From a bacterium (GTDB lineage Bacteria; UBA8248): 64,000 bases of DNA. A program made the translations under genes and the position numbers. Under the pieces are notes generated by a model. The model saw only the letters and a program-made list of their open reading frames with translations. It had not been told where the DNA came from and did no database searches. The stretch lies in assembly GCA_965261085.1 (NCBI GenBank), contig OZ253442.1, forward strand, positions 480,001 to 544,000, read 5' to 3'. Positions 1-64,000 of this stretch are shown piece by piece (the stretch's first letter is position 1; each line of letters starts with the position of its first letter).

Positions 1-284
1 GCCCCCCACAAGAGGAGCGCGAGCAGAGAACTCGCGACGGCGCACGTGAAGGCCACGCTGCGGCCCAGGCGAAACTTGTCCGCAAGAGCTCCGAACAGGG
101 GCGGAGCGAGCGCGCTCGAGAGGCGGGGCGCCGCGTTCAGCAGGCCGAGCTGAAACCCGCTCACGCCTACGGAATGATAAAAGATGTTCAGGAACGGGAG
201 CATGGCGCCCACGGCGAAAAAATGCAGAAAATAAAACGCGGGCATCCGCCAGAAGGGGATTGCGCCGGGGGCTTGCGCGCTCAT
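1..284 (-). CDS. MFS transporter, N-terminal part (runs off the window edge)
   Basis: Manual translation from ATG 284: MSAQAPGAIPFWRMPAFYFLHFFAVGAMLPFLNIFYHSVGVSGFQLGLLNAAPRLSSALAPPLFGALADKFRLGR; contains the MFS motif A-like GxLADKxG. Not in the ORF track. Confidence 0.8.
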   Translation of the reverse strand, partial: MSAQAPGAIPFWRMPAFYFLHFFAVGAMLPFLNIFYHSVGVSGFQLGLLNAAPRLSSALAPPLFGALADKFRLGRSVAFTCAVASSLLALLLWG

Positions 285-585
285 CGGCGCGCGCGGGGAA
301 AACGGGGCATCCGGGACCTCTTCACCCGGGCGGGAAAGCCCATTCGACCACGATGTGAAAATGATTTCCACCCGAGCGGCGGCTTCCTTCTTCGGCAGGG
401 TTTTGCTATCCTCCTCGCCCGATGGGTTGTTTTGTTCCAAACCAAAAAATCGAACGCGGGGCGGACCGGAATTCGGCGTCCGCACCGGCGAATCCGAAAG
501 CGACGAAAAGCAGGAAAACCCCCATGGGGCGGGGGAAATTCTTCTAACTTCTTCACCTCATGGCAAATCTTGCGGGAGCGAAATC

Positions 586-1614
586 ATGAGCATGAACGAC
601 CTGGCGAAAATCGCCAACCAGATGGTGGCGCCTGGCAAAGGCATCCTCGCGGCGGACGAGAGCACGGGCACGATTCAAAAGCGCCTCGACAGCATCGGCA
701 TCGAATCCACCGAGGAGAACCGGCGCGCCTATCGCGAGCTTCTCTTCACGACGGAGGGAATCGAGGAATACATCAGCGGCGTCATCCTCTTCGACGAAAC
801 GCTGCGCCAGAGCGCGGCGGGCGGAACGAACTTCGGCGCGCTGCTCGCCTCGCGCGGCATCCTCCCCGGCATCAAGGTCGACATGGGCGCCAAGGATCTG
901 GCTTTCGCCCCGGAGGAGAAGGTCACCGAGGGTCTCGACGGCCTGCGCGAGCGGCTGGCGGAATACGCCTCCCTGGGCGCTGCGTTCACCAAATGGCGCG
1001 CCGTCATCTCCATCGGCGAGGGAATCCCCTCGGCGTATTGCATCGAGGCCAACGCGCACGGCCTCGCGCGCTACGCGGCGCTCTCCCAGGAAGCGGGCCT
1101 CGTGCCCATCGTGGAGCCCGAGGTGCTCATGGACGCGGACAACACCATCGAGGTCTGCGAGGAGGTGACGAACGAAACGCTCGAGAGCGTCTTCCACGCC
1201 TTACACCGGCACCGCGTCTCGCTCGAGGGCATGATCCTGAAACCCAACATGGTGATCTCGGGCAAAAAATGCCCGACCCAGGCGGGCGTGCAGGAAGTGG
1301 CCGAAGCCACGGTGCGCTCTCTCACCAGAAACGTGCCCGCCGCCGTGCCCGGCATCTGCTTCCTCTCGGGCGGGCAGAGCGACGCCGTCGCCACCGCGCA
1401 CTTAAATGCGATGAACGCGATGGCCCCCCACCCCTGGGAGCTCAGCTTCTCCTACGGGCGCGCGCTGCAGGCGCCGGCGCTCAAGGGCTGGGGCGGCGAG
1501 GCGGCGAACGTAGCCCTCGCCCAGAGACTCTTCCTCCATCGCTGCAAGTGCAACGGCGCCGCGCGCACAGGAGCGTATGAGGACGCGATGGAAAAAGAAG
1601 CCGCCGCCGCGTAG
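586..1614 (+). CDS. fba: Fructose-bisphosphate aldolase class I (eukaryote-like)
   Basis: GKGILAADES, KWRAV, VPIVEPEV, LKPNMV (Schiff-base Lys), FLSGGQS, FSYGRALQ; start set at MSMND after a GGGAG RBS. Confidence 0.95.
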   Translation: MSMNDLAKIANQMVAPGKGILAADESTGTIQKRLDSIGIESTEENRRAYRELLFTTEGIEEYISGVILFDETLRQSAAGGTNFGALLASRGILPGIKVDMGAKDLAFAPEEKVTEGLDGLRERLAEYASLGAAFTKWRAVISIGEGIPSAYCIEANAHGLARYAALSQEAGLVPIVEPEVLMDADNTIEVCEEVTNETLESVFHALHRHRVSLEGMILKPNMVISGKKCPTQAGVQEVAEATVRSLTRNVPAAVPGICFLSGGQSDAVATAHLNAMNAMAPHPWELSFSYGRALQAPALKGWGGEAANVALAQRLFLHRCKCNGAARTGAYEDAMEKEAAAA

Positions 1615-1652
1615 CCTGGCAAGCGACCGCCCACCAAGGAGCAAGAGAGAGG

Positions 1653-2693
1653 ATGCAGCAGGAAACCACCACCGCCGGCACCACGAAATTCAGGGGAATG
1701 ACGCTCGAGCGCCACATTCGCGAGGAAGAAAGAAACCACCCGGGCGCGCGGGGTCTCTTCACCCGCCTCGTCACGCAGATCACCCTGGCCGCCAAGATCA
1801 TCAACGCCGAAGTCAACAAGGCGGGCCTCGTGGACATCCTCGGGCTGACCGGCGAGGTCAACGTGCAGGGCGAAGAAGTCCAGAAACTCGATGAATACGC
1901 CAACGAGGTGATGAGAAAGGCCCTCGACCACACCGGCTCGGTGGCCGCCCTGGCGAGCGAGGAGATGGAAGAGGTCTATGCCGTCCCCGGCGAATACATC
2001 GAGGGGGGCGAGTACGTGGTGCTCTACGACCCTCTGGACGGCTCCTCGAACATCGACGTGAACGTGAGCATCGGCTCGATTTTCTCCATCCTGCGCCGCA
2101 AGGGCGAGAGCGGCCCCACGGCGCTCGACGACTTCCTCCAGCCGGGCTTGGCGCAGATTTGCTCGGGCTACGTCATCTACGGTTCATCCACCATGCTGGT
2201 CTACACCACCGGCAACGGCGTCGACGGATTCACGCTCGACCCCTCGGTGGGCGAGTTCTTCCTCTCCCATCCCAACATCCAGATTCCCGAACGAGGGAAG
2301 ATTTACAGCATCAACGAGGGCAATTCCTCGAAATGGAACGAATCGACCTCCCGCTACGTCGCATACCTAAAAGAGGAAGACGCCGAATCGGGCCGTCCCT
2401 ATTCGGGGCGCTACATCGGCTCGCTGGTGGCCGATTTCCACAGAAACCTCCTCAAGGGCGGCATCTTCCTCTATCCGGGCGACAAGAAAAAACCCAACGG
2501 CAAGCTGCGCCTCCTTTACGAGTGCAACCCCATATCCTTCATCGCGGAACAAGCCGGCGGAGCAGCGAGCGACGGCTACCGCAGGGTGATGGAAATCCAG
2601 CCCGAAAAGCTGCACCAGCGCATTCCTTTCATCGTCGGAAGCAAGCGCGACGTCGCCGACGCCACCCGCTTCATTTCCAGAGGAGAGGATTAA
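1653..2693 (+). CDS. fbp: Fructose-1,6-bisphosphatase class I
   Basis: NVQGEEVQKLD, SEE, DPLDGSSNID, RYIGSLVADFHR, GKLRLLYECNP. Confidence 0.97.
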   Translation: MQQETTTAGTTKFRGMTLERHIREEERNHPGARGLFTRLVTQITLAAKIINAEVNKAGLVDILGLTGEVNVQGEEVQKLDEYANEVMRKALDHTGSVAALASEEMEEVYAVPGEYIEGGEYVVLYDPLDGSSNIDVNVSIGSIFSILRRKGESGPTALDDFLQPGLAQICSGYVIYGSSTMLVYTTGNGVDGFTLDPSVGEFFLSHPNIQIPERGKIYSINEGNSSKWNESTSRYVAYLKEEDAESGRPYSGRYIGSLVADFHRNLLKGGIFLYPGDKKKPNGKLRLLYECNPISFIAEQAGGAASDGYRRVMEIQPEKLHQRIPFIVGSKRDVADATRFISRGED

Positions 2694-3592
2694 TGCAGAC
2701 CCATCGCTTCGCTTTTTTATTCCTCGTCATCTTTGCGCTCACCGGCTGCGTGGGCATCGAAGACTATGAGCGAAAAACGGATGAAGCAGCGGGCCTCAGG
2801 GGCGAAATCACAAAAACTGAGGACCAGATCAAGGAACTTCACGTCAAGATCGAAGAACTCGAAGGGCGAATCAAACAAAAAGACCTGGAAAACCAGGAGC
2901 TCAGTCAGTCCCTCACCATGGCCAGGCGCCACAGCCAACAGACGGAGACGCGCGTGGCCGACCTGCGCGCGCAGATGAATTCCCAGCAAACGCAGCAAAC
3001 CGAGAGCGCCAAGAAAGCCATACGTTTCGAGCGCGCATACAACGCCGGTATCAAGCGGGTTCGTAAACTGCAGAAAAACCTCGTCGCCATGCATAAGAAA
3101 CTCCTGCGCTTCGAGGACCGGATTCGTTTCCAGATTCAGCTCGAAAAAGACATGAAAGCCCAGTTGGAAAGAGAACGCCGCCGCGGAATCGTGGAGGTGC
3201 GCCGCGCGGGCGACCGGGTCGTGATCAGCATTGCGAGCGCCATCCTCTTCAAGTCGGGAAGCGCCAAAGTCCGCTCCGAAAGCAAGGCCCTGCTCGTTAA
3301 ATTCTCAAGCCTCCTGCGCCGCTACGCGAACCGCGAGGTGCAGGTGCAGGGGCATACCGACAACGTGCAGATATCCGATCGTTTGGCGGAGCGCTGGGAG
3401 ACGAATTGGGAGCTTTCCGCCGCGCGCGCCACGCGGGTGCTGCGCTACTTCGTCGAGGTGGGAAACCTCGAACCGCGCAGGGTCTCGGGGGCGGGAATGG
3501 GCGAGTATCGTCCGGTCGCCGACAACAATACGCGCAATGGCCGTCGGGCGAACCGACGAATCGAAATCGTCATCTTTCCCCCCGATTCCTAA
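2693..3592 (+). CDS. OmpA/MotB-family peptidoglycan-binding lipoprotein with a long coiled coil
   Basis: ATG overlaps the fbp stop (TAATG); lipobox-like ALTGC; C-terminal VQGHTDN, NWELSAARA, NRRIEI. Confidence 0.85.
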   Translation: MQTHRFAFLFLVIFALTGCVGIEDYERKTDEAAGLRGEITKTEDQIKELHVKIEELEGRIKQKDLENQELSQSLTMARRHSQQTETRVADLRAQMNSQQTQQTESAKKAIRFERAYNAGIKRVRKLQKNLVAMHKKLLRFEDRIRFQIQLEKDMKAQLERERRRGIVEVRRAGDRVVISIASAILFKSGSAKVRSESKALLVKFSSLLRRYANREVQVQGHTDNVQISDRLAERWETNWELSAARATRVLRYFVEVGNLEPRRVSGAGMGEYRPVADNNTRNGRRANRRIEIVIFPPDS

Positions 3593-3633
3593 GAGGCGAG
3601 CCTCTCTCGCCGCGACCTGAGAAAGGACTTTTC

Positions 3634-4296
3634 TTGATCCTCGAGCGGATACCCGTCGGCCCGTTTCAGATGAACAGCTACGTCTTGGGCTGTGAAGAGA
3701 CGAAAGAGGGCGCCTACATCGACCCGGGCGCGGAGGTGGAGCGCGTCATCGCGGTCGCGCGCGAACACGGCCTCACCCTCACCAAGATCATCGGCACCCA
3801 TGCGCACCTGGATCACGCCGAGGGCGTCGCCGAAGCGAAGGAAAAGCTCAGGGTTCCCTACTGGCTCCACGAGGCGGAACTCTTCAACCTGCGCAACATG
3901 CCGAACGCGGCGCGCGGCTACGGGTTCCCCGAGCCGCCGGTTCCCGAGGTGGACGCGCACCTCGCGCCGGGCGAGACGATTTCGGTCGGAAACCTGGAAT
4001 TCGAGATCAGGCTCACCGACGGGCACGCCCCCGGCAACGTCACCCTGTACCGGCCGGGGGACGGGACGGAGGCGGGGCACGCCATCGTGGGCGACGCGCT
4101 GTTTGCGGGTTCGATCGGGCGAACCGACCTCTACATGGGTGATGCGAACGTGCTACTCAACAGCATCCGCACGCAACTGCTCACCCTCCCGCCCGAGACC
4201 ATGGTGCACCCGGGCCACGGGCCTGAGACCACCATCGGCCACGAGAAATCCACCAACCCCTTCTGCCGGCCCGGAGCCGAAAAATTTCTGGCTTAA
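3634..4296 (+). CDS. MBL-fold metallo-hydrolase (glyoxalase II-like)
   Basis: THAHLDH, GHAPG, GDALFAGSIGRTD, PGHG; start approximate (TTG). Confidence 0.9.
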   Translation: MILERIPVGPFQMNSYVLGCEETKEGAYIDPGAEVERVIAVAREHGLTLTKIIGTHAHLDHAEGVAEAKEKLRVPYWLHEAELFNLRNMPNAARGYGFPEPPVPEVDAHLAPGETISVGNLEFEIRLTDGHAPGNVTLYRPGDGTEAGHAIVGDALFAGSIGRTDLYMGDANVLLNSIRTQLLTLPPETMVHPGHGPETTIGHEKSTNPFCRPGAEKFLA

Positions 4297-4337
4297 GCCC
4301 GGACGCCCCCCAAGCGCATCCCCATCTCGGAGGCGGG

Positions 4338-4841
4338 GTGAAATTCTGCGTCTCCTGCGGAAGCCCGCTCGTCTATCGCCCCTGGACGGAGGGAGACGAC
4401 ACCATGCAGCTTTGCTGCAGCGCGGCCTCGTGCAACCACGTCCATTTCTTGGACCCCAAGGTGGCGGCGGGCGTCGTGGCGACCATCGGGGGAGAGGCCG
4501 TGCTCGTGCGGCGCGCCCACAACCCCGGCAAGGGACTCTGGACCTTCCCGGGCGGTTTCGTGAACCGGGGCGAAGTGGTCTCCGCCGCCGCCGCGCGCGA
4601 GGCGAAAGAAGAAGCGGGAATCGAGGTGGAAGTGGATTCGCTCCTGGGGGTGTACTCCTTCGAGGGAAACGCCACCGTGCTCATCGTCTACACGGGCGCC
4701 GTAACGTCCGGCTCCCCCCGCGCCCTGTCCGAGACCACCGAAGTCAAGCTCGTCTCGCCCGATGCGATCGACTTTGGTGAACTCGCCTTCGACACCACCC
4801 GCGCCGCCATGCGCGACTGGCAAGCGAGTGTGCGCGGGTAG
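4338..4841 (+). CDS. NUDIX hydrolase with N-terminal zinc ribbon
   Basis: MKFCVSCG...C...C; Nudix box GGFVNRGEVVSAAAAREAKEEAG. Confidence 0.9.
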   Translation: MKFCVSCGSPLVYRPWTEGDDTMQLCCSAASCNHVHFLDPKVAAGVVATIGGEAVLVRRAHNPGKGLWTFPGGFVNRGEVVSAAAAREAKEEAGIEVEVDSLLGVYSFEGNATVLIVYTGAVTSGSPRALSETTEVKLVSPDAIDFGELAFDTTRAAMRDWQASVRG

Positions 4842-4856
4842 GGGCAACAAGCCGTA

Positions 4857-4905
4857 GTAGGGACAAATCCCTTCTCGGGGTCGTCCCACAGGTCGTGACC
4901 TGTCC
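4857..4905. repeat. GTAG-type REP composite, left copy
   Basis: gtagggacaaatcccttctcggggtcgtcccacaggtcgtgacctgtcc; 49-nt direct repeat of 5451-5499 with 5 mismatches. Confidence 0.85.
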
Positions 4906-4941
4906 CCAAAAACCATAGGATGAAAACCAGGATTTTGGAAG

Positions 4942-5454
4942 ATGAAAAACCGACGGCTGAACAGGATGGGGGGATATGATTATTCCCAGGCCGGATGTTA
5001 TTTCGTGACGATTTGCGCACAGGACAGGCAATGTTTGTTCGGCGAAATCATCGACGACAAGATGGTTTTGAACGAGGCGGGCAGGAGAGTTGTCAATTGG
5101 TGGAGGGAAACAGAGAACAAATTTCCCCATGTCGAATTGGATGAATATGTCCTCATGCCGAATCACCTGCATGGCATCGTGATCATTCATGGCGCGTTTC
5201 AGGACAGGTCGCGACCTGTCCCTACGAGAACCACGAAAACCAAATCATTATCTGAATTGATCGGCGCGTTCAAAACCACGTCGTCGAAACAAATACGTGA
5301 AAACGGCTTCGCCTCTTTCAAATGGCAACGATCGTTTCACGACCACATCGTCCGCGATGATGACGATCTCAACCGGGTTCGAGAATATATCCTGAACAAC
5401 CCGCTTCAATGGGCGCTCGATGCGGAAAACCCGGACAATCGGGCAGGGTTGTAG
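4942..5454 (+). mobile_element. REP-associated tyrosine transposase (RAYT, Y1/IS200 superfamily)
   Basis: YDYSQAGCYFVTIC, HUH motif MPNHLHGI, WQRSFHDHIVR, EYILNNP (catalytic Tyr); flanked by GTAG REPs. Confidence 0.92.
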
Positions 5455-5531
5455 GGACGAACCCCTACTCGGGGCCGTCCCACAGGTCGCGACCTGTCCG
5501 AAAAAGGGACAACCACGGGGGGTTGTCCCTA
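5451..5531. repeat. GTAG-type REP cluster, right of the RAYT
   Basis: gtagggacgaacccctactcggggccgtcccacaggtcgcgacctgtcc followed by the hairpin gggacaaccacggggggttgtccctac. Confidence 0.85.
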
Positions 5532-5675
5532 CGTTGTCCTTACCGCTCCCCCCCTATTCTCATCGCGCGGGCGATCGTATAATCCGGCCTCCTGAGAATT
5601 TTCATGTCTTTTAGACCCATGAGGGGCGCGCGCGGCGCGGCCGGGGCCGCCCCTTTTCGCATGAGGAGACGATAG

Positions 5676-6353
5676 ATGACGCTATCTGGTGAAACGCTCG
5701 CAAAGTTGAGAGAAATCGACACGCCCACGGTGTCGAACGCGGTGGAATCCTTCGGCGTGCGCCCGAGGACGCTGGGCCATACCGACGCGAGCATCGAGTG
5801 CATGTTCCCCGATATGGGCGTGGCGCTGGGCTACGCCGTGACGTTCACGACCAGCGAGTACGCCCCGGGCGAGGAGCGCACGCACACATCGCGCATCGCG
5901 CTCTATGAGGCCGTGGCCGCCGCGCCCAAGCCCTGCGTTCTCGTGCAACAGGACGTCGGCCCCAGGCAGCACTCGGCGTGCCTTTGGGGGGAAATCATGT
6001 CGAACCTCTTCTCGCGCCTGGGGGCGGAGGGCGTGGTGACGAACGGGGTGGTGCGCGACCTGGAAGCCATGCGCGAGGCGGGCTTCAAGACCTGGTGCGC
6101 GGGCATGACGGTCTCGCGCGGCGACGTGCGCGTGGTGGCGGTGAACACGCCGGTCGCCGTCGGCGGGATGGCCGTGGTTCCGGGCGATCTGATCCACGCG
6201 GACGGCGGTGGCGCGGTGGTCGTGCCCAAGGAAATCGCGGCGGAGGTTCCCGAAACCGCAGAACGCGTGCTCGCCAAAGAAGCGGGACTCCTCTCCGCCA
6301 TCCGCGCGGATGACTTCAGCCTGGAGGATTTGGTGAAGAGGTTTTATTCGTAG
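5676..6353 (+). CDS. RraA-family / HMG aldolase-like protein
   Basis: DTPTVSNAVE, WGEIM, GVVTNGVVRD, PGDLIHADGGG. Confidence 0.88.
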   Translation: MTLSGETLAKLREIDTPTVSNAVESFGVRPRTLGHTDASIECMFPDMGVALGYAVTFTTSEYAPGEERTHTSRIALYEAVAAAPKPCVLVQQDVGPRQHSACLWGEIMSNLFSRLGAEGVVTNGVVRDLEAMREAGFKTWCAGMTVSRGDVRVVAVNTPVAVGGMAVVPGDLIHADGGGAVVVPKEIAAEVPETAERVLAKEAGLLSAIRADDFSLEDLVKRFYS

Positions 6354-6620
6354 GAGGGGGGGAGGGGCAAACCCATGTGTCCGCGCTCGAGTTTTATTTT
6401 CTGCAACATGTAATAAAAAACGAAAGCGGATTCGTTAAAATTCCTGCGCATCCTAGTGGCTCCCTGCCGAACCATCGTGTAGCCTCCTCCAATGTCCGGC
6501 TCCGATTCCACGATATTCGCCATCCTGATTCCTGAATCGGGGTTTTTGTGGTTCAATAGGACGGCTGGGAGTTTTTGGAGACGAGATAATACATGCAAGA
6601 CTAAATTAGTGAGCAACTCG

Positions 6621-7064
6621 ATGAGACACACACCGCTAAAAGCCCTAGATGGGAGTCTTACAAAGCAGAAGTATGGTGCTGTTAATCATCGAGTGTATGG
6701 TTTTGAACTCGTTCTTGACCTTCACGGGTGTGAAGCCGAGCTTTTCAACAGAGATTATATCGACAAGTTCTTTACTGATCTTTGCGAATTGATTGAAATG
6801 GAAAGGTGCGAAGTCCACTTCTGGGATGACGTAGGTGTTCCCGAGGAAGAACAGCAGACGTTGCCGCACACTAAAGGCACTTCAGCCGTCTGTTTCATTT
6901 TGACGAGTACAATCGTCATTCACACGTTGGATATTCTAGGCGCAGTGTACGTGAATATCTTTTCGTGTAAACCTTTTGAGCCGGATGTAGCGGCGGAATT
7001 CACAAGCAAACGGTTCAAGGCAGCATCCTGCAAAAAGACCTTTATTGAACGCACATTACGATAG
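6621..7064 (+). CDS. S-adenosylmethionine decarboxylase-like proenzyme (pyruvoyl-dependent, short prokaryotic type)
   Basis: YGFELVLDLHGC, GTSAVCFILTSTIVIHT (Ser at the self-cleavage position; T-S instead of E-S), VNIFSCKPF. Start could be 6492 or 6621. Confidence 0.8.
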   Translation: MRHTPLKALDGSLTKQKYGAVNHRVYGFELVLDLHGCEAELFNRDYIDKFFTDLCELIEMERCEVHFWDDVGVPEEEQQTLPHTKGTSAVCFILTSTIVIHTLDILGAVYVNIFSCKPFEPDVAAEFTSKRFKAASCKKTFIERTLR

Positions 7065-8454
7065 GTGGTATGTGGAGAATGAATTGCTTTTAAGAGAACT
7101 GGAACTTGACCTACCAGTAGCACTTGATAGACAGAATGCGCTTACACAAATTCGAGAGGCCATACGATTTCGGTTGCCTACCCACATCGTACCTCTTAGA
7201 TTCGCCATTACGAAATCAGGTGGTAGCCGTGTTAGTTGTGCGATCAGTAGCCTGGAGGCATCGCCTGAATCTGGCGATGCCGCGAACATTTCGATATTAG
7301 AATTTGTTCCGCGCAAGTATGAGAATACGAACCGGTTTAATGTCGTATTTTTGATTCCAACAGGCATAGGTGCCGAAATTGGTGGCCATGCGGGTGATGC
7401 TACGCCGGCCGCACGGTTGATTGCCGAAACTTGCGACACATTGATTTTGCACCCCAATGTTGTCAACGCATCCGACATTAACGAGATGCCAGCTAATTCT
7501 CTGTATGTCGAAGGTAGCGTAATCGCTCGGTTGTTGATGGGCACCATTGGCCTTGTTCCGACACGAGCGAACCGGGTGTTGGTCATTCTTGATGCCCATA
7601 AAGACGAGTTGTTCGTCAACGCCGCTGTCAATGCGGTGAGTGCAGCACGCTCATCTTACGGTCTGGTTAGCCCCGAAGTGATTAAACTTTTCCCACCCGT
7701 GAGGATGAGGGCTGAGTATACCGATTTTGGTACCGCTGCCGGCGAAATTAGCGGTCTTGAGCGTGTTTTTGCAGTGCTAGAAGAACAAGAGGGGGAATAC
7801 GATGCAATTGCTATTTCCTCAGTGATCTCAGTCCCGGAGGAGTTCCACCAAGGATACTTCGATGCCGCAGGAGAGATGGTTAATCCTTGGGGCGGTGTCG
7901 AGGCCATGCTCACCCATGCCGTATCAAGCCGATTCAACGTACCATCGGCACATTCGCCGATGTTCGAGACTCAGGATATTGCGAATCGGGACCCAGGGGT
8001 AGTGGAGCCGCGTATGGCAGCGGAAGCAATTTCCCTCACATTTTTCGAGAGTGTTTTGAAGGGACTTCACAAAAGTCCGCGAATCGTTACCGATTCATCC
8101 CAAGTATCCGATCCCGGTGTCATATCGGCATCTGACGTTTCGTGTTTAGTGATTCCTGACGGTTGTGTAGGTTTACCAACGCTAGCCGCGCTAGAACAGG
8201 GCATCCCGGTAGTAGCTGTGCGGGAAAACAAGAATCTAATGGAGAATGATCTGACCACGCTGCCTTGGCGATCCGACCAACTCCACATTGTTGAGAATTA
8301 TTGGGAGGCAGCAGGTGTACTCTGCGCGATTCGTGGAGGCATTGCGCCTGAGTCCGTTCGGCGGCCACTCTCACACACTCGGGTCACGACACGAAAGTTT
8401 GCCGACACCGAAAGTGAACAACATTCAGCGGAGAGAGCAAAACATTTCGGCTAA
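7045..8454 (+). CDS. DUF3326-domain protein with an N-terminal extension
   Basis: IPTGIGAEIGGHAGDA, ILHPNVVNASD, LYVEGS, VNPWGGVEAMLTH, PSAHSP, PRMAAE, VENYWEAAG match DUF3326 as recalled; the true start may be GTG 7072. Confidence 0.82.
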   Translation: MNAHYDRWYVENELLLRELELDLPVALDRQNALTQIREAIRFRLPTHIVPLRFAITKSGGSRVSCAISSLEASPESGDAANISILEFVPRKYENTNRFNVVFLIPTGIGAEIGGHAGDATPAARLIAETCDTLILHPNVVNASDINEMPANSLYVEGSVIARLLMGTIGLVPTRANRVLVILDAHKDELFVNAAVNAVSAARSSYGLVSPEVIKLFPPVRMRAEYTDFGTAAGEISGLERVFAVLEEQEGEYDAIAISSVISVPEEFHQGYFDAAGEMVNPWGGVEAMLTHAVSSRFNVPSAHSPMFETQDIANRDPGVVEPRMAAEAISLTFFESVLKGLHKSPRIVTDSSQVSDPGVISASDVSCLVIPDGCVGLPTLAALEQGIPVVAVRENKNLMENDLTTLPWRSDQLHIVENYWEAAGVLCAIRGGIAPESVRRPLSHTRVTTRKFADTESEQHSAERAKHFG

Positions 8455-8605
8455 AAAGTTGTACCAACATTACTCACTATCGAACTAAGCATACTCTTTT
8501 ATCAAGACTTACGCTTTAAATCTTAATAACGAATTTCCTTATTAAGCGTTTTCGCAACAAGGTTTACCCCCCCCCAATACCGCTCCGGCACGAAGGTCTG
8601 CTCGT

Positions 8606-8720
8606 TCACGGACGGGCATTGTAGAGGTTGGTGAGGCTATGAGCATTGAGTTCTCTCGCCGCCGTCCCGCCACGCGTGACCGAGCGTCCAGCCGGGTGTT
8701 GCAGGATAGGTAAGACATGA
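8606..8720 (-). pseudogene. Decayed C-terminal fragment resembling an MmeI-like (type IIG/IIL) restriction-methyltransferase
   Basis: Manual translation ...TAARELNAHSLTNLYNARP* resembles the recalled LKKRTLTNLYNARPxWL tail of this family. Confidence 0.5.
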
Positions 8721-8896
8721 TCCACCCTGGTTTTGCTCACAACTGTCTGTCAATTCCGCGGGTTAAGCGGCGTCCGAGTTGAGATATCCTTGACTTTCAA
8801 GCAACATTGTTCCAAAAGGGCGTCTGGCAAAGTGGCTTGGATTATCCGGGACAGATCGGCTCGAAACTGACATAAAGAAAGGGTGGAGTTGCGCGA

Positions 8897-10204
8897 ATGT
8901 TCTACATTTCCCGCATACGGCTTTCCAACATCAAATGCTTTGAAGAAGTGGATATTAATCTCTCCCAACCGTCTCAGGACAACGCAAGTTGGACGCTGCT
9001 TCTCGGCGATAATGGCACGGGCAAGACGAGCCTTCTGCGTTCAATCGCCATGTGCCTTTGCGACAAGACAGGAGCCTCTGGTCTTCTGACCGAGTTGTCG
9101 GGGAACGTCATCCGTGATGGATACGATGAGGCTAAAATAGAGCTGAAACTTGTTTCCCCCACAGAGCCGGACGCAACCTACACGATAACCACGACATTTA
9201 AGAAAAATGATTCGAACACCGAGGATGTTGACCAAACAATCGAACCGGAAAAAGGTTTTTCTCGCGCGGAGCTACTCGCGTGTGGTTATGGGGCCGCGTT
9301 CGGCACCATTGGGAGTGAAGTCTTTGATCAATATCGCCTTATCGATGCCGTCTATTCCCTCTTTAATTACGCAGCCCGGCTTCAGAATCCCGAGAATGCG
9401 CTCTTCCGCATCTCGCGGGAGGGAGTCGACCTCAAACAACTACTGGAGCGGATCGATCGAATTTTAATGCTCCCAATCGGCTCTACTGCTTTGGACTCAT
9501 CCGGCCTCCGGGTTTGCGGGAAGTGGGGTGACTATGTTCCCGCAGGCGCGCTCGGCGATGGATACGCCGCAACGCTTTCATGGGTCTGTGACCTTCTTGG
9601 GTGGTCGCTTCTCGCTACCCGCAGCAAGTTCGACGTTCGTGTTCGGGGGATCGTGCTTCTCGACGAGATGGAAAGACATCTCCATCCATCGTGGCAGCGT
9701 GAAATAGTTGGGTTACTTGCCAGGGAATTTACCGGTGTTCAGTTCATCGCGAGCACACACGCGCCTCTGACCGTGATCGGGTCAGCCTCGCTTTCCGACG
9801 AATGCTGCCAGTTGATCCTCTTCGAACAGGGCCAGGATGGTGTCGAAGTTCAATCGGGCCTGAATCCACCGCGCGGTCGGCGTGCGGACCAAGTGCTCAC
9901 CTCGTACCTGTTTGGGTTGCCATCGACGACCAGCGATGACGTTATTCAGAAAATTGAGCGATATGCGAAATTGAAGCGATATGACTCATCGGACACTGAC
10001 ACTCGCGAGGAGATTGAAAACCTCCGTAAGTTCCTGACCGAGACGCTTGGAACGCCGGAGACGGAGTTGCAGCGCTCGGTGGAAAAAGCCGTTCATGACA
10101 CTTTGAACGCAATGCTACGGGAGGATTTGGACAGCGATGTGCTGAGGTGGGAGACGCGAAGACAACTCCGCGATTTGTTTGCTCCCAAGGGTAAGCACAT
10201 ATGA
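8897..10204 (+). CDS. ABC/AAA_21-type ATPase, Septu PtuA-like
   Basis: RLSNIKCF, Walker A GDNGTGKTS, signature LGDGY, Walker B VLLDEMERHLHPSWQR, STHAP. Confidence 0.88.
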   Translation: MFYISRIRLSNIKCFEEVDINLSQPSQDNASWTLLLGDNGTGKTSLLRSIAMCLCDKTGASGLLTELSGNVIRDGYDEAKIELKLVSPTEPDATYTITTTFKKNDSNTEDVDQTIEPEKGFSRAELLACGYGAAFGTIGSEVFDQYRLIDAVYSLFNYAARLQNPENALFRISREGVDLKQLLERIDRILMLPIGSTALDSSGLRVCGKWGDYVPAGALGDGYAATLSWVCDLLGWSLLATRSKFDVRVRGIVLLDEMERHLHPSWQREIVGLLAREFTGVQFIASTHAPLTVIGSASLSDECCQLILFEQGQDGVEVQSGLNPPRGRRADQVLTSYLFGLPSTTSDDVIQKIERYAKLKRYDSSDTDTREEIENLRKFLTETLGTPETELQRSVEKAVHDTLNAMLREDLDSDVLRWETRRQLRDLFAPKGKHI

Positions 10205-11049
10205 TCAAGATCAATTTTCAGGAGCCGACGAGTGAGGAATGGCAGGAATGGCGCCAAAAATGCGATGCTGCCCGCGACGAAATGATTGAGAGTTTTGAGA
10301 ACGGCCAGAAACTGAATGTCACGAATCTTTATAAGGACCTGCGTATGCAGAGCGTATACAAGTCAGGAAAAGCGCCTTTCTACGGTAAGTGCGTTTACTG
10401 CGAGTCCGATGTTCTGGTCAATCAGCCAGGAGACATTGAACATTGGCGGCCCAAGAATCGTGTAACCGACGAGAAGGGTTGCATCATTAAGATTGAAACT
10501 GAGGACGGTACGACGGTCTCGCATCCCGGCTACTATTGGCTCGCTTACGAATGGCGGAATCTTCTTTTGGCCTGCGCAGATTGCAACAGACCCTCGAAGG
10601 CGAAGACTGATCGGCGGATCGGAAAGTCGGATCAATTTCCTGTGGAGGATTTTAGAGCAACAAAAATGGGCGAAGAATCCCAAGAGTCCCCTATCCTGCT
10701 CAATCCTGTCGAGGAAGACCCCGCAGCTCACCTCGAAGTCGATGATACCGGAGTCATAATCGCCAAGACCGACCGCGGTCAAAAGTGTATTGATATTTTT
10801 GGGTTGAATGACCGCGAAGCGTTACGGGATGCAAGGCGGGAGTGTATCAAAAACACAAAATCACGGATTGAATCGATGGTTTGGAAGGTGTGGGCGGCGT
10901 CGCGGCAAGACGACGAAGAAGATGCAATGCGCGAGCTTTCCGAGAAAGTTGAAGAGATCGAGAGCGGTGCGGCTCCATATTCTGCATGTGGTCGCCTCGT
11001 TTTGCTTAAATCTAGGAACAAGTTGGGACGACTTGTTGGCCGTTTGTGA
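10201..11049 (+). CDS. HNH endonuclease, Septu PtuB-like
   Basis: GKCVYCE, DIEHWRPK, GYYWLAYEWRNLLLACADCN, GKSDQFP, LLNP; ATGA overlap with the ATPase. Confidence 0.88.
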   Translation: MIKINFQEPTSEEWQEWRQKCDAARDEMIESFENGQKLNVTNLYKDLRMQSVYKSGKAPFYGKCVYCESDVLVNQPGDIEHWRPKNRVTDEKGCIIKIETEDGTTVSHPGYYWLAYEWRNLLLACADCNRPSKAKTDRRIGKSDQFPVEDFRATKMGEESQESPILLNPVEEDPAAHLEVDDTGVIIAKTDRGQKCIDIFGLNDREALRDARRECIKNTKSRIESMVWKVWAASRQDDEEDAMRELSEKVEEIESGAAPYSACGRLVLLKSRNKLGRLVGRL

Positions 11050-11190
11050 ACTGTTGACCACCCAGACCGCCAGAGGTAGAGACCCGTTCGTCGCAAGCCG
11101 TTAATGGGACAGGTCGGAAATGAAGAGCCGGCCCATCCAACACAGCGAATCCCTGATGGGCAAAAGGCTCTTCTCTGTGAGCCCAAGCAG

Positions 11191-11274
11191 GAAGAGCTAT
11201 ACGGAGGAGCGCTCATCCTTGATTTGCACGACTGCGATACCGCCATCATGCGCGCCGTGCGGACTCAACCCTGA
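11191..11274 (+). pseudogene. Remnant 5' fragment of a second SAM-decarboxylase-like gene
   Basis: Frame-1 translation EELYGGALILDLHDCDTAIMR aligns with RVYGFELVLDLHGCEAELFNR of 6621..7064; it ends at TGA next to a repeat half-site. Confidence 0.65.
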
Positions 11275-11294
11275 CCCTCAAGGGGGGAGTGGTT
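11275..11294. repeat. Solo end of the inverted-repeat element seen at 37167-37333
   Basis: ccctcaaggggggagtggtt is the exact reverse complement of 37164-37183. Confidence 0.75.
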
Positions 11295-11319
11295 TCTCCC
11301 TCATCGCTCGGAATTCACT

Positions 11320-11350
11320 TTGACACGCGCGGCCCGGAATGTGGTATGAT
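11320..11350 (+). promoter_or_regulatory. Sigma70-type promoter of the cupin gene
   Basis: TTGACA-19 nt-TATGAT with an extended -10 TG. Confidence 0.55.
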
Positions 11351-11419
11351 TCGGCGCGTTATTGGTGAAACCCCCGCCGGGAGCGGGCGCGGATTCAAAC
11401 CTCAAGAGGATGCGACGCC

Positions 11420-11773
11420 ATGAAGGTGATGAACTATAAGGAAGCGGAACTCAAATCGGAGAAGGCGGCCAAGGGCGCGGGCATCCGCTGGCTGCTCAGC
11501 GAGCGCGACGGCGAGACCGAAATGGCGATGCGGGTCATCGAAATCGAAGCGGGCGGACAGACGCCCGACCATTCCCACTCCTGGGAGCATCAGGTGTTCA
11601 TGCTCAAGGGCGAGGGCCGCGTGACCGTCGAGGGCGAGTCGCGGGACATCGCGCCGGGCTCGGCCATATTCGTCGCCCCGGGCGAGAATCACACCTTCCA
11701 CAACGATTCGGACGAGACCATGGAGTTCGTCTGCATGATTCCCGTGAGCGCCACCCAGGCGTATGAGCACTAA
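11420..11773 (+). CDS. Cupin-domain protein
   Basis: TPDHSHSWEHQVF...G...PGENHTFHN. Confidence 0.9.
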   Translation: MKVMNYKEAELKSEKAAKGAGIRWLLSERDGETEMAMRVIEIEAGGQTPDHSHSWEHQVFMLKGEGRVTVEGESRDIAPGSAIFVAPGENHTFHNDSDETMEFVCMIPVSATQAYEH

Positions 11774-11883
11774 GACGGGAAAACCTCTCGCTACAGCTTC
11801 AGAATATCTGAAAATATCGATAAATTCACGGCGTTATTCGATAAATTTCTGAAAAGGCGCCATCCGGCGGCTCTTCCCAAGCG

Positions 11884-11931
11884 CTACAATATATTGCGCT
11901 GAACAAAAATTCCTCACACAACATACAGGCG
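11884..11931. promoter_or_regulatory. Tandem NrdR-box-like motifs
   Basis: CAATATATTG at 11887 and CAACATACAG at 11919, 32 bp apart. Confidence 0.5.
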
Positions 11932-11959
11932 CTCTCCGTTCACTCGTAGAGAAACTCCC

Positions 11960-12143
11960 TCAAAATCAATTTTAAATACTATAACAAAGTAAATATCAAT
12001 AACTTATAATAATTCTTGCATAAACAACTTTAAGAGAGGCGGAATATCAATAAATTATATTATTTATAAAATCAATAAATACAATATGATATGGGGATTA
12101 GTAAAAAAACTACTTGAAATAAATCCTAAGCCTTTGGTATATT
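11960..12143 (+). promoter_or_regulatory. Very AT-rich promoter region with two IHF-consensus sites and a TTGAAA-18-TATATT promoter
   Basis: TATCAAtaacTTA (~11994) and TATCAAtaaaTTA (~12045) fit WATCAANNNNTTR; promoter at 12114-12143. Confidence 0.5.
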
Positions 12144-12170
12144 CCGCGAAGTCCCAATCCGTCCTATTGG

Positions 12171-13634
12171 GTGTTGGAAATGACGAATCTGGAAAGAGAT
12201 ATTTTCTCCCTCATCACGCTCGTCAGCAACGTCACGGAAGCCTACTCCGCCTGCTTATTCCTTGAAAACAAAAGGCGTAAGACCTACCAACTCACCACAT
12301 ATCACAGCCTCAGCCCATACATTCTCGCGGATGCCTCGGTCGATGTAGGACAGGGCTTCATGGGTTGGGTTTTGGAGAACAATGAGCCGTTAAGTGTCAA
12401 TCAGTTCGACAAAGACACCCTGGTTCTCGGTTATTACAGCAGAAACGAGGATATCAAATCCTTCATGGCGACCCCCCTGCCCTCTTCAATCAACAAAGGG
12501 GCGCTCGCCATCGACAGTAAAAAAAGTTGGTGTTTCACGTCCAAAGACCAAAAAATACTCGCGGGGTTCGCCCAGCAATTCGCCTACCTTGCAGACGGTG
12601 CCTTGACGACCGTTCAAGTGGAGCGACGCTCCATGAACGTTCCCGCCTTCAGCAGATATTTGACTTCGCTTCGCTCAAGCGATAATGAAGATCAATTGCT
12701 GAATGCGATATGCCAGGTACCGCGCGAGTTGCTTCCCTTCGACGCCTGCTTCCTCGTCCTCATCGACGAGGAAGCAGGCGTCCCCCGTCTTATCCGAACC
12801 TCTGGGTTTGGGGAACTCTTTCTGGGCGAAGTGACCATTAGTGAACGCGCAAGTCTGGCAGGCTATGTATTAAGCAAAAAGGAAAGCTTAAGACTCCCGG
12901 ATCTGAAGGGGAAAAAGGGAACCAGGCCTCTCTTTCATCATGATGAACCCCGTCTTGAAGCGCGTTCCGCCGCGTGTCTTCCCCTCATCTCAAGGGGTGA
13001 AATTCTTGGTTGTCTAGGATTCGCAAGCAAACGTCGAGCCCAATTTGACGCTTCTTCTATCCAGCGTGGAGAAATCATTGCAGCTCTTGTGGCGGATGCC
13101 ATCGCAAACCGGAAAAACGAGTTGCGCTGGCAAGCACGTTTAGAAATCGACCCCCTTACCGGAGAACAGAATGTGGAATATCTACATTCTCGTCTTCATG
13201 AAATTATCTGCGAGGCGGAAACAAAGGGTCGTCAACTCGCGTTGCTCAGCATCGCTCCTGACGCTTCATCAGAATTCAGTGATACGCCTGAGGAAGAAGT
13301 TATTCTTCATCTCTCAAATTCGCTTAAACCATTCGCTGCTGGAAATGATATTTTAGTGCGGCATGAGGGGCCACGTTTTCTCTTGTTATTGCAAGACTCC
13401 TCCCAAGAATACGCTGAAGCCGTAGCAGAGCGAATTATACATGTAGTTAATCACACCCCCTTCTACCTCGGTGGGAAAGAGTTCGAAATCACAATTTCAA
13501 TAGGTGCTGCATGTTTCCCTGAAACTGCGCGAAGCTCAAAAAGCCTTATCAAGTCATCTCTTGAAGCATTAGGTTTTGCTCAAAAAGGGGGGGCGGTAAA
13601 TCAATTTTGTTTTATGGGGGGAGATAGATCATGA
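12171..13634 (+). CDS. GAF-GAF-GGDEF-like protein with a degenerate active site
   Basis: Two GAF-like regions; IDPLTG and ITISIGAACFP are present, but the GGDEF position reads RHEGPRF. Confidence 0.8.
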   Translation: MLEMTNLERDIFSLITLVSNVTEAYSACLFLENKRRKTYQLTTYHSLSPYILADASVDVGQGFMGWVLENNEPLSVNQFDKDTLVLGYYSRNEDIKSFMATPLPSSINKGALAIDSKKSWCFTSKDQKILAGFAQQFAYLADGALTTVQVERRSMNVPAFSRYLTSLRSSDNEDQLLNAICQVPRELLPFDACFLVLIDEEAGVPRLIRTSGFGELFLGEVTISERASLAGYVLSKKESLRLPDLKGKKGTRPLFHHDEPRLEARSAACLPLISRGEILGCLGFASKRRAQFDASSIQRGEIIAALVADAIANRKNELRWQARLEIDPLTGEQNVEYLHSRLHEIICEAETKGRQLALLSIAPDASSEFSDTPEEEVILHLSNSLKPFAAGNDILVRHEGPRFLLLLQDSSQEYAEAVAERIIHVVNHTPFYLGGKEFEITISIGAACFPETARSSKSLIKSSLEALGFAQKGGAVNQFCFMGGDRS

Positions 13635-14668
13635 AACTACATTTTCTAAAGGGCCTCAGATCCTGGATGGGGCCCAATATCGCGATGGACCTAGGAACAG
13701 CGAATACCTTGGTTTACACAAAAAATGCCGGAATCGTTCTTGATGAACCTTCTGTTGTCGCTTTGAACTCAAAAAATGGAGGGGCCGTTCTCGCAGTAGG
13801 TAAGAAAGCCAAGGAAATGTACGGCCGGACCCCAGATTCAATTCGAACAATTCGTCCTATGAAAGATGGGGTGATCGCCGATTTTGACGTAACCAAAGCA
13901 ATGATACGTCATTTTGTTAAAGCAATTGTACCCAAAAGGTCTTTTAGCCGACCTACAATGATGGTTTGCGTTCCCTCAGGAATCACTAGTGTCGAAATGA
14001 AAGCCGTGATTGATTCCGCCACTCAATGTGGGGCCGGCAAGGTCCATCTAATAGAAGAACCCATGGCTGCGGCCATTGGAAGCAAACTACCAATCCATGA
14101 AATCGCAGGCTCAATGATTGTTGATATTGGGGGAGGAACAACCGAAATGGCCGTCATCTCCCAATATGCCGTTGCATATTCAGAATCTCTCCGTATGGCA
14201 GGAGATGCAATGGACGAATGCATACAACGCCACATCAAAAGACACCACGGTTTATCGATAGGATCATTCGAGGCTGAGCGCGTAAAAATGGAGATTGGCG
14301 CAGCTGCTCCTCCTTCAGAGCCGCTTGAAATGGAAATTTCAGGCGCAGATGTTTCCACTGGCATGCCTCGCACCATTAAGCTAACCGATGAATCAGTGCG
14401 AGAGGCTCTCGACGGCCCCGTGAAAGCCATAGTTGAATCAATCAGAAAAGCTCTATCCAAAACAAGCCCTGAGCTTGCTTCAGATATCTACCGACGAGGA
14501 ATCGTATTAGCGGGCGGGGGTTCGCTCTTAAAAGGACTCGGGACGAGGCTCCATGATGAGACAGGTCTCCCCATTTATAGAGTAAAAGACCCACTCACCA
14601 CAGTCGTCCGTGGAACTGGATACGTACTAGACCACTTAAAAGACTTCAAGCAAGTCTGTCTGAACTGA
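13631..14668 (+). CDS. mreB: Rod shape-determining protein MreB
   Basis: AMDLGTANT, RPMKDGVIADF, IEEPMAAAIG, DIGGGTTE, LAGGGSLL. Confidence 0.95.
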   Translation: MKLHFLKGLRSWMGPNIAMDLGTANTLVYTKNAGIVLDEPSVVALNSKNGGAVLAVGKKAKEMYGRTPDSIRTIRPMKDGVIADFDVTKAMIRHFVKAIVPKRSFSRPTMMVCVPSGITSVEMKAVIDSATQCGAGKVHLIEEPMAAAIGSKLPIHEIAGSMIVDIGGGTTEMAVISQYAVAYSESLRMAGDAMDECIQRHIKRHHGLSIGSFEAERVKMEIGAAAPPSEPLEMEISGADVSTGMPRTIKLTDESVREALDGPVKAIVESIRKALSKTSPELASDIYRRGIVLAGGGSLLKGLGTRLHDETGLPIYRVKDPLTTVVRGTGYVLDHLKDFKQVCLN

Positions 14669-14693
14669 TTTTCACGAGCACCACCCCCCCCAA

Positions 14694-14731
14694 CCGGGGG
14701 CCCGGCCCCATGCGCAATACCGGGCCCCCGG
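14694..14731. terminator. GC-rich hairpin downstream of mreB
   Basis: Perfect 12-bp inverted repeat ccgggggcccgg / ccgggcccccgg; no strong U tract. Confidence 0.5.
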
Positions 14732-14844
14732 CCCTTCCCACATAGAATGAATGTAGAGAGATTTTACTCTCAGTAACAATCGGTTAGAATCAGTGAGAAT
14801 TGCTAATCGTATTTAAAATTCTTAACTTCAGCTAGGAAAATAAA

Positions 14845-15117
14845 ATGGCTTTCTCACAACAAGGCGATTCATATTCATTCGAGTCATCAATAGAGGAGTT
14901 GAAACTCATATACAGAATATTACATCGCCACATCGGAGAACACCTGGAGCTTATGGATAGTGAGTTCATGGATGAATTGCAGATCGCGCTACAAACCAAA
15001 GCCCAAAAAGAAGGGGTGGACATAGGCCATCACGGTGCATGGGACCTATGGCTGGGCAATGATGCGGCAACGCCATGTGAAGAACGTGTGAAAAAACGAA
15101 AAACATTCGATAATTAA
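14845..15117 (+). CDS. Hypothetical protein (90 aa)
   Basis: AGGA RBS, protein-like composition, convergent with aroE. Confidence 0.7.
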   Translation: MAFSQQGDSYSFESSIEELKLIYRILHRHIGEHLELMDSEFMDELQIALQTKAQKEGVDIGHHGAWDLWLGNDAATPCEERVKKRKTFDN

Positions 15118-15992
15118 ACCTCACCCTTGAGGCGTAACTCCAACGCTTCGTGTAAAACTTCCATCACAATATCCGTAGGCATATCCACGCCCGTCCACAT
15201 TTTCCAAGCAGCCGCTCCTTGATATACCAACCAACCCGTTCCGCGAACAATTCGAGCGCCAGACCGTCTGGCTGATTTTAGAAATTCCGTATCAGGTGGA
15301 GTGTAAACAGCATCCGAGCAGATACAGCCTTTCGGTATAGCGTCTTCGGGAATCGGCTTGGTAGCCATACGCTCCGCGTCTCCCCACATCCCGAGGCTTG
15401 TTGTATTCACGATAATCTCACAACCATCAGCCGCCGAATACAAATCATCCAAACCACCACCCATTATTTTAGAAGATGGAATACTCTTCTCCACAAAGTG
15501 TGCTAATTCTAAGGCCTTTTCCGATGTTCGATTTCTGATTTCAAGATGAGCCGCTCCACACTGGGCTATTTTGACGGCAATGGCTCTCGCGGCCCCTCCC
15601 GCACCCAAAACAAGACATTTCTTTCCCTTGGGATGTTCTCCCGTTGTTTCCTCTAAAAATCGGAGCCAACCGATCCCATCTGTATTGTGACCAACGAGAC
15701 GACCGTCTTCTTCAAAAACTATCGTATTTACAGCACCCATCAACCGGGCATCCTCGCTGAGTTCATTCATCAGCTTAGCGACAGCCACCTTGTGCGGAAT
15801 TGTGATCGTGAGTCCACGAAATCCCATTGCCTGGGCTCCTCGCACAGCTTCTTCCAAATAATCGGGGTGTACCTCATACGAAAGATAATGGTAATTCACA
15901 CCCAAAACCTCAGCCGCTTTGTTATGGAGTACTGGTGATAAAATATGACCTGCCGGGTATCCAAAAACACCCAGTGGTATCGGATTTGGCAT
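15114..15992 (-). CDS. aroE: Shikimate dehydrogenase (AroE family)
   Basis: SPVLHN, TIPHK, GAVNT, GHNTDG, LGAGGAA, NRT, VNTTSLGM; some canonical residues vary (GHILSP, GWLVYQG). Confidence 0.88.
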   Translation of the reverse strand: MPNPIPLGVFGYPAGHILSPVLHNKAAEVLGVNYHYLSYEVHPDYLEEAVRGAQAMGFRGLTITIPHKVAVAKLMNELSEDARLMGAVNTIVFEEDGRLVGHNTDGIGWLRFLEETTGEHPKGKKCLVLGAGGAARAIAVKIAQCGAAHLEIRNRTSEKALELAHFVEKSIPSSKIMGGGLDDLYSAADGCEIIVNTTSLGMWGDAERMATKPIPEDAIPKGCICSDAVYTPPDTEFLKSARRSGARIVRGTGWLVYQGAAAWKMWTGVDMPTDIVMEVLHEALELRLKGEV

Positions 15993-16196
15993 GAGCAATC
16001 TCCTGAATATCATTTCATTTGGCTAACACGACATTGGCGTGATAAACTTATTACTATTACGATAGCCTAGAGTTTTCGGAACGCATTCGCAATCGAGATA
16101 TCACTGCATCTCTTTTGGGGTTTCATATCCTGAAGACTCGATTTCGCAACATAAAATACTAGATATCATTTAAATAAGCAGTATATTGGGGGCCCC

Positions 16197-18458
16197 ATGA
16201 GTGAATACAAGACAGCCGGGAAAAGTATCCCCAGGTATGATCTGCCAGATAAAGCTGTGGGCACGGCCAAATTCGCGGCGGACGTCACTACTGCGCAGCC
16301 CCTGGTCAGTTTAGTGCTCAGGAGCCCACACCCACATGCTCGTATCATTTCCATAACCACACAAAAAGCCAGAAAAATACCGGGCGTACGCACCTTATTG
16401 GTCAGCAATGATTGTCCGCCACACCTTTTCGGTCTTGAGATTAAAGATATCTGTTGGCTAGCTCGTGATGGTTACGTCCGATATATCGGAGACCCAGTTG
16501 CAGCTGTTGCGGCGGAATCAATGGATGCCGCCCAAGCGGCGCTAGACTCCATACAGGTGAACTACAAAGTGCTTGAGCCTGTAGTGGACCTTTTGGTGGC
16601 GCGTGACGGCAATGGCCCACTTGTTCACGAAGATTGGGAAAAAATAGGCTTAGGGCCCAATGGAGAAGGTAATGTGATCGGTCGCTATGAAAAATCCATG
16701 GGCAATGTGGATGTGGCCATGGATAAAGCAGACTATATCTTTGAACACACATTTCATACTCCATACGCGCACTCGGGATATCTCGAACCCCATGCTTGTG
16801 TGGCAGAACCAGGTGCCGATGGAAAAATCACCATTTGGACAACAACGCAAGCGCCCTTCGTTATCCGCGAACAAGTGGCAGCAGCTTTGGGGGTTCCTCT
16901 CACGAAAGTCAAAGTCATCCCCACGGAAATCGGCGGAGGATTTGGAGGAAAGATTCATTCGTTTATAGAACACATTATTGCATTACTTGCTCTGAAGAGC
17001 GGGCGCGCCGTGCGCCATGAGATGACGCGTGAAGACGATCATAATTGCGTCAGTCCCAGACAAGGGTTACGAATACACTTAAAAACCGGAGTGACCTCTG
17101 AAGGCAAAATCATAGCGCGTGAAGCAGATGTCATTGTCGACCATGGTGCATATGGGCCTGGTGCCCCGGGTCAGGCAAGTTCCCGCATCCCGATGTTCAC
17201 CAGTTGTTACAATATCCCTCATACTCTTGTGAAAATGACGAGCGTCTACACCAATGGTCCTATTTGTGGCTCGGTGAGGGGGCCATGTGGACCTCAGTGT
17301 TTCTTCGCAACGGAAGTGCATCTCGATATTATTGCGCGTGAGCTAGGTATCGACCCCCTTGAAATCAGACAAAAAAACGCCATACGAAAAGGCGACACCG
17401 GATTATTCGGCACGCAAAAAGACGATGGCATGCTCAAAGTTTTGGAAAGTACCGCCAAAGAAGGAAACTGGGGTGAGGCTATCAAGACGAATGTGAATTT
17501 AGAAGGTCCTGGCTGGAAGCTCGGTCGTGGCCTTGCCGTTAGTTTCTGGCGCGGAAATGGTGGAGCTTCCGCGTGCACGGCGCGCTTAAATGCAGACGGG
17601 AGTGTTCAACTCCTCAGTGGCTCCGTGAACCTTACGGGCGCAACAACCTCAATGTGCCAGATTGCTGCGGAAAAAATGGAGATTGACTTTGAGCAAGTAT
17701 CCTTTGACTGCGGTGATACCGACACTGCACCGGAATCCATCCACGCGGCGGGCAGTATGTTGACCCGCTCAATGGGTGCCGCCGTTGTTGTTGCTGTAGA
17801 CAATCTGAAAGAAAAAATTCGAGTTGTTGCCGCCGAGAAACTTGAAGCCGACCCGGAGGATCTAAAAATCGAAGGGGGGCGCGTTTTTTCCCGATCCACG
17901 CCCGATCGATCTATGTCACTGAGTGAAGTAGCCAAGGCGGCACCTGGGATTTCAGGCTATATTATGGGTCAAGCCGAAACACAAGCTCCGGGCCCTTGCC
18001 CCATCTACACGGCGCAAGTAGCGGAAGTGGCCGTAAATCTAGATTCGGGTGAAGTGAAAGTTTTAAGGCTAGTTTGTTCACAGGACGTAGGCTTTGCCAT
18101 GAATCCAATCTCAGTAATCGGCCAAATGGAAGGCGGGATGCTTCAAGGAATCGGTTTAGCGCTAATGGAAGAACAACCTCGTGATGGGGCCGGCAATATC
18201 TATGGAGGAACTCTCCATGAATACCTTCTGCCCACCAGTCTGGATGTTCCCGAACTGAAAGCTGTAATGATTGAAAACAAGGCGGATGATACGCCTTATG
18301 GCATGAGAGGCGTCGGCGAACCACCCATACTTGCCGCACCCGCGGCCATCATGAATGCTATCGCCGATGCAATAGGTACTCGATTTTTCAAGATCCCGGT
18401 GGGCCCGCACCACATATGTGAAGCGATCGGAACACAAAAAACGCGATTTAATTTTTGA
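16197..18458 (+). CDS. Xanthine dehydrogenase-family molybdopterin-binding (large) subunit
   Basis: RSPHPHARI, YLEPH, GGGFGGK, GQMEGG, GVGEPP. Confidence 0.92.
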   Translation: MSEYKTAGKSIPRYDLPDKAVGTAKFAADVTTAQPLVSLVLRSPHPHARIISITTQKARKIPGVRTLLVSNDCPPHLFGLEIKDICWLARDGYVRYIGDPVAAVAAESMDAAQAALDSIQVNYKVLEPVVDLLVARDGNGPLVHEDWEKIGLGPNGEGNVIGRYEKSMGNVDVAMDKADYIFEHTFHTPYAHSGYLEPHACVAEPGADGKITIWTTTQAPFVIREQVAAALGVPLTKVKVIPTEIGGGFGGKIHSFIEHIIALLALKSGRAVRHEMTREDDHNCVSPRQGLRIHLKTGVTSEGKIIAREADVIVDHGAYGPGAPGQASSRIPMFTSCYNIPHTLVKMTSVYTNGPICGSVRGPCGPQCFFATEVHLDIIARELGIDPLEIRQKNAIRKGDTGLFGTQKDDGMLKVLESTAKEGNWGEAIKTNVNLEGPGWKLGRGLAVSFWRGNGGASACTARLNADGSVQLLSGSVNLTGATTSMCQIAAEKMEIDFEQVSFDCGDTDTAPESIHAAGSMLTRSMGAAVVVAVDNLKEKIRVVAAEKLEADPEDLKIEGGRVFSRSTPDRSMSLSEVAKAAPGISGYIMGQAETQAPGPCPIYTAQVAEVAVNLDSGEVKVLRLVCSQDVGFAMNPISVIGQMEGGMLQGIGLALMEEQPRDGAGNIYGGTLHEYLLPTSLDVPELKAVMIENKADDTPYGMRGVGEPPILAAPAAIMNAIADAIGTRFFKIPVGPHHICEAIGTQKTRFNF

Positions 18459-18545
18459 GTACACAACAGAGATGAGCGTCTTCGGTTACCCAGGCATTTT
18501 CATTGTCTGTGGGTTCGAAGGCTTAAGTTGTTCTGAGGTAAAGTT

Positions 18546-19463
18546 TCAAGAAACTTGAGGGACTTCGATCTGAATTGCACGCAGAAGGTGACCATCCAAA
18601 TACCACTTCATCGCTTTTATGTTCGAATCATCACTTAGAACCGTGACCGCGCCACACTTCAGCCACTCGTTTCTTCTTGTGCGCCACGCCCAGATAAGTA
18701 CACCTCGACAACCGTTAAGCCAAACAGGGCTGAATGTCAGTTTTTCTCCCATTTGGCTAAGAAGCTCGGTACAAGCCACAACCACAAAATCGTCACCCGT
18801 TCTCCGCTCCTCGCGGACAATTAGTTCTACATCGGGCGACATTAATCCTTGCAACAACACCTTATCTCGAAAACCGAGAGCTTCTACGAATCGTTCGAAC
18901 ACCCGCTCTGCTTTTACCTGATCCTGGATGGATGATAAGAAAACTTTCCTCCCCCAGTGCTTTTGAATTTCCGCTCGTTTTTTATCTGCACTGTCGGCAA
19001 TTTTGAAAATTTCTTGAATCTTCAACCTCATCGCGGATGCCGCAATCCGATCGCCATCCTCCGCCCCGTCCCTGAGCACGACAACAACACGCTGTTCGGG
19101 TGTCAAATATTCGAGGGGGAACAAAAACTCGAGCGAAACACTTGGCCATGTAGCACTCGCTTCTATCGATTTAGTCTCCTCATTCGTACTTGGACCTGTA
19201 GTTTGTATCAAATCGGGAAAGTCGAATTCATTCAACTGCAAAGGTTTTTTCTCTCGCAATCGAGAAAGCGCCGCTTCTGTGCATGAGATATAGAGCCACT
19301 CGGGATGATTTTTAATATTTTCAAGAGCCGGGCCCATTTCAATAGCTCGTAACATTGTATCTTGCACGATATCATCCGCATCTAAAATACTACCTGTGAG
19401 TCGATAAGCATGTTGGCGCATCAACCCCCAGTATTCTCGGGTATATTTTTCAAGATCAATCAT
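18546..19463 (-). CDS. ECF sigma-factor-like protein with SnoaL-like C-terminus, divergent
   Basis: Region 2 AYRLTGSILDADDIVQDTMLRA...WL; LTPEQRVVVVLRD; C-terminal FERFVEAL...WLNG. Confidence 0.7.
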   Translation of the reverse strand: MIDLEKYTREYWGLMRQHAYRLTGSILDADDIVQDTMLRAIEMGPALENIKNHPEWLYISCTEAALSRLREKKPLQLNEFDFPDLIQTTGPSTNEETKSIEASATWPSVSLEFLFPLEYLTPEQRVVVVLRDGAEDGDRIAASAMRLKIQEIFKIADSADKKRAEIQKHWGRKVFLSSIQDQVKAERVFERFVEALGFRDKVLLQGLMSPDVELIVREERRTGDDFVVVACTELLSQMGEKLTFSPVWLNGCRGVLIWAWRTRRNEWLKCGAVTVLSDDSNIKAMKWYLDGHLLRAIQIEVPQVS

Positions 19464-19472
19464 GATGGGGAC

Positions 19473-20156
19473 TCAAACAGTCGCAAACATCTCGCACAAG
19501 TCCGAAGCCACCCGCAAAGACGCTGCGGTTTTTTCCTGTACCTCACTCTCATTCACACCTGGTGCGAGTTCACGAAGCAAGAGCCCGTCGGTCTGCACCG
19601 TAATAACCGCCAGATCGGTAATGATGACATCCACCACGCCCTTACCAGTCAGAGGGAGTGTGCATGCTTCTACGATTTTCGGCGCCCCTCGCCTCGAAAC
19701 ATGCTCCATGGTGAGGATAACTTTTCGAGCACCTACGACGAGATCCATCGCACCACCCATACCAGATATCATCTTGCCAGGTATCGCCCAATTCGCCAGG
19801 TCACCATTCCCAGCAACTTCCATTGCTCCGAGTATAGTGACGTCTATATGCCCGCCCCTGATCATAGAAAATGACGTGGCGCTATCAAAATATGAACCAC
19901 CCGGCATAAGCGTCACGGTTTCTTTGCTGGCATTCAGCAAGTCGGGATCTTCATCGCCTTCGTATGGAAATGGGCCTACACCCAACACGCCGTTCTCCGA
20001 GTGGATGGTGACACCGTATTCCTCAGGTATGTAATTGCTCACCAAGGTAGGTATGCCCAGCCCGAGGTTAACATACCCCCCTCGGGGCACTTCCATGGCT
20101 GCACGTCTTGCAATATCGTGTCTGCTCAAAGGCAAATTAACTCTCCCCAAGACCAT
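19473..20156 (-). CDS. scoB: 3-oxoacid CoA-transferase subunit B
   Basis: [14 protein letters not shown] (catalytic Glu), [14 protein letters not shown]. Confidence 0.9.
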
Positions 20157-20907
20157 TTCGAGGGCGATTCGTCATAATTTCGATAGGTTTCTCAAAGTCT
20201 TCGCCTAAAACAACCCGCTGCACAAATATCCCTGGCGTATGCACATTTTCTGGCACAATTTCACCAATGGGAACGATTTCCTCCACTTCGGCGATGGTCA
20301 CCTCGGCAGCAGTAGCCATGATCGGGTTAAAATTTCGTGCGCTCATCCTGTATATCAGATTCCCACGCTCGTCTCCCCTCCAAGCCTTGATGAGAGTATA
20401 ATCCGCTTGAACTGGTTCTTCGAAAATATGTTCTCGACCTTCAATTATTCTCGTTTCTTTTCCTTCAGCAACGACGGTGCCTGCTCCCGTTGGTGTAAAA
20501 AAACCACCAATACCGGCTCCACCTGCTCGAATTCGCTCTATGAATGTTCCTTGAGGCGAAAGTTCAACTTCGATTTCTCCTTTCAGAGCTTGCTCTTCAT
20601 AAGCTTTGCAAGCTGGACCCACACGACTGGCGAGAATAGAGCGGATCTGTCGATTTTCAAACATCATACCCACGCCCCAACCGTCCATTCCACCGGCATT
20701 TGACACTAAATGGAAATCCCCAACATCTTTTCGTTTGCTCAGTGCTTTACATAAATTATGTGCCATTCCACATATGCCAAACCCACCGATAAGAATCGAT
20801 GCGCCTCTAGGAATATCCGAAACAGCTTCCATGGAACTCGATACAATTTTAGACAAATGAGCCACCTCGATGCCAAAATTTTTATTGTTCTTGCTCAAAA
20901 TGCTCAC
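20137..20907 (-). CDS. scoA: 3-oxoacid CoA-transferase subunit A
   Basis: [35 protein letters not shown]; the true start may be slightly downstream. Confidence 0.9.
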
Positions 20908-20939
20908 GCATTCGTATATTAATAACTAAGGTGATTGGA

Positions 20940-23150
20940 CTAGCTTTCCATCACTCGCCCAACCAATGCTTTCACAGGCGAATACTGTTTATACACAATT
21001 ACTGTTTTGTCCGTGTGTTTAGCAACGTTTTCAGGAATAGAACCAAAAAGAATCCGCTTATAGAAACTCTCGCCAGCTGCACCCATGGCAATAGCGTCAT
21101 ATTCTTCCGACGCTTGGATAATTCCTACGGAGATAGATTTATGCGTGATGGTTTGGCTCTCTACATGAACGCTGCTCTCATCGTTGATTCGGCCTACCGC
21201 CTCGCTAAGGCCTTGTTCAACGGAATATTTATGACTTGCTCCGGCATCTGGAGAAACGACCGTAGATACAACAAGTCTGCCATTGTAAGCGCTTGCGATC
21301 GGGGCTGTGTATCGCTCCGCCAAACGTGCATGCATACCCCCAGTTGTGGGCAATAGAATATTTTTAAATTTCATTTCACCTACAAGTTTCACCAACATAA
21401 TATCCGCCCGCGCGAGATTCACGACATCGTCCACTACCTCACCCAAAATTCGATTAGCGGTAGAAGTATAGCCTTTCCAACCAAGCACAATTAGATCGCA
21501 ATAGCGCTCTCTCGCTGTCTCCAGGATAGCGCGCGCCGGATTACGCCCAATCGTTACCAGAGAACTGATTTTGACACCATTCGTCTTGGCCCGAACATGA
21601 GCCTGCTCCAAAATTCTTCTTTCTCGTTCAACATATGAAGTCTCGCGGCTCGTCGGTGACTGCTCAGGCAAAGATACAACCCGCATGGCGATGATTTCAC
21701 CATCATTTTCTTTAGCAATCGCTGAGGCCAGATCTATCAGGGGGGCGACGTTTGTCGGGTTTGCAATAGGAACCAACACGCGGAAATCGCTCTCCTGACC
21801 CTCCGTACTGACCTGCGCTACGCGGGATGGTTCCCCTGGCAAAAATTCCTCCTCAGCCTGAGAGCCTTTCCAAGCTAAGAAACCAAGCATCCCCACGATC
21901 AGCCATAGGACGGCCATGATAACTGGCTCAGAGTGCCGCAGTATCAGTGAGAGCAAATATATATTTGCCACAATTCCCAGAAGTGGCAATAATGGCACGA
22001 AGCGAACACGGAAAGGCCTCGGCAGGTTTGGAAATTTCTTCCGGTGGTAGATGAGCGCTGCATTCACCAAAATCAGAGCCAACAAAAGAATGGTGTCCGC
22101 AAAGTGCGCTAGCTTCTCGAGATGAAAACTTTGCGCAAAGAGAACAATGGCTCCTCCCACCAAAATAAGCGCAATAATGGGAGTACGTGTCTGTGAGTTG
22201 ATCGCGGCGATTCCTGAGGGCAAGTGCCCAAGTTGCGCCATGGACAAAACGACACGTGAACCCGCCAAAATCGATGCGTTAGATGCAGAAATCATTGAGA
22301 AAAGCGCACCTAAGACAATTATCATGCCGCCGATGGGGCCCAAGAAAAGACGCGCCGCATTACCCATCGCCGCTTCTGTATATTCCGTGAGGTTCGCGGC
22401 AACGATTACAAAGACCACTAAAGTATATAAAATAGTCACGATCATCATAGAAAGGAATATTGCGCGAGGAATTGTCTTGGTGGGATTCGCGACCTCCCCG
22501 GCCGACGCCGCAATTGCTGAAAAACCAAAAAAAGTAATAAAAACCAAACCAGCTGTCGCGCCAATCTTTGGAATGTCCATGCTCATTCTCTCGACAAGGG
22601 CTTTTGTATCCAAATTCTCTAGCCCACCATATACAAACCAAAATAAAAGGATGACCTTTCCGGCGGTAATGAGGACTTGAAAACGAGCCGACTCCTTTGT
22701 TCCCTTGATATTAAGCAATACGAGACAGATTAGTCCCACGATTCCTGATAATTGCTCATAGGGAGAATGCCAGACGAATTCGTTGAAATAAGAAGAAAGG
22801 CTACTGATGTAGAAAGCGCATGAGGAAGTGTAGCCAAGCACCAACGTCCACCCTACAAGATAGGCGAGTGGCGGAGGAAATGTCCTCCTTGCATAGAGAT
22901 ATCCTTCTCCGGACTCCGGATAGAGCGATGTGAATTCACAATAGGTGAGCGCTGTGAATGTGGCGACAAGCGCAGCGAGGAGAAAAGCGATGACGGCGGA
23001 TGAGCCGACATCCCTAACAGCCAGGCCAGATAACGTAAAAATACCCGCTGCTATCATTGTACCGACGCCGATAGAGAGCGCTGATGTGAGCCCCAAATCT
23101 CGACTGAGTTCGGTCTCAATATGCAGATTGTTGCCGTTTCGTTTGTTCAT
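20940..23150 (-). CDS. APC-family amino acid permease fused to two USP domains
   Basis: IGVGTMIAAGIF, FITFFGF, EVANP; C-terminal VLVPIANP, LIVLGWKG, LFGSIPENVA. Confidence 0.9.
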   Translation of the reverse strand: MNKRNGNNLHIETELSRDLGLTSALSIGVGTMIAAGIFTLSGLAVRDVGSSAVIAFLLAALVATFTALTYCEFTSLYPESGEGYLYARRTFPPPLAYLVGWTLVLGYTSSCAFYISSLSSYFNEFVWHSPYEQLSGIVGLICLVLLNIKGTKESARFQVLITAGKVILLFWFVYGGLENLDTKALVERMSMDIPKIGATAGLVFITFFGFSAIAASAGEVANPTKTIPRAIFLSMMIVTILYTLVVFVIVAANLTEYTEAAMGNAARLFLGPIGGMIIVLGALFSMISASNASILAGSRVVLSMAQLGHLPSGIAAINSQTRTPIIALILVGGAIVLFAQSFHLEKLAHFADTILLLALILVNAALIYHRKKFPNLPRPFRVRFVPLLPLLGIVANIYLLSLILRHSEPVIMAVLWLIVGMLGFLAWKGSQAEEEFLPGEPSRVAQVSTEGQESDFRVLVPIANPTNVAPLIDLASAIAKENDGEIIAMRVVSLPEQSPTSRETSYVERERRILEQAHVRAKTNGVKISSLVTIGRNPARAILETARERYCDLIVLGWKGYTSTANRILGEVVDDVVNLARADIMLVKLVGEMKFKNILLPTTGGMHARLAERYTAPIASAYNGRLVVSTVVSPDAGASHKYSVEQGLSEAVGRINDESSVHVESQTITHKSISVGIIQASEEYDAIAMGAAGESFYKRILFGSIPENVAKHTDKTVIVYKQYSPVKALVGRVMES

Positions 23151-24010
23151 TTCAGATCTGCCAGAAACGCCTTGAGCTCTCGTTGCACAATGGTTGGCTC
23201 GGAAACACTCGGGAAATGCCCGGCTTTCGCACATACGACCGCTTGTGATTTCTTGGGTAGCGCGTTCATTAACAATTTTTCCGCTTTCTCACTAAATCGC
23301 TTACTTGCCCCTCCACGAAACACCAGAGATGGGCATTTTGTTCTCTTGGCCCAGAAAACGGGGTCGTAATCACTCGTGGAGGAGGCCTGCAATTCCCGTA
23401 ACCTGAGGATTCTGCTTTTCTCATAAGGAACCCTGCAAACGCCGTTCACACCATCGTGAACCAAAACATCATTTAAGAATCGTCTCGTTCTGGCGGGCGG
23501 CCAATTTCCTTCTTCGCTCTCTGTGATGAATTTCTGCGCCTGCGAGAGATCCTCGAACTCCATGGGGCGAGTCTGCGACGCCGCCAGGTTCGTATTAGCC
23601 CCTGAAGCGTCACGCACTGTCGGGTCCATCAACACGGTCGCAGCGACGCGATCCGGGCGTTTCGCAGCGACGGCCAAGGCGATTGAAGCGGCGAAGGAGT
23701 GCCCCATCACCACGAAGCGATCCAGCAAAAGCGTGTCGGCGAGGCCAATTACGTCTCTTGCGAAATCCGCTGCGGCATCACCCGCACCCGGGTCATCCGT
23801 TCGCCCAAATCCTCTTTGATCCGGGCAGATCATGCGTATCGCGCCCGCGCCTTCGGCGGTAGCATTCCACATACCGCTCTGAATCAGCGAACCATGCAAT
23901 GCGATAACGGGCAAAAACGAACTTTTCTTCGCCGGCTTCCAGTCCCGAAAGAACATTTGAAAATTCGATACCGTCTCAAAACCAGCATACCAACCACCTT
24001 TGCTACGCAT
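23147..24010 (-). CDS. Alpha/beta hydrolase
   Basis: ALHG, PDQRGFG, MGHSFAA nucleophile elbow, AGHF. Confidence 0.88.
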   Translation of the reverse strand: MRSKGGWYAGFETVSNFQMFFRDWKPAKKSSFLPVIALHGSLIQSGMWNATAEGAGAIRMICPDQRGFGRTDDPGAGDAAADFARDVIGLADTLLLDRFVVMGHSFAASIALAVAAKRPDRVAATVLMDPTVRDASGANTNLAASQTRPMEFEDLSQAQKFITESEEGNWPPARTRRFLNDVLVHDGVNGVCRVPYEKSRILRLRELQASSTSDYDPVFWAKRTKCPSLVFRGGASKRFSEKAEKLLMNALPKKSQAVVCAKAGHFPSVSEPTIVQRELKAFLADLK

Positions 24011-24229
24011 ATGAGCCTCTTGTATGAGAAAGTGAATTTATATGTAAGGAATTCTATCAGATCGGGAAAAGGTCGTTTCATTCTCCTGCTGAAGGATTAG
24101 TCGATGAACCACACTTCGCCCATTCGGCGACTCACCGGACTTCAGGCCTCGTAAAGCATGAGCGAAAAAGCCCCGTTCCTCGATATTCCACCTTATTCTA
24201 TGGCTTTTTGCTCGTAGATCGGAAATCGC

Positions 24230-24823
24230 TCAGGAAGAATCACCCGTATAGGAAATCGAGACGCGGCGCGCGTAGAAGCGATTTTTTTCATCGTCGATGG
24301 GTTCAAAGAAATGACAGGCCTGCAAATCGCGCGGGTACACATGAATGGAAACCGCCACGTCATCGCGCCGGTTGCGCACCGTATGGATGTCCGCGCAGCC
24401 GCAAACCGAGTTCTGCTCACCTGCCGAAGGAGTATGGGGCGCATCGTTTCTCAACTCGACTTCACCCTCGGCAATCTCCGCATCCGCAAAATAATTGACA
24501 ACCTCCAGGCCACCTTCCACCATTCCGAGCATTCCCCAGGCGCCGTCATGATCGTGAATCGGGGTGCCTTGCCCGGGCTTCCACACCATGGCCGCCACGA
24601 CGAAGCGCTCCTCGAGGTCGCGATACAGCAAGTGGCGCGCATAGCTATTATCGGAGGGCTGCATCGCCTCGGGCGGCAGGAAAGAACCCGCGCCCAGCAA
24701 GCGTTTCAGAGCGGGTTCGGCGGCGCGGATGAAGTCTCGCCCACGTGCGCCGTTATCGTAAATGCCCGCAAGGTCCTCCGCGAGGCGGGTGATGGGAGCA
24801 CTCGGTGCGGCGGCTGTGTCCAT
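24230..24823 (-). CDS. Cysteine dioxygenase-family (thiol dioxygenase) cupin
   Basis: YARHLLY, WKPGQGTPIHDH, DIHTV, SIHVY. Confidence 0.85.
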   Translation of the reverse strand: MDTAAAPSAPITRLAEDLAGIYDNGARGRDFIRAAEPALKRLLGAGSFLPPEAMQPSDNSYARHLLYRDLEERFVVAAMVWKPGQGTPIHDHDGAWGMLGMVEGGLEVVNYFADAEIAEGEVELRNDAPHTPSAGEQNSVCGCADIHTVRNRRDDVAVSIHVYPRDLQACHFFEPIDDEKNRFYARRVSISYTGDSS

Positions 24824-24992
24824 GGCGACCTCCTTGGCTTGCGGAAATCGATGTAAAGCGCTATATTTCAGATACTTAACCCTTCAGTTTTTTATCGAAA
24901 ACCATCGTGAATTTATCGATATTTTCAGATATTATTACTTTCATTATACGCATATTTTCTATAATCTCCTCTAGTCACTTTCTCCCTGAAAA

Positions 24993-25793
24993 TCACCAGG
25001 GATGGTCCCGCTCGATGAGTGTTCCGGGCTCATCGGCGCTCCCGAGCAACTCGATCATATCATACAGCACGGTGCGCTGCTGTTCAAGATTTCCCGCTTT
25101 GCCAAAGGGATGGCCCAGGGGCCAGGGCACGAATATCGCACGCGGCGGCGCAAGCGCGAGCGTTATCTCCTTGACGATGCTCACCGAGACGGTCGCGATG
25201 CCCTCACGTTCCACCGCGTTCTGAATCAGCCCGACCGAGCGATTACAAAGCCCTCACGCGGGCGCGAGCAGCGCCACCTCCGCCCCCGCCTCGCGCAGCC
25301 GCCGCGCGGCAGCAGGCGCCGTCTCTTCCACGAGGCGCTCCACGAGTTCCTTGTCGATGTGGCCCATGAAGCTCACGTGCACGGGCGAGACCCCGCCTAT
25401 CGCGCCCTCCGCCGCCATCTCGGCCAGTCGCTCATGCGGGAAGACGACGTTCAGGTCCACATCCGCCCCCCGGTGGTCGTAATAATCGTGCGTTATCGTG
25501 AGCGCATCGCGCGCGGCGTCGCCCGGAATCTCGCGAAACGTCGGGTCGCCGTCGGGGTTTTCCATGTCGAAGGGGGCTTGCGTCTTCAAGTGCACCCCGC
25601 CCGTCGTCACCAACGCGACGCTGCATTCGCTCACGGGCTTCGCCGGCGGCGTCCAGGGGGTGAACCCGGCCCCTGCGCGATACCCGGCCATCTCGGCGGA
25701 AAAATCCCTGTTCCCCGACCATCTTTTCACCAGCCCCGGATACCGCGTCAGCAGACGCGCCACCATCCTGTCCTTCCACCTGCGCAAGCTCAT
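24993..25793 (-). CDS. Selenoprotein of the D-proline/glycine reductase B (PrdB/GrdB) family, 266 aa, Sec at codon 180
   Basis: ORFs 25254..25793 and 24993..25214 are in frame across TGA 25254-25256, giving LLAPA-U-GLC-NRSVGLIQNAVEREGIATV (UxxC); VALVTTGGVH and PWPLGHPFG motifs. Confidence 0.88.
25225..25245 (-). promoter_or_regulatory. Bacterial SECIS-like hairpin directly 3' of the UGA
   Basis: mRNA UGA-GGGCUUUGU-AAUC-GCUC-[GGUC]-GGGC-U-GAUU: stem with a G-initiated 4-nt apical loop. Confidence 0.65.
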
Positions 25794-25849
25794 CGGGTTG
25801 TCTCGTTGGTTGGGATTGTCGTCATCGGGAACACATTTTGCCTGAACGC

Positions 25850-26044
25850 CTAGAAGGCTTTATCCAAGCCCGCTTGCTGAAGCACCGTGTTGGCCGTATG
25901 GCGGGATTTGATTTCATGATCGACGGGAAAACGCTTCGAGGTAATAGGGCTGTACCAGATTTCATGATCGCCCCTGCCTTACCGCTCGAAAGAACAGCCC
26001 GCTTCGCGTAATCGTTTTTTCAATTCCCTGGTGTAATCCCCCAC
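25850..26044 (-). pseudogene. hicA: HicA-family toxin with an internal TAA stop
   Basis: Manual translation MGDYTRELKKRLREAGCSFER*GRGDHEIWYSPITSKRFPVDHEIKSRHTANTVLQQAGLDKAF; stop at 25979-25981. Confidence 0.85.
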
Positions 26045-26047
26045 GGA

Positions 26048-26293
26048 TCAGGCGAACTGAACTTCTCGCTCAAACGCGCTGAAGTGCGTTTTCGCCTGAC
26101 GAGGGAGAACGTCGTCAGACAAAAGATGGGCATTTAATTCCAGCAATTCGGGAATGAGAACTTTAAGTTTCTCTTCGAGTTCCTCGGGCGTGGACCCTTC
26201 CGCAACGAGGCCGGGCGCATCTTCGCTTTCCGCTACCCAGACTCGCGTTTCCGAATCCCACTCGGCGAAAACTTCAACGATGTCCCGCGCCAT
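26048..26293 (-). CDS. HicB-like antitoxin (DUF1902 type)
   Basis: AEWDSETRVWVAESEDAPGLVAEG...LIPELLELN; directly upstream of hicA. Confidence 0.85.
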   Translation of the reverse strand: MARDIVEVFAEWDSETRVWVAESEDAPGLVAEGSTPEELEEKLKVLIPELLELNAHLLSDDVLPRQAKTHFSAFEREVQFA

Positions 26294-26503
26294 CGCTCAC
26301 CTCCATTTATCTGTCCGCCAAACGACGGCAGGTGTTTCCATGTTATCCCTTTTGAATCTCGTGTCAATCTTTTGGGGACTTCTCTCAATCATCAATCGAC
26401 GATCTGTCCTGTGCGCACTGGTGAATCGTTTTGACTTTTCACGCGCTCCAAGCGAAACTGACCGGGCTTGCTGTCTCCACGAGGACAGACTGGAGAAAAC
26501 CGA

Positions 26504-26836
26504 ATGACGGAATACGAAGCCGCAAGCCTCGCCCTGCAACAAGCCGCCCTCGCGGCGCAACAAGCCGCCCTCTCGGCGCAACAAGCCTCCGTATGGGTCG
26601 CCGCCATCGTCGGGGCCGCGCAATGCTCTCTGATCGGTTATGGACTCTACATCATGCGCCGGGCCGCGATTCACCGCGACGCCCAACATAGAGAAACCAT
26701 GGCGGCCCTAAATGGTCGGCAGGAGGCGCAAAGCCACCAGCATCGAGAAACCATGAAGGCGCTGGAAGGCCAACAAACGGCGCTCATCGAGCTCATCCGA
26801 CGCACGTCCGCGTCGTCTGCGCCACAGGACAGTTAA
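26504..26836 (+). CDS. Small membrane protein with heptad repeats
   Basis: GGAG RBS; 21-bp tandem units (AALAAQQ/AALSAQQ), one hydrophobic segment, duplicated QHRETMxAL. Confidence 0.7.
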   Translation: MTEYEAASLALQQAALAAQQAALSAQQASVWVAAIVGAAQCSLIGYGLYIMRRAAIHRDAQHRETMAALNGRQEAQSHQHRETMKALEGQQTALIELIRRTSASSAPQDS

Positions 26837-26870
26837 ACACGCGAGGGCGGCTACTTCACTGCCTCCGCCG

Positions 26871-27089
26871 TCATGTTTTCCCCCTCACCCCGCCCGTCGT
26901 CACCAGCGCGACGTTGCACTCGCTCACGGGCTTCGCCGGCGGCGTCCAGGGCGTGAACGCAGGCCCCGCGCGATACCCGGCCATCTCGGCGGAAAAATCC
27001 CTGTTCCCAGACCACTTTTTCACCAGACCCGGATACCGCGTCAGCAGACGCGCCACCATCCTGTCCTTCCACCTGCGCAAGCTCATCAT
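26871..27089 (-). pseudogene. Truncated second copy of the 5' end of the PrdB-family selenoprotein gene
   Basis: 26886-27087 is a 202-bp direct repeat of 25593-25794 with roughly ten substitutions; homology ends after VTTGGV. Confidence 0.85.
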
Positions 27090-27212
27090 AGTGTCCTGTT
27101 CGTCGGGGGAATCGTTATTCAGCGGCGACCATCCCATGAATCAGCGGAAAACCCCAGCGCAACCAGCGGTCGGACGCGCTTTGTGGATGATTATCTCGTA
27201 GAAGTATGAATA

Positions 27213-27449
27213 CTATGATGGAAGAACTAGAGACGGCCAGAAATATTTAATAATCGTAATGGCTAGGCCTATACTTGCGACTATCCCGGTTATCACGCCT
27301 CTCAATATCCAAACTTTCAGATTGGTAACGTCTTTTTGGGTGGCACAATGTTTAAGTTCGGCTTCTATAGCTGCTATTCGTTCCCCATGTTTAGCTATAT
27401 CATTTTGCAATAGACGTGAGGGTGAAAGGGTTTCACCTTCGCTCATCAT
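27213..27449 (-). CDS. Small coiled-coil protein with a C-terminal transmembrane segment
   Basis: HGERIAAIEAELKHCATQKDV followed by a hydrophobic tail; GGAG RBS. Confidence 0.65.
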   Translation of the reverse strand: MMSEGETLSPSRLLQNDIAKHGERIAAIEAELKHCATQKDVTNLKVWILRGVITGIVASIGLAITIIKYFWPSLVLPS

Positions 27450-27472
27450 GGTCTCCCTGCGAGACTATATTG

Positions 27473-27742
27473 CTAATCCTCAATTCCTAGCGCCTTCAAA
27501 GAATAAAACTGGGCATTGCCGCAATTATTGCAGACAAGCACAGCCATTAAGAATCCCTCTTCCATTCTTGTCATGCCATCTCTCCAAATCAACTGTGTTA
27601 CAACGTGTTCCCCGGTTGATTTGCCTTTGTGCCCACATTGCGTACACGTCCCCACATTGGGATTACGTTGTCGCATAGTATTCAAAAAACGTTCACGCCA
27701 ATCGGCAGTAGGTTTAGCTGTATTTTTTTCGGGTTCAGACAT
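27473..27742 (-). CDS. Small zinc-ribbon hypothetical protein
   Basis: CTQCG...CNNCG; GAGG RBS. Confidence 0.7.
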   Translation of the reverse strand: MSEPEKNTAKPTADWRERFLNTMRQRNPNVGTCTQCGHKGKSTGEHVVTQLIWRDGMTRMEEGFLMAVLVCNNCGNAQFYSLKALGIED

Positions 27743-27900
27743 CTCGTATCCTCTTCAGTTTGCAAGTGGGAACAATTAACACAATATATTGCGCCAACCG
27801 GGTGGTCAAGATAACATCAGGCCCATCTGTAGGGCTAGCATTAGTTCCTATCCAGCCCATTGCGCCATTTACCGAAGTCGATCAGGTTGCGAAGAAAAAG

Positions 27901-28977
27901 TTAATACTGCTCCGTTTCGTCTGTGCTCGGCTCTACGAATTCATCCTCGTTGTCTGGACCAAGAAAACCTTCCAATTCTCCCGAACGAAGCACAGGAATC
28001 TCCAGATAGCGACCCCACAGTAAGCGTGCTTCATCAGAGGCTTCTCCGTTGCCCTTGATACGAAGTTTCACGGAATCATCCCTCTTAAAAATGGTGGAGT
28101 AAAACTTCTGAACAGCGTAATTTATACTGTCGACCTCATAAAAATAAAAACGTCCAGTTCCACGAGGCTCCCAGTTTGGAGTCACAATTGACTTCTTCCG
28201 ATTATCAAAGCTGACGTAATGAATGCGAGCCAATCGAGTCTGGTGATAATAAAGTTCGTAAAATCCGGCATGATTGTTGTCTGTACGAATCTCTCCGCGT
28301 GTCCATTCCTGATAACAATCCATGTAATCTTCAGCGTCAGTGGCTCTTAGCGTGAACTCGGGAAAAATTTTGTGATAAGAATCCGCATTACTTCTAAAAC
28401 TTTCGGGCAATGGTGACCAGGCATCAGGTTCCCGCAAATACCGCTTGGCCCTTTCAAAGGGAGGAATATCCAAACCAAAGCGTTCACGCCACATCCGTTC
28501 AACCTCGTGGGGCTGCGCAGCGTTATTTGGCGGGGTGTTCGTATCACAGATACGCGTATAAACATGGTGAGCGGGAATCTTTTTATATCTCTCAACGAGA
28601 TAGTAAGGCTTATGTGGAGCATCCTCGATTACCAAGACATCTAGTAATGTTCCTTCGATCGTGATTTCTTGCAAATAGAATTCAGGAAATCTGGATTGAA
28701 AAAACTTATTGGCATTATCGCGAAACCAACCAGCTAAATCTGTCTGAGTTCTCCGTCCGGAATCCTTATCTATTGAATGCAAATGGAAGCTATCAGGATC
28801 AACCCCGTATACCAAAAACCGAGCCCCATCATGTTTGGCGTTCGCCAGACATAGGACATCATGAATTAAATCATCTTTGTTTTTGTGATGCTCGAACTTG
28901 AAATCCCAATACGTTCCCTCGGCTTTCCGCTTTACAAGATTCGAGATGGTAACCTTTAGGGCGTCTTCTTTGATCAT
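27901..28977 (-). CDS. AlbA_2/Schlafen-domain protein, possibly slightly C-truncated
   Basis: EGTYWDFK, LIHDVLCLAN, FLVYGV, HKPYYL, YTRICDTNTP; the frame stays open for 19 more codons after TAA 27901-27903. Confidence 0.8.
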   Translation of the reverse strand: MIKEDALKVTISNLVKRKAEGTYWDFKFEHHKNKDDLIHDVLCLANAKHDGARFLVYGVDPDSFHLHSIDKDSGRRTQTDLAGWFRDNANKFFQSRFPEFYLQEITIEGTLLDVLVIEDAPHKPYYLVERYKKIPAHHVYTRICDTNTPPNNAAQPHEVERMWRERFGLDIPPFERAKRYLREPDAWSPLPESFRSNADSYHKIFPEFTLRATDAEDYMDCYQEWTRGEIRTDNNHAGFYELYYHQTRLARIHYVSFDNRKKSIVTPNWEPRGTGRFYFYEVDSINYAVQKFYSTIFKRDDSVKLRIKGNGEASDEARLLWGRYLEIPVLRSGELEGFLGPDNEDEFVEPSTDETEQY

Positions 28978-29071
28978 ACTCGTCTTATCCTCACCCGTAC
29001 TTCCAACAACCCCACTCTTTCCCACGCAATGCGAAGTCATCGCTAACCTCGCTCATCCGGCTTCCTGTCGT

Positions 29072-29653
29072 TTATTTCTCTTTTGGTTCGAATTTCCTGA
29101 TCAGCCAATCGAGCGCGGCTTTTTGGTCGGCGGCGGATGCGCGGCGCAGTTGAGAGAGGAGCCACGCATGACTCGGCGGCTCCTGAACCACGTTCTTCGC
29201 CCCCTGATTGCAGGTGCTGCACAGAGCGCGAAGGTTCGAGAGTTCATCGGAGCCGCCGTGACTGTGATCCACGACGTGGCCGATATGCAGCCGCACCTTC
29301 CGGGCCGGGTTCAGATCGTCGTCATCGCCGGCCCCCGCACCGCACATCTGGCAGGTATAGCCGTTTCGCTCCAAAACCTGGGCGCGTACGCGGGTCGATA
29401 TGGGACGTGTGAATCGGTAGGCGTCGTGAACGGGTGGTTCGGAAACCAGTTTGTACTCACCGGGCTTCAAGGCGCCGTCGTCGTTGTGGGTGACGATCGG
29501 CCAGCCCTCGTCGTTTCGCAACTCACGCACCCGACGCGCCCATTCCGTCACGTGCAACCCGGCGGCCTCCCGTATCTGCCCGGAGGTGACGACTCGCCCT
29601 ACGTTGGCGCGTAAAAACTCGCGGATGCGAGCTTTGGAACCTCTACGGGACAT
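29072..29653 (-). CDS. HNH restriction endonuclease resembling R.KpnI
   Basis: FLRANVGRVVTSGQI, WARRVRELRNDEGWPI, QVLERNGYTCQMCG, LHIGH, LRALCSTCN, DQKAALDWL follow the recalled KpnI sequence along its length. Confidence 0.78.
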   Translation of the reverse strand: MSRRGSKARIREFLRANVGRVVTSGQIREAAGLHVTEWARRVRELRNDEGWPIVTHNDDGALKPGEYKLVSEPPVHDAYRFTRPISTRVRAQVLERNGYTCQMCGAGAGDDDDLNPARKVRLHIGHVVDHSHGGSDELSNLRALCSTCNQGAKNVVQEPPSHAWLLSQLRRASAADQKAALDWLIRKFEPKEK

Positions 29654-30376
29654 TCATCCGACCTTGCGAAATGTATGCCGCATTAATTCCTGCCCGATGA
29701 ACCGGGAATAGACCGGCGGTATCGCTTCGTTGATTTCTTTTTTCATCATCCAATCGATTCCCATCGCATCGCGCGCGGCGGCGATGGTGCAATTACCGCC
29801 GCCTGTCACCTGAACGTAGTCCGTCCACTCGTCGGTCTTGCCGTAATGCGATTTTCTCCTATCGAACGTGTGGACCAGCGGATGCGGCTTGTGCGGCGGA
29901 GCGGTGATGGGGAAGTTCGTCTCGAACAATCTGTGCCGAAGCACGCGCAATTCATCGAACATCGTCCCGCACAGCACGATGTAATCGCGAAGCGGGGAGC
30001 CTTCGACGTTCTCGATGACGTAGGGCCGATTGGTCTGAACGAGCATGTCGCGCACCGCTCCGACCAAATCGGGCCACTCATGGGCGTTGCCGTTGCGCTT
30101 CGCCAGGTCAGAATAGGCCTGGCAAGGCGGTGAGGCGTGAATCACGTCGAACGATGCGAGAAAATCGGCATCGAGCGTCATCGCGTCCGCTTGAATGAAC
30201 GGGAACGGGTAATTCGGCTGGGGCTTGACGTCTACGCCGACAACGTCGAATCCGGCCTGGTGATATCCGAGGGCGGCCCCGCCGGCGCAACAAAAAAGGT
30301 CGAGCAATTTTGGTCGGGCCGCCATTGGATAAGCCTCCATACTCGAATCTTCTTCTTTTTTCGGGCGTAGGTTCAT
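29654..30376 (-). CDS. Short DNA cytosine-5 methyltransferase
   Basis: Motif I LDLFCCAGG, IV SPPCQ, VI IENV, VIII RHRLF, X EAIPP; the start may be 30340. Confidence 0.87.
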   Translation of the reverse strand: MNLRPKKEEDSSMEAYPMAARPKLLDLFCCAGGAALGYHQAGFDVVGVDVKPQPNYPFPFIQADAMTLDADFLASFDVIHASPPCQAYSDLAKRNGNAHEWPDLVGAVRDMLVQTNRPYVIENVEGSPLRDYIVLCGTMFDELRVLRHRLFETNFPITAPPHKPHPLVHTFDRRKSHYGKTDEWTDYVQVTGGGNCTIAAARDAMGIDWMMKKEINEAIPPVYSRFIGQELMRHTFRKVG

Positions 30377-30383
30377 AGTATAT

Positions 30384-30851
30384 CTATTTTCGCTTTTTGT
30401 CCACCTCGGGCGACAAAAAATCGACGAGTCTGGATTCGAGTTTCGATTTATCTTTCGTCTCGCATTCCCAGACGATCAGCGCATCCCACCCGAGCCGGTG
30501 AAGATCGGCTATTTTCTGCCGATCGCGGACGACGTTCACCCTGAATTTCTCCTCCCAGAAGGAAGTTCGCGTTTTCGGGGTGGTCGTCCTGTGGCATCCC
30601 TCGTGCCTGTGCCAGAAGCAGCCGTGAACGAAGATCGCCTTCTTGCGACCGAGGAAACAGATGTCGGGCGTTCCGGGGATATCCTTGCGATGCAGGCGAT
30701 AGCGGCAGCCGAGGCTATGCAGAAGTCTGCGAACGATCAACTCCGGCTTGGTGTCCTTCTGTCCGACGCGCGCCATCATCGCCCGCCGCTCGGGCGATGG
30801 CTCAGGTTCTCTCACCGGCTTCTGCGACGCTCGGCGGGGCATGGTCGCCAA
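30384..30851 (-). CDS. vsr: Very short patch repair endonuclease
   Basis: MARVGQKDTKPEL, PGTPDI, FVHGCFWHRH, VWECE. Confidence 0.93.
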   Translation of the reverse strand: MATMPRRASQKPVREPEPSPERRAMMARVGQKDTKPELIVRRLLHSLGCRYRLHRKDIPGTPDICFLGRKKAIFVHGCFWHRHEGCHRTTTPKTRTSFWEEKFRVNVVRDRQKIADLHRLGWDALIVWECETKDKSKLESRLVDFLSPEVDKKRK

Positions 30852-30864
30852 TGCTTCCCCCCCC

Positions 30865-31329
30865 TCACTCGGTCAGGCCGCGTCTGGCTCTCGTTCGGGC
30901 GTCGAGGGAGAGGGGTCCGCTTCCCAGGAGAAGAACCGCGATCGTGGCGAGCAGGAGGAAAAGGGAGTATTCGTATCCACCGGCGACGGCGGCGCCGGTC
31001 TCGGGGTTCGTGACGATACCGCGCATGAAAAAGCCCTGATCGAAATGCACCAGCGCAGCGACGCCCGTCATGATGACGGCGTTCATCAAGGCGCCCAGGC
31101 GGGCGTAGAACCCGAGGAGCAGGAGCGCCCCGCCGAACAGATGGCCCAGCACGACGGCCCACGCCCCGATGGTGGGCAGAGGGATACCCATCGATGCGTT
31201 CAGGGCGGCGAGGCGCTCCACGCCGACCACCAGAAAGCCGTAATAACCATGAAGGATGTAGTAGACGCCCAGGGAGACGCGAAGCAAAGCGATTCCGTAT
31301 GTCTGATACGGCTTCAACCTCGGGTTCAT
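30865..31329 (-). CDS. DoxX-family membrane protein
   Basis: LLRVSLG..HG, GGYEY, GSGPLSLD. Confidence 0.88.
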   Translation of the reverse strand: MNPRLKPYQTYGIALLRVSLGVYYILHGYYGFLVVGVERLAALNASMGIPLPTIGAWAVVLGHLFGGALLLLGFYARLGALMNAVIMTGVAALVHFDQGFFMRGIVTNPETGAAVAGGYEYSLFLLLATIAVLLLGSGPLSLDARTRARRGLTE

Positions 31330-31537
31330 CGACTCTCCCCCGCTTTGTGTAAAAAGGCATCTTCTCGCAATTGCGCGGATATCGCCACCCTTTTCTCGAA
31401 CACCAGAGCGATTTCACCCGCGCGTGAAATATGGTAGAAGCAAAACGTGGTTCGGGCGACATGCGCCTGGCCGCGAAACATACGGGCAGCCGCTCCTCTC
31501 GCGACGCAACCCCAAACACGAAAGCAGCCATCCGAAT

Positions 31538-32254
31538 ATGAGCGAATCCGAGAAAAAACTATCCTATAAGAACTTCATCATTCCGCTGGTTCTGGTCGTC
31601 GTCCTGGCGCTTTTCTTCTACTCGGGCCTGGGCCGATACCTCTCTTTCGAGGCTTTGAGGGAAAACCAGGGCGCACTCAAAGAGTGGGTGCGCGCGAACG
31701 GCGCGCTCGCCGTCATCGCCTACATGCTCACCTACGCGGCGGTGACTATCTTCTCACTCCCCGGCGGGTTGGTGATGAGCATCACCGGCGGATTCCTGTT
31801 CGGGACCCTCTGGGGCGCGCTCTACATCGTCGTGGGCGCAACGACGGGGGCGACCATTCTCTTCATCGCGGCCAAGACCTCGCTCGGTGACCCCCTTCGC
31901 GCGAAGGCGGGGCCCTGGCTCCAGAAGATGGAAGAAGGTTTTCAGGAAAACGCTCTGAGTTATCTGCTGGTACTAAGGCTCGTGCCCCTGTTTCCATTTT
32001 TCGTGGTGAATCTGGTGCCCGCTTTTCTGGGCGTGTCGCTTGGCGTCTACTTTATCGGCACGTTCCTGGGGATAATCCCCGGGTCGTTCGTCTTCGCCTC
32101 GGTGGGCGCAGGGCTCGGCAGCTTATTCGAGGCGGGGGGCGAGTTCTCCGCCAAGGGAATACTCACGCCACAGGTCATCATCGCGCTGGTGGGACTCGCA
32201 GCGCTCTCGCTCATCCCCGTGATCTACAAGAAGCTCAAGTCGAAAAAAGACTGA
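31538..32254 (+). CDS. TVP38/TMEM64 (DedA/VTT) membrane protein
   Basis: SLPGG...GGFLFG, LRLVPLFPFFVVN. Confidence 0.9.
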   Translation: MSESEKKLSYKNFIIPLVLVVVLALFFYSGLGRYLSFEALRENQGALKEWVRANGALAVIAYMLTYAAVTIFSLPGGLVMSITGGFLFGTLWGALYIVVGATTGATILFIAAKTSLGDPLRAKAGPWLQKMEEGFQENALSYLLVLRLVPLFPFFVVNLVPAFLGVSLGVYFIGTFLGIIPGSFVFASVGAGLGSLFEAGGEFSAKGILTPQVIIALVGLAALSLIPVIYKKLKSKKD

Positions 32255-32261
32255 CCCCGCC

Positions 32262-33038
32262 TCAGTGCGGCTTATCTGCCGTGAACAGGTACCTGTAATG
32301 CGCGAAGAAATAAGCGCCCGCCTCGCCTTGTTCCCGCACGTCGTCCGCCCAGGCATCCACCTCTTCCTGCGTGAGACCAGTGCGCCCCGGGACGACGCCC
32401 TGAATCAGGCGGATGAAGTGAAAGCTGAAGCCCTCGGGCCCGTAGACGGTGTTGAGAACGGGAATCGCGTGGGCGGAAGCATCGAGGAAGCCCGCCGCCT
32501 CGAGCTTGGACTTGAGCGTGAGCGGAAGCCTCAGATGGGCGAAGCCCTCCAGCCAGCCAGCCATCACCCGCTCGCAGAGCGCCGCATCCTTACAGTGCCA
32601 CGTCGTGGCGCCCCAGTCGGCGTCGCTGACCGCGAGTCGTCCACCGGGCTTCAACACGCGGTGAATCTCGCGCAAGGCCGCATCCACGTCAGCCACGAAC
32701 TCGAGCGTCTGTACGCTCACGCAGGCGTCGAAATCCCCATCTTCGAACGGGAGTGATACGGCGTCGGCGATTTGAAAGTCGACCCAGGGTTTATCGGCGC
32801 AGCGCGCCCGGGCGATCTCGATCATCGATTCGCTCAGGTCGACGCCGCGCACGCATCCGGTGGGGCCGACCATTTGCGCCATCTCATCGGCGAATAGACC
32901 GGGGCCCGAGCCCACGTCCAGAACGCCCGCGCCGGCGGCGAGGCCTAACGCCTCTATCGTCCGCCGTCTGACCTCCACCATGTCCCGAGTCTGGTATATG
33001 GCTTCGGCCCGGCGCGAGGCGTTCTCATCAAAATCCAT
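32262..33038 (-). CDS. Class I SAM-dependent methyltransferase (UbiE-like)
   Basis: VLDVGSGPG, GVDLS, LPFEDGDFD, RVLKPGG. Confidence 0.88.
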   Translation of the reverse strand: MDFDENASRRAEAIYQTRDMVEVRRRTIEALGLAAGAGVLDVGSGPGLFADEMAQMVGPTGCVRGVDLSESMIEIARARCADKPWVDFQIADAVSLPFEDGDFDACVSVQTLEFVADVDAALREIHRVLKPGGRLAVSDADWGATTWHCKDAALCERVMAGWLEGFAHLRLPLTLKSKLEAAGFLDASAHAIPVLNTVYGPEGFSFHFIRLIQGVVPGRTGLTQEEVDAWADDVREQGEAGAYFFAHYRYLFTADKPH

Positions 33039-33110
33039 CGTGTCGCTCACAGGCGCGCTCCGGTCAGGGGGTTCATTATCTCTGGACGGGTTCGGTTTGC
33101 GCATTCTCCC

Positions 33111-33138
33111 GTAGGGGCGGTTCGCGAACCGCCCCTAC
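33111..33138. repeat. Perfect GTAG REP palindrome
   Basis: gtaggggcggttcgcgaaccgcccctac. Confidence 0.85.
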
Positions 33139-33191
33139 CTCTTTTCGGGAACCGCGATTGATTACCGGAGAAATCCGCCGGAGAGAACCTT

Positions 33192-33587
33192 CTACGCGTC
33201 CTTGAAATACTCTGTGTCCTCGGGCCGGGGCTTCCAGTTGGGGTTGGTGGGCCATTCCAGGTGGCGCGAAACCTTATCGCCGCCGTAGCGCACCCGGTAG
33301 AGCAGCGTGCGCTCCGAGCCGTTGGTGTATTCATGCGCCTCGCCCGGAGGGTGAACGATGAAAGAACCGGGGATGACGTCCACTTCGCCGGTGGGGGTCT
33401 TCATCCTGCCGCCGCCCTTGTAGCAGAAATAAATCTCCGTCGCGTGGGGGTGGCAATGGTAGGGGCTCACCTGCCCGGGCTCCCAGCAGGCCACCGTCAC
33501 GTCGCCCTCCTCGAAGCGGCCCAAAATCTTCTCCACGTGCTTTTCCTTGCTGAATTCCTTTTCTTTCTCCAGATCGAAAACGTGCAT
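33192..33587 (-). CDS. Cupin-domain protein
   Basis: PGQVSPYHCHPHATE...PPGEAH. Confidence 0.85.
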   Translation of the reverse strand: MHVFDLEKEKEFSKEKHVEKILGRFEEGDVTVACWEPGQVSPYHCHPHATEIYFCYKGGGRMKTPTGEVDVIPGSFIVHPPGEAHEYTNGSERTLLYRVRYGGDKVSRHLEWPTNPNWKPRPEDTEYFKDA

Positions 33588-33651
33588 CTTCTTCTCCTGT
33601 GTGCGTGACTACAAAACAAGCCGCTCGATAAGCGGCCCTCATGAACTCCCT

Positions 33652-35016
33652 CTACAATTGGCTAAACTCCTCACATATCGCGGCCATCCACTTGGCCCCG
33701 TCTATCAAGTCTGCGATTTTCAGGTTCTCGTTCGCGCTGTGCGTGCGCGAGGTAATGCGGCCCACGCCGGTGGAAGACAGCGGCATCCCCAGATGCTTGA
33801 GGACAATCCAGGTCGGCGTGCTCCCGCTTCCAAACGGATTGATAATGGCGTCCTCCCCGTAAAGCCTCTGCGACGCTGCGTTGCACGCCTTGACGACCTC
33901 GGCCTCGGGGTCGCTCTTCGCCGGATAGGAGGTGAACAGAAGCTCCACGCCGATGTCCTCGAAGCCGTGCTTGTCCAGATGCGCGCGCACGCAGTCCCTT
34001 ATCTTGTAAGGGTCCTGGTTCGGCACGAGGCGACAGTCCACCTTGGCCCGCGCGCGGGCGGAGACGATGGTCTTCACCCCCTCGCCGGTGTAGCCGCCGT
34101 CAAAGCCCGCGATGTTGAAGGTGGGGTTCGCGAGATGGCGGCGGGGGAGGTCCTCGTCCTTGAGATCGAGGAGGAATTTACGCAACTCGAACTTCTCGAG
34201 CCGCTCGGCGCCGTTGTAGGGCGGCACGCGGCGGATGAGTTCGTCTTCTATCTCCGTGATGGGCAGCACGTCGTCATAAAAGCCCTCCACCAGCACGTTC
34301 TCGTCCCGGTCCTTCATGGTCGAGAGCGCCCACGTTATCCGCCAGGCCGCGTTCTCGTAAATCTGGGCGTTCGAGCTGTGGAAATCCACGTTCGCCGTCC
34401 GGCACGTGAGCTCCATGTAGCAAAGGCCCTTGTTGCCGAGCGAGAGCACGGGGATGTCCACCCGCGTGGTGTTGTCCTCCCAGACGCAGCCGTCCGCCGC
34501 GAGCAAATCCGCGTTTTCCTTCACGAAAGGCTCGAGCGAGGGGCTTCCCACCTCTTCTTCTCCCTCGATGATGTACTTGACCGAGCAGGGAAGCTCGCCG
34601 CGCACCGCAAGGAACGCCTCGAACGCCGCCAAGCGGCTCATGATGTTGCCCTTGTTGTCCGTCGCGCCGCGCGCGATGACGTGGCCATCGACCACCTCGG
34701 CGTCAAAGGGCGGGCTGCTCCACTCAGAAAGCGGTTCCGCCGGCTGCACGTCGTAGTGGTTGTAGAAGAGAAGCGTCTTATCCCCTCTTCCTTTAAGACG
34801 CGCGGTGAGAATCGGGTTGCCCCCCGTCTCATGGAGCGTCGTCTCTAAGCCCGAGCGCGCCACGCGGGCTTCCAGCAGGGCGGACATCTCCCGCACGCCG
34901 ACGTTGGTCGTCGAGATGCTCGGCTGGCGGCAGAGTTCCTGCAAATCCGCCACGAAGCGCTCCGCATTCGTATCGATATAGTCCAGCACGGCGCCGAAGT
35001 CTTTTCCCTCGCTCAT
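33652..35016 (-). CDS. M20/M25/M40 metallopeptidase
   Basis: YNHYDVQP, ARGATDNKG, EGEEEVGS, HSANE. Confidence 0.92.
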   Translation of the reverse strand: MSEGKDFGAVLDYIDTNAERFVADLQELCRQPSISTTNVGVREMSALLEARVARSGLETTLHETGGNPILTARLKGRGDKTLLFYNHYDVQPAEPLSEWSSPPFDAEVVDGHVIARGATDNKGNIMSRLAAFEAFLAVRGELPCSVKYIIEGEEEVGSPSLEPFVKENADLLAADGCVWEDNTTRVDIPVLSLGNKGLCYMELTCRTANVDFHSSNAQIYENAAWRITWALSTMKDRDENVLVEGFYDDVLPITEIEDELIRRVPPYNGAERLEKFELRKFLLDLKDEDLPRRHLANPTFNIAGFDGGYTGEGVKTIVSARARAKVDCRLVPNQDPYKIRDCVRAHLDKHGFEDIGVELLFTSYPAKSDPEAEVVKACNAASQRLYGEDAIINPFGSGSTPTWIVLKHLGMPLSSTGVGRITSRTHSANENLKIADLIDGAKWMAAICEEFSQL

Positions 35017-35194
35017 CACACACTCCTCTTTCCGCAAAATGTCCGCGGTTCGCTCTTCGGTTTGATTATCAGCGTGGAACAAAGATATGATCCTCAGCGC
35101 TTACATTCAACCCGAAAACCCGCATTCGCGCGACTTGAAACCGGGCGTTCATCCGCTCCGGCGCATACCGAATGCGGCCCAAAGGAGGACATTC

Positions 35195-36370
35195 ATGCCC
35201 GAAGCACCCGCGAACACGAACTGGTTCACATACTTTCCCGAGGACTACCGCTGGTCGGCCGCCATCTGCGGCATGGTGTCGAGCGCGCAGTGGGGCGGGA
35301 CCGAAATCGGCGAAGTCGACAAGGTCTGCCGCCGCCTCTACAAGAGCCTGGGCGACGACGACTTGTGGTTCGACGAGTGGGACCGCATGGGCGACATCGT
35401 GCGGGATCTGGGCCGCGCCGCCGAGGAGAAAAACCAGAACCTCTCCGCCGCCTCCCACTACAAGCGCGCCACCTGCTACTACCAGATGGCCGAGCGCTTC
35501 AGAACGCCCAAGGACGAGCGTGCGCTGGCCACGTTCGAGAAATCACTCGATTGCTTCCGCCGCTTCGCCCGCCTGACGGACAGACCCAGAATCGAGGCCG
35601 TGGAGGTTCCCTTCGAGGGCGGAAAACACCTGCCCGGCTATCTGGTGCACGCCGAGAACACGAACGAGAGCAAACCCCCCGTCGTGGTCTTTTTCGACGG
35701 GCTCGACGTGAACAAGGAACTCCAGTACACGCGCGGCGTGGAAGACCTCGTGCGCCGGGGCATGAGCTGTCTGGTGATGGACGGCCCCGGCACGGGCGAG
35801 GCCATCCGCCTGCGCGAGATCTACCTGCGCCCCGATTACGAGGTCGCTGGCTCGGCCGCGCTCGATTACTTAGAATCCAGGGACGACGTGGACGCGAACC
35901 GCGCGGGCGTCATGGCCATCAGCCTGGGCGGCTACTACGCGCCGCGCATCGCCGGCATGGAGCCGCGCTACAAGGCGTGTCTCGCCTGGGGGGCGATTTG
36001 GGATTACTACGCCACCTGGAAAAAGCGCATCGACGCCTCCTTCAAGGCGGAACTCTCCGTTCCGGGCCATCACATCCAGTGGATACTGAACGCGGACTCG
36101 CTCGATGACGCCCTGGCCAAGCTAGACGGCTTCCGGCTCGACGGCGTCGTGCAGAAGATGCGGTGTCCGTTCCTCGTCACGCACGGGGAGGACGACAAGC
36201 AGATTCCCTTAGAAGACGCGCAAGCGCTCTATAACGCCGTCGGCTCGGAAGACAAGACGCTTAGGGTGTTCACCGTGGAAGAAGGCGGCGCCCAGCACTG
36301 CCAGCGCGACAACTACGCCATCGGCGCGACCTACATGTTCGACTGGCTCCAGGAGAAACTCTGCGGGTAG
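35195..36370 (+). CDS. Alpha/beta hydrolase, 2,6-dihydroxypseudooxynicotine hydrolase-like (paralog 1)
   Basis: FDGLDVNKE, DGPGTGE, GVMAISLGGYYAPR, HGEDD, QHCQ. Confidence 0.85.
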   Translation: MPEAPANTNWFTYFPEDYRWSAAICGMVSSAQWGGTEIGEVDKVCRRLYKSLGDDDLWFDEWDRMGDIVRDLGRAAEEKNQNLSAASHYKRATCYYQMAERFRTPKDERALATFEKSLDCFRRFARLTDRPRIEAVEVPFEGGKHLPGYLVHAENTNESKPPVVVFFDGLDVNKELQYTRGVEDLVRRGMSCLVMDGPGTGEAIRLREIYLRPDYEVAGSAALDYLESRDDVDANRAGVMAISLGGYYAPRIAGMEPRYKACLAWGAIWDYYATWKKRIDASFKAELSVPGHHIQWILNADSLDDALAKLDGFRLDGVVQKMRCPFLVTHGEDDKQIPLEDAQALYNAVGSEDKTLRVFTVEEGGAQHCQRDNYAIGATYMFDWLQEKLCG

Positions 36371-36482
36371 GAATGAGGTAACAGTCGTCATTTTTCTTTC
36401 TTTTAAGAGGCGAGCCTATCTAGGTTCTTCTAGATTGAAAGCACATCAGTTTTTTAACTGAGTCTCGGGAGCAATATGGTCC

Positions 36483-37106
36483 ATGTCTCTATCTCAAGCC
36501 ATTTCGCAAGCCAAAGACTTAGGAATATGGCTGCAAGAAAAAACAAACGGCAGAAACTTCGCTGTTGATAGAAGGGGAAAAGTGGCAGTAGCCCTCTTGC
36601 AGCACTCTTTGGATGTCGCCGACGCGATTATCATTTTAGCGACTAAACTGCCAGGACCTGCTTTGGCGCTTGCGAGGCCTCTATTGGAAAGTTTTGTTCG
36701 TGGTGTTTGGATGTTGAAGTGCGCGACTGATGAACAAATCGAGCGATTTGCCGAGGGGAACCCTCCAGGGTTTTCTGACTTATTACAGGCAATGAACGAT
36801 GACGACACAGCGAAAATTCATGCTTCTTGGATTCGCCAAAATATGGCAGCAAACAAAAAGTATTTTCACGATTTCACTCATGGCGGGATTAAACACGCCC
36901 TGCGGCGGATAGGCGAAACTGCGATTGAGCCAAACTATCCTGAACATGAACTGGAATACTTGGTAGGACTTGTAATCGAAACTTATATTCGCGTTGGTTA
37001 CGAGCTTTTTCTTTTTCTGGACGACAAAGAAGTAATTAAACAACTTGATGAAAAAATATCTACTCTTTCTCGCTCCCCTATCGAACAAGGTAATTCGCTG
37101 GAATAA
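36483..37106 (+). CDS. Hypothetical low-GC protein
   Basis: Full ORF; ALARPLLES and HDFTHGG motifs, reminiscent of HEPN-like accessory proteins. Confidence 0.7.
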   Translation: MSLSQAISQAKDLGIWLQEKTNGRNFAVDRRGKVAVALLQHSLDVADAIIILATKLPGPALALARPLLESFVRGVWMLKCATDEQIERFAEGNPPGFSDLLQAMNDDDTAKIHASWIRQNMAANKKYFHDFTHGGIKHALRRIGETAIEPNYPEHELEYLVGLVIETYIRVGYELFLFLDDKEVIKQLDEKISTLSRSPIEQGNSLE

Positions 37107-37166
37107 AAAAGGTCTTTATAGGGACAGGTCGCTGCGCTTACTGAGGGATGGCGAACAAATTGGAAC

Positions 37167-37333
37167 CACTCCCCCCTTGAGGGGGAGTCGCTGAAGCCGA
37201 GCGTTGTACGCGAAGGCTGATGCGGTGGGGGGAATGATTATCGAACGAAGCTCTCACAAAATAAAAAGTCCCCCCACCGGCGCGACTTCAGGCTTCGCCT
37301 TCGTCTTGCCGACTCCCCCTCAAGGGGGGAGTG
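37167..37333. mobile_element. MITE/REP-like element with perfect 24-bp terminal inverted repeats
   Basis: cactccccccttgagggggagtcg (37167-37190) and cgactccccctcaaggggggagtg (37310-37333). Confidence 0.8.
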
Positions 37334-37397
37334 ATTGGGGATGTGCCCAAATGAAGGCGATGAATCACGCGGACTCAAGATCCGCTTACAGCAGCCC

Positions 37398-38324
37398 ATG
37401 ACCCTCTTCCGCACCCACGTCATCGTCGACTGGTCGGCGCGCTCGACACCGAGCCCCGACCTTCCCGCCAAAGACGCCATCTGGTGGGCCGTCGCCCGGG
37501 ACGGCATTGTGGACGAACCCGCCTACGCCCGCACCCGCCACGACGCGGTGGAGCGCTTGGCCGCCCTCATTGCCGCAGAACTCGACGCCGCCCGCCAGGT
37601 ATTGATCGGTTTTGATTTTCCCTTCGGATACCCCGCCGGAGTCGCGGCGCACCTGACGGGCCAGGCCTCTGCCTTAGCACTCTGGAACTGGCTCGCAGTC
37701 CTCATCGAAGACGCCGGGGATAACACCAATAATCGTTTTGCAGTCGCGGAGGAGATCAACCGCGCCTATCCGGGGCTCGGGCCTTTCTGGGGCCGACCGG
37801 GAACCTGGCCATACCCGGAGGTGCCGACCCGCGAATCGAGCCGCACGGGCCGGGAGGCTCACCCTCCCGAGAGACGCATTGCCGATCGCCGCGCAATAGG
37901 AGCCAAGACCGTCTGGCAACTGTTCTACGCCGGGTCGGTCGGCTCACAGGTGCTACTGGGTCTCCCCGCTCTTAAACGCCTGATGGAGGACCCGCGCTTG
38001 AAAGGCCGTGCTGCCGTCTGGCCCTTCGATACAGGTCTCCGCGCGCCCCAAGCGCCCGCCGTGATCGCCGAAATCTATCCCTCCCTACTCAGGCGAGAGG
38101 TTAAAGAACGCAAGAATGAGGGCGAGATACCAGACGCCGCCCAGGTTCGCGTGAACGCGGAGGCCTTCGCCCGGCTCGATGCTCAGGAAGGGCTAGTCCC
38201 ATTGTTCCAAGGCGCTCCTTTTCTCGACGCCACCGAGCGCCGTATCATCGAAACCGAGGAAGCATGGATACTCGGCCTCGGCCATGAAAAGGAACTCAAA
38301 AAGGCGCTGGGCCAGTCTTGGTAG
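37398..38324 (+). CDS. DUF429-like predicted RNase H-fold nuclease
   Basis: IVDWSA, IGFDFPFGYP, AGSVGSQ, WPF, AEIYPS, EEAWILG. Confidence 0.7.
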   Translation: MTLFRTHVIVDWSARSTPSPDLPAKDAIWWAVARDGIVDEPAYARTRHDAVERLAALIAAELDAARQVLIGFDFPFGYPAGVAAHLTGQASALALWNWLAVLIEDAGDNTNNRFAVAEEINRAYPGLGPFWGRPGTWPYPEVPTRESSRTGREAHPPERRIADRRAIGAKTVWQLFYAGSVGSQVLLGLPALKRLMEDPRLKGRAAVWPFDTGLRAPQAPAVIAEIYPSLLRREVKERKNEGEIPDAAQVRVNAEAFARLDAQEGLVPLFQGAPFLDATERRIIETEEAWILGLGHEKELKKALGQSW

Positions 38325-38395
38325 GGCAATCCTTTCGGGTTGTCCTGCCGCCGTGGCTGCCCTTCGCAAGGACAGGCACGAGGACCTGTCCCTAC
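38321..38395. repeat. GTAG REP doublet
   Basis: gtagggcaatcctttcgggttgtcctgc ... aggacaggcacgaggacctgtccctac. Confidence 0.75.
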
Positions 38396-38500
38396 GATTT
38401 TACGATGTTTTGAAAAGAGCATGGATTTTAAACCTTCATGCCTGCGCTACAAACGTACGGTTTCATTCCGTGCTCACACCAATCTGATAGAGAGATGCCC

Positions 38501-38923
38501 TCACGCACCCGCCCACGGGTCTATCACATCAACCCCGGTTTCGGAGAAATCCCGGACGTTTCGCGTCGCCACGGCCATCCCGCGCGCGAGCGCGATCGCC
38601 GCGATCTGGCAATCCGACTGCGAGATCGGCCGTCCGGCAGCGCGGCGGGCGGCGGCAACCTCCGCATAGGCGCACGCCGCGCCGCTGTCAAACGGTAGAA
38701 CGCGGTCTGCGAACAAACTGCCGAGAGTTCGTTCGACGGCGTCCACAAGACCCCGGCGGCGTGCGCCTTCGGGCAAAAAAGCAATGCCGGTGCGGACTTC
38801 CGCCTCCGTAATCGCCGTCACGAACAATTCCCGGGATGGCTGGTTGTCCACCCAGGCAAGAACCTCCGGATTCGGGGAGACGAGCATCAAGTCGGACACC
38901 ACATTCGTATCGAGCAATACCAT
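38501..38923 (-). CDS. vapC: VapC/FitB PIN-domain toxin
   Basis: VLLDTNVVS, TAITEAE, DCQIAAIA, ATRNVRDF. Confidence 0.93.
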   Translation of the reverse strand: MVLLDTNVVSDLMLVSPNPEVLAWVDNQPSRELFVTAITEAEVRTGIAFLPEGARRRGLVDAVERTLGSLFADRVLPFDSGAACAYAEVAAARRAAGRPISQSDCQIAAIALARGMAVATRNVRDFSETGVDVIDPWAGA

Positions 38924-38932
38924 CGCCGCTCC

Positions 38933-39184
38933 TCAATCGAAGCGGGGCGGTTCGCGCATCGGCTCGCGCGGCGGCAACTCCAACTCAACGCCGCCTAAGG
39001 GCTTGAACCGTTCGTGGATCGCCGTGCCCAGACCATTCGCGGGCACTTCTTCCCGCCCGACGGCCTCGCGCAGGATCTGGCGCGCCTCTTCTTCCATCGA
39101 GCGACCTTTCTCCGCCGCCCGCATGCGAAGGCGGGTTTTCACGTCATCGTCGAGATTGCGGATCGTGATGCTCGCCATGCTCAT
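38933..39184 (-). CDS. FitA-like ribbon-helix-helix antitoxin
   Basis: MASITIRNLDDDVKTRLRMRAAEKGRSMEEEARQIL. Confidence 0.92.
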   Translation of the reverse strand: MSMASITIRNLDDDVKTRLRMRAAEKGRSMEEEARQILREAVGREEVPANGLGTAIHERFKPLGGVELELPPREPMREPPRFD

Positions 39185-39219
39185 GCCCTCCCTCTGCGAC
39201 GCATTCTACCCTACTCGAC

Positions 39220-39235
39220 GATTGCAATGCAATCA
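39220..39235. promoter_or_regulatory. Probable TA autoregulatory operator
   Basis: Inverted repeat gattgca-a-tgcaatc about 35 bp upstream of the antitoxin; TGCAATCA resembles the FitAB half-site TGCTATCA. Confidence 0.5.
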
Positions 39236-39598
39236 TCGAGTCAGGACACCCCCCGTGGTTACCTCTATAGTGAATGGTCGCGCTTACGATACCCTTACGG
39301 GAAATGGCAGCGCTTACGATAAATTGGCATCCGCTCAGCCGGGACACCCGGCCAAACCTCTCCGAGCCTTGGCGGCAGTACCGCGCTCAATTCGATAAAT
39401 GGTATCAATCCGCGGGAAAGGAACGCCTCTGGGAAGAGGCGCGGAAGTTGTGACGACGCAAGACCACTCCATTCAGCGGGTGAAGACGTATGCCGCGCCA
39501 GGGATTTTCGTGACACCATGAAGGTGATTGGTTTTACTGCTGATATGCTCACACAGTGGGTCTGTAGGTCGAGCTGAAAATCTTCCTGGATTTTGTCT

Positions 39599-39952
39599 CT
39601 ATTCTGTCGTTTCCGCCATCTTTCTCAAAGCCGGCAACAGGGCGGATATGTCTTCCTGAACGATGTTCCATATCAGGTCGCTATCAATCCCCAGGTATCC
39701 ATGAATAATGCGGTTACGCGCACCTATGATGGTTCGCCAAGGGATTTGCGGGTGGGCTTCCCGGATCGCATCCGGGATGTGGGTGGCCGCCTCGCCAATC
39801 AGTTCCAGATTTCGCAGGACCGCATCGTAAGTTCGTGAATCGGCGAGAAAATCAGATTGGTTCATTCCCTCCGTGTAGGCTTGAACCTTCTGGGAAAATT
39901 CGATCATGTCGTTCACGTATAGACGCCACTGCCGTTGTTCGGCGCTACACAC
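39599..39952 (-). CDS. HEPN toxin (DUF86/HepT)
   Basis: DAVLRNLELIGEAA, RNRIIHGY (RxxxxH). Confidence 0.92.
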   Translation of the reverse strand: MCSAEQRQWRLYVNDMIEFSQKVQAYTEGMNQSDFLADSRTYDAVLRNLELIGEAATHIPDAIREAHPQIPWRTIIGARNRIIHGYLGIDSDLIWNIVQEDISALLPALRKMAETTE

Positions 39953-40235
39953 GAACGGCTTCTTTCTCGATATACGGGCGCAACTCCGGACGCAGCGCCT
40001 TATCCGTCACCAGATCGACGGGGCGGCCCAGCAAATCCTCAAGGTAGAACTGGACGCCGAAAAATCGTTTGGACGTAGTGGGGCCGTCGAAGCGAACCAG
40101 AACGTCCACGTCGCTGTCGCTCGCCGCTTCATCACGGACAGTCGATCCGAAGAGCGCAATGTCGGCGACGCCGAACTGCTCCGCCAGTACGGACTTGTGC
40201 GCCCGCAACAGCGTCAGGGATTTGTCTTTATCCAT
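39945..40235 (-). CDS. MNT nucleotidyltransferase antitoxin
   Basis: LFGSTVRDEAASDSDVDVLV, LEDLLGRPVDLV; start at MDKDK. Confidence 0.92.
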   Translation of the reverse strand: MDKDKSLTLLRAHKSVLAEQFGVADIALFGSTVRDEAASDSDVDVLVRFDGPTTSKRFFGVQFYLEDLLGRPVDLVTDKALRPELRPYIEKEAVRV

Positions 40236-40527
40236 TGTATTCTCCGTCATCTTACGCTTACAAAATTTTCCACCTCTCAAAATACCGCGTCCCTCTCGCC
40301 CTGTCATCCGGCGTCTTGCAGCCACCTCCCCATTAACCGAACCTCTCCCCACCGGTGACGCAAAAACGATGCCGTGATATAAGTTTCGTAATTGGAACAA
40401 TGAAACGAGGAAGCACGAATTTCGAAGAAGTTCTGGATAAAAAAATCCGTTTTTCTCGATTTTCCCGCGCCACCCCTCAATAGATGCACGCACGATAACT
40501 TCTGATTTCCCGTAAGGAGAACGCCTC

Positions 40528-41712
40528 ATGGCAAAAGCCGCACAAGCCGTTCGCAAGGAACCATGGTTCGCATATTTTCCCAATGACTACCGCTGGTCCG
40601 CGGGGGTGAGCATCGCCTATTCCACGTCCTTCTGGGGATCGTCCACCATGGGCGAAGTCGACAGGGTCTGCCGGAAACTCAAGGGCAAGGAGGGGGACGA
40701 CGACGCCTGGTTCGATGAATGGGTGAGCGAGGCCGACAGGATGCGCTCTTTAGGCATGGCCGCCGCGCGGAAGAAGAACAATCTCTCCGCCGCCGCCTTC
40801 TTCAAGCGCGCGTGTTTCTACTACCAACTCGGCGAGCGGTTCAGGACGCCCAAGGACAAGGCGGCGAACGCCGCGTACCGTAAATCGCTGGACAGCTTCA
40901 AGCGCTTCGCCGCTCTCACGGACGCTCCGCGCATCGAGCACGTGGAAATTCCCTTCGAGGGCAAAAAGACGCTTCCCGGCATACTCGTTCACGCGCAGAA
41001 CACGAAAAAAAGAAAACCGCCCGTGGTGGTTTCTTTCGATGGTTTCGACGTTTCCAAGGAAATTCAATACATCATGGGCGCGGAAGACCTCGCGCGCCGG
41101 GGGATGAGCGTGCTGGCCGTGGATGCGCCCGGAAACGGAGAGGCCATCCGTTCGAGAAAACTCTACCTGCGCCACGACCATGAAGTCGCAGGCGCTGCGG
41201 CCCTCGATTATCTGGAGACGAGAACAGACGTGGACGCAAAGAGCGCCGGAGTCATGGCGATCAGCCTCGGCGGCTACTACGCGCCCAGAAACGCCAGCAT
41301 GGAGCACCGCTTCAAGGCGTGCGTGGCCTGGGGGGCGATTTGGGACTACCAGAAAGTCTGGCAAGACAGAATCGCCGCCGCCTACAAGACGGCCCTCTCG
41401 GTACCCGGCCATCACCTGACGTGGATTTTCAACTCCGATTCCACCGAGGAGTGCCTCGACATACTCGGGGACTTCAAGCTCGACGGCGTTGTGCAGAACA
41501 TGCGCTGCCCGTTTTTGCTGATTCACGGAGAAGGCGACCAGCAGATACCCGTAGCCGAGGCGCGCAAGCTCTTCAACGCCTCGGGCTCGAAGGACAAGAC
41601 CTTCCGAATCGTCAAGGGAACGGAAACAGGCTCCCAGCACTGCCAGATGGACAACGTGCCTCCCTATGCGCACGAGATTTTCGACTGGCTCAAACTGAAG
41701 CTGGGAGCGTAG
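40528..41712 (+). CDS. Alpha/beta hydrolase, 2,6-dihydroxypseudooxynicotine hydrolase-like (paralog 2)
   Basis: Collinear with 35195..36370; GVMAISLGGYYAPR, QHCQ. Confidence 0.85.
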   Translation: MAKAAQAVRKEPWFAYFPNDYRWSAGVSIAYSTSFWGSSTMGEVDRVCRKLKGKEGDDDAWFDEWVSEADRMRSLGMAAARKKNNLSAAAFFKRACFYYQLGERFRTPKDKAANAAYRKSLDSFKRFAALTDAPRIEHVEIPFEGKKTLPGILVHAQNTKKRKPPVVVSFDGFDVSKEIQYIMGAEDLARRGMSVLAVDAPGNGEAIRSRKLYLRHDHEVAGAAALDYLETRTDVDAKSAGVMAISLGGYYAPRNASMEHRFKACVAWGAIWDYQKVWQDRIAAAYKTALSVPGHHLTWIFNSDSTEECLDILGDFKLDGVVQNMRCPFLLIHGEGDQQIPVAEARKLFNASGSKDKTFRIVKGTETGSQHCQMDNVPPYAHEIFDWLKLKLGA

Positions 41713-41739
41713 CGGGACCGGACTCTCCTCCATTGCCCA

Positions 41740-41783
41740 CTGCGGCGTCCCGGCTCTCTCGCGAGAGAGTCGGGACGCCGCAG
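41740..41783. terminator. Long near-perfect hairpin
   Basis: ctgcggcgtcccggctctctc-gc-gagagagtcgggacgccgcag (21-bp stem, one G-U pair). Confidence 0.6.
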
Positions 41784-42293
41784 CAAACACCGTTTCAGCC
41801 GCTATTCTCGGCGGATGCGTCTTGCGTTCGCTTGACAACCCCCACCACAAGACTAACAATTTCAATACGTAATAGGGGCAGGCACGTACTGAAGCCGGCG
41901 GCGCGCGCCGCCGATTACTTCGGGGAGACGATATCGGATGCTGGAACCGAAACCGGCGGATGATCGTTCGGGCGGGTAGGTACGCCCAATCGCTCGAATC
42001 GCCGCCTCGGACGTGGGCGATGCGCTCGACGCCCTCGGTCGATCGGAAGCCGCACGAAGAAACAGGACACGCAACGCCCAGGCGTGCATGTCCCCTGTTC
42101 GCGGCGGCCCCCGAAGGCTGAATCCCGAGACGTCTCCCGCGCGGGCAACGCTGAAAACCAAGACCACAGGAGCAGACTCAAGCCGCATCATCGGCGCTCC
42201 CGGATGAATCGTCTTTCGGCGGAAAGTAAACGAAAGACGCGCGATTCGCCCGTTCCGCTTTGCCTCCCAACCTGCAATTCCCGGTGATCAGGT

Positions 42294-43526
42294 GTGGAGA
42301 GACTGAATCTGTTCCGAAAAAAAGCGCTCGAACGTCTCTCGACGCCCGAGCGGCTCGACCGCACCCTATCGGTGACCTCGGCCAAGGGGTGGCTCGCGCT
42401 GCTCACCCTGATCGCGATAATCGCCGCAACACTCCTCTGGTCGTTCAAGGGCGAGGTATCGAGCTACGTCACCGCCCCCGGCATGCTGATTAGGCGCGGG
42501 GGGGCGCTCGTGGCGGCGGCCGCTGAGCGGGTGGGCGCGGTGACCGGGCTGATGCACGGCGTCAACGATAAAGTGAAGAGAGGAGACGTTCTCGCCATAC
42601 TCCTCAACAAGGAGTTGAAAGAGCGCCTTCGCGCCACGCGGGACCTGGTGCGTGAGCGCACCGGGACGCTGGCGACGTTCAAGGCGGCGGAAAAAGCCGA
42701 AACCGCCCTGATGAGCAGGAACACCGCCAGGCAGTACGCGCGCCTGGCGGAGATGGAGCGCAGCGCCCGCCAGATGCTCGAAACCTACCGCAGAGCGTAT
42801 GAGGAGAGCATCGTCGCCAAAGAGGCTATCGAGCGCAGCCGACAGGCTTTCGACGACGCCCGGCGCGCGCTTTTCGGCATCCTGCGCGAGCGCGACGAAC
42901 TGGAATTTGCAGAACTTCAGCGCCGCAACCGGAGCGAGGCCAGAATCATCGAAAAGCAAGCGAGTCTCGAGGCGGCCAAACGCGAAGCGAGCAGGCTCGA
43001 AACCCTCATCGACACCCACCGGATTCTGGCTCCGGTCTCGGGCCGCATAGCCGAACTCAAGGTGAGTGTCGGCGCCGTGCTCAAGGCGGGCGATTCCCTG
43101 CTCAGCATCAAGACGGGAGAGGAGACGCTCGAGGCGCTCATCTACGTTCCGCCCGAGAAGGGGAAAGACGTCGCGCCCGGCATGGAGGTTCTGGTCTCTC
43201 CCGCCAACACGACGAAAGAAGAACACGGCTACGTACTCGGACGAGTAGGAGAAATTTCCGATCTGCCGGCGAGCCTCCAGGGCATGATCGCCACCCTGCA
43301 AAACCCCGAACTCGCGCGGAGGTTCTCTGCGAGCGGGCCGCCATACGCCGCCCGCGTCATCCTCGAGCCCGATCCGTCGACGGCCAGCGGCTTCGCGTGG
43401 ACCTCGCCCAAGGGCGAGAGCCGGACGCTTTCTTTCGGCACGCTGGTGAACGTCGAGATAAAGACCGAAAAGCGCGCGCCCATCACCCTCGTCGTCCCCT
43501 CGCTCAAGGAGGTGCTGCGGCCTTGA
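42294..43526 (+). CDS. NHLP bacteriocin system secretion protein (HlyD family)
   Basis: LFRKKALERLSTPERLD, GKDVAPGMEVLVSP..KEEHG, SGFAWTS, PITLVVP. Confidence 0.9.
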   Translation: MERLNLFRKKALERLSTPERLDRTLSVTSAKGWLALLTLIAIIAATLLWSFKGEVSSYVTAPGMLIRRGGALVAAAAERVGAVTGLMHGVNDKVKRGDVLAILLNKELKERLRATRDLVRERTGTLATFKAAEKAETALMSRNTARQYARLAEMERSARQMLETYRRAYEESIVAKEAIERSRQAFDDARRALFGILRERDELEFAELQRRNRSEARIIEKQASLEAAKREASRLETLIDTHRILAPVSGRIAELKVSVGAVLKAGDSLLSIKTGEETLEALIYVPPEKGKDVAPGMEVLVSPANTTKEEHGYVLGRVGEISDLPASLQGMIATLQNPELARRFSASGPPYAARVILEPDPSTASGFAWTSPKGESRTLSFGTLVNVEIKTEKRAPITLVVPSLKEVLRP

Positions 43527-45715
43527 GCGTGGACCTGAGGGAAAGGGCCAATATCCCGAGGCGCGGGGGCCGGCGCGCGACACCCGTCATCCTCCAGATG
43601 GAAGCGACCGAGTGCGGCGCAGCCTGTCTGGCGATGGTCCTCGCCCACTACGGACGCTGGGTGCCGCTCGAGGAATTGCGTGTTCGCTGCGGCGTATCAC
43701 GCGACGGCAGCCGGGCGGACAGCGTGCTCCGCGCGGCGCGCGAATACGGCCTCATCGCGAGCGGCTTCAGGTGCGAGCCGGAGGATCTGCGCAAATTCCC
43801 CTTCCCGCTCATCGTCTTCTGGAATTTCAATCACTTCATCGTGGTCGAGGGCTTCAGGAAAGGCCGCTACTACGTCGTAGACCCCGCGCACGGCCCGCAA
43901 CAGATGTCCGCCGAGGAGTTCGACGAGGGATTTACGGGCATATGCCTGGCGTTCTCGCCGGGGCCGGACATGCGCCGGGGCGGCTCGCGCCCCAGCGCCT
44001 GGCGCGGCATCTTCTCCCGCCTGGAGGGCGCGCGCGCCCCCCTGTTCTTCGCGATCCTGGCCACCCTGGCGCTCACGGCGCCGGCCCTCGCCACCGCGAC
44101 GCTCATCAAGGTGTTTATCGACAACGTGCTGATCCCCGGAAGCGACACCTGGGTCACGCCCGTGCTGGCGGGTCTCGCCATCGCCGCCGTTTTACAAGGC
44201 CTGCTCGTCTGGATGCAGCAGGTCTCCCTCGCCCGCATGGAGATCAAGCTCTCCCTCGTCATGACCACACGCTTTTTCTGGCATATCCTGACCCTGCCGA
44301 TGACTTTCTTCGGCCAACGCTTCATCGGCGACATCTCAAACCGCGTGGCGTTGAACGAAAGGGTCGCGCAACTGCTCTCGGGCCAACTGGCGACAAGTGC
44401 TCTCGGCGTACTCAGGATGGGCGCCTTCGCCGTCGTCATGTACGCCTACGACGCGCAATTGACGCTGGTCGCGTTCGCCATCGTCGTCATCAACCTCCTG
44501 GCGCTTCGTGTCGTCTCGCGCGCGAGGCAAAACGGCGTGCGACGCCTGCTCAAGGAACAAAGCAAGGTGGCGGGCGTGACGGTCAACGGGCTGTACATGA
44601 TCGAGACGGTGAAGGCCAACGGCTCGGAGGGGGAATTCTTCGCCCGCTGGTCGGGAATGAACGTCAACGCCCTCGTAGCCCAGCAGGAGCTGAGCCGCCT
44701 GACGGGGCTTCTCGGCCTGATTCCCCCGTTCCTCTCGGCGCTCGGCACGGTGGCTATTCTCGGCGTCGGGGGACTGCGCTTGCTCGAAGGGGAGATCACC
44801 GTGGGCTCCCTGGTGGCGTTCCAACTCCTCACGCAGCAGTTCCTCGCGCCCATTGCGGGAATCGTGCAGTTCGGCGCCAATTACCAGACGGCGCAGGGCG
44901 ATCTCGCCCGGCTGGACGACGTGCTGCGCTACGAACCCGACGAGCGGGCCGTGAAAGCCGTGAGCGGGCCGCCTCGGGAAGCGCCCGAGCCGATGCGGGG
45001 CCGCGTCACCTTCGAGAACGTCACCTTCGGCTACAACGCCCAGGAACCGCCGCTCATCAAGGATTTGAGCTTCTTCATCCCGCCCGGACAGCGCGTCGCC
45101 CTGGTCGGCGGTTCAGGAAGCGGAAAATCGACCGTCGCGCGGCTGCTGGCGGGCCTCATACATCCCTGGTCCGGAGAGGTCGCCATCGACGGGCGCTCGG
45201 TGGATGAAATTCCCTCGAGCCATTTTTCCGGAATGCTCTCCTACGTCGATCAGGATATCGCTCTCTTCGAGGGCACCGTGCGGGAGAACGTGACCCTGTG
45301 GAACCCGACCATCGAGGAAAACCAGGTCACGCGCGCCCTGCGTGACGCCGCGGTCCACGCCGAGATCATGTCCCGCCTCGGCAAGTACGACGCGCTGGTC
45401 GAAGAAGGCGGACGCAACTTCAGCGGCGGACAGCGCCAGCGCCTCGAGATTGCGCGCGCGCTCGCGAGCGACCCGGCCGTCCTCGTCCTGGACGAGGCCA
45501 CGGCGGCCCTCGACCCCGTAACCGAGACCGGCATCGACGATCACCTCCGCCGGCGGGGCTGCACCTGTCTCATCGTCGCCCATCGGCTGAGCACGGTGCG
45601 GGATGCGGATGAGATTATCGTTCTCGCGGAGGGCGCCGTCGTCCAGCGCGGAACGCATGAAGACCTCATCGCCGATAAGGACGGCGTCTACTACTCTCTG
45701 GTCACCTCGAGTTGA
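43523..45715 (+). CDS. NHLP-family bacteriocin export ABC transporter, C39 peptidase/permease/ATPase
   Basis: LQMEATECGAACL (Cys), FWNFNHF (His), DPA (Asp), GGSGSGKS, FSGGQRQR, LDEAT; TTG start overlaps the hlyD stop. Confidence 0.92.
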   Translation: MSVDLRERANIPRRGGRRATPVILQMEATECGAACLAMVLAHYGRWVPLEELRVRCGVSRDGSRADSVLRAAREYGLIASGFRCEPEDLRKFPFPLIVFWNFNHFIVVEGFRKGRYYVVDPAHGPQQMSAEEFDEGFTGICLAFSPGPDMRRGGSRPSAWRGIFSRLEGARAPLFFAILATLALTAPALATATLIKVFIDNVLIPGSDTWVTPVLAGLAIAAVLQGLLVWMQQVSLARMEIKLSLVMTTRFFWHILTLPMTFFGQRFIGDISNRVALNERVAQLLSGQLATSALGVLRMGAFAVVMYAYDAQLTLVAFAIVVINLLALRVVSRARQNGVRRLLKEQSKVAGVTVNGLYMIETVKANGSEGEFFARWSGMNVNALVAQQELSRLTGLLGLIPPFLSALGTVAILGVGGLRLLEGEITVGSLVAFQLLTQQFLAPIAGIVQFGANYQTAQGDLARLDDVLRYEPDERAVKAVSGPPREAPEPMRGRVTFENVTFGYNAQEPPLIKDLSFFIPPGQRVALVGGSGSGKSTVARLLAGLIHPWSGEVAIDGRSVDEIPSSHFSGMLSYVDQDIALFEGTVRENVTLWNPTIEENQVTRALRDAAVHAEIMSRLGKYDALVEEGGRNFSGGQRQRLEIARALASDPAVLVLDEATAALDPVTETGIDDHLRRRGCTCLIVAHRLSTVRDADEIIVLAEGAVVQRGTHEDLIADKDGVYYSLVTSS

Positions 45716-45719
45716 GGCC

Positions 45720-48641
45720 ATGGCGGCGATAGACGACATCATCAGGCAAATCCGGGGCAGACCCTTCGAGGCGGGCGCCCATCGTTCGCTCTCGCTCCAC
45801 GACCCCGAACAAGTCTACCTCGTCGCACAAGGGCATCTGGATATATTCACGGCCGAGTTCAAAGGCGAGGAGGTAGTGAGCCGAAGGCCCTTCACGACCC
45901 GCATCCCCGAGGGTTCGATAGGCTTCGGCGCGCCGCGCGCAAGCGGCGTGGAATCTGATTTCGGTTTCCTGGCCGTGCCGTCTCAGAACGCGGTTATCGT
46001 CGAGGGAGAGCGCGAGGGCCTGACCGAGGAGGGCATTTTCGACATCAACCTCATCCTCTCGCTCGACGAGTGGGTCTCGCGCCTTTCCGAGCTTCTGGTT
46101 CGCGCCTCACCACCGGTCTCGCGAGACGCCATGCTGCTCGAAGCCGACCCGGACGTGCCCTATCCGGGGGGCGCCACGCTGAGCGCGCACCACTCCGACG
46201 TCGTATGGATTTCGGCCGACCAGCCGGTGCGGCTCATGGGGCGTGAGGAGATGGTCCTGCCGGCGGGCGAGGTCTTGCCGCTTTGCGAGCGCACCTGGGT
46301 CGAGACCGGCGAGAAAGAAACCAGGGTGTCGGCCTCTCACACGCCGCGCCTCCTTGTCGACGAAATGCTCTGGCCCGCTCTCTACCGCTTCAGCGAGTCG
46401 ATTCTGCTCTACGCGGGAAGGATGCGCGAGGAGAGCGCCGCCGCCCTGAGCGAGCGTCATGAGGAGGTCCGCGAAGCCCATAGCGCCGCGGGCCGGATCG
46501 CGCGGTGGAACCTCGGAGGGGTGCTGGGGTCCGCCGAGGAGGAACGCGCGCGCGATGCGACCGGCCTCGCCGCCGCCGAGGCGGCGATGAGCCTCGTCGC
46601 CGAGTCGGTCGGCGCGGAAATCAATTTGCGCGGGGGGGAGGAGAAAAACGATGACCCGCTACAGGCTTTTGAGACGATTGCGCGCCGCTCCGGCGTGAGC
46701 GCCCGAGAGATCGCCCTCGCCCCTGATTGGTGGAAGCACGACGGTCCCTCCTTCGCCGGGGTGACAAAAGACGGGAAAAGCCCGATTGCCGTGCTCTCGA
46801 ACGGAGGCGGCCGCTATACCGCCGTCGATCCGGCGACGAACCACTCCTACGCCGTCGGGCGCCGCAACGCCGCCCAGATCGAAAACCGGGGCGTGATGCT
46901 CTATGCGCCTTTCAAGGCTGAGGTCCGCGACGGGTCCTCGGCGCTGCGCGACGTGATGCGCAGGCGAACGAGAGACATCCATAGCATGTTCTCCATGAGC
47001 CTGCTCGCAGGCCTGGTGGCTCTCGTGACGCCGCTGCTGACCGGGCGCCTGCTCGCCGACATCATCCCGCGCATCGACATGCCGATGTGGATCGCCGCCC
47101 TGGGTGCATTGCTGTTCGCCGCGCTGGGCGCCACCGCCTTCCAACTGGTGCGCTCCTACGCGATGCTGCGCGTCGAAGGGCGGCTGGGCGAAGATCTGCA
47201 AAGCGCTCTATGGAGCCGGCTGCTGGCGCTCTCTGTGAGATTTTTCCGTCTGTATTCCGCCGCCGATCTGGCCGACCGGCTGGGCGGCGTGACGCGGATG
47301 CGGATGATGCTGGCGGGCGGGGCCATGAACGCCATCATGAGCGGCATTTTCTCCGTCTTCAGCTTCGCCCTGCTGCTCTACTACAGTTGGCGACTCGCGC
47401 TCGCCGCCGCCACGATGGTATTGGCGCTGCTGCTGGCGAGCGCCCTCTTCTCCTATTTGCAAATGAAGCGCCATCGCGCAGCCTTTGCGATGAAGGGCAC
47501 CATCGACGCGACGATCTTCCAGACCATCACCGGCCTCGCCAAACTCCGCATGGCGAACGCCGAGCCCTACGTCCTCGCGCGCTGGGCCGAACAATTCGCC
47601 GGGCAGCAGCGCGAAACGCTGAGCGCGCGCAAATGGGCGGCGGCCCAGTTCGCCTTAAACGGCCTGTTCATCCCGATGGCCTCATTCGTGCTGCTCGCCA
47701 TGATCTGGCATCTGCTGGTCGACGCCGCCTCGCCCGCGTCGTTCGGCCTGCTCGACTTCCTCGTCTCCTTCACCGCCTTCGGGCAACTGGCGGGGGCGAT
47801 GGCGGGGCTGACGGGCGCGGCGGCGACGGTGATCGCCGTGATTCCCCTCTTCGAGCGCGTGAAGCCGGTGCTCGAGGCGGAACCGGATACCGCCATGGGT
47901 GACATCGATCCGGGGGATTTGACCGGCGAAATCGAACTCTCCGGCGTCTCCTTCCGCTATCACCCCGATGGCGAAAACGAGCTGACGAACATATCGCTGC
48001 GGATTGAGCCGGGCGATTACGTGGCGATCGTCGGCGCGTCGGGTTCGGGCAAATCGACCATCTACCGCTTGCTCCTCGGCTTCGAGCGTCCCGATTCGGG
48101 AGCGATATTATTCGACGGCCATGACTTGTTGAGCCTCGACCTGGGCGCGGTGCGCAGCCACATGGGGGTCGTCCTCCAGAACGGTCAACTCATCGCCGAC
48201 AGCATCTACAGCAACATCGCGAGTTCTTCGCAGTTGAGCATGGAGGACGCATGGGCGGCCGTGCGCGCGGCGGGTCTCGAAGAGGATGTCCAGGCGATGC
48301 CGATGGGGCTGCACACGGTGCTCCACGAGGGAGGCGGCGGACTCTCCGGCGGCCAGAAACAGCGCCTGCTCATCGCCCGGGCGCTTGCCCGCAAGCCTCG
48401 CATCCTGATGTTCGACGAGGCGACCAGTTCTCTGGACAACCGCACCCAGGCCATCGTTCAGGAGGCGCTGGGCAAGCTGAGCATCACGCGCCTGGTGATC
48501 GCCCATCGGGTGAGCACCGTGCGCGAGGTCGACCGCATCTACGTGCTGGACAAAGGCGGGATCGTCGAGAGCGGAAACTACAACGAACTCATGACCATAG
48601 ACGGCGCTTTCGCGAAACTGGCCAAACGCCAGTTGACGTAA
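45720..48641 (+). CDS. NHLP bacteriocin export ABC transporter permease/ATPase (second subunit)
   Basis: Long N-terminal region, DWWKHDGPS, GASGSGKS, LSGGQKQR, FDEATSSLDN. Confidence 0.9.
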   Translation: MAAIDDIIRQIRGRPFEAGAHRSLSLHDPEQVYLVAQGHLDIFTAEFKGEEVVSRRPFTTRIPEGSIGFGAPRASGVESDFGFLAVPSQNAVIVEGEREGLTEEGIFDINLILSLDEWVSRLSELLVRASPPVSRDAMLLEADPDVPYPGGATLSAHHSDVVWISADQPVRLMGREEMVLPAGEVLPLCERTWVETGEKETRVSASHTPRLLVDEMLWPALYRFSESILLYAGRMREESAAALSERHEEVREAHSAAGRIARWNLGGVLGSAEEERARDATGLAAAEAAMSLVAESVGAEINLRGGEEKNDDPLQAFETIARRSGVSAREIALAPDWWKHDGPSFAGVTKDGKSPIAVLSNGGGRYTAVDPATNHSYAVGRRNAAQIENRGVMLYAPFKAEVRDGSSALRDVMRRRTRDIHSMFSMSLLAGLVALVTPLLTGRLLADIIPRIDMPMWIAALGALLFAALGATAFQLVRSYAMLRVEGRLGEDLQSALWSRLLALSVRFFRLYSAADLADRLGGVTRMRMMLAGGAMNAIMSGIFSVFSFALLLYYSWRLALAAATMVLALLLASALFSYLQMKRHRAAFAMKGTIDATIFQTITGLAKLRMANAEPYVLARWAEQFAGQQRETLSARKWAAAQFALNGLFIPMASFVLLAMIWHLLVDAASPASFGLLDFLVSFTAFGQLAGAMAGLTGAAATVIAVIPLFERVKPVLEAEPDTAMGDIDPGDLTGEIELSGVSFRYHPDGENELTNISLRIEPGDYVAIVGASGSGKSTIYRLLLGFERPDSGAILFDGHDLLSLDLGAVRSHMGVVLQNGQLIADSIYSNIASSSQLSMEDAWAAVRAAGLEEDVQAMPMGLHTVLHEGGGGLSGGQKQRLLIARALARKPRILMFDEATSSLDNRTQAIVQEALGKLSITRLVIAHRVSTVREVDRIYVLDKGGIVESGNYNELMTIDGAFAKLAKRQLT

Positions 48642-48742
48642 GCGGCTCAGATCGTGATTACAATGGGAACACGGGCGCGCGTCGAGCCGGACGCCTTCTA
48701 ACGCCGGCGGGAATACTCACACAACAAGGGGGCGGACTCCAT

Positions 48743-49528
48743 ATGAATTATGAGAACATACGCACCGAAATGGACGGTGAGCTGCTCATCGTCACCCTTC
48801 ACTGGCCAGAGCGGCGAAACGCCATGACCCACCAGATGCGGGTCGACCTGCTCGATTGCGCCCGCCGCGCCGAGACCGACGATTCGGTGAAGGCCATCGT
48901 CTTCACCGGACATGGGGACAAATCTTTTTGCGCAGGCGCCAACATCCCCGAACTCGAACAACGCACGCTGGTCTCGGAAATGGGACCTTCGGCGACGCTG
49001 CGCAAGGAGTTGCCGACCGCCATCGAGCGCCTCGGCAAGCCGAGCGTCGCCGCGATCAACGGCTACTGCTTCGGCGCGGGTCTCGAATTCGCCATGGGCT
49101 GCACCATCCGCATCGCGAGCGAGAACGCCCAACTCGCGCTGCCGGAGATCAACCTGGGTCAAATCCCTGGCAGCGGCGGCACGCAGCGCCTCTACCGGTT
49201 CGTGGGACTTGGCTGGGCCATGCAGATGGTGCTGACGGGACAGCGCGTCGGCGCGCCAACCGCAAAAGAGATCGGCCTGGTCACCGAGGTCATGCCGCTC
49301 GCCGACCTGATGCCCCGCGCGAAGGAACTGGCGCGCGCGATGGGGGCGCAATCCCCCATGGCCTTCGCCGCCGGGCGCGACGCCGTCCTCCGCTCGACGG
49401 AAACGGAACTTCTGGCGGGTATCGACTATGAGCGCAAGCTCTACGCCATCTGTATGGCGACCGAAGACAGCCGCGAGGCCCTGAAAGCCTACGCCGAAAA
49501 ACGCGCCCCCGAATACAAGGGCCGCTAA
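48743..49528 (+). CDS. Enoyl-CoA hydratase/isomerase
   Basis: SFCAGAN, AAINGYCFGAGLE, LPEINLGQIPGSGGTQRL. Confidence 0.9.
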   Translation: MNYENIRTEMDGELLIVTLHWPERRNAMTHQMRVDLLDCARRAETDDSVKAIVFTGHGDKSFCAGANIPELEQRTLVSEMGPSATLRKELPTAIERLGKPSVAAINGYCFGAGLEFAMGCTIRIASENAQLALPEINLGQIPGSGGTQRLYRFVGLGWAMQMVLTGQRVGAPTAKEIGLVTEVMPLADLMPRAKELARAMGAQSPMAFAAGRDAVLRSTETELLAGIDYERKLYAICMATEDSREALKAYAEKRAPEYKGR

Positions 49529-49542
49529 TCCGGGAACCAAGC

Positions 49543-51150
49543 ATGAAGCCATCCTTGCTGGACAAAGAAAAAATAGAGGCCTACCTCGCCGCAGGATACT
49601 GGACGCGCGAGACGATGGTGGAGCGTTACGCCGCCTATGCTCGGGATTTTCCCGAAAAAATCGCCTGCCGTGATTCGCAAGAAGAGATCACCTGGCGGGA
49701 ACTGGATGAACTCACCGACCGCATCGCCGCGAACTTGATCGCCAAGGGAATCGAGCGTGACGCCCGCGCCCTGGTGCAGATGGCATCCTCAAACCGCGAG
49801 ATGATCCTCCGAATCGCCTTCAAAAAAGCCGGTATCATCGGCTGTTTCGCCCCCATGCAGTGGCGGCGCAAGGAACTCGGCCACGCCTTTGGGGAACTCA
49901 CGCCGGGGGTCATCTTCGCCTCGCCCGAATCGGTGGAGAAGAGCCGACCCACCTGGCTGGATGAGGCCGGAGCCGAAAGTGCCCTTCGCGTCGATCTCTC
50001 GGGAGAATCTCCCGAAGGGTGGCTCCCCTGGAGCGAGCTAATCAAACCCCCGCTAGACGCAGGTGCGCTCGTAGAGATCGCCTCCCGGGCTTTCCGCTTC
50101 GATGAGATTTCCCTCATCACGGTCTCGAGCGGCTCCAGCGGCTTTTCGAAGCTGTGCGAATGGCCCGAAGGGGCGCAAATGTGTCTCGCCCGCGCAAACG
50201 GCGCGCGATTGTGTATCAGCGAGGACGACAACATCGGCGTTTTCGCGCCGATGGCGGGGGGCGCGGGGCTGCTGGTTTGGGTGACGTCGGGCATGACGCC
50301 GTGCGCCTTCACGTTCCCCGAAACCTATAACGCGCGCGCTTTATTGGCGCTCATCGAGAGTGCGAAGATCACGGTGGCGACGACCGTGCCCGTCATCTTA
50401 AACCGTCTGGCGCAAGAAGATTTGGGCTCATTCGACCTGCGCTCGCTGCGCGCCATACGCATCGGCACGGCGGCGGCGAACCTCGATGCGGCGCGCCATG
50501 TGGAAAGCCTCACCGATTGCCGCGTCGTGGTCGCGGCGGGTAGCATGGAAACCCCCGGTTTCGCACACGCGCACTTCAATGAGCCCGCAGCGCTCAGGCT
50601 CAACGGCAGCGTCGGCTTGCCGCACCGGGGGGCTGGCTGGCGGATCGAGGATGAGGAGGGGAACGAGCTTCCCCCGGGCGGAATCGGCCATTTCAAACTC
50701 TCGGCCCCTTATGCGTCTTCGGGCTACTGGAAGGACCCCGAAGCCACGGCGGCGGTCTGGTCGGAAGGCTGGAACGCGACCGGCGACATTGCGACAATCG
50801 ACGAGGACGACCGGTTGAGATTGTTAGGCCGCAGCAAGGAGGTCATCAATCGCAGCGGCCAGAAGATATTGCCGGTCGAGGTCGAACGCGAGATCGCCAA
50901 ACACCCCGACGTTTTCGAGTGCGCCGTCGTCGCCGCGCCCGACCCCGAATACGGCGAGGTGCCCTGGGCGTTCGTCCAGACCCATGACGGGAAAAGCCTC
51001 GACACGCAATCTTTGGCCGATGCGCTTCGAGCGAGCGGCCTCGCCACCTACAAGATACCGGCCCGGTTCATCGAACTCGGCGAATTCCCCCGCGTCGCGA
51101 GTGATAAGATCGACAAGAAAGCGCTGCTGCAAATGGCGCTCGCTGAATAG
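49543..51150 (+). CDS. AMP-binding acyl/aryl-CoA ligase
   Basis: SSGSSGFSK, GSME, TGD, GRSKEVINRSG, YKIP, KIDKK; several core motifs are divergent. Confidence 0.85.
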   Translation: MKPSLLDKEKIEAYLAAGYWTRETMVERYAAYARDFPEKIACRDSQEEITWRELDELTDRIAANLIAKGIERDARALVQMASSNREMILRIAFKKAGIIGCFAPMQWRRKELGHAFGELTPGVIFASPESVEKSRPTWLDEAGAESALRVDLSGESPEGWLPWSELIKPPLDAGALVEIASRAFRFDEISLITVSSGSSGFSKLCEWPEGAQMCLARANGARLCISEDDNIGVFAPMAGGAGLLVWVTSGMTPCAFTFPETYNARALLALIESAKITVATTVPVILNRLAQEDLGSFDLRSLRAIRIGTAAANLDAARHVESLTDCRVVVAAGSMETPGFAHAHFNEPAALRLNGSVGLPHRGAGWRIEDEEGNELPPGGIGHFKLSAPYASSGYWKDPEATAAVWSEGWNATGDIATIDEDDRLRLLGRSKEVINRSGQKILPVEVEREIAKHPDVFECAVVAAPDPEYGEVPWAFVQTHDGKSLDTQSLADALRASGLATYKIPARFIELGEFPRVASDKIDKKALLQMALAE

Positions 51151-51185
51151 AAACGACAAACCATGACGGAGGGAGAAACTTGACG

Positions 51186-51983
51186 ATGGAACACGACGAA
51201 GACCTGCACGGCGCCAGTTTCGACGGCTTCACGGTCGAGGTGGACGCAGAGCAACAGCGCGGCGACATCATTCTCGACCGCGGCGAGATGAACACGATCA
51301 GCATGGGCCAGCGCGAGGAGTTGCGCGCCGCCTTCGAGAACCTCGACCGCGACGAGCGCGTGCGCGTTATCGTGCTGCGCGCCTTAGGCCCCAATTTCTC
51401 CTCTGGCGGATTCATTCGCGGCTTCATGGAGGCCTCGCCCGAGCACGTCTCGAAACTCGCCGACAACATCGCCGCGCCCACGCGGTGCGAGAAACCGACC
51501 ATCGCCGCAAACCGCGGCTATTGCTTCGGGGTCGGCTTCGAGGTCTCGCTCGCGTGTGATTTTCGGGTCGCGTCCGAGACGACGCGCTACGCCCTGCCCG
51601 AGCAGCGCCTGGGGCAGATTCCGGGCTCGGGCGGCTCTGCGCGCTTACAGAAGATGATCGGCATCACACGGACGAAGCACATCGTCATGCGCTCAAAACG
51701 CATCAGCGGCAAACAGGCCTATGAGTGGGGCATCGTGACGGAAGTTGTCGCAGACGAAGAGCTCGAAGCCGCCACGGACGCCCTCGTGGCGGAGCTATGT
51801 CAGTTCGCCCCGCTGGCGCAGCGAACGGCCAAGCGCCTGCTCAACGAGACGGAAGACACCTTCTTGTCCTTAGGCATTCAACTGGAGGGTCATTGCTACT
51901 CGCGGCTTCGACAATCGGATGATTTCAAAGAGGGCGTGGAGGCCTTTCACGAGAAGCGCAAACCCAATTTCAGGGGGAGTTGA
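51186..51983 (+). CDS. hmfE: Enoyl-CoA hydratase-family enzyme, 2-oxoglutaroyl-CoA hydrolase (HmfE)-like
   Basis: FSSGG..GFMEASPEHVSKLA, AANRGYCFGVGFE, GQIPGSGGSARLQKM, LEGHCYSRLR match HmfE as recalled. Confidence 0.65.
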   Translation: MEHDEDLHGASFDGFTVEVDAEQQRGDIILDRGEMNTISMGQREELRAAFENLDRDERVRVIVLRALGPNFSSGGFIRGFMEASPEHVSKLADNIAAPTRCEKPTIAANRGYCFGVGFEVSLACDFRVASETTRYALPEQRLGQIPGSGGSARLQKMIGITRTKHIVMRSKRISGKQAYEWGIVTEVVADEELEAATDALVAELCQFAPLAQRTAKRLLNETEDTFLSLGIQLEGHCYSRLRQSDDFKEGVEAFHEKRKPNFRGS

Positions 51984-52213
51984 GGAACGTTCGGCTTCTC
52001 TCGGAAATTCCGCCCCACCTTGATGTGTGCATGAGGCGTTTCTCCCTTTCCTCCGCGTACGGCTCGCCCCTTCCAGTGGGGCGTTTCGTGCCCCGTAAAG
52101 AGATTTGTGCTACACTGCATTCACATCTCGTACATGAAGGTTCCGGTACGGGCGCCATCCCGAAAGACGGTTGGCCCGCAAGGTTTTCTCAAGACCAAGG
52201 GGGGGAGATCGTC

Positions 52214-52684
52214 ATGTTAGGTCCCATGCACCATTCCAGCAGAACGGTTTCGGACATCAAAAAGTCCATCGTGTTTTACCGCGACATTCTGGGCTTCGAA
52301 GTGGTGGAGGACATCAGCTCCGACGAGGAGGGGATTCAATACGCCTCGACCACGCCCGACAGCCGGCTTCGGATCGTCATGCTCCAGGCGGGAGGTGCGA
52401 TCGTGGAGCTCATCCAGTTCCTGAAAGCGGAGGGGAAAACCTACGACAATCCGCCGGCCCTAAACGACGTGGGCAGCAGCCACATCGCCTTCGAACCCGA
52501 AGACCTGGACGCCGCCTATGCGGATCTTGTTGACAAGGGCGTGCGCTTCGCCACCTCGCCCCAGGTGACGTGGCGAGGCCCGGGCCGTTACTGGAGGGCC
52601 GCCATTTTCTATGACCCGGACGGCTTCGACTTGGCTCTTTTCAAAATGTATGAGGGCGAGCCCGCCGAAACTGTTTCCGGCTGA
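52214..52684 (+). CDS. VOC/glyoxalase-family protein
   Basis: HHSSRTVSD...FYRDILGF, VELIQF, HIAF, FYDPDG. Confidence 0.85.
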   Translation: MLGPMHHSSRTVSDIKKSIVFYRDILGFEVVEDISSDEEGIQYASTTPDSRLRIVMLQAGGAIVELIQFLKAEGKTYDNPPALNDVGSSHIAFEPEDLDAAYADLVDKGVRFATSPQVTWRGPGRYWRAAIFYDPDGFDLALFKMYEGEPAETVSG

Positions 52685-52713
52685 GTCCGCAACCTTATGG
52701 AGGAAACGACGCC

Positions 52714-53487
52714 ATGATGCTGAGCGACCTGACCTGGATGGAAATCCGCGACCTGATTCCCGAGAACCCCGTCATCATCCAGCCCGTGGGCTCGACCGAG
52801 CAGCACGGCCCCCACCTGCCGGTTCAGGTGGACATATCGAGCTCGTTTGAAGTCGCAAAGGCCGTCGGCGACAGGACGGGCTGCCTCGTCGCCCCGCCGC
52901 TTCCCTACGGCTACTCGGAAGTCTGGGAGAATTTCCCCGGCACCATCAGTTTGACGGCCGAAACCTTCATGACGTGCGTCGCCGAGATCACCGAAAGCCT
53001 CGTGCGCAACGGCTTCAAGAGGATTCTCTTCTTAAACGGCCACAACCCCAATCTGCCCCTGCTCCAGACCATGATGTTCAAGCTCATGGACCGCTACGGC
53101 CGAAGCGGGGATAGGCTTATCGTCGCCGGTAGCTATTTCATGGTGGACAAGGAGACGTGCGACGCCATCGGCGACAACTTCCGCGAGGGCACCCACGCGA
53201 ACGAGTTCGAGACGTCCTTCATGATGCACATCCGCCCGGACATGGTGCACGTGGATCGGCTGGGCGATTGGGAGTACAAGCCCGAACTGGTGCTCTCCTT
53301 TCAGCACGGGGTGACGTCGATCGTGCGCCTGCCCGACAGCCGGGTGCACAACGGCGTCTACGGAGACCCGCGCCGGGCCACGCCGGAGAAGGGCCGCCAA
53401 TACTTCGAGGCCTGCGTGAACAAGGTGGCCGAGATAGTGGAGAACTTCAACCCGGAATATTTCGGAATACAGGAAGTCTACACGTAA
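52714..53487 (+). CDS. Creatininase-family amidohydrolase
   Basis: PVGSTEQHGPHLP..D, FPGTISL, NGHNPN, HANEFETS, GVYGDP. Confidence 0.9.
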   Translation: MMLSDLTWMEIRDLIPENPVIIQPVGSTEQHGPHLPVQVDISSSFEVAKAVGDRTGCLVAPPLPYGYSEVWENFPGTISLTAETFMTCVAEITESLVRNGFKRILFLNGHNPNLPLLQTMMFKLMDRYGRSGDRLIVAGSYFMVDKETCDAIGDNFREGTHANEFETSFMMHIRPDMVHVDRLGDWEYKPELVLSFQHGVTSIVRLPDSRVHNGVYGDPRRATPEKGRQYFEACVNKVAEIVENFNPEYFGIQEVYT

Positions 53488-53590
53488 GAGTCCAGAGAGC
53501 GTTGCAGGATTATCGGGTTCAGGCCGTTTCGGGAGGAGTGGGTGAGTGCCTCCGTTCACCCCGCTTCGTCCTGCTCCGTTCAGCGCAGTA

Positions 53591-54676
53591 TTAAATGGCT
53601 AGTTGGGACTCGGCGTCGAAGAAGTAAAGTTTGTCCTCGCGCATCTCCACTCTGGTCTCATCCCCCATGTCGACCCTGAAGGTGGAGGCGGTGCGCGCCA
53701 TCAAGGAGATATCCTCGAAGGCGAGTTCCAGAACCTGATCCGCCCCGTAAGGTTCCAGGAGCAGCACCTTGCTCAGGTGGCCGTCCTCATCTCCGCTCGA
53801 CTTTACGATGACGTCTTCGGGGCGAATCCCCAGAATCACCTTCTCCCTCGTCTCTTTTTCAAGGATTTGCCGCTGCTCCGGCGGAGGCTCCACGACGAAG
53901 TTCCCGTAGCGAAAGCATAGTCTTCCGTTTTCCTGCTCCAAGGCGCCGGGCATGAGGTTCATGGGCGGCGTGCCCACGAACTGCGCCACGAACGTGTTGG
54001 CCGGCTCGTGATAGACGGAATAGGGAGAGGCGTATTGCTGGAGCACACCGTCTTTTAGGAGCGCGATTTCATCCGCCATGTTCAGGGCTTCCACCTGATC
54101 GTGGGTCACGTAGATCATGGTGGTCTCGAGGCGCCGGTGGAGTTTTTTGAGTTCGGCGCGCATCTCGACCCGGAGCGCCGCGTCCAGGTTCGAGAGCGGC
54201 TCATCCAACAGAAACGCCCAGGGTTCGCGGACGATCGCCCGGCCCAGCGCCACCCGCTGGCGCTGCCCGCCGGAGAGTTCGCGGGGTCTGCGGGCCAGAA
54301 GCTCCTCGATGTTCAGCGCCTCGGCCGCCCAGAGGACTTTTTCTTCGATTTCCGCCTTGGACATCTTCATCATCCGCAAGGGAAAGGCCAAATTGTCCCG
54401 CACTCTCAAATGGGGATAGAGGGCGTAGCTCTGGAACACCATGGCCATGTTTCTTCGGTGGGCCGGAATATAGCGCACGTCCAGCCCGTCGATGAGAATC
54501 GCGCCCTCGGTCGGATCCAGCAGACCCGCGACCACGTTCAGGATGGTGGTTTTCCCGCATCCCGATGGACCGAGTAGGACGACGAATCTGCCGTCTTCGA
54601 TTTCTAGGTTCACGTTGTCGACCGCGACCACATCGCCGTAATTCTTACTCAAATTCTCCAACACGACCTTCGCCAT
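53591..54676 (-). CDS. Sugar-type (CUT1) ABC transporter ATP-binding protein
   Basis: GPSGCGKT, VFQSYALYPH, LSGGQRQR, DEPLSNLDA. Confidence 0.95.
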   Translation of the reverse strand: MAKVVLENLSKNYGDVVAVDNVNLEIEDGRFVVLLGPSGCGKTTILNVVAGLLDPTEGAILIDGLDVRYIPAHRRNMAMVFQSYALYPHLRVRDNLAFPLRMMKMSKAEIEEKVLWAAEALNIEELLARRPRELSGGQRQRVALGRAIVREPWAFLLDEPLSNLDAALRVEMRAELKKLHRRLETTMIYVTHDQVEALNMADEIALLKDGVLQQYASPYSVYHEPANTFVAQFVGTPPMNLMPGALEQENGRLCFRYGNFVVEPPPEQRQILEKETREKVILGIRPEDVIVKSSGDEDGHLSKVLLLEPYGADQVLELAFEDISLMARTASTFRVDMGDETRVEMREDKLYFFDAESQLAI

Positions 54677-54702
54677 TCTCACTTGCTCCTATCGAAAACC
54701 GG

Positions 54703-55647
54703 CTAGCCCTTCACCGCCCCCGCCGTCAGCCCGCGCACGAAGTAGCGCTGGAAGATGAGAGCCAGGACGACGGGAATCACGACGCAGGCGACGCCCGCGG
54801 CGTTCATCCGCGCGTAGCTCACCGAAAACTCGGAGACGAAATCAAGCAGCGTCACCGTGATGGGCCGGGTATTCATCGTCTGGGTCAGGACGAGCGGAAA
54901 GAGGAACTCGTTCCAGCTCGTGAGGAACACGAACACCGCCGCCGTGACGATCGCAGGCGCAGAAAGCGGCAGAATCACCCGCCAGAGCGTCTGGAAGCGG
55001 TTGCAGCCGTCCACGCGGGCGGCGCTTTCGATCTCCTTCGGGACAGTCTCGAAATAGGCGACCAGCACGAAGATCGCCAGGGGCAGCGAAATGGGAATAT
55101 AGGCCACGATGAGCCCCATATAGGTATCCAGCAATCCGATCCCTCGGATCATCAGATAAAAAGGAACTATCAGGGACACTTCGGGCACGATTCGAGACGC
55201 CAGCACGACGTAGAAAAGGTACTGCTTTCCCGCGAAGCGAAGCCGCGCGAAGCCGTATGCGGCCAGACAGCCCAATATGACGTTGATGATGGTGACGCCC
55301 AACGCCACGACGAAGCTGTTCCACATCGAGGGCAGCACGTCGGCCGTGGGAAACGTGGAATATCCGGCCATGCTCTTATCGAACTCGACGCTCGTGTCGG
55401 CGGGTTTTCTGAGGAGGATCTCCGTGTAGTTGCCGAAGTTGACCTCGGGCGGAAGCCAGTTGGGCGGAACCGACACCACGTCCTTTTCGAACTGAAGGCT
55501 CGAATTGACCATCCAGTAGAAGGGCGAGATGGCGTAGAAGAGCATGGCGGCGACGATCAGGTAAAGCGCGACCCGCCCGACGAGGGCGGCGCGGCGGTAT
55601 CTTTGCACCGATTGAAGGGTAGGGACGGTAGACGTCGACGCGGCCAT
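54703..55647 (-). CDS. CUT1 ABC transporter permease
   Basis: EIESAARVDG, WNEFLF. Confidence 0.92.
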   Translation of the reverse strand: MAASTSTVPTLQSVQRYRRAALVGRVALYLIVAAMLFYAISPFYWMVNSSLQFEKDVVSVPPNWLPPEVNFGNYTEILLRKPADTSVEFDKSMAGYSTFPTADVLPSMWNSFVVALGVTIINVILGCLAAYGFARLRFAGKQYLFYVVLASRIVPEVSLIVPFYLMIRGIGLLDTYMGLIVAYIPISLPLAIFVLVAYFETVPKEIESAARVDGCNRFQTLWRVILPLSAPAIVTAAVFVFLTSWNEFLFPLVLTQTMNTRPITVTLLDFVSEFSVSYARMNAAGVACVVIPVVLALIFQRYFVRGLTAGAVKG

Positions 55648-55651
55648 GACG

Positions 55652-56605
55652 TTAGCCCTCCTGAGGCCTGTAGAGAATCTTGATGTAGCCGATCGCCAGG
55701 ATGAAGGTGGCGATGGCGATCACGTAGGAAATCGACGCGCCGGAGCCGAACTGCAGGTTCCGGAAGGTCTCCACGTAGGTGTACCAGGAGACGAGGGCGG
55801 TCGCGTCCCCCGGTCCTCCCTCGGTGAGGATGTAGACCAGATCGAAAGTCTTGATGGAGATGATCGAGGAGTAGACCAGCACCAGCAGAAAGGCCAGCTT
55901 GAGCGCAGGCAAGGTGATGTGCATGAAACGCCTCGACGCGCCGGCCTGATCCACCTTCGCCGCGCTGTAGAGATCCTCAGGAATGGCCTGGAGCGCCGTG
56001 AGGAACAAGACGGTGGCGATGGGAACCTCCTTCCAGACGAAGGCGTTCACGAGGGTATAGAGCGCGCGTGCAGGGTTGCTGAGCCATGTCTGGTATTTGT
56101 CGATGACGCCGAGGGCAACCAGAAACCCGTTCAACACCCCGTAGTCCGAATGGTAGATCCACTCCCAGATGAGGCCGTTCGCCACGTAGGGCACCGCCCA
56201 GGGGACGAGGATGAGCGGCACCACCCACCTTCGCACGCCCGCTCCCAGCTCATTGAGCGCCAGGGCGAAAACGAGGCCGAGCAGGGCCACCGCAATCACC
56301 GACACCACGACGAAGACGATCGTGTTCGTGAACGCGTTGTAGAAATCCTCGCTCTCCAAAAACGTGATGTAGTTCTCAAAACCCACATAGGGGTTTTTGT
56401 GAGGCCTTTTCAGGTTATAGACGTGAACGCTGACGTAGAAGGAATGCAGGATGGGATAGATGTTGAGCAGGACCATCAAAAGCAGCGCCGGCCCTACGAA
56501 GAACGCCGCAATTCCGCCTTCGGTTTGCATTCGCCGGGTGAACCAGCCTCTCACTCCCGTTGCGGCGGCGGGTTCTGCCCCTTCGGCGGACAGGGAATTC
56601 GCCAA
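55652..56605 (-). CDS. CUT1 ABC transporter permease
   Basis: VGFENY, LYSAAKVDQA, GGPGDAT. Confidence 0.92.
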   Translation of the reverse strand: MANSLSAEGAEPAAATGVRGWFTRRMQTEGGIAAFFVGPALLLMVLLNIYPILHSFYVSVHVYNLKRPHKNPYVGFENYITFLESEDFYNAFTNTIVFVVVSVIAVALLGLVFALALNELGAGVRRWVVPLILVPWAVPYVANGLIWEWIYHSDYGVLNGFLVALGVIDKYQTWLSNPARALYTLVNAFVWKEVPIATVLFLTALQAIPEDLYSAAKVDQAGASRRFMHITLPALKLAFLLVLVYSSIISIKTFDLVYILTEGGPGDATALVSWYTYVETFRNLQFGSGASISYVIAIATFILAIGYIKILYRPQEG

Positions 56606-56665
56606 AGAAAACCTCCATCGCGCCTCCCCCGGCTACACATGGCCGGGGGAGGCGGTAACCTGCGG

Positions 56666-58003
56666 TTAGCTGTAACGCCGTTTAAGTTTGTTCCACTGCT
56701 TGGTTAGGGTCTTGAGCGTGCCCTCGATGTCGGCCTGACCCAGGATCGCCTTGTGGACGCGCGGACGCATGTACTGATCCCACTCGGCGTACCACACGGC
56801 CTTCTGCCCGTCCTTGGGCTTGCTGAGCGCCATCTGGCTCTCGAACAGCTTCGCTTCGCCCCATTTGTTCGCCGCCGCGATGATGTCGGGGTCCTTGAAC
56901 AGCGGCGCGTGGCCGAAGCCCAGCCCGAAATCGGTGAACCACTTCTTCGCGGTGCGGTAGGTGCCCGACTTGTCCTTGCCGCCCAGGAAGTCCACCATCT
57001 TCCAGGCCATCGCCTTGCGCGCAGGGTCCTTCGCGGCCGAGGCGGTCATGCTGTAGGCCCGAGTCCAGCCGCAAACGTGTGGCTTGGCGTTGTTGGCGGT
57101 GGGTATGAGGGCCATCTTGATCTTGCCGGCCACCTTGGAGGATTTGGGTTCGTTCGCCGCCCGCAGCCGGTAGTTCGGCAGGATGGCGAAGCTGCCCGTG
57201 CCGCTGCTGAAGGACTTGAGCGCGGCGACTTCGTTGAGCTCCATGAAGCCGGGCTGCGTGATCTTGTGCTTCTTGGCCGCGTCGATGATCCACTGGATGG
57301 TCTGCGCCGCGGCGGAACCCGGTTTGTCGTAGTTCATGACGTTGTATTTCTCGTCGACGAACCTCCCGCCCCGGCTGTACATCATGGTGAAGAGCACCTC
57401 GCCCATCCAGAAGTCGGCTTTCAGGAACTGGAGGAAAGGATACTCCTGAATCCCCTTGCTCTTGATCTGGAGGCTCTGCTGGACCACCTCGTCCCAGGTC
57501 TTGGGAGGAGCGCCGATGCCCGCTTTCTCCAGATGCTCCTCGTTGTACAAGAACGCCATGTGGCCCACATAGTAGGGTAGGCCGTAGAGCTTGCCGTTGT
57601 AGGTGAGCGCATCGGCGGTCGGGCCGATGAACTCTTTTCTGTACTCGTCCACCCTCGGGAACTCGTCGATGGGATACAGCCAGCCCGCTTCCACGAACTC
57701 GGCGAGGTGTCCGTCGATCATATAGATGACGTCTAGGGGGGTTTTACCCGAGAACTTCACGACCAGGGCGTCGTGGTACTTGCTGCCCGGCGTGTTGCCG
57801 TAATTGATCTTGACCTTGGCGAGTTTCTCGAATTCGGTGATGCGCTGCTTCACGAAGCTGATGCCGTAGGTCCAGCTATAGAAGTTGAGCGTTTTCACCA
57901 TCGCCGCCGAGGGCGTCGCCCGCGAGACGGGCAAGGCCAGGGCGGCCGTTCCAAGTGCGGCATTGCGAAGGAGTTTCCGACGACTCAATCCGAGTTCTTT
58001 CAT
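56666..58003 (-). CDS. ABC substrate-binding protein with a Tat signal
   Basis: SRRKLL twin-arginine leader, GKLYGLPY, FLYN, PPKTWDE. Confidence 0.9.
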   Translation of the reverse strand: MKELGLSRRKLLRNAALGTAALALPVSRATPSAAMVKTLNFYSWTYGISFVKQRITEFEKLAKVKINYGNTPGSKYHDALVVKFSGKTPLDVIYMIDGHLAEFVEAGWLYPIDEFPRVDEYRKEFIGPTADALTYNGKLYGLPYYVGHMAFLYNEEHLEKAGIGAPPKTWDEVVQQSLQIKSKGIQEYPFLQFLKADFWMGEVLFTMMYSRGGRFVDEKYNVMNYDKPGSAAAQTIQWIIDAAKKHKITQPGFMELNEVAALKSFSSGTGSFAILPNYRLRAANEPKSSKVAGKIKMALIPTANNAKPHVCGWTRAYSMTASAAKDPARKAMAWKMVDFLGGKDKSGTYRTAKKWFTDFGLGFGHAPLFKDPDIIAAANKWGEAKLFESQMALSKPKDGQKAVWYAEWDQYMRPRVHKAILGQADIEGTLKTLTKQWNKLKRRYS

Positions 58004-58265
58004 GGTCAACCCTCCATCGTCGCCCAAGGAGAACTTGCGCTCCCCGTGGCACGGGCGATCCGCCATCGGGGGCAGAACCAAACCATAACGTCAAACCAGA
58101 AACCCTAAGCCGGGTCTCTCGGTTTACTCGGATAATAAGGCGAAGAGATGGGAGGTTGCGTTCCCCAGCCAGGAGGCGAAACGGGTCAAGAAGGTCCTGG
58201 AGGAGACGATGCTACCGGTTCGCGATTCCCACTCTCCAGCGCTCAAAAATCCTCAAACAACCTTA

Positions 58266-58317
58266 CATGGTCTTACAAGTATGGAAAAACCCTAGCAGGG
58301 TTTCCCCGGGCTGTCAA
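58266..58317 (-). promoter_or_regulatory. Promoter of the ABC operon with a possible GntR-type operator
   Basis: TTGACA-17-TAGGGT (58317-58289), then the imperfect palindrome acttgtaagaccatgt near the predicted start site. Confidence 0.4.
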
Positions 58318-58388
58318 TTTTGCGCTTTTCGGCAGGTCCCGGGAATCCCCGCCCGGCGGACCGTCGCCCAAGAACCGGGGTTCACAGC

Positions 58389-58781
58389 CTACCCGCGCGA
58401 TACGAGTTCGATGCTGATGTCGTCCGGCCCCCGGATGAAGGCGATTTTCATACCCGGGCCGATCTCCCACGGATCGCAGATGAAATCGGCCCCTTTCGCG
58501 CGCAGGTCGCTCTCGGCCTTGTCCATGTCGTCGACGACGAGGCCGAAATGGTCCAGTCCGTAGCGGGGGTCGCTCGTCGTGTGGACGGGGTTTTCGCCCT
58601 CCGCGCGTCCTGAAACCAGAAAGTGCATTCCGTTCAGATCGAAGCTGAAAAGAGGCGAGCCGCCCAGGTCGCCCTCGTCCACCACCCGCGCTCCGAACAT
58701 CTCCTCCCAGAATTTTCTGGCGGCGTGGGGGTCTTCGCTTCGAAAGTGCAGGTGATCGTAACCGTAGGTGGGCATGGACAT
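58389..58781 (-). CDS. VOC/glyoxalase-family protein
   Basis: YDHLHF, GLDHFGL, FIRGPDDISIEL. Confidence 0.88.
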   Translation of the reverse strand: MSMPTYGYDHLHFRSEDPHAARKFWEEMFGARVVDEGDLGGSPLFSFDLNGMHFLVSGRAEGENPVHTTSDPRYGLDHFGLVVDDMDKAESDLRAKGADFICDPWEIGPGMKIAFIRGPDDISIELVSRG

Positions 58782-58862
58782 CGTTTCCCCTCCAGAAAAA
58801 GTGAGCCGAAAAGAGGAGGTCCCCCCTCTCGCCTAACCGGTCGAACGTGTATAGATAGCTGA

Positions 58863-58893
58863 ATTATAGAAGCGTCCCCGGCGGGATTGTCAA
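58863..58893 (-). promoter_or_regulatory. Sigma70 promoter of the VOC gene
   Basis: TTGACA-19 nt-TATAAT on the minus strand. Confidence 0.55.
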
Positions 58894-58962
58894 GAAGGGA
58901 GATCCGGGTTTGAGACAGAAATCCGTGTTAAGGCATGGGCGGAGATGAGACACTGCGCCCCC

Positions 58963-59340
58963 TCAACCCCCCGGCAGGATGACGTAGAGGTCCTCCCCGT
59001 CGACTTCCACGGGAAAGCGCTGGACTTTTCTCCTCCGGTTGGCGAGGCATTCCCCGGTTCTAATCTCGAACTCCCAGCCGTGCATGGGGCACGCGACGAC
59101 GTCCGCCTCATCGCGCGCGTAATGCTCGCGCACCCTGCCGTCATCCTCAACGTAAGCCGTCACCTCGCGAAAGAGGTTCCCCGAGCAGACGGGGCCTTGC
59201 TGGTGGGGACACTTATCCTCCAGCGCGAAAAACCCGTCGCTCAGCCGGAATATCCCGAGCTTAAAGCCCTCCAGTTCGAGGCGAATCCGATCGCCGGGGC
59301 CTATCTCGGACGCCCGCGCCGCCCAGAGCCTCCGCGCCAT
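58963..59340 (-). CDS. Rieske [2Fe-2S] ferredoxin (125 aa)
   Basis: CPHQQGP...CPMHGWEF with a long insert; ATG overlaps the upstream stop (TAATG). It is the C-terminal part of track ORF 58963..60507. Confidence 0.9.
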   Translation of the reverse strand: MARRLWAARASEIGPGDRIRLELEGFKLGIFRLSDGFFALEDKCPHQQGPVCSGNLFREVTAYVEDDGRVREHYARDEADVVACPMHGWEFEIRTGECLANRRRKVQRFPVEVDGEDLYVILPGG

Positions 59341-60452
59341 TAAGCGCTCACCTCTAAATTCACGGTCTGCTCCGTGAAGCGGAAGACGCCGAGCGCGTTC
59401 TCGCCCATTATCTTCCGGCGGCCCGCATCGCTTAAGAAGGGAAGATCGGCGATGGCCGAGGGTTCGTCGTAATCGAAATGGGGCCAGTCGCTCGCGAACA
59501 GGAAGGTGTTCTCCGCATCGAGTATCTCGAAGAACATCCGGAGTTGTTTTCTCGGCATCTCCTCCATCGGCTGGGTGCCGAAGTAGAAATCCTTGATGTA
59601 TTCGCTCGGCAGCTTTCTGAGCAGGGGGGCCTCCACCCGCCGTCTCATGTATTCGGTGTCCAGGCGGTACATGAGGCCCGCCACCCAGGTGATGCCGCTT
59701 TCCTGAAAAACGATCTTGATATCCGGGAACCGCTCGGGCACGCCCTCCATCACCATGCTCACCAGTTGCACCTGGTTGCACCACGTCATATCCAGCGCGT
59801 GGCTCTCGACGAAGGAGGGAAACTTGGCGAAGCTCGAAAGGTCCGGCCCCAGGAAGTTCGCGTGCAAGACGATGGGTAGCCCGTGTTGCTGCGCCGCCTC
59901 GTAGATGGGGTTGTACGCCTCGGACCCTAAGGGAAGCTCCACGCTTCCGAGCATCTCCACCCCGCACACGGCGGGCTCTCCCGCCACGCGGTCTATCATC
60001 TTCGCTGCGCGCTCGGGGTCGCGCCCCGAGGCCACCAGCAGCGTGTAGACGCCGGCTTCGGGCGCGCACACGCCGTCGAGCATATAGTCGATGTAGCCGT
60101 TGCAAATATCCATCGCGTGGTTCGGGTTGCGCACGAACTCGACCATGAGCATGTAGGTGGGAATCATGACGATGGTGTCGATGCCGAAGCGCTCCATCAC
60201 GACGGGGATGTCGGCGGGACTGGACATGCCGAGCATCTCGTCCTGATCCCCTTTGCCTGCTTCGGCGCCCCGCACGGTGCGGCCGTGGAGCATGACGTCG
60301 TACTGATCCCCCACCAGGGCCGGCATGTGGTATTGCCCGCTCCAGTCGGCGAAACGCTCGGCGGCGGGGCCTTTCAAGTATTTTGCGAAATCCCGGATTT
60401 CCTCGAGATAGTGCGCGTCGGCGTCCACGACGTGCATTCCCCGATAGCCCAT
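59340..60452 (-). CDS. Amidohydrolase_2-fold protein, candidate dinuclear oxygenase
   Basis: VDADAHY, PIVLH, FQESG, TQPME, FASDWPHFD; coupled to the Rieske gene. Confidence 0.85.
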   Translation of the reverse strand: MGYRGMHVVDADAHYLEEIRDFAKYLKGPAAERFADWSGQYHMPALVGDQYDVMLHGRTVRGAEAGKGDQDEMLGMSSPADIPVVMERFGIDTIVMIPTYMLMVEFVRNPNHAMDICNGYIDYMLDGVCAPEAGVYTLLVASGRDPERAAKMIDRVAGEPAVCGVEMLGSVELPLGSEAYNPIYEAAQQHGLPIVLHANFLGPDLSSFAKFPSFVESHALDMTWCNQVQLVSMVMEGVPERFPDIKIVFQESGITWVAGLMYRLDTEYMRRRVEAPLLRKLPSEYIKDFYFGTQPMEEMPRKQLRMFFEILDAENTFLFASDWPHFDYDEPSAIADLPFLSDAGRRKIMGENALGVFRFTEQTVNLEVSA

Positions 60453-60558
60453 GACTTTCTCCTCGAGCTTCCAGTCGATTTTCATAGAGTCTTGTCGATG
60501 ATAGCATTCCCCTTAATTCCTGAACACGCTGGCGAACACTTCATTCTGAGGATTTCCC

Positions 60559-61770
60559 ATGAACGATGAAAAAACCGCGCACATGCCGCTTGCGGGCGTG
60601 CGGGTCGTGGACATCTCGAACTATCTGGCGGGGCCGCTCTCGACCATGTATCTCTCCGATTACGGTGCTGAGGTCGTCAAGATCGAAAACCCGAAGGGCG
60701 GAGACCCCATGCGCCTCTGGGGCCACAACAAAAACGGCGTGGGCCTCTACTACAAGATGATCAACCGCAACAAGAAAAGCGTGACGCTCGACCTGAGAAC
60801 CCCCTTCGGCGTGGAGGCGGTCAAAAAACTCGTGAAAGAGGCCGACGTCGTGGTGGAGAACTACCGCACCGGCGTGCTCGAAAAATGGGGGCTGGACTAC
60901 GAGGCGCTCAAAGAGGTAAACCCCGCCGTCATCATGCTCTCCATCACGGGATTCGGCAGAACGGGGCCTTATAAGAACCGCCCCGGTTTCGGCTCTCTGG
61001 CCGAGGCTTTCGCGGGCTTCAGCCACATCAACGGCTACGCGGACGGCCCGCCCCTGAGCCCCTCCTGGGGGCTGGGGGATTGCTCCACGGGCATCGCGGC
61101 GGCGTTTTTGGTGATGGTCGCCCTGTTCGAGCGCGAGCGAAGGGGCGGCGCGGGCCAGCAAATAGATCTGGCGATTTACGAGCAGTTGCTCACCATGCTG
61201 GGCCCCCAGGTAATCTATTACGATCAACTCGGCTTCATCCAGGGCAGAAGCGGCTCGCGCCTCGAGTTCGCGGTGCCCAGAAACAACTTTCAGACCGCAG
61301 ACGGCCAGTGGGTGCTCATCGCTGGCTCGAACCAGTCCATCTTCGAGAACATCTGCAAGGGTCTGGGGCGCGAAGATTTAATCGCAGACCCCAGGTTCGC
61401 GAACAACCGGGAACGCATGAAGAACGCGGACGCCATCGAAGAAGAACTCCAGAAGACGCTCAAGACCCTGACGCTCGATGAGGTGATGGAGCGATTGACG
61501 GCCTTCGAGGGCGCGGCCACCCCCATCAACAACGTGGAGATGGTGGTGGAGAACGAGCAGGTCATCGCGCGCGGGAACATCACCGAGGTGGAGGATGCGG
61601 AACTCGGAGGCCCGGTGCGGATGCAGGAGGCCTTCGGCAAGCTATCGCGCACGCCCGGCAAGGTCCGCCACGCGGGCGAGCCTTTAGGCAACAGCAACCG
61701 CGAGGTATTGAGTGATCGCCTGGGCTACTCGGAGGAAAAGCTCAAAAGCGAGGGAATCGACTTAGGCTGA
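60559..61770 (+). CDS. CaiB/BaiF family III CoA-transferase
   Basis: PLAGVRVVD, AGP, GAEVVKIE, NRNKKS, ENYR, catalytic GD. Confidence 0.92.
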   Translation: MNDEKTAHMPLAGVRVVDISNYLAGPLSTMYLSDYGAEVVKIENPKGGDPMRLWGHNKNGVGLYYKMINRNKKSVTLDLRTPFGVEAVKKLVKEADVVVENYRTGVLEKWGLDYEALKEVNPAVIMLSITGFGRTGPYKNRPGFGSLAEAFAGFSHINGYADGPPLSPSWGLGDCSTGIAAAFLVMVALFERERRGGAGQQIDLAIYEQLLTMLGPQVIYYDQLGFIQGRSGSRLEFAVPRNNFQTADGQWVLIAGSNQSIFENICKGLGREDLIADPRFANNRERMKNADAIEEELQKTLKTLTLDEVMERLTAFEGAATPINNVEMVVENEQVIARGNITEVEDAELGGPVRMQEAFGKLSRTPGKVRHAGEPLGNSNREVLSDRLGYSEEKLKSEGIDLG

Positions 61771-61794
61771 CCGAGGGCCGCCCTCCCGCGCTTC

Positions 61795-62787
61795 CTAGAA
61801 CCGCACGGCCAGCTCATCCACCGCCTGGCTGGTGCGGGCGTCCTCATCCACCAGAAGCCACTCGGGCGTAGGCGTCTTCTTGAAGCTCTTGCCCGCCTTT
61901 AACACCGTGCCGTGTAAGGGCGCTTCCATGGCGGCGGCCAGCTTTTCCGCCAGGCCGATCAGGGCGTCGACGTTCACGCCCGTTTCCACTTCCATCAGCC
62001 AGAGCATGTGGGCCAGATCCTCGGTGGATATGTTGCCCGAAGCGTTCGGTGCGAAGGGGCACCCTCCGATGCCGCCCAGAGAACCGTCCAGCACGTCCGC
62101 TCCCGCCTGCATCGAGGCCAGGGCGTTGGCGAGGCCCATGCCGCGCGTGTTGTGGAGGTGCACGACGAGGCCCTTCTCCGGCCAGCGAGCTTTAAGTTCA
62201 CTCACCATGCGCGCCATCCGCGCGGGATCGCCCATGCCCATCGAATCGCACAGGAAAAATTCATCCACGCCCAGTCCGTCGTATTTCCCGGCGATGTCGT
62301 AGACCACTTCTTCCGCCACGCGCCCGGTGTAGGGACACCCCGTCGAGAGGCTTATCGCCCCGCTGAAGGGGATGCCCGCGCCTTTCACGATTTTCGAGAT
62401 TTTGGCCATCTCATCGAGGCTCTGCTTGACGGAGCGGTTCACGTTCGCGCGGTTGTGGACGTCCGTGATGGAGATGACCTGCTGCACCCCGTCGCTCCCT
62501 GCGTCCACCGCCCGTCGCGCGCCTCGCTCGTTGGCGACCAGGCTCTCGTAGGTGACGCCCGGCTTTCTCTTGATGCGGCGCATTACCTCGTCGGCATCCG
62601 CGGTGGCGGGAACCGCCTTTGGGTTCATGAAGCTCGTGGCCTCGATGCGGCGAATGCCCGCATCCGCGAGTCCTTCGATGATCTCGACTTTCAGTTCGGT
62701 GGGCAGCACCTGTTTCAGGTTCTGGATGCCGTCGCGCATGACGACGTCGCGCACCAGAACGTTCGGGGGAAGTTCGGGGTTCGACAT
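61795..62787 (-). CDS. HMG-CoA lyase-family enzyme
   Basis: RDGIQN, GCPY, HLHNTRG, GGCPFAP, GNISTED. Confidence 0.92.
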   Translation of the reverse strand: MSNPELPPNVLVRDVVMRDGIQNLKQVLPTELKVEIIEGLADAGIRRIEATSFMNPKAVPATADADEVMRRIKRKPGVTYESLVANERGARRAVDAGSDGVQQVISITDVHNRANVNRSVKQSLDEMAKISKIVKGAGIPFSGAISLSTGCPYTGRVAEEVVYDIAGKYDGLGVDEFFLCDSMGMGDPARMARMVSELKARWPEKGLVVHLHNTRGMGLANALASMQAGADVLDGSLGGIGGCPFAPNASGNISTEDLAHMLWLMEVETGVNVDALIGLAEKLAAAMEAPLHGTVLKAGKSFKKTPTPEWLLVDEDARTSQAVDELAVRF

Positions 62788-62812
62788 GGGAAGTACCCTC
62801 CCACCAGGGGCG

Positions 62813-63742
62813 CTAGTCGGCCAGGCGCTTCATTCTCGGGTCGAGCACGTCGCGCAGCCAGTCGCCCAGAATGTTCACGCTCAACACCGTGAGCATGAGG
62901 ATGAGGCCCGGGAAGAGAGCAATCCACCAGGCCGTGTCGAGAAAACTCCTGCCGTCGGCGAGCATTCCGCCCCACGTCGGTGTGGGAGGCGGCACGCCCA
63001 GCCCCAGGAAGGAAAGAGCGGATTCGATGATGATCATCCGGCCCAGGTACAGGGTGGCGATGACGATGGTCGTAGAAGCCACGTTCGGGAAAAGATAAAT
63101 GAACAAAATCCGCAGCGTGCCGCAGCCCGTGGCCCTCGCTCCCGTGATGAACTCGTTCTCCTTGATGGAGAGAACCTCCGCGCGCACCACCCGCGCGTAG
63201 ACGAGCCAGGTCCTGAGCGCGATGACCAGAACGATGTTCTGAAGGCTCGGCCCCAGTATCGCCACCAGGCTGATGGCCAGGAGGATGAAGGGAACGGCCA
63301 GCGCCGTATCGATGATGCGGCTGATGACGGTGTCCACCCAGCCGCCGAAATAGCCCGCGAAGATGCCCACCGTGATGCCGATGACCCCGCTCACGATGAC
63401 GGCGGCGATGCCCACGATGAGCGAGATGCGCGAACCCCAGATGATGCGGCTCAGGATGTCGCGGCCCTGCTGGTCCGTACCCAGCCAGTAGACGTCGCCC
63501 GCCTTGTCGACGAAGCCGGGTGCCTTGAGGTATCGCCCCAAATCCTGCGAGAGCGGGTCCAGCGGGGAGAACAACCCGGGCACGAGGGCGAAGATGATGA
63601 CGAGGACGAGGAAGACCGCGCCGAAGACCGCCGGCGGCCTGCGCTTGAGTTCATGCATGGCGAGTTGAAAATCACTCGGCCCGCGTTCCATGTCCTCATC
63701 GATTTCGATGTTGAGCGTCGCCGCCCTGTCGTCGACAACCAT
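62813..63742 (-). CDS. Peptide ABC transporter permease (DppC-like)
   Basis: LGTDQQGRD, EFITGARATG, ESALSFLGLG, GDWLRD. Confidence 0.92.
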   Translation of the reverse strand: MVVDDRAATLNIEIDEDMERGPSDFQLAMHELKRRPPAVFGAVFLVLVIIFALVPGLFSPLDPLSQDLGRYLKAPGFVDKAGDVYWLGTDQQGRDILSRIIWGSRISLIVGIAAVIVSGVIGITVGIFAGYFGGWVDTVISRIIDTALAVPFILLAISLVAILGPSLQNIVLVIALRTWLVYARVVRAEVLSIKENEFITGARATGCGTLRILFIYLFPNVASTTIVIATLYLGRMIIIESALSFLGLGVPPPTPTWGGMLADGRSFLDTAWWIALFPGLILMLTVLSVNILGDWLRDVLDPRMKRLAD

Positions 63743-63758
63743 AAGACGTTCCTATTCC

Positions 63759-64000
63759 CTAGCTATAAGAAATTCTCGGGTCGAGCCATGCGTAGAGTAT
63801 GTCCACCACGAGATTCACGAAAACGAACACGAACGCCAGCAGGGCCACCGCCGCCTGAACGATGGGGTAGTCCTGGTTGTTGATGGCGTCCACCACCAGA
63901 AAGCCCACGCCCGGCCACGCGAAGACGGCTTCGGTCACCACCGTGCCGCCGAGCAGAATGCCCAGTTCGAAACCCACCAGGGTGACGACGGGAATCGATG
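63759..64000 (-). CDS. Peptide ABC transporter permease (DppB-like), C-terminal part
   Basis: GGTVVTEAVFAWPGVG, DYPIVQ, NLVVDILYAWLDPRI. Confidence 0.9.
   Translation of the reverse strand, partial: SIPVVTLVGFELGILLGGTVVTEAVFAWPGVGFLVVDAINNQDYPIVQAAVALLAFVFVFVNLVVDILYAWLDPRISYS

Follow-up and report, generated by a model that had tools for sequence, protein, structure and literature searches.

Organization of the locus

The window analysed here is a 64,000-nucleotide stretch of bacterial DNA (positions 480,001–544,000 of contig OZ253442.1). Its + strand carries, all in the same orientation, genes for a divergent class-1b AdoMetDC-like pyruvoyl decarboxylase of 147 amino acids (SDC; 6621–7064), a long-form DUF3326 protein of 460 amino acids (7072–8454), the Septu ABC-type ATPase PtuA (435 amino acids; 8897–10204) and the Septu HNH nuclease PtuB (282 amino acids; 10201–11049). 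Behind PtuB lies what is left of a second SDC gene, its truncated start. The original prediction of four co-oriented genes is thus borne out, with the identities given by Pfam and PADLOC matches. The short decarboxylase also directly abuts DUF3326 as claimed, with the SDC stop (7064) 8 nt ahead of the DUF3326 start (7072). PtuA and PtuB overlap by 4 nt. A promoter and terminator scan of 6200–11500 returned no more sites than shuffled sequences.

Near 6400 the GC content drops from about 63% to about 50%, in agreement with the lower-GC block noted earlier, but this block is not limited to 6400–11294: the GC content stays low to about 30 kb, over a stretch that includes MreB, aroE and metabolic genes. 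Because the block extends this far and contains housekeeping genes, a discrete defence island at 6400–11294 is ruled out. The genome contains 18 low-GC runs of this sort of at least 15 kb.

The 442 nt between DUF3326 and PtuA (8455–8896) are conserved in two related loci (L002 and L003; mean column identity 81%) and contain an 8 bp inverted repeat. This region had been taken for the scar of a restriction–modification system. That reading was not confirmed, and we do not regard the region as such a remnant: none of its 11 stop-to-stop frames matches Pfam at E ≤ 1, it has no match in Rfam either, and the gap is retained in both relatives. The covariation term from RNAalifold is +1.47, which does not support a structured RNA.

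The small decarboxylase

The open reading frame of SDC spans 6492–7064, with a mechanical start at 6492 and a likely start at ATG 6621. The protein matches PF02675 (AdoMet_dc; E = 3.1e-16, 60.1 bits against a family cut-off of 25) and phrog_3125 (E = 9.2e-16), while its score against the AdoMetDC equivalog model TIGR03330 (SpeD) is 29.7 bits, below the cut-off of 75.65. Its Ser, His and Cys align with Ser63, His68 and Cys83 of the Thermotoga maritima enzyme, where Ser63 serves in self-processing and His68 and Cys83 are catalytic (PMC10407285), and all three are invariant across 38 SDC family members. The residue preceding the catalytic Ser is Thr, whereas T. maritima has Glu, and the family shows conserved motifs of its own.

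A canonical speD–speE pair lies elsewhere in the genome; its SpeD scores 141 bits on PF02675 and adjoins speE. Both Spermine_synth matches in the genome (at 1,223,390 and 344,533) fall outside the window, in agreement with the earlier remark that an aminopropyltransferase (speE) is missing from it. SDC resembles SpeDA and SpeDC, which are likewise small class-1b AdoMetDC homologs that keep Ser, His and Cys; they are found in the absence of speE, their genes are grouped with that of the following enzyme of polyamine synthesis, and phages often carry them (PMC10407285; PMC9992855). It differs from them in its own family motifs and in its DUF3326 partner, which the accessible text of those papers does not name.

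The DUF3326 protein

The DUF3326 open reading frame covers 7045–8454. Its likely start is GTG 7072, with AGGTGG at 7061–7066, 5 nt upstream, and a relative that is 98% identical (P0001) is also 460 amino acids long. The match to PF11805 is full-length (301.4 bits, E = 9.9e-90, profile positions 2–336 of 337), and the long form consists of an N-terminal domain of about 90 amino acids followed by the DUF3326 core.

The AlphaFold/Foldseek comparison proposed at the outset yielded a confident AlphaFold2 model (pLDDT 94.7, pTM 0.92) but no fold relative: Foldseek returned no match in the PDB at E ≤ 0.001 and nothing specific in BFVD. VIA-align (wide) found only generic Rossmann-like matches (Z = 8–10.7, about 135 of 460 residues), with saccharopine reductase (Z = 8.7) as one of many. 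A profile search of the PDB gave a single spurious match to L23 (E = 0.013) and no relative, and a protein atlas search gave no relative. The PDB searches therefore returned no solved structure related by sequence or fold, and neither the sequence nor the fold searches revealed a recognisable catalytic or cofactor signature; among 82 members of the family, no weak Pfam match recurs. The family comprises 1205 representative clusters at E ≤ 0.001. The earlier view of it as mostly cyanobacterial and plant does not hold: species-representative genomes of many phyla yielded at least 597 confirmed relatives.

Distribution of the decarboxylase–DUF3326 pair

Of 80 genomic loci, 77 have a decarboxylase next to DUF3326; two of the three exceptions are at contig ends. 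The partner is SDC in 33 loci and a PLP-dependent carboxynorspermidine-decarboxylase-like enzyme in 44. The one representative of the PLP type that was tested matches nspC (TIGR01047, E = 1.9e-82), and this nspC-like enzyme occupies the slot of SDC beside DUF3326 proteins that are about 53–62% identical to that of the window. Natural fusions of AdoMet_dc and DUF3326 also occur (P0125, P0261 and P0204).

The SDC–DUF3326 pair is further present in 50 of 65 viral-contig loci from IMG/VR, where phage-like contigs carry it among terminase, portal and head genes; PtuAB is absent from all 65. A tblastn search with DUF3326 against 50,697 GenBank phage records gave no match, so that the evidence for phage carriage comes entirely from the IMG/VR contigs. 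The proposal of a two-enzyme module is therefore upheld by adjacency in 33 of 80 genomic loci, by the fusions and by the viral contigs. Within the host phylum DUF3326 is patchy (7 of 51 genomes). We regard the module as an accessory one that spreads by horizontal transfer among uncultivated phages and bacteria that are mostly uncultured.

In 65 of the 80 genomic loci the pair occurs without PtuAB, next to polyamine- or membrane-linked neighbours instead. Other neighbours of the pair are a GSP_synth ATP-grasp protein, DUF350, DUF4178 and PspA, all of which have been tied to polyamine metabolism (PMC11237479). In 17 loci SDC is preceded by the gene of a membrane protein (c5) that has no match in Pfam or NCBIfam and in which hhalign found no relation to GSP_synth or PtuA.

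Association with a Septu clade

PtuA matches the PADLOC PtuA models (E down to 1.6e-59) as well as AAA_21, AAA_15 and AAA_23, and its Walker A Lys43 and Walker B Asp256 and Glu257 are invariant among 13 linked PtuA proteins, i.e. those encoded beside a decarboxylase–DUF3326 pair. PtuB matches its PADLOC model with E = 1.1e-48. Both matches are strong, and PtuAB is a putative anti-phage nuclease system of the Septu kind. PtuB also matches NF041761 (E = 7.6e-14), below the cut-off. The scores against the retron-type equivalogs of NCBIfam are far smaller than required (105.8 versus 500 for PtuA and 52.1 versus 150 for PtuB), and neither an Rfam match in 5500–12500 nor a reverse transcriptase domain in the nine open reading frames scanned was found.

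In 15 of the 80 genomic loci PtuA and/or PtuB abut the pair. These loci come from several phyla, contain either decarboxylase type and show both gene orders, with PtuA identities down to about 30%. The gaps between PtuAB and the pair are mostly shorter than 40 nt or overlaps, although L002 and L003 have longer ones of about 440 and about 400 nt, respectively. Conversely, when searching from PtuA the pair was recovered in 19 of 80 metagenome loci, in 14 of the 36 where the sequence runs on for 1900 nt or more past PtuA, and in four of four among these where the PtuA identity is at least 40%. Only linked PtuA sequences served as queries, and these figures therefore describe that subfamily and not Septu overall. 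In the PtuA tree, all 29 linked proteins fall in one clade of 62 rows (support 99), together with seven unlinked ones, and none in its 19-row sister clade. Among the 51 genomes of the host phylum, all four strong PtuA matches have a DUF3326 match no more than about 2 kb away.

The Septu-like ATPase and HNH nuclease that had been noticed beside the pair are thus PtuA and PtuB, in a neighbourhood that is conserved and reciprocal. The suggested survey of pairs near defence genes found the SDC–DUF3326 adjacency to be conserved and PtuAB to be a recurrent neighbour. The association between Septu and the pair is not due to chance, and PtuAB can occur without the pair and the pair without PtuAB. Over 21 linked loci, PtuA and DUF3326 identities show no clear correlation (Spearman r = 0.124, reached by 205 of 2000 permutations); the two halves have therefore been reshuffled and are not strictly co-inherited.

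PtuA–PtuB–decarboxylase–DUF3326 is an undescribed four-gene variant of Septu. The PtuAB of the window belongs to a Septu clade whose members habitually share an operon with such modules, which makes the locus a member of this variant. Literature searches turned up no description of Septu being linked to polyamine genes. A precedent for the architecture is retron Ec78 (type I-A), where PtuAB is likewise joined to an extra module (PMC13376987); there the module is a reverse transcriptase plus ncRNA, whereas in the window it consists of two small-molecule enzymes.

Proposed chemistry

We read SDC and DUF3326, with moderate confidence, as a two-enzyme module that makes a polyamine-type amine and is joined here to PtuA–PtuB of the linked Septu clade. 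The pair is most likely a polyamine-type synthase plus decarboxylase and not a device that uses dcSAM or depletes SAM, a view suggested by the adjacency in 77 of 80 loci, by the SDC–DUF3326 fusions and by a preprint on PavB that is discussed below. DUF3326 would condense an amine with a unit derived from an amino acid, after which the decarboxylase would remove the carboxyl group to leave a polyamine-type secondary amine. Alternatively, decarboxylation could come first and condensation second, as in homospermidine synthase. As the PLP-type enzyme fills the same slot in 44 of 80 loci, the family comparison speaks for an amino acid or a carboxy-polyamine, and not SAM, as the substrate of both decarboxylases. 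A mechanistic analogy, and only that, is offered by MccD and MccE, which act on microcin C: a carboxylated aminoalkyl group is added and subsequently decarboxylated by a domain with the ornithine/DAP-decarboxylase fold.

Condensation followed by decarboxylation is also the logic of CANSDH and CANSDC, and here too an nspC-like decarboxylase adjoins DUF3326. Unlike CANSDH, DUF3326 has no detectable relation to the saccharopine-dehydrogenase family. A convincing CANSDH was found in none of five Dehalococcoidia genomes with a PLP-type pair (PF16653 gives at best a partial match of 32.3 bits), and PF16653 has no match in the genome from which the window derives.

PavB is a DUF3326 protein, and both PavB and PavA are required for N-(5-aminopentyl)pentane-1,5-diamine, a triamine of the pavettamine pathway (bioRxiv 10.64898/2026.06.12.731819). 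As in the window, a DUF3326 gene lies beside a decarboxylase gene, a likeness at the level of families. PavA carries a carboxynorspermidine-decarboxylase-like domain, the same kind as the PLP-type partner of the 44 loci. It is a Rieske–PLP fusion, however, whereas the decarboxylase of the window is a small pyruvoyl AdoMetDC-like protein, and the window differs from the pavettamine pathway in having no PavC-like hydroxylase. The study is a 2026 preprint that is not peer reviewed and allows either reaction order; its accessible text does not mention a link to PtuAB. The genetics of PavB that it reports are the sole basis for assigning a putative polyamine product to DUF3326 proteins.

Alternative explanations and a possible role in Septu

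The original prediction had a SAM decarboxylase supplying dcSAM to DUF3326, or the pair depleting SAM. For this to hold, SDC would be a true SAM decarboxylase, as its place in PF02675 and the retained catalytic Ser, His and Cys might indicate, and DUF3326 would aminopropylate a small molecule or nucleic acid with dcSAM unless the pair simply drains SAM against phage. No speE is nearby, and PMC11237479 cites a role of AdoMetDC beyond polyamine synthesis. We consider this explanation very unlikely given the PLP-dependent enzyme in the same slot, the SDC score far under the equivalog cut-off, the Thr in place of the T. maritima Glu before the catalytic Ser, and the separate canonical speD–speE pair; furthermore, a switch of AdoMetDC homologs to ornithine or arginine has precedent (PMC10407285). 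Less credible still is a scheme akin to restriction–modification, in which the pair, with an MfnB-like aldolase in some loci, would mark host DNA or RNA and PtuAB would cut unmarked nucleic acid. An HNH nuclease is indeed in operonic linkage with biosynthetic enzymes, and PtuA has a 4-HFC-P-synthase-like gene as its neighbour in 13 of 80 metagenome loci as well as in L010 and L019. Yet most pairs occur without any nuclease, Pfam scans found no nucleic-acid-binding or transferase domain in SDC or DUF3326, and the sole experimental datum for DUF3326, from the PavB preprint, concerns a free polyamine.

A more substantial, though still rather unlikely, alternative is that the pair does no more than serve accessory polyamine metabolism, as two auxiliary metabolic genes, and that PtuAB is a fellow traveller on the same mobile DNA without functional interplay. 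Most genomic loci indeed have the pair in polyamine- or membrane-linked contexts without PtuAB, phage-like contigs carry it among structural genes, and phage AdoMetDC homologs are already known (PMC9992855). The patchiness of DUF3326 in the phylum, the indistinct PtuA/DUF3326 co-phylogeny and the 442-nt gap in the window point the same way. It is hard to explain, however, how the two would have re-associated repeatedly without selection, over several phyla, in both gene orders, with both decarboxylase types, mostly at gaps below 40 nt and with PtuA identities that fall to about 30%. The confinement of all 29 linked PtuA proteins to one clade and the position of all four strong PtuA matches of the phylum beside DUF3326 also argue against mere co-transport. 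Of the earlier suggestion that the pair is possibly anti-phage, the PtuAB neighbourhood stands, whereas the 65 of 80 loci free of PtuAB and the presence of the pair on phage-like contigs speak against defence by the pair alone.

Returning to a polyamine-type module joined to Septu, the amine product probably matters to PtuAB function. One form that this could take, speculative and in our view unlikely, is that the amine restrains or tunes PtuAB as msDNA does in retron Ec78; infection, by stopping host synthesis, would lower the amine, PtuAB would fire, and a phage-borne pair would act as an antidote. Phage SDC–DUF3326 would then be a counter-defence, besides any gain in polyamine supply. The module as such, if correctly read, would give a testable function to a large family that has no solved structure, and we propose DUF3326 as the partner hitherto missing for 'orphan' AdoMetDC-like and nspC-like decarboxylases of many uncultured bacteria and of uncultivated phages. 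The auxiliary metabolic genes of phages, which in the published accounts available are mostly single enzymes, would gain a polyamine module of two enzymes. Septu, in turn, would have a branch equipped with genes for small-molecule biosynthesis, which would tie polyamine-type metabolites to nuclease-based immunity and offer a handle on how Septu stays inactive before infection.

Origin of the local gene order

The remnant of a second decarboxylase that had been suspected after PtuB is real. The frame at 11104–11274 on the + strand retains the N-terminal part only, with the homologous stretch at about 11185–11247, and scores 69 against the N-terminal strand motif of the SDC family, compared with 30.5 ± 4.2 (maximum 49) for 200 shuffles. 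By tblastn the region matches the SDC N-termini of L057 and L066, and in DNA alignments it matches L047 where PtuB ends and SDC begins, and then diverges. PtuA of the window is 77% identical to that of L047 and DUF3326 only 56%, which, together with the relic, favours a hybrid origin. A PtuA–PtuB–SDC–DUF3326 cassette of the L047 type probably joined a resident SDC–DUF3326 pair and lost its own pair, and this would leave the local order SDC–DUF3326, gap, PtuA–PtuB and SDC relic. A short dispersed repeat (11267–11315) begins at the break point of the relic and has 14 further partial copies in the genome (blastn); it may be linked to an IS200-like Y1 transposase, for which there is an open reading frame at 4942–5454.

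Organization of the locus

Four co-oriented genes are found on the + strand within 6400–11300, as the original prediction had described. The first encodes an AdoMetDC-like pyruvoyl decarboxylase (SDC); its ORF spans 6492–7064 and matches AdoMet_dc (PF02675, E = 3.1e-16, residues 73–187). As conservation in the family starts at residue 69 and an ATG is present at 6621, the gene was taken as 6621–7064 (+). Its stop is separated by 8 nt from the start of the DUF3326 gene (7072–8454, +), the ORF of which (7045–8454) matches PF11805 over its full length (E = 9.9e-90). The GTG at 7072 was chosen as start because a homolog with 98% identity has 460 residues and an AGGTGG motif lies 5 nt ahead of this codon. 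The remaining two genes encode the ATPase and the HNH nuclease of a Septu system, PtuA (8897–10204, +; PADLOC E = 1.6e-59) and PtuB (10201–11049, +; PADLOC E = 1.1e-48), and overlap by 4 nt.

A second decarboxylase remnant, also noticed at the outset, is indeed present 3' of PtuB as a 56-codon ORF (11104–11274, +) in which the strand motif found at the N terminus of the SDC family can be recognized; in a local alignment it scores 69, compared with 30.5 ± 4.2 (maximum 49) for 200 shuffles. From the 3' end of PtuB into this ORF, the DNA matches the PtuB–SDC junction of L047, a locus from a Terriglobia genome with the order PtuA–PtuB–SDC–DUF3326, and is divergent thereafter. The PtuA of the window shares 77% identity with L047 PtuA. 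For DUF3326, the identity is only 56% to the L047 protein but 90% to the protein of a Nitrospirales genome without PtuAB. This mismatch and the SDC relic that follows PtuB show the likely history of the locus: an L047-type cassette would have been united with a resident decarboxylase–DUF3326 pair and would then have lost its own pair. The relic breaks at the site of a short repeat (11267–11315), of which 14 more partial copies are present in the genome. An IS200-like Y1 transposase ORF (4942–5454; PF01797, E = 2.4e-6) is located upstream of the locus and may form a REP/RAYT-type system with this dispersed repeat.

Conservation of the decarboxylase–DUF3326 pair

A DUF3326 alignment scan using one genome per species confirmed at least 597 relatives. 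The best 80 of these (53–90% identity to the window protein) were surveyed and span Nitrospirota, Nitrospinota, Acidobacteriota, Planctomycetota, Pseudomonadota, Chloroflexota and other phyla. An SDC homolog is found by tblastn directly upstream of DUF3326 in 33 of these best 80 loci, and a PLP-dependent decarboxylase within 1.5 kb, mostly directly upstream, in another 44. Neither is seen in the other three, in two of which the contig stops within 330 nt of DUF3326. The one PLP-type representative tested matches carboxynorspermidine decarboxylase (TIGR01047, E = 1.9e-82), below the equivalog cut-off, as well as PF00278 and PF02784. AdoMet_dc and DUF3326 are fused in three representatives. The adjacency of SDC and DUF3326 proposed from the window alone is thus conserved.

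Some genomes contain two copies of the SDC–DUF3326 pair (L008 and L009 on one chromosome; G032 and G044). L008 and L009 lie about 370 kb apart and do not differ in their DUF3326 protein. Directly upstream of the decarboxylase, 17 of the best 80 loci (L001, L002, L004, L005, L008, L009, L012, L015 and others) encode a membrane protein of about 399 amino acids (cluster c5) that has no Pfam or NCBIfam match and no counterpart in the window. The PLP-type pair of Dehalococcoidia (L014, L020, L037, L052 and others) is part of an extensive, conserved cluster with membrane links, in which its neighbours are a SecA-like protein (1027 amino acids), a double DUF350, DUF4178, PspA and several families without a Pfam match (c4, c9 and c10).

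Linkage to Septu

Among the best 80 of at least 597 DUF3326 loci, 14 contain a PtuA-like gene and 13 a PtuB-like gene, giving 15 loci with at least one of the two. In 12 of these 15 loci the Septu genes immediately precede the decarboxylase, and in three they lie downstream of DUF3326, as in the window. The gaps between PtuAB and the pair are mostly below 40 nt or are overlaps, and the DUF3326–PtuA gap is 400–440 nt in L002, L003 and the window. PtuAB lies beside SDC and also beside the PLP type (L017, L026 and L032), and at least eight changes of the PtuAB label are needed on the tree of DUF3326. In 51 genomes of the host phylum DUF3326 is found in seven; strong matches (E < 1e-150) to a profile of linked PtuAs, i.e. 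those adjoining a pair, are found in four, and in all of these a DUF3326 match lies no more than about 2 kb away.

The linkage is also seen in the reverse direction. An alignment built from 13 linked PtuAs served to search metagenome contigs, and as a consequence of such a query the figures, including those for the host phylum, apply to a Septu subfamily and not to Septu at large. A decarboxylase directly follows PtuB in 19 of 80 loci (15 of SDC type and four of PLP type), and in 14 of these 19 DUF3326 is also visible before the contig ends. When at least 1900 nt follow PtuA, 14 of 36 loci are linked to a decarboxylase; by PtuA identity these are 4/4 at 40% or above, 3/8 at 35–40%, 6/10 at 30–35% and 1/14 below 30%. 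In a PtuA tree of 81 rows, from which HSPs shorter than 300 residues or containing a stop (including L002 and L003) were left out, all 29 linked rows and seven unlinked ones fall in one 62-row clade (support 99), and the 19-row sister clade holds no linked row. The linked label requires four changes versus a shuffled mean of 14.6, and none of 500 shuffles was as low.

The pair itself occurs without PtuAB in 65 of the best 80 of at least 597 genomic loci. In IMG/VR viral contigs (L166–L230), SDC adjoins DUF3326 in 50 of 65 loci, nearly always directly upstream, and PtuAB is present in none of the 65. Judging from the ORFs of five loci and cluster representatives from others, the viral pair is surrounded by terminase, portal, head and nucleotide-metabolism genes, and 45 of the 65 loci encode a short form of DUF3326 that lacks the N-terminal domain. 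Polyamine enzymes are known to be encoded by phages (PMC9992855). DUF3326 has no match in GenBank phage records, so that its carriage by phages rests on uncultivated contigs, and it has no PHROG family. Across 21 linked loci the identities of PtuA and DUF3326 show no clear correlation (Spearman r = 0.124, reached by 205 of 2000 permutations), and PtuAB and the pair have therefore been reshuffled. This fits repeated re-association and weakens any claim of strict co-evolution.

The conserved and reciprocal gene linkage supports PtuAB, decarboxylase and DUF3326 as a candidate four-gene unit that is as yet undescribed, which was the central hunch of the original prediction; as an observation, that prediction was largely right. 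In the article texts searched, DUF3326 is named by three papers, PF11805 is not mentioned and no link of Septu or PtuA to a decarboxylase or spermidine is described.

An MfnB-like gene (4-HFC-P synthase; PF04476, E ∼1e-38) adjoins PtuA in 13 of the 80 metagenome loci and in two genomic loci, often directly upstream and co-oriented (L010, L019, L086, L104, L123, L134 and others), and may be a fifth operon member.

Putative chemistry of the pair

The Ser, His and Cys of SDC align with Ser63, His68 and Cys83 of T. maritima AdoMetDC, which are processing and catalytic residues according to PMC10407285, and are invariant in 38 sequences of the SDC family. Against the AdoMetDC equivalog model, which has a cut-off of 75.65, the window SDC scores only 29.7 bits, and a separate canonical AdoMet_dc (141 bits) adjoins a spermidine-synthase gene at 1.222 Mb of the same genome. 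PMC10407285 also describes AdoMetDC homologs that turned into ornithine or arginine decarboxylases; DUF3326 is named in the available portions of neither PMC10407285 nor PMC9992855. Two unrelated decarboxylases alternate in one slot beside DUF3326 proteins that are ∼53–90% identical to that of the window, from which we infer an equal job for both, and SAM decarboxylation is therefore unlikely. The chemistry first proposed, in which SDC produces decarboxylated SAM for use by DUF3326, is thus probably wrong given the PLP-dependent enzyme in 44 of the best 80 loci.

The only experimental datum that we found on DUF3326 comes from a 2026 preprint on the pavettamine pathway (bioRxiv 10.64898/2026.06.12.731819), where PavB is a DUF3326 protein and PavA includes a carboxynorspermidine-decarboxylase-like domain; formation of the triamine N-(5-aminopentyl)pentane-1,5-diamine depends on both. 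No convincing carboxynorspermidine dehydrogenase was detected in five genomes of Dehalococcoidia that carry the PLP-type pair, where PF16653 gave at best a partial match of 32.3 bits, and the genome of the window has no PF16653 match. Recurrent neighbours of the pair in the best 80 of at least 597 loci are a glutathionylspermidine-synthase-like ATP-grasp protein (E = 9.4e-134), DUF350, DUF1190, DUF2170, DUF4178 and PspA, a set that has been tied to polyamine metabolism (PMC11237479). Together with the alternating decarboxylases, these features suggest that the pair probably makes a polyamine-type amine, with one enzyme as synthase and the other as decarboxylase. The dehydrogenase would most likely be replaced by DUF3326; in an alternative, homospermidine-synthase-like order the decarboxylase would act first.

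The AlphaFold2 model of the window DUF3326 is confident (pLDDT 94.7, pTM 0.92). Foldseek returned nothing at E ≤ 0.001, profile and protein-atlas searches were empty, and VIA-align gave only generic Rossmann-like matches (Z = 8–10.7 over ∼135 residues). The predicted structure is uninformative on the chemistry.

Sequence context

The 442 nt intergenic gap between DUF3326 and PtuA (8455–8896) shares 81% mean column identity with L002 and L003, the two closest relatives bearing PtuAB. An 8 bp inverted repeat within it shows no variation in two of the three sequences and almost none in the remaining one. None of its 11 frames has a Pfam match at E ≤ 1, no Rfam match was obtained and RNAalifold gave no covariation support, such that no ORF, Rfam family or covariation accounts for the conservation. 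The restriction–modification scar suggested earlier was not found.

The lower-GC block of the original prediction stands in so far as the GC content drops from ∼63% to ∼50% near 6400. It is not a compact island, as the low GC content extends to ∼30 kb, the stretch contains a GGDEF protein, MreB, shikimate dehydrogenase and metabolic genes, and 18 comparable runs occur in the genome. At the far end of the block (27901–30376, − strand), a Schlafen AlbA_2-domain protein, an HNH endonuclease and a short C5 DNA-methylase-like ORF are adjacent and may constitute a second small defence or restriction–modification cluster.
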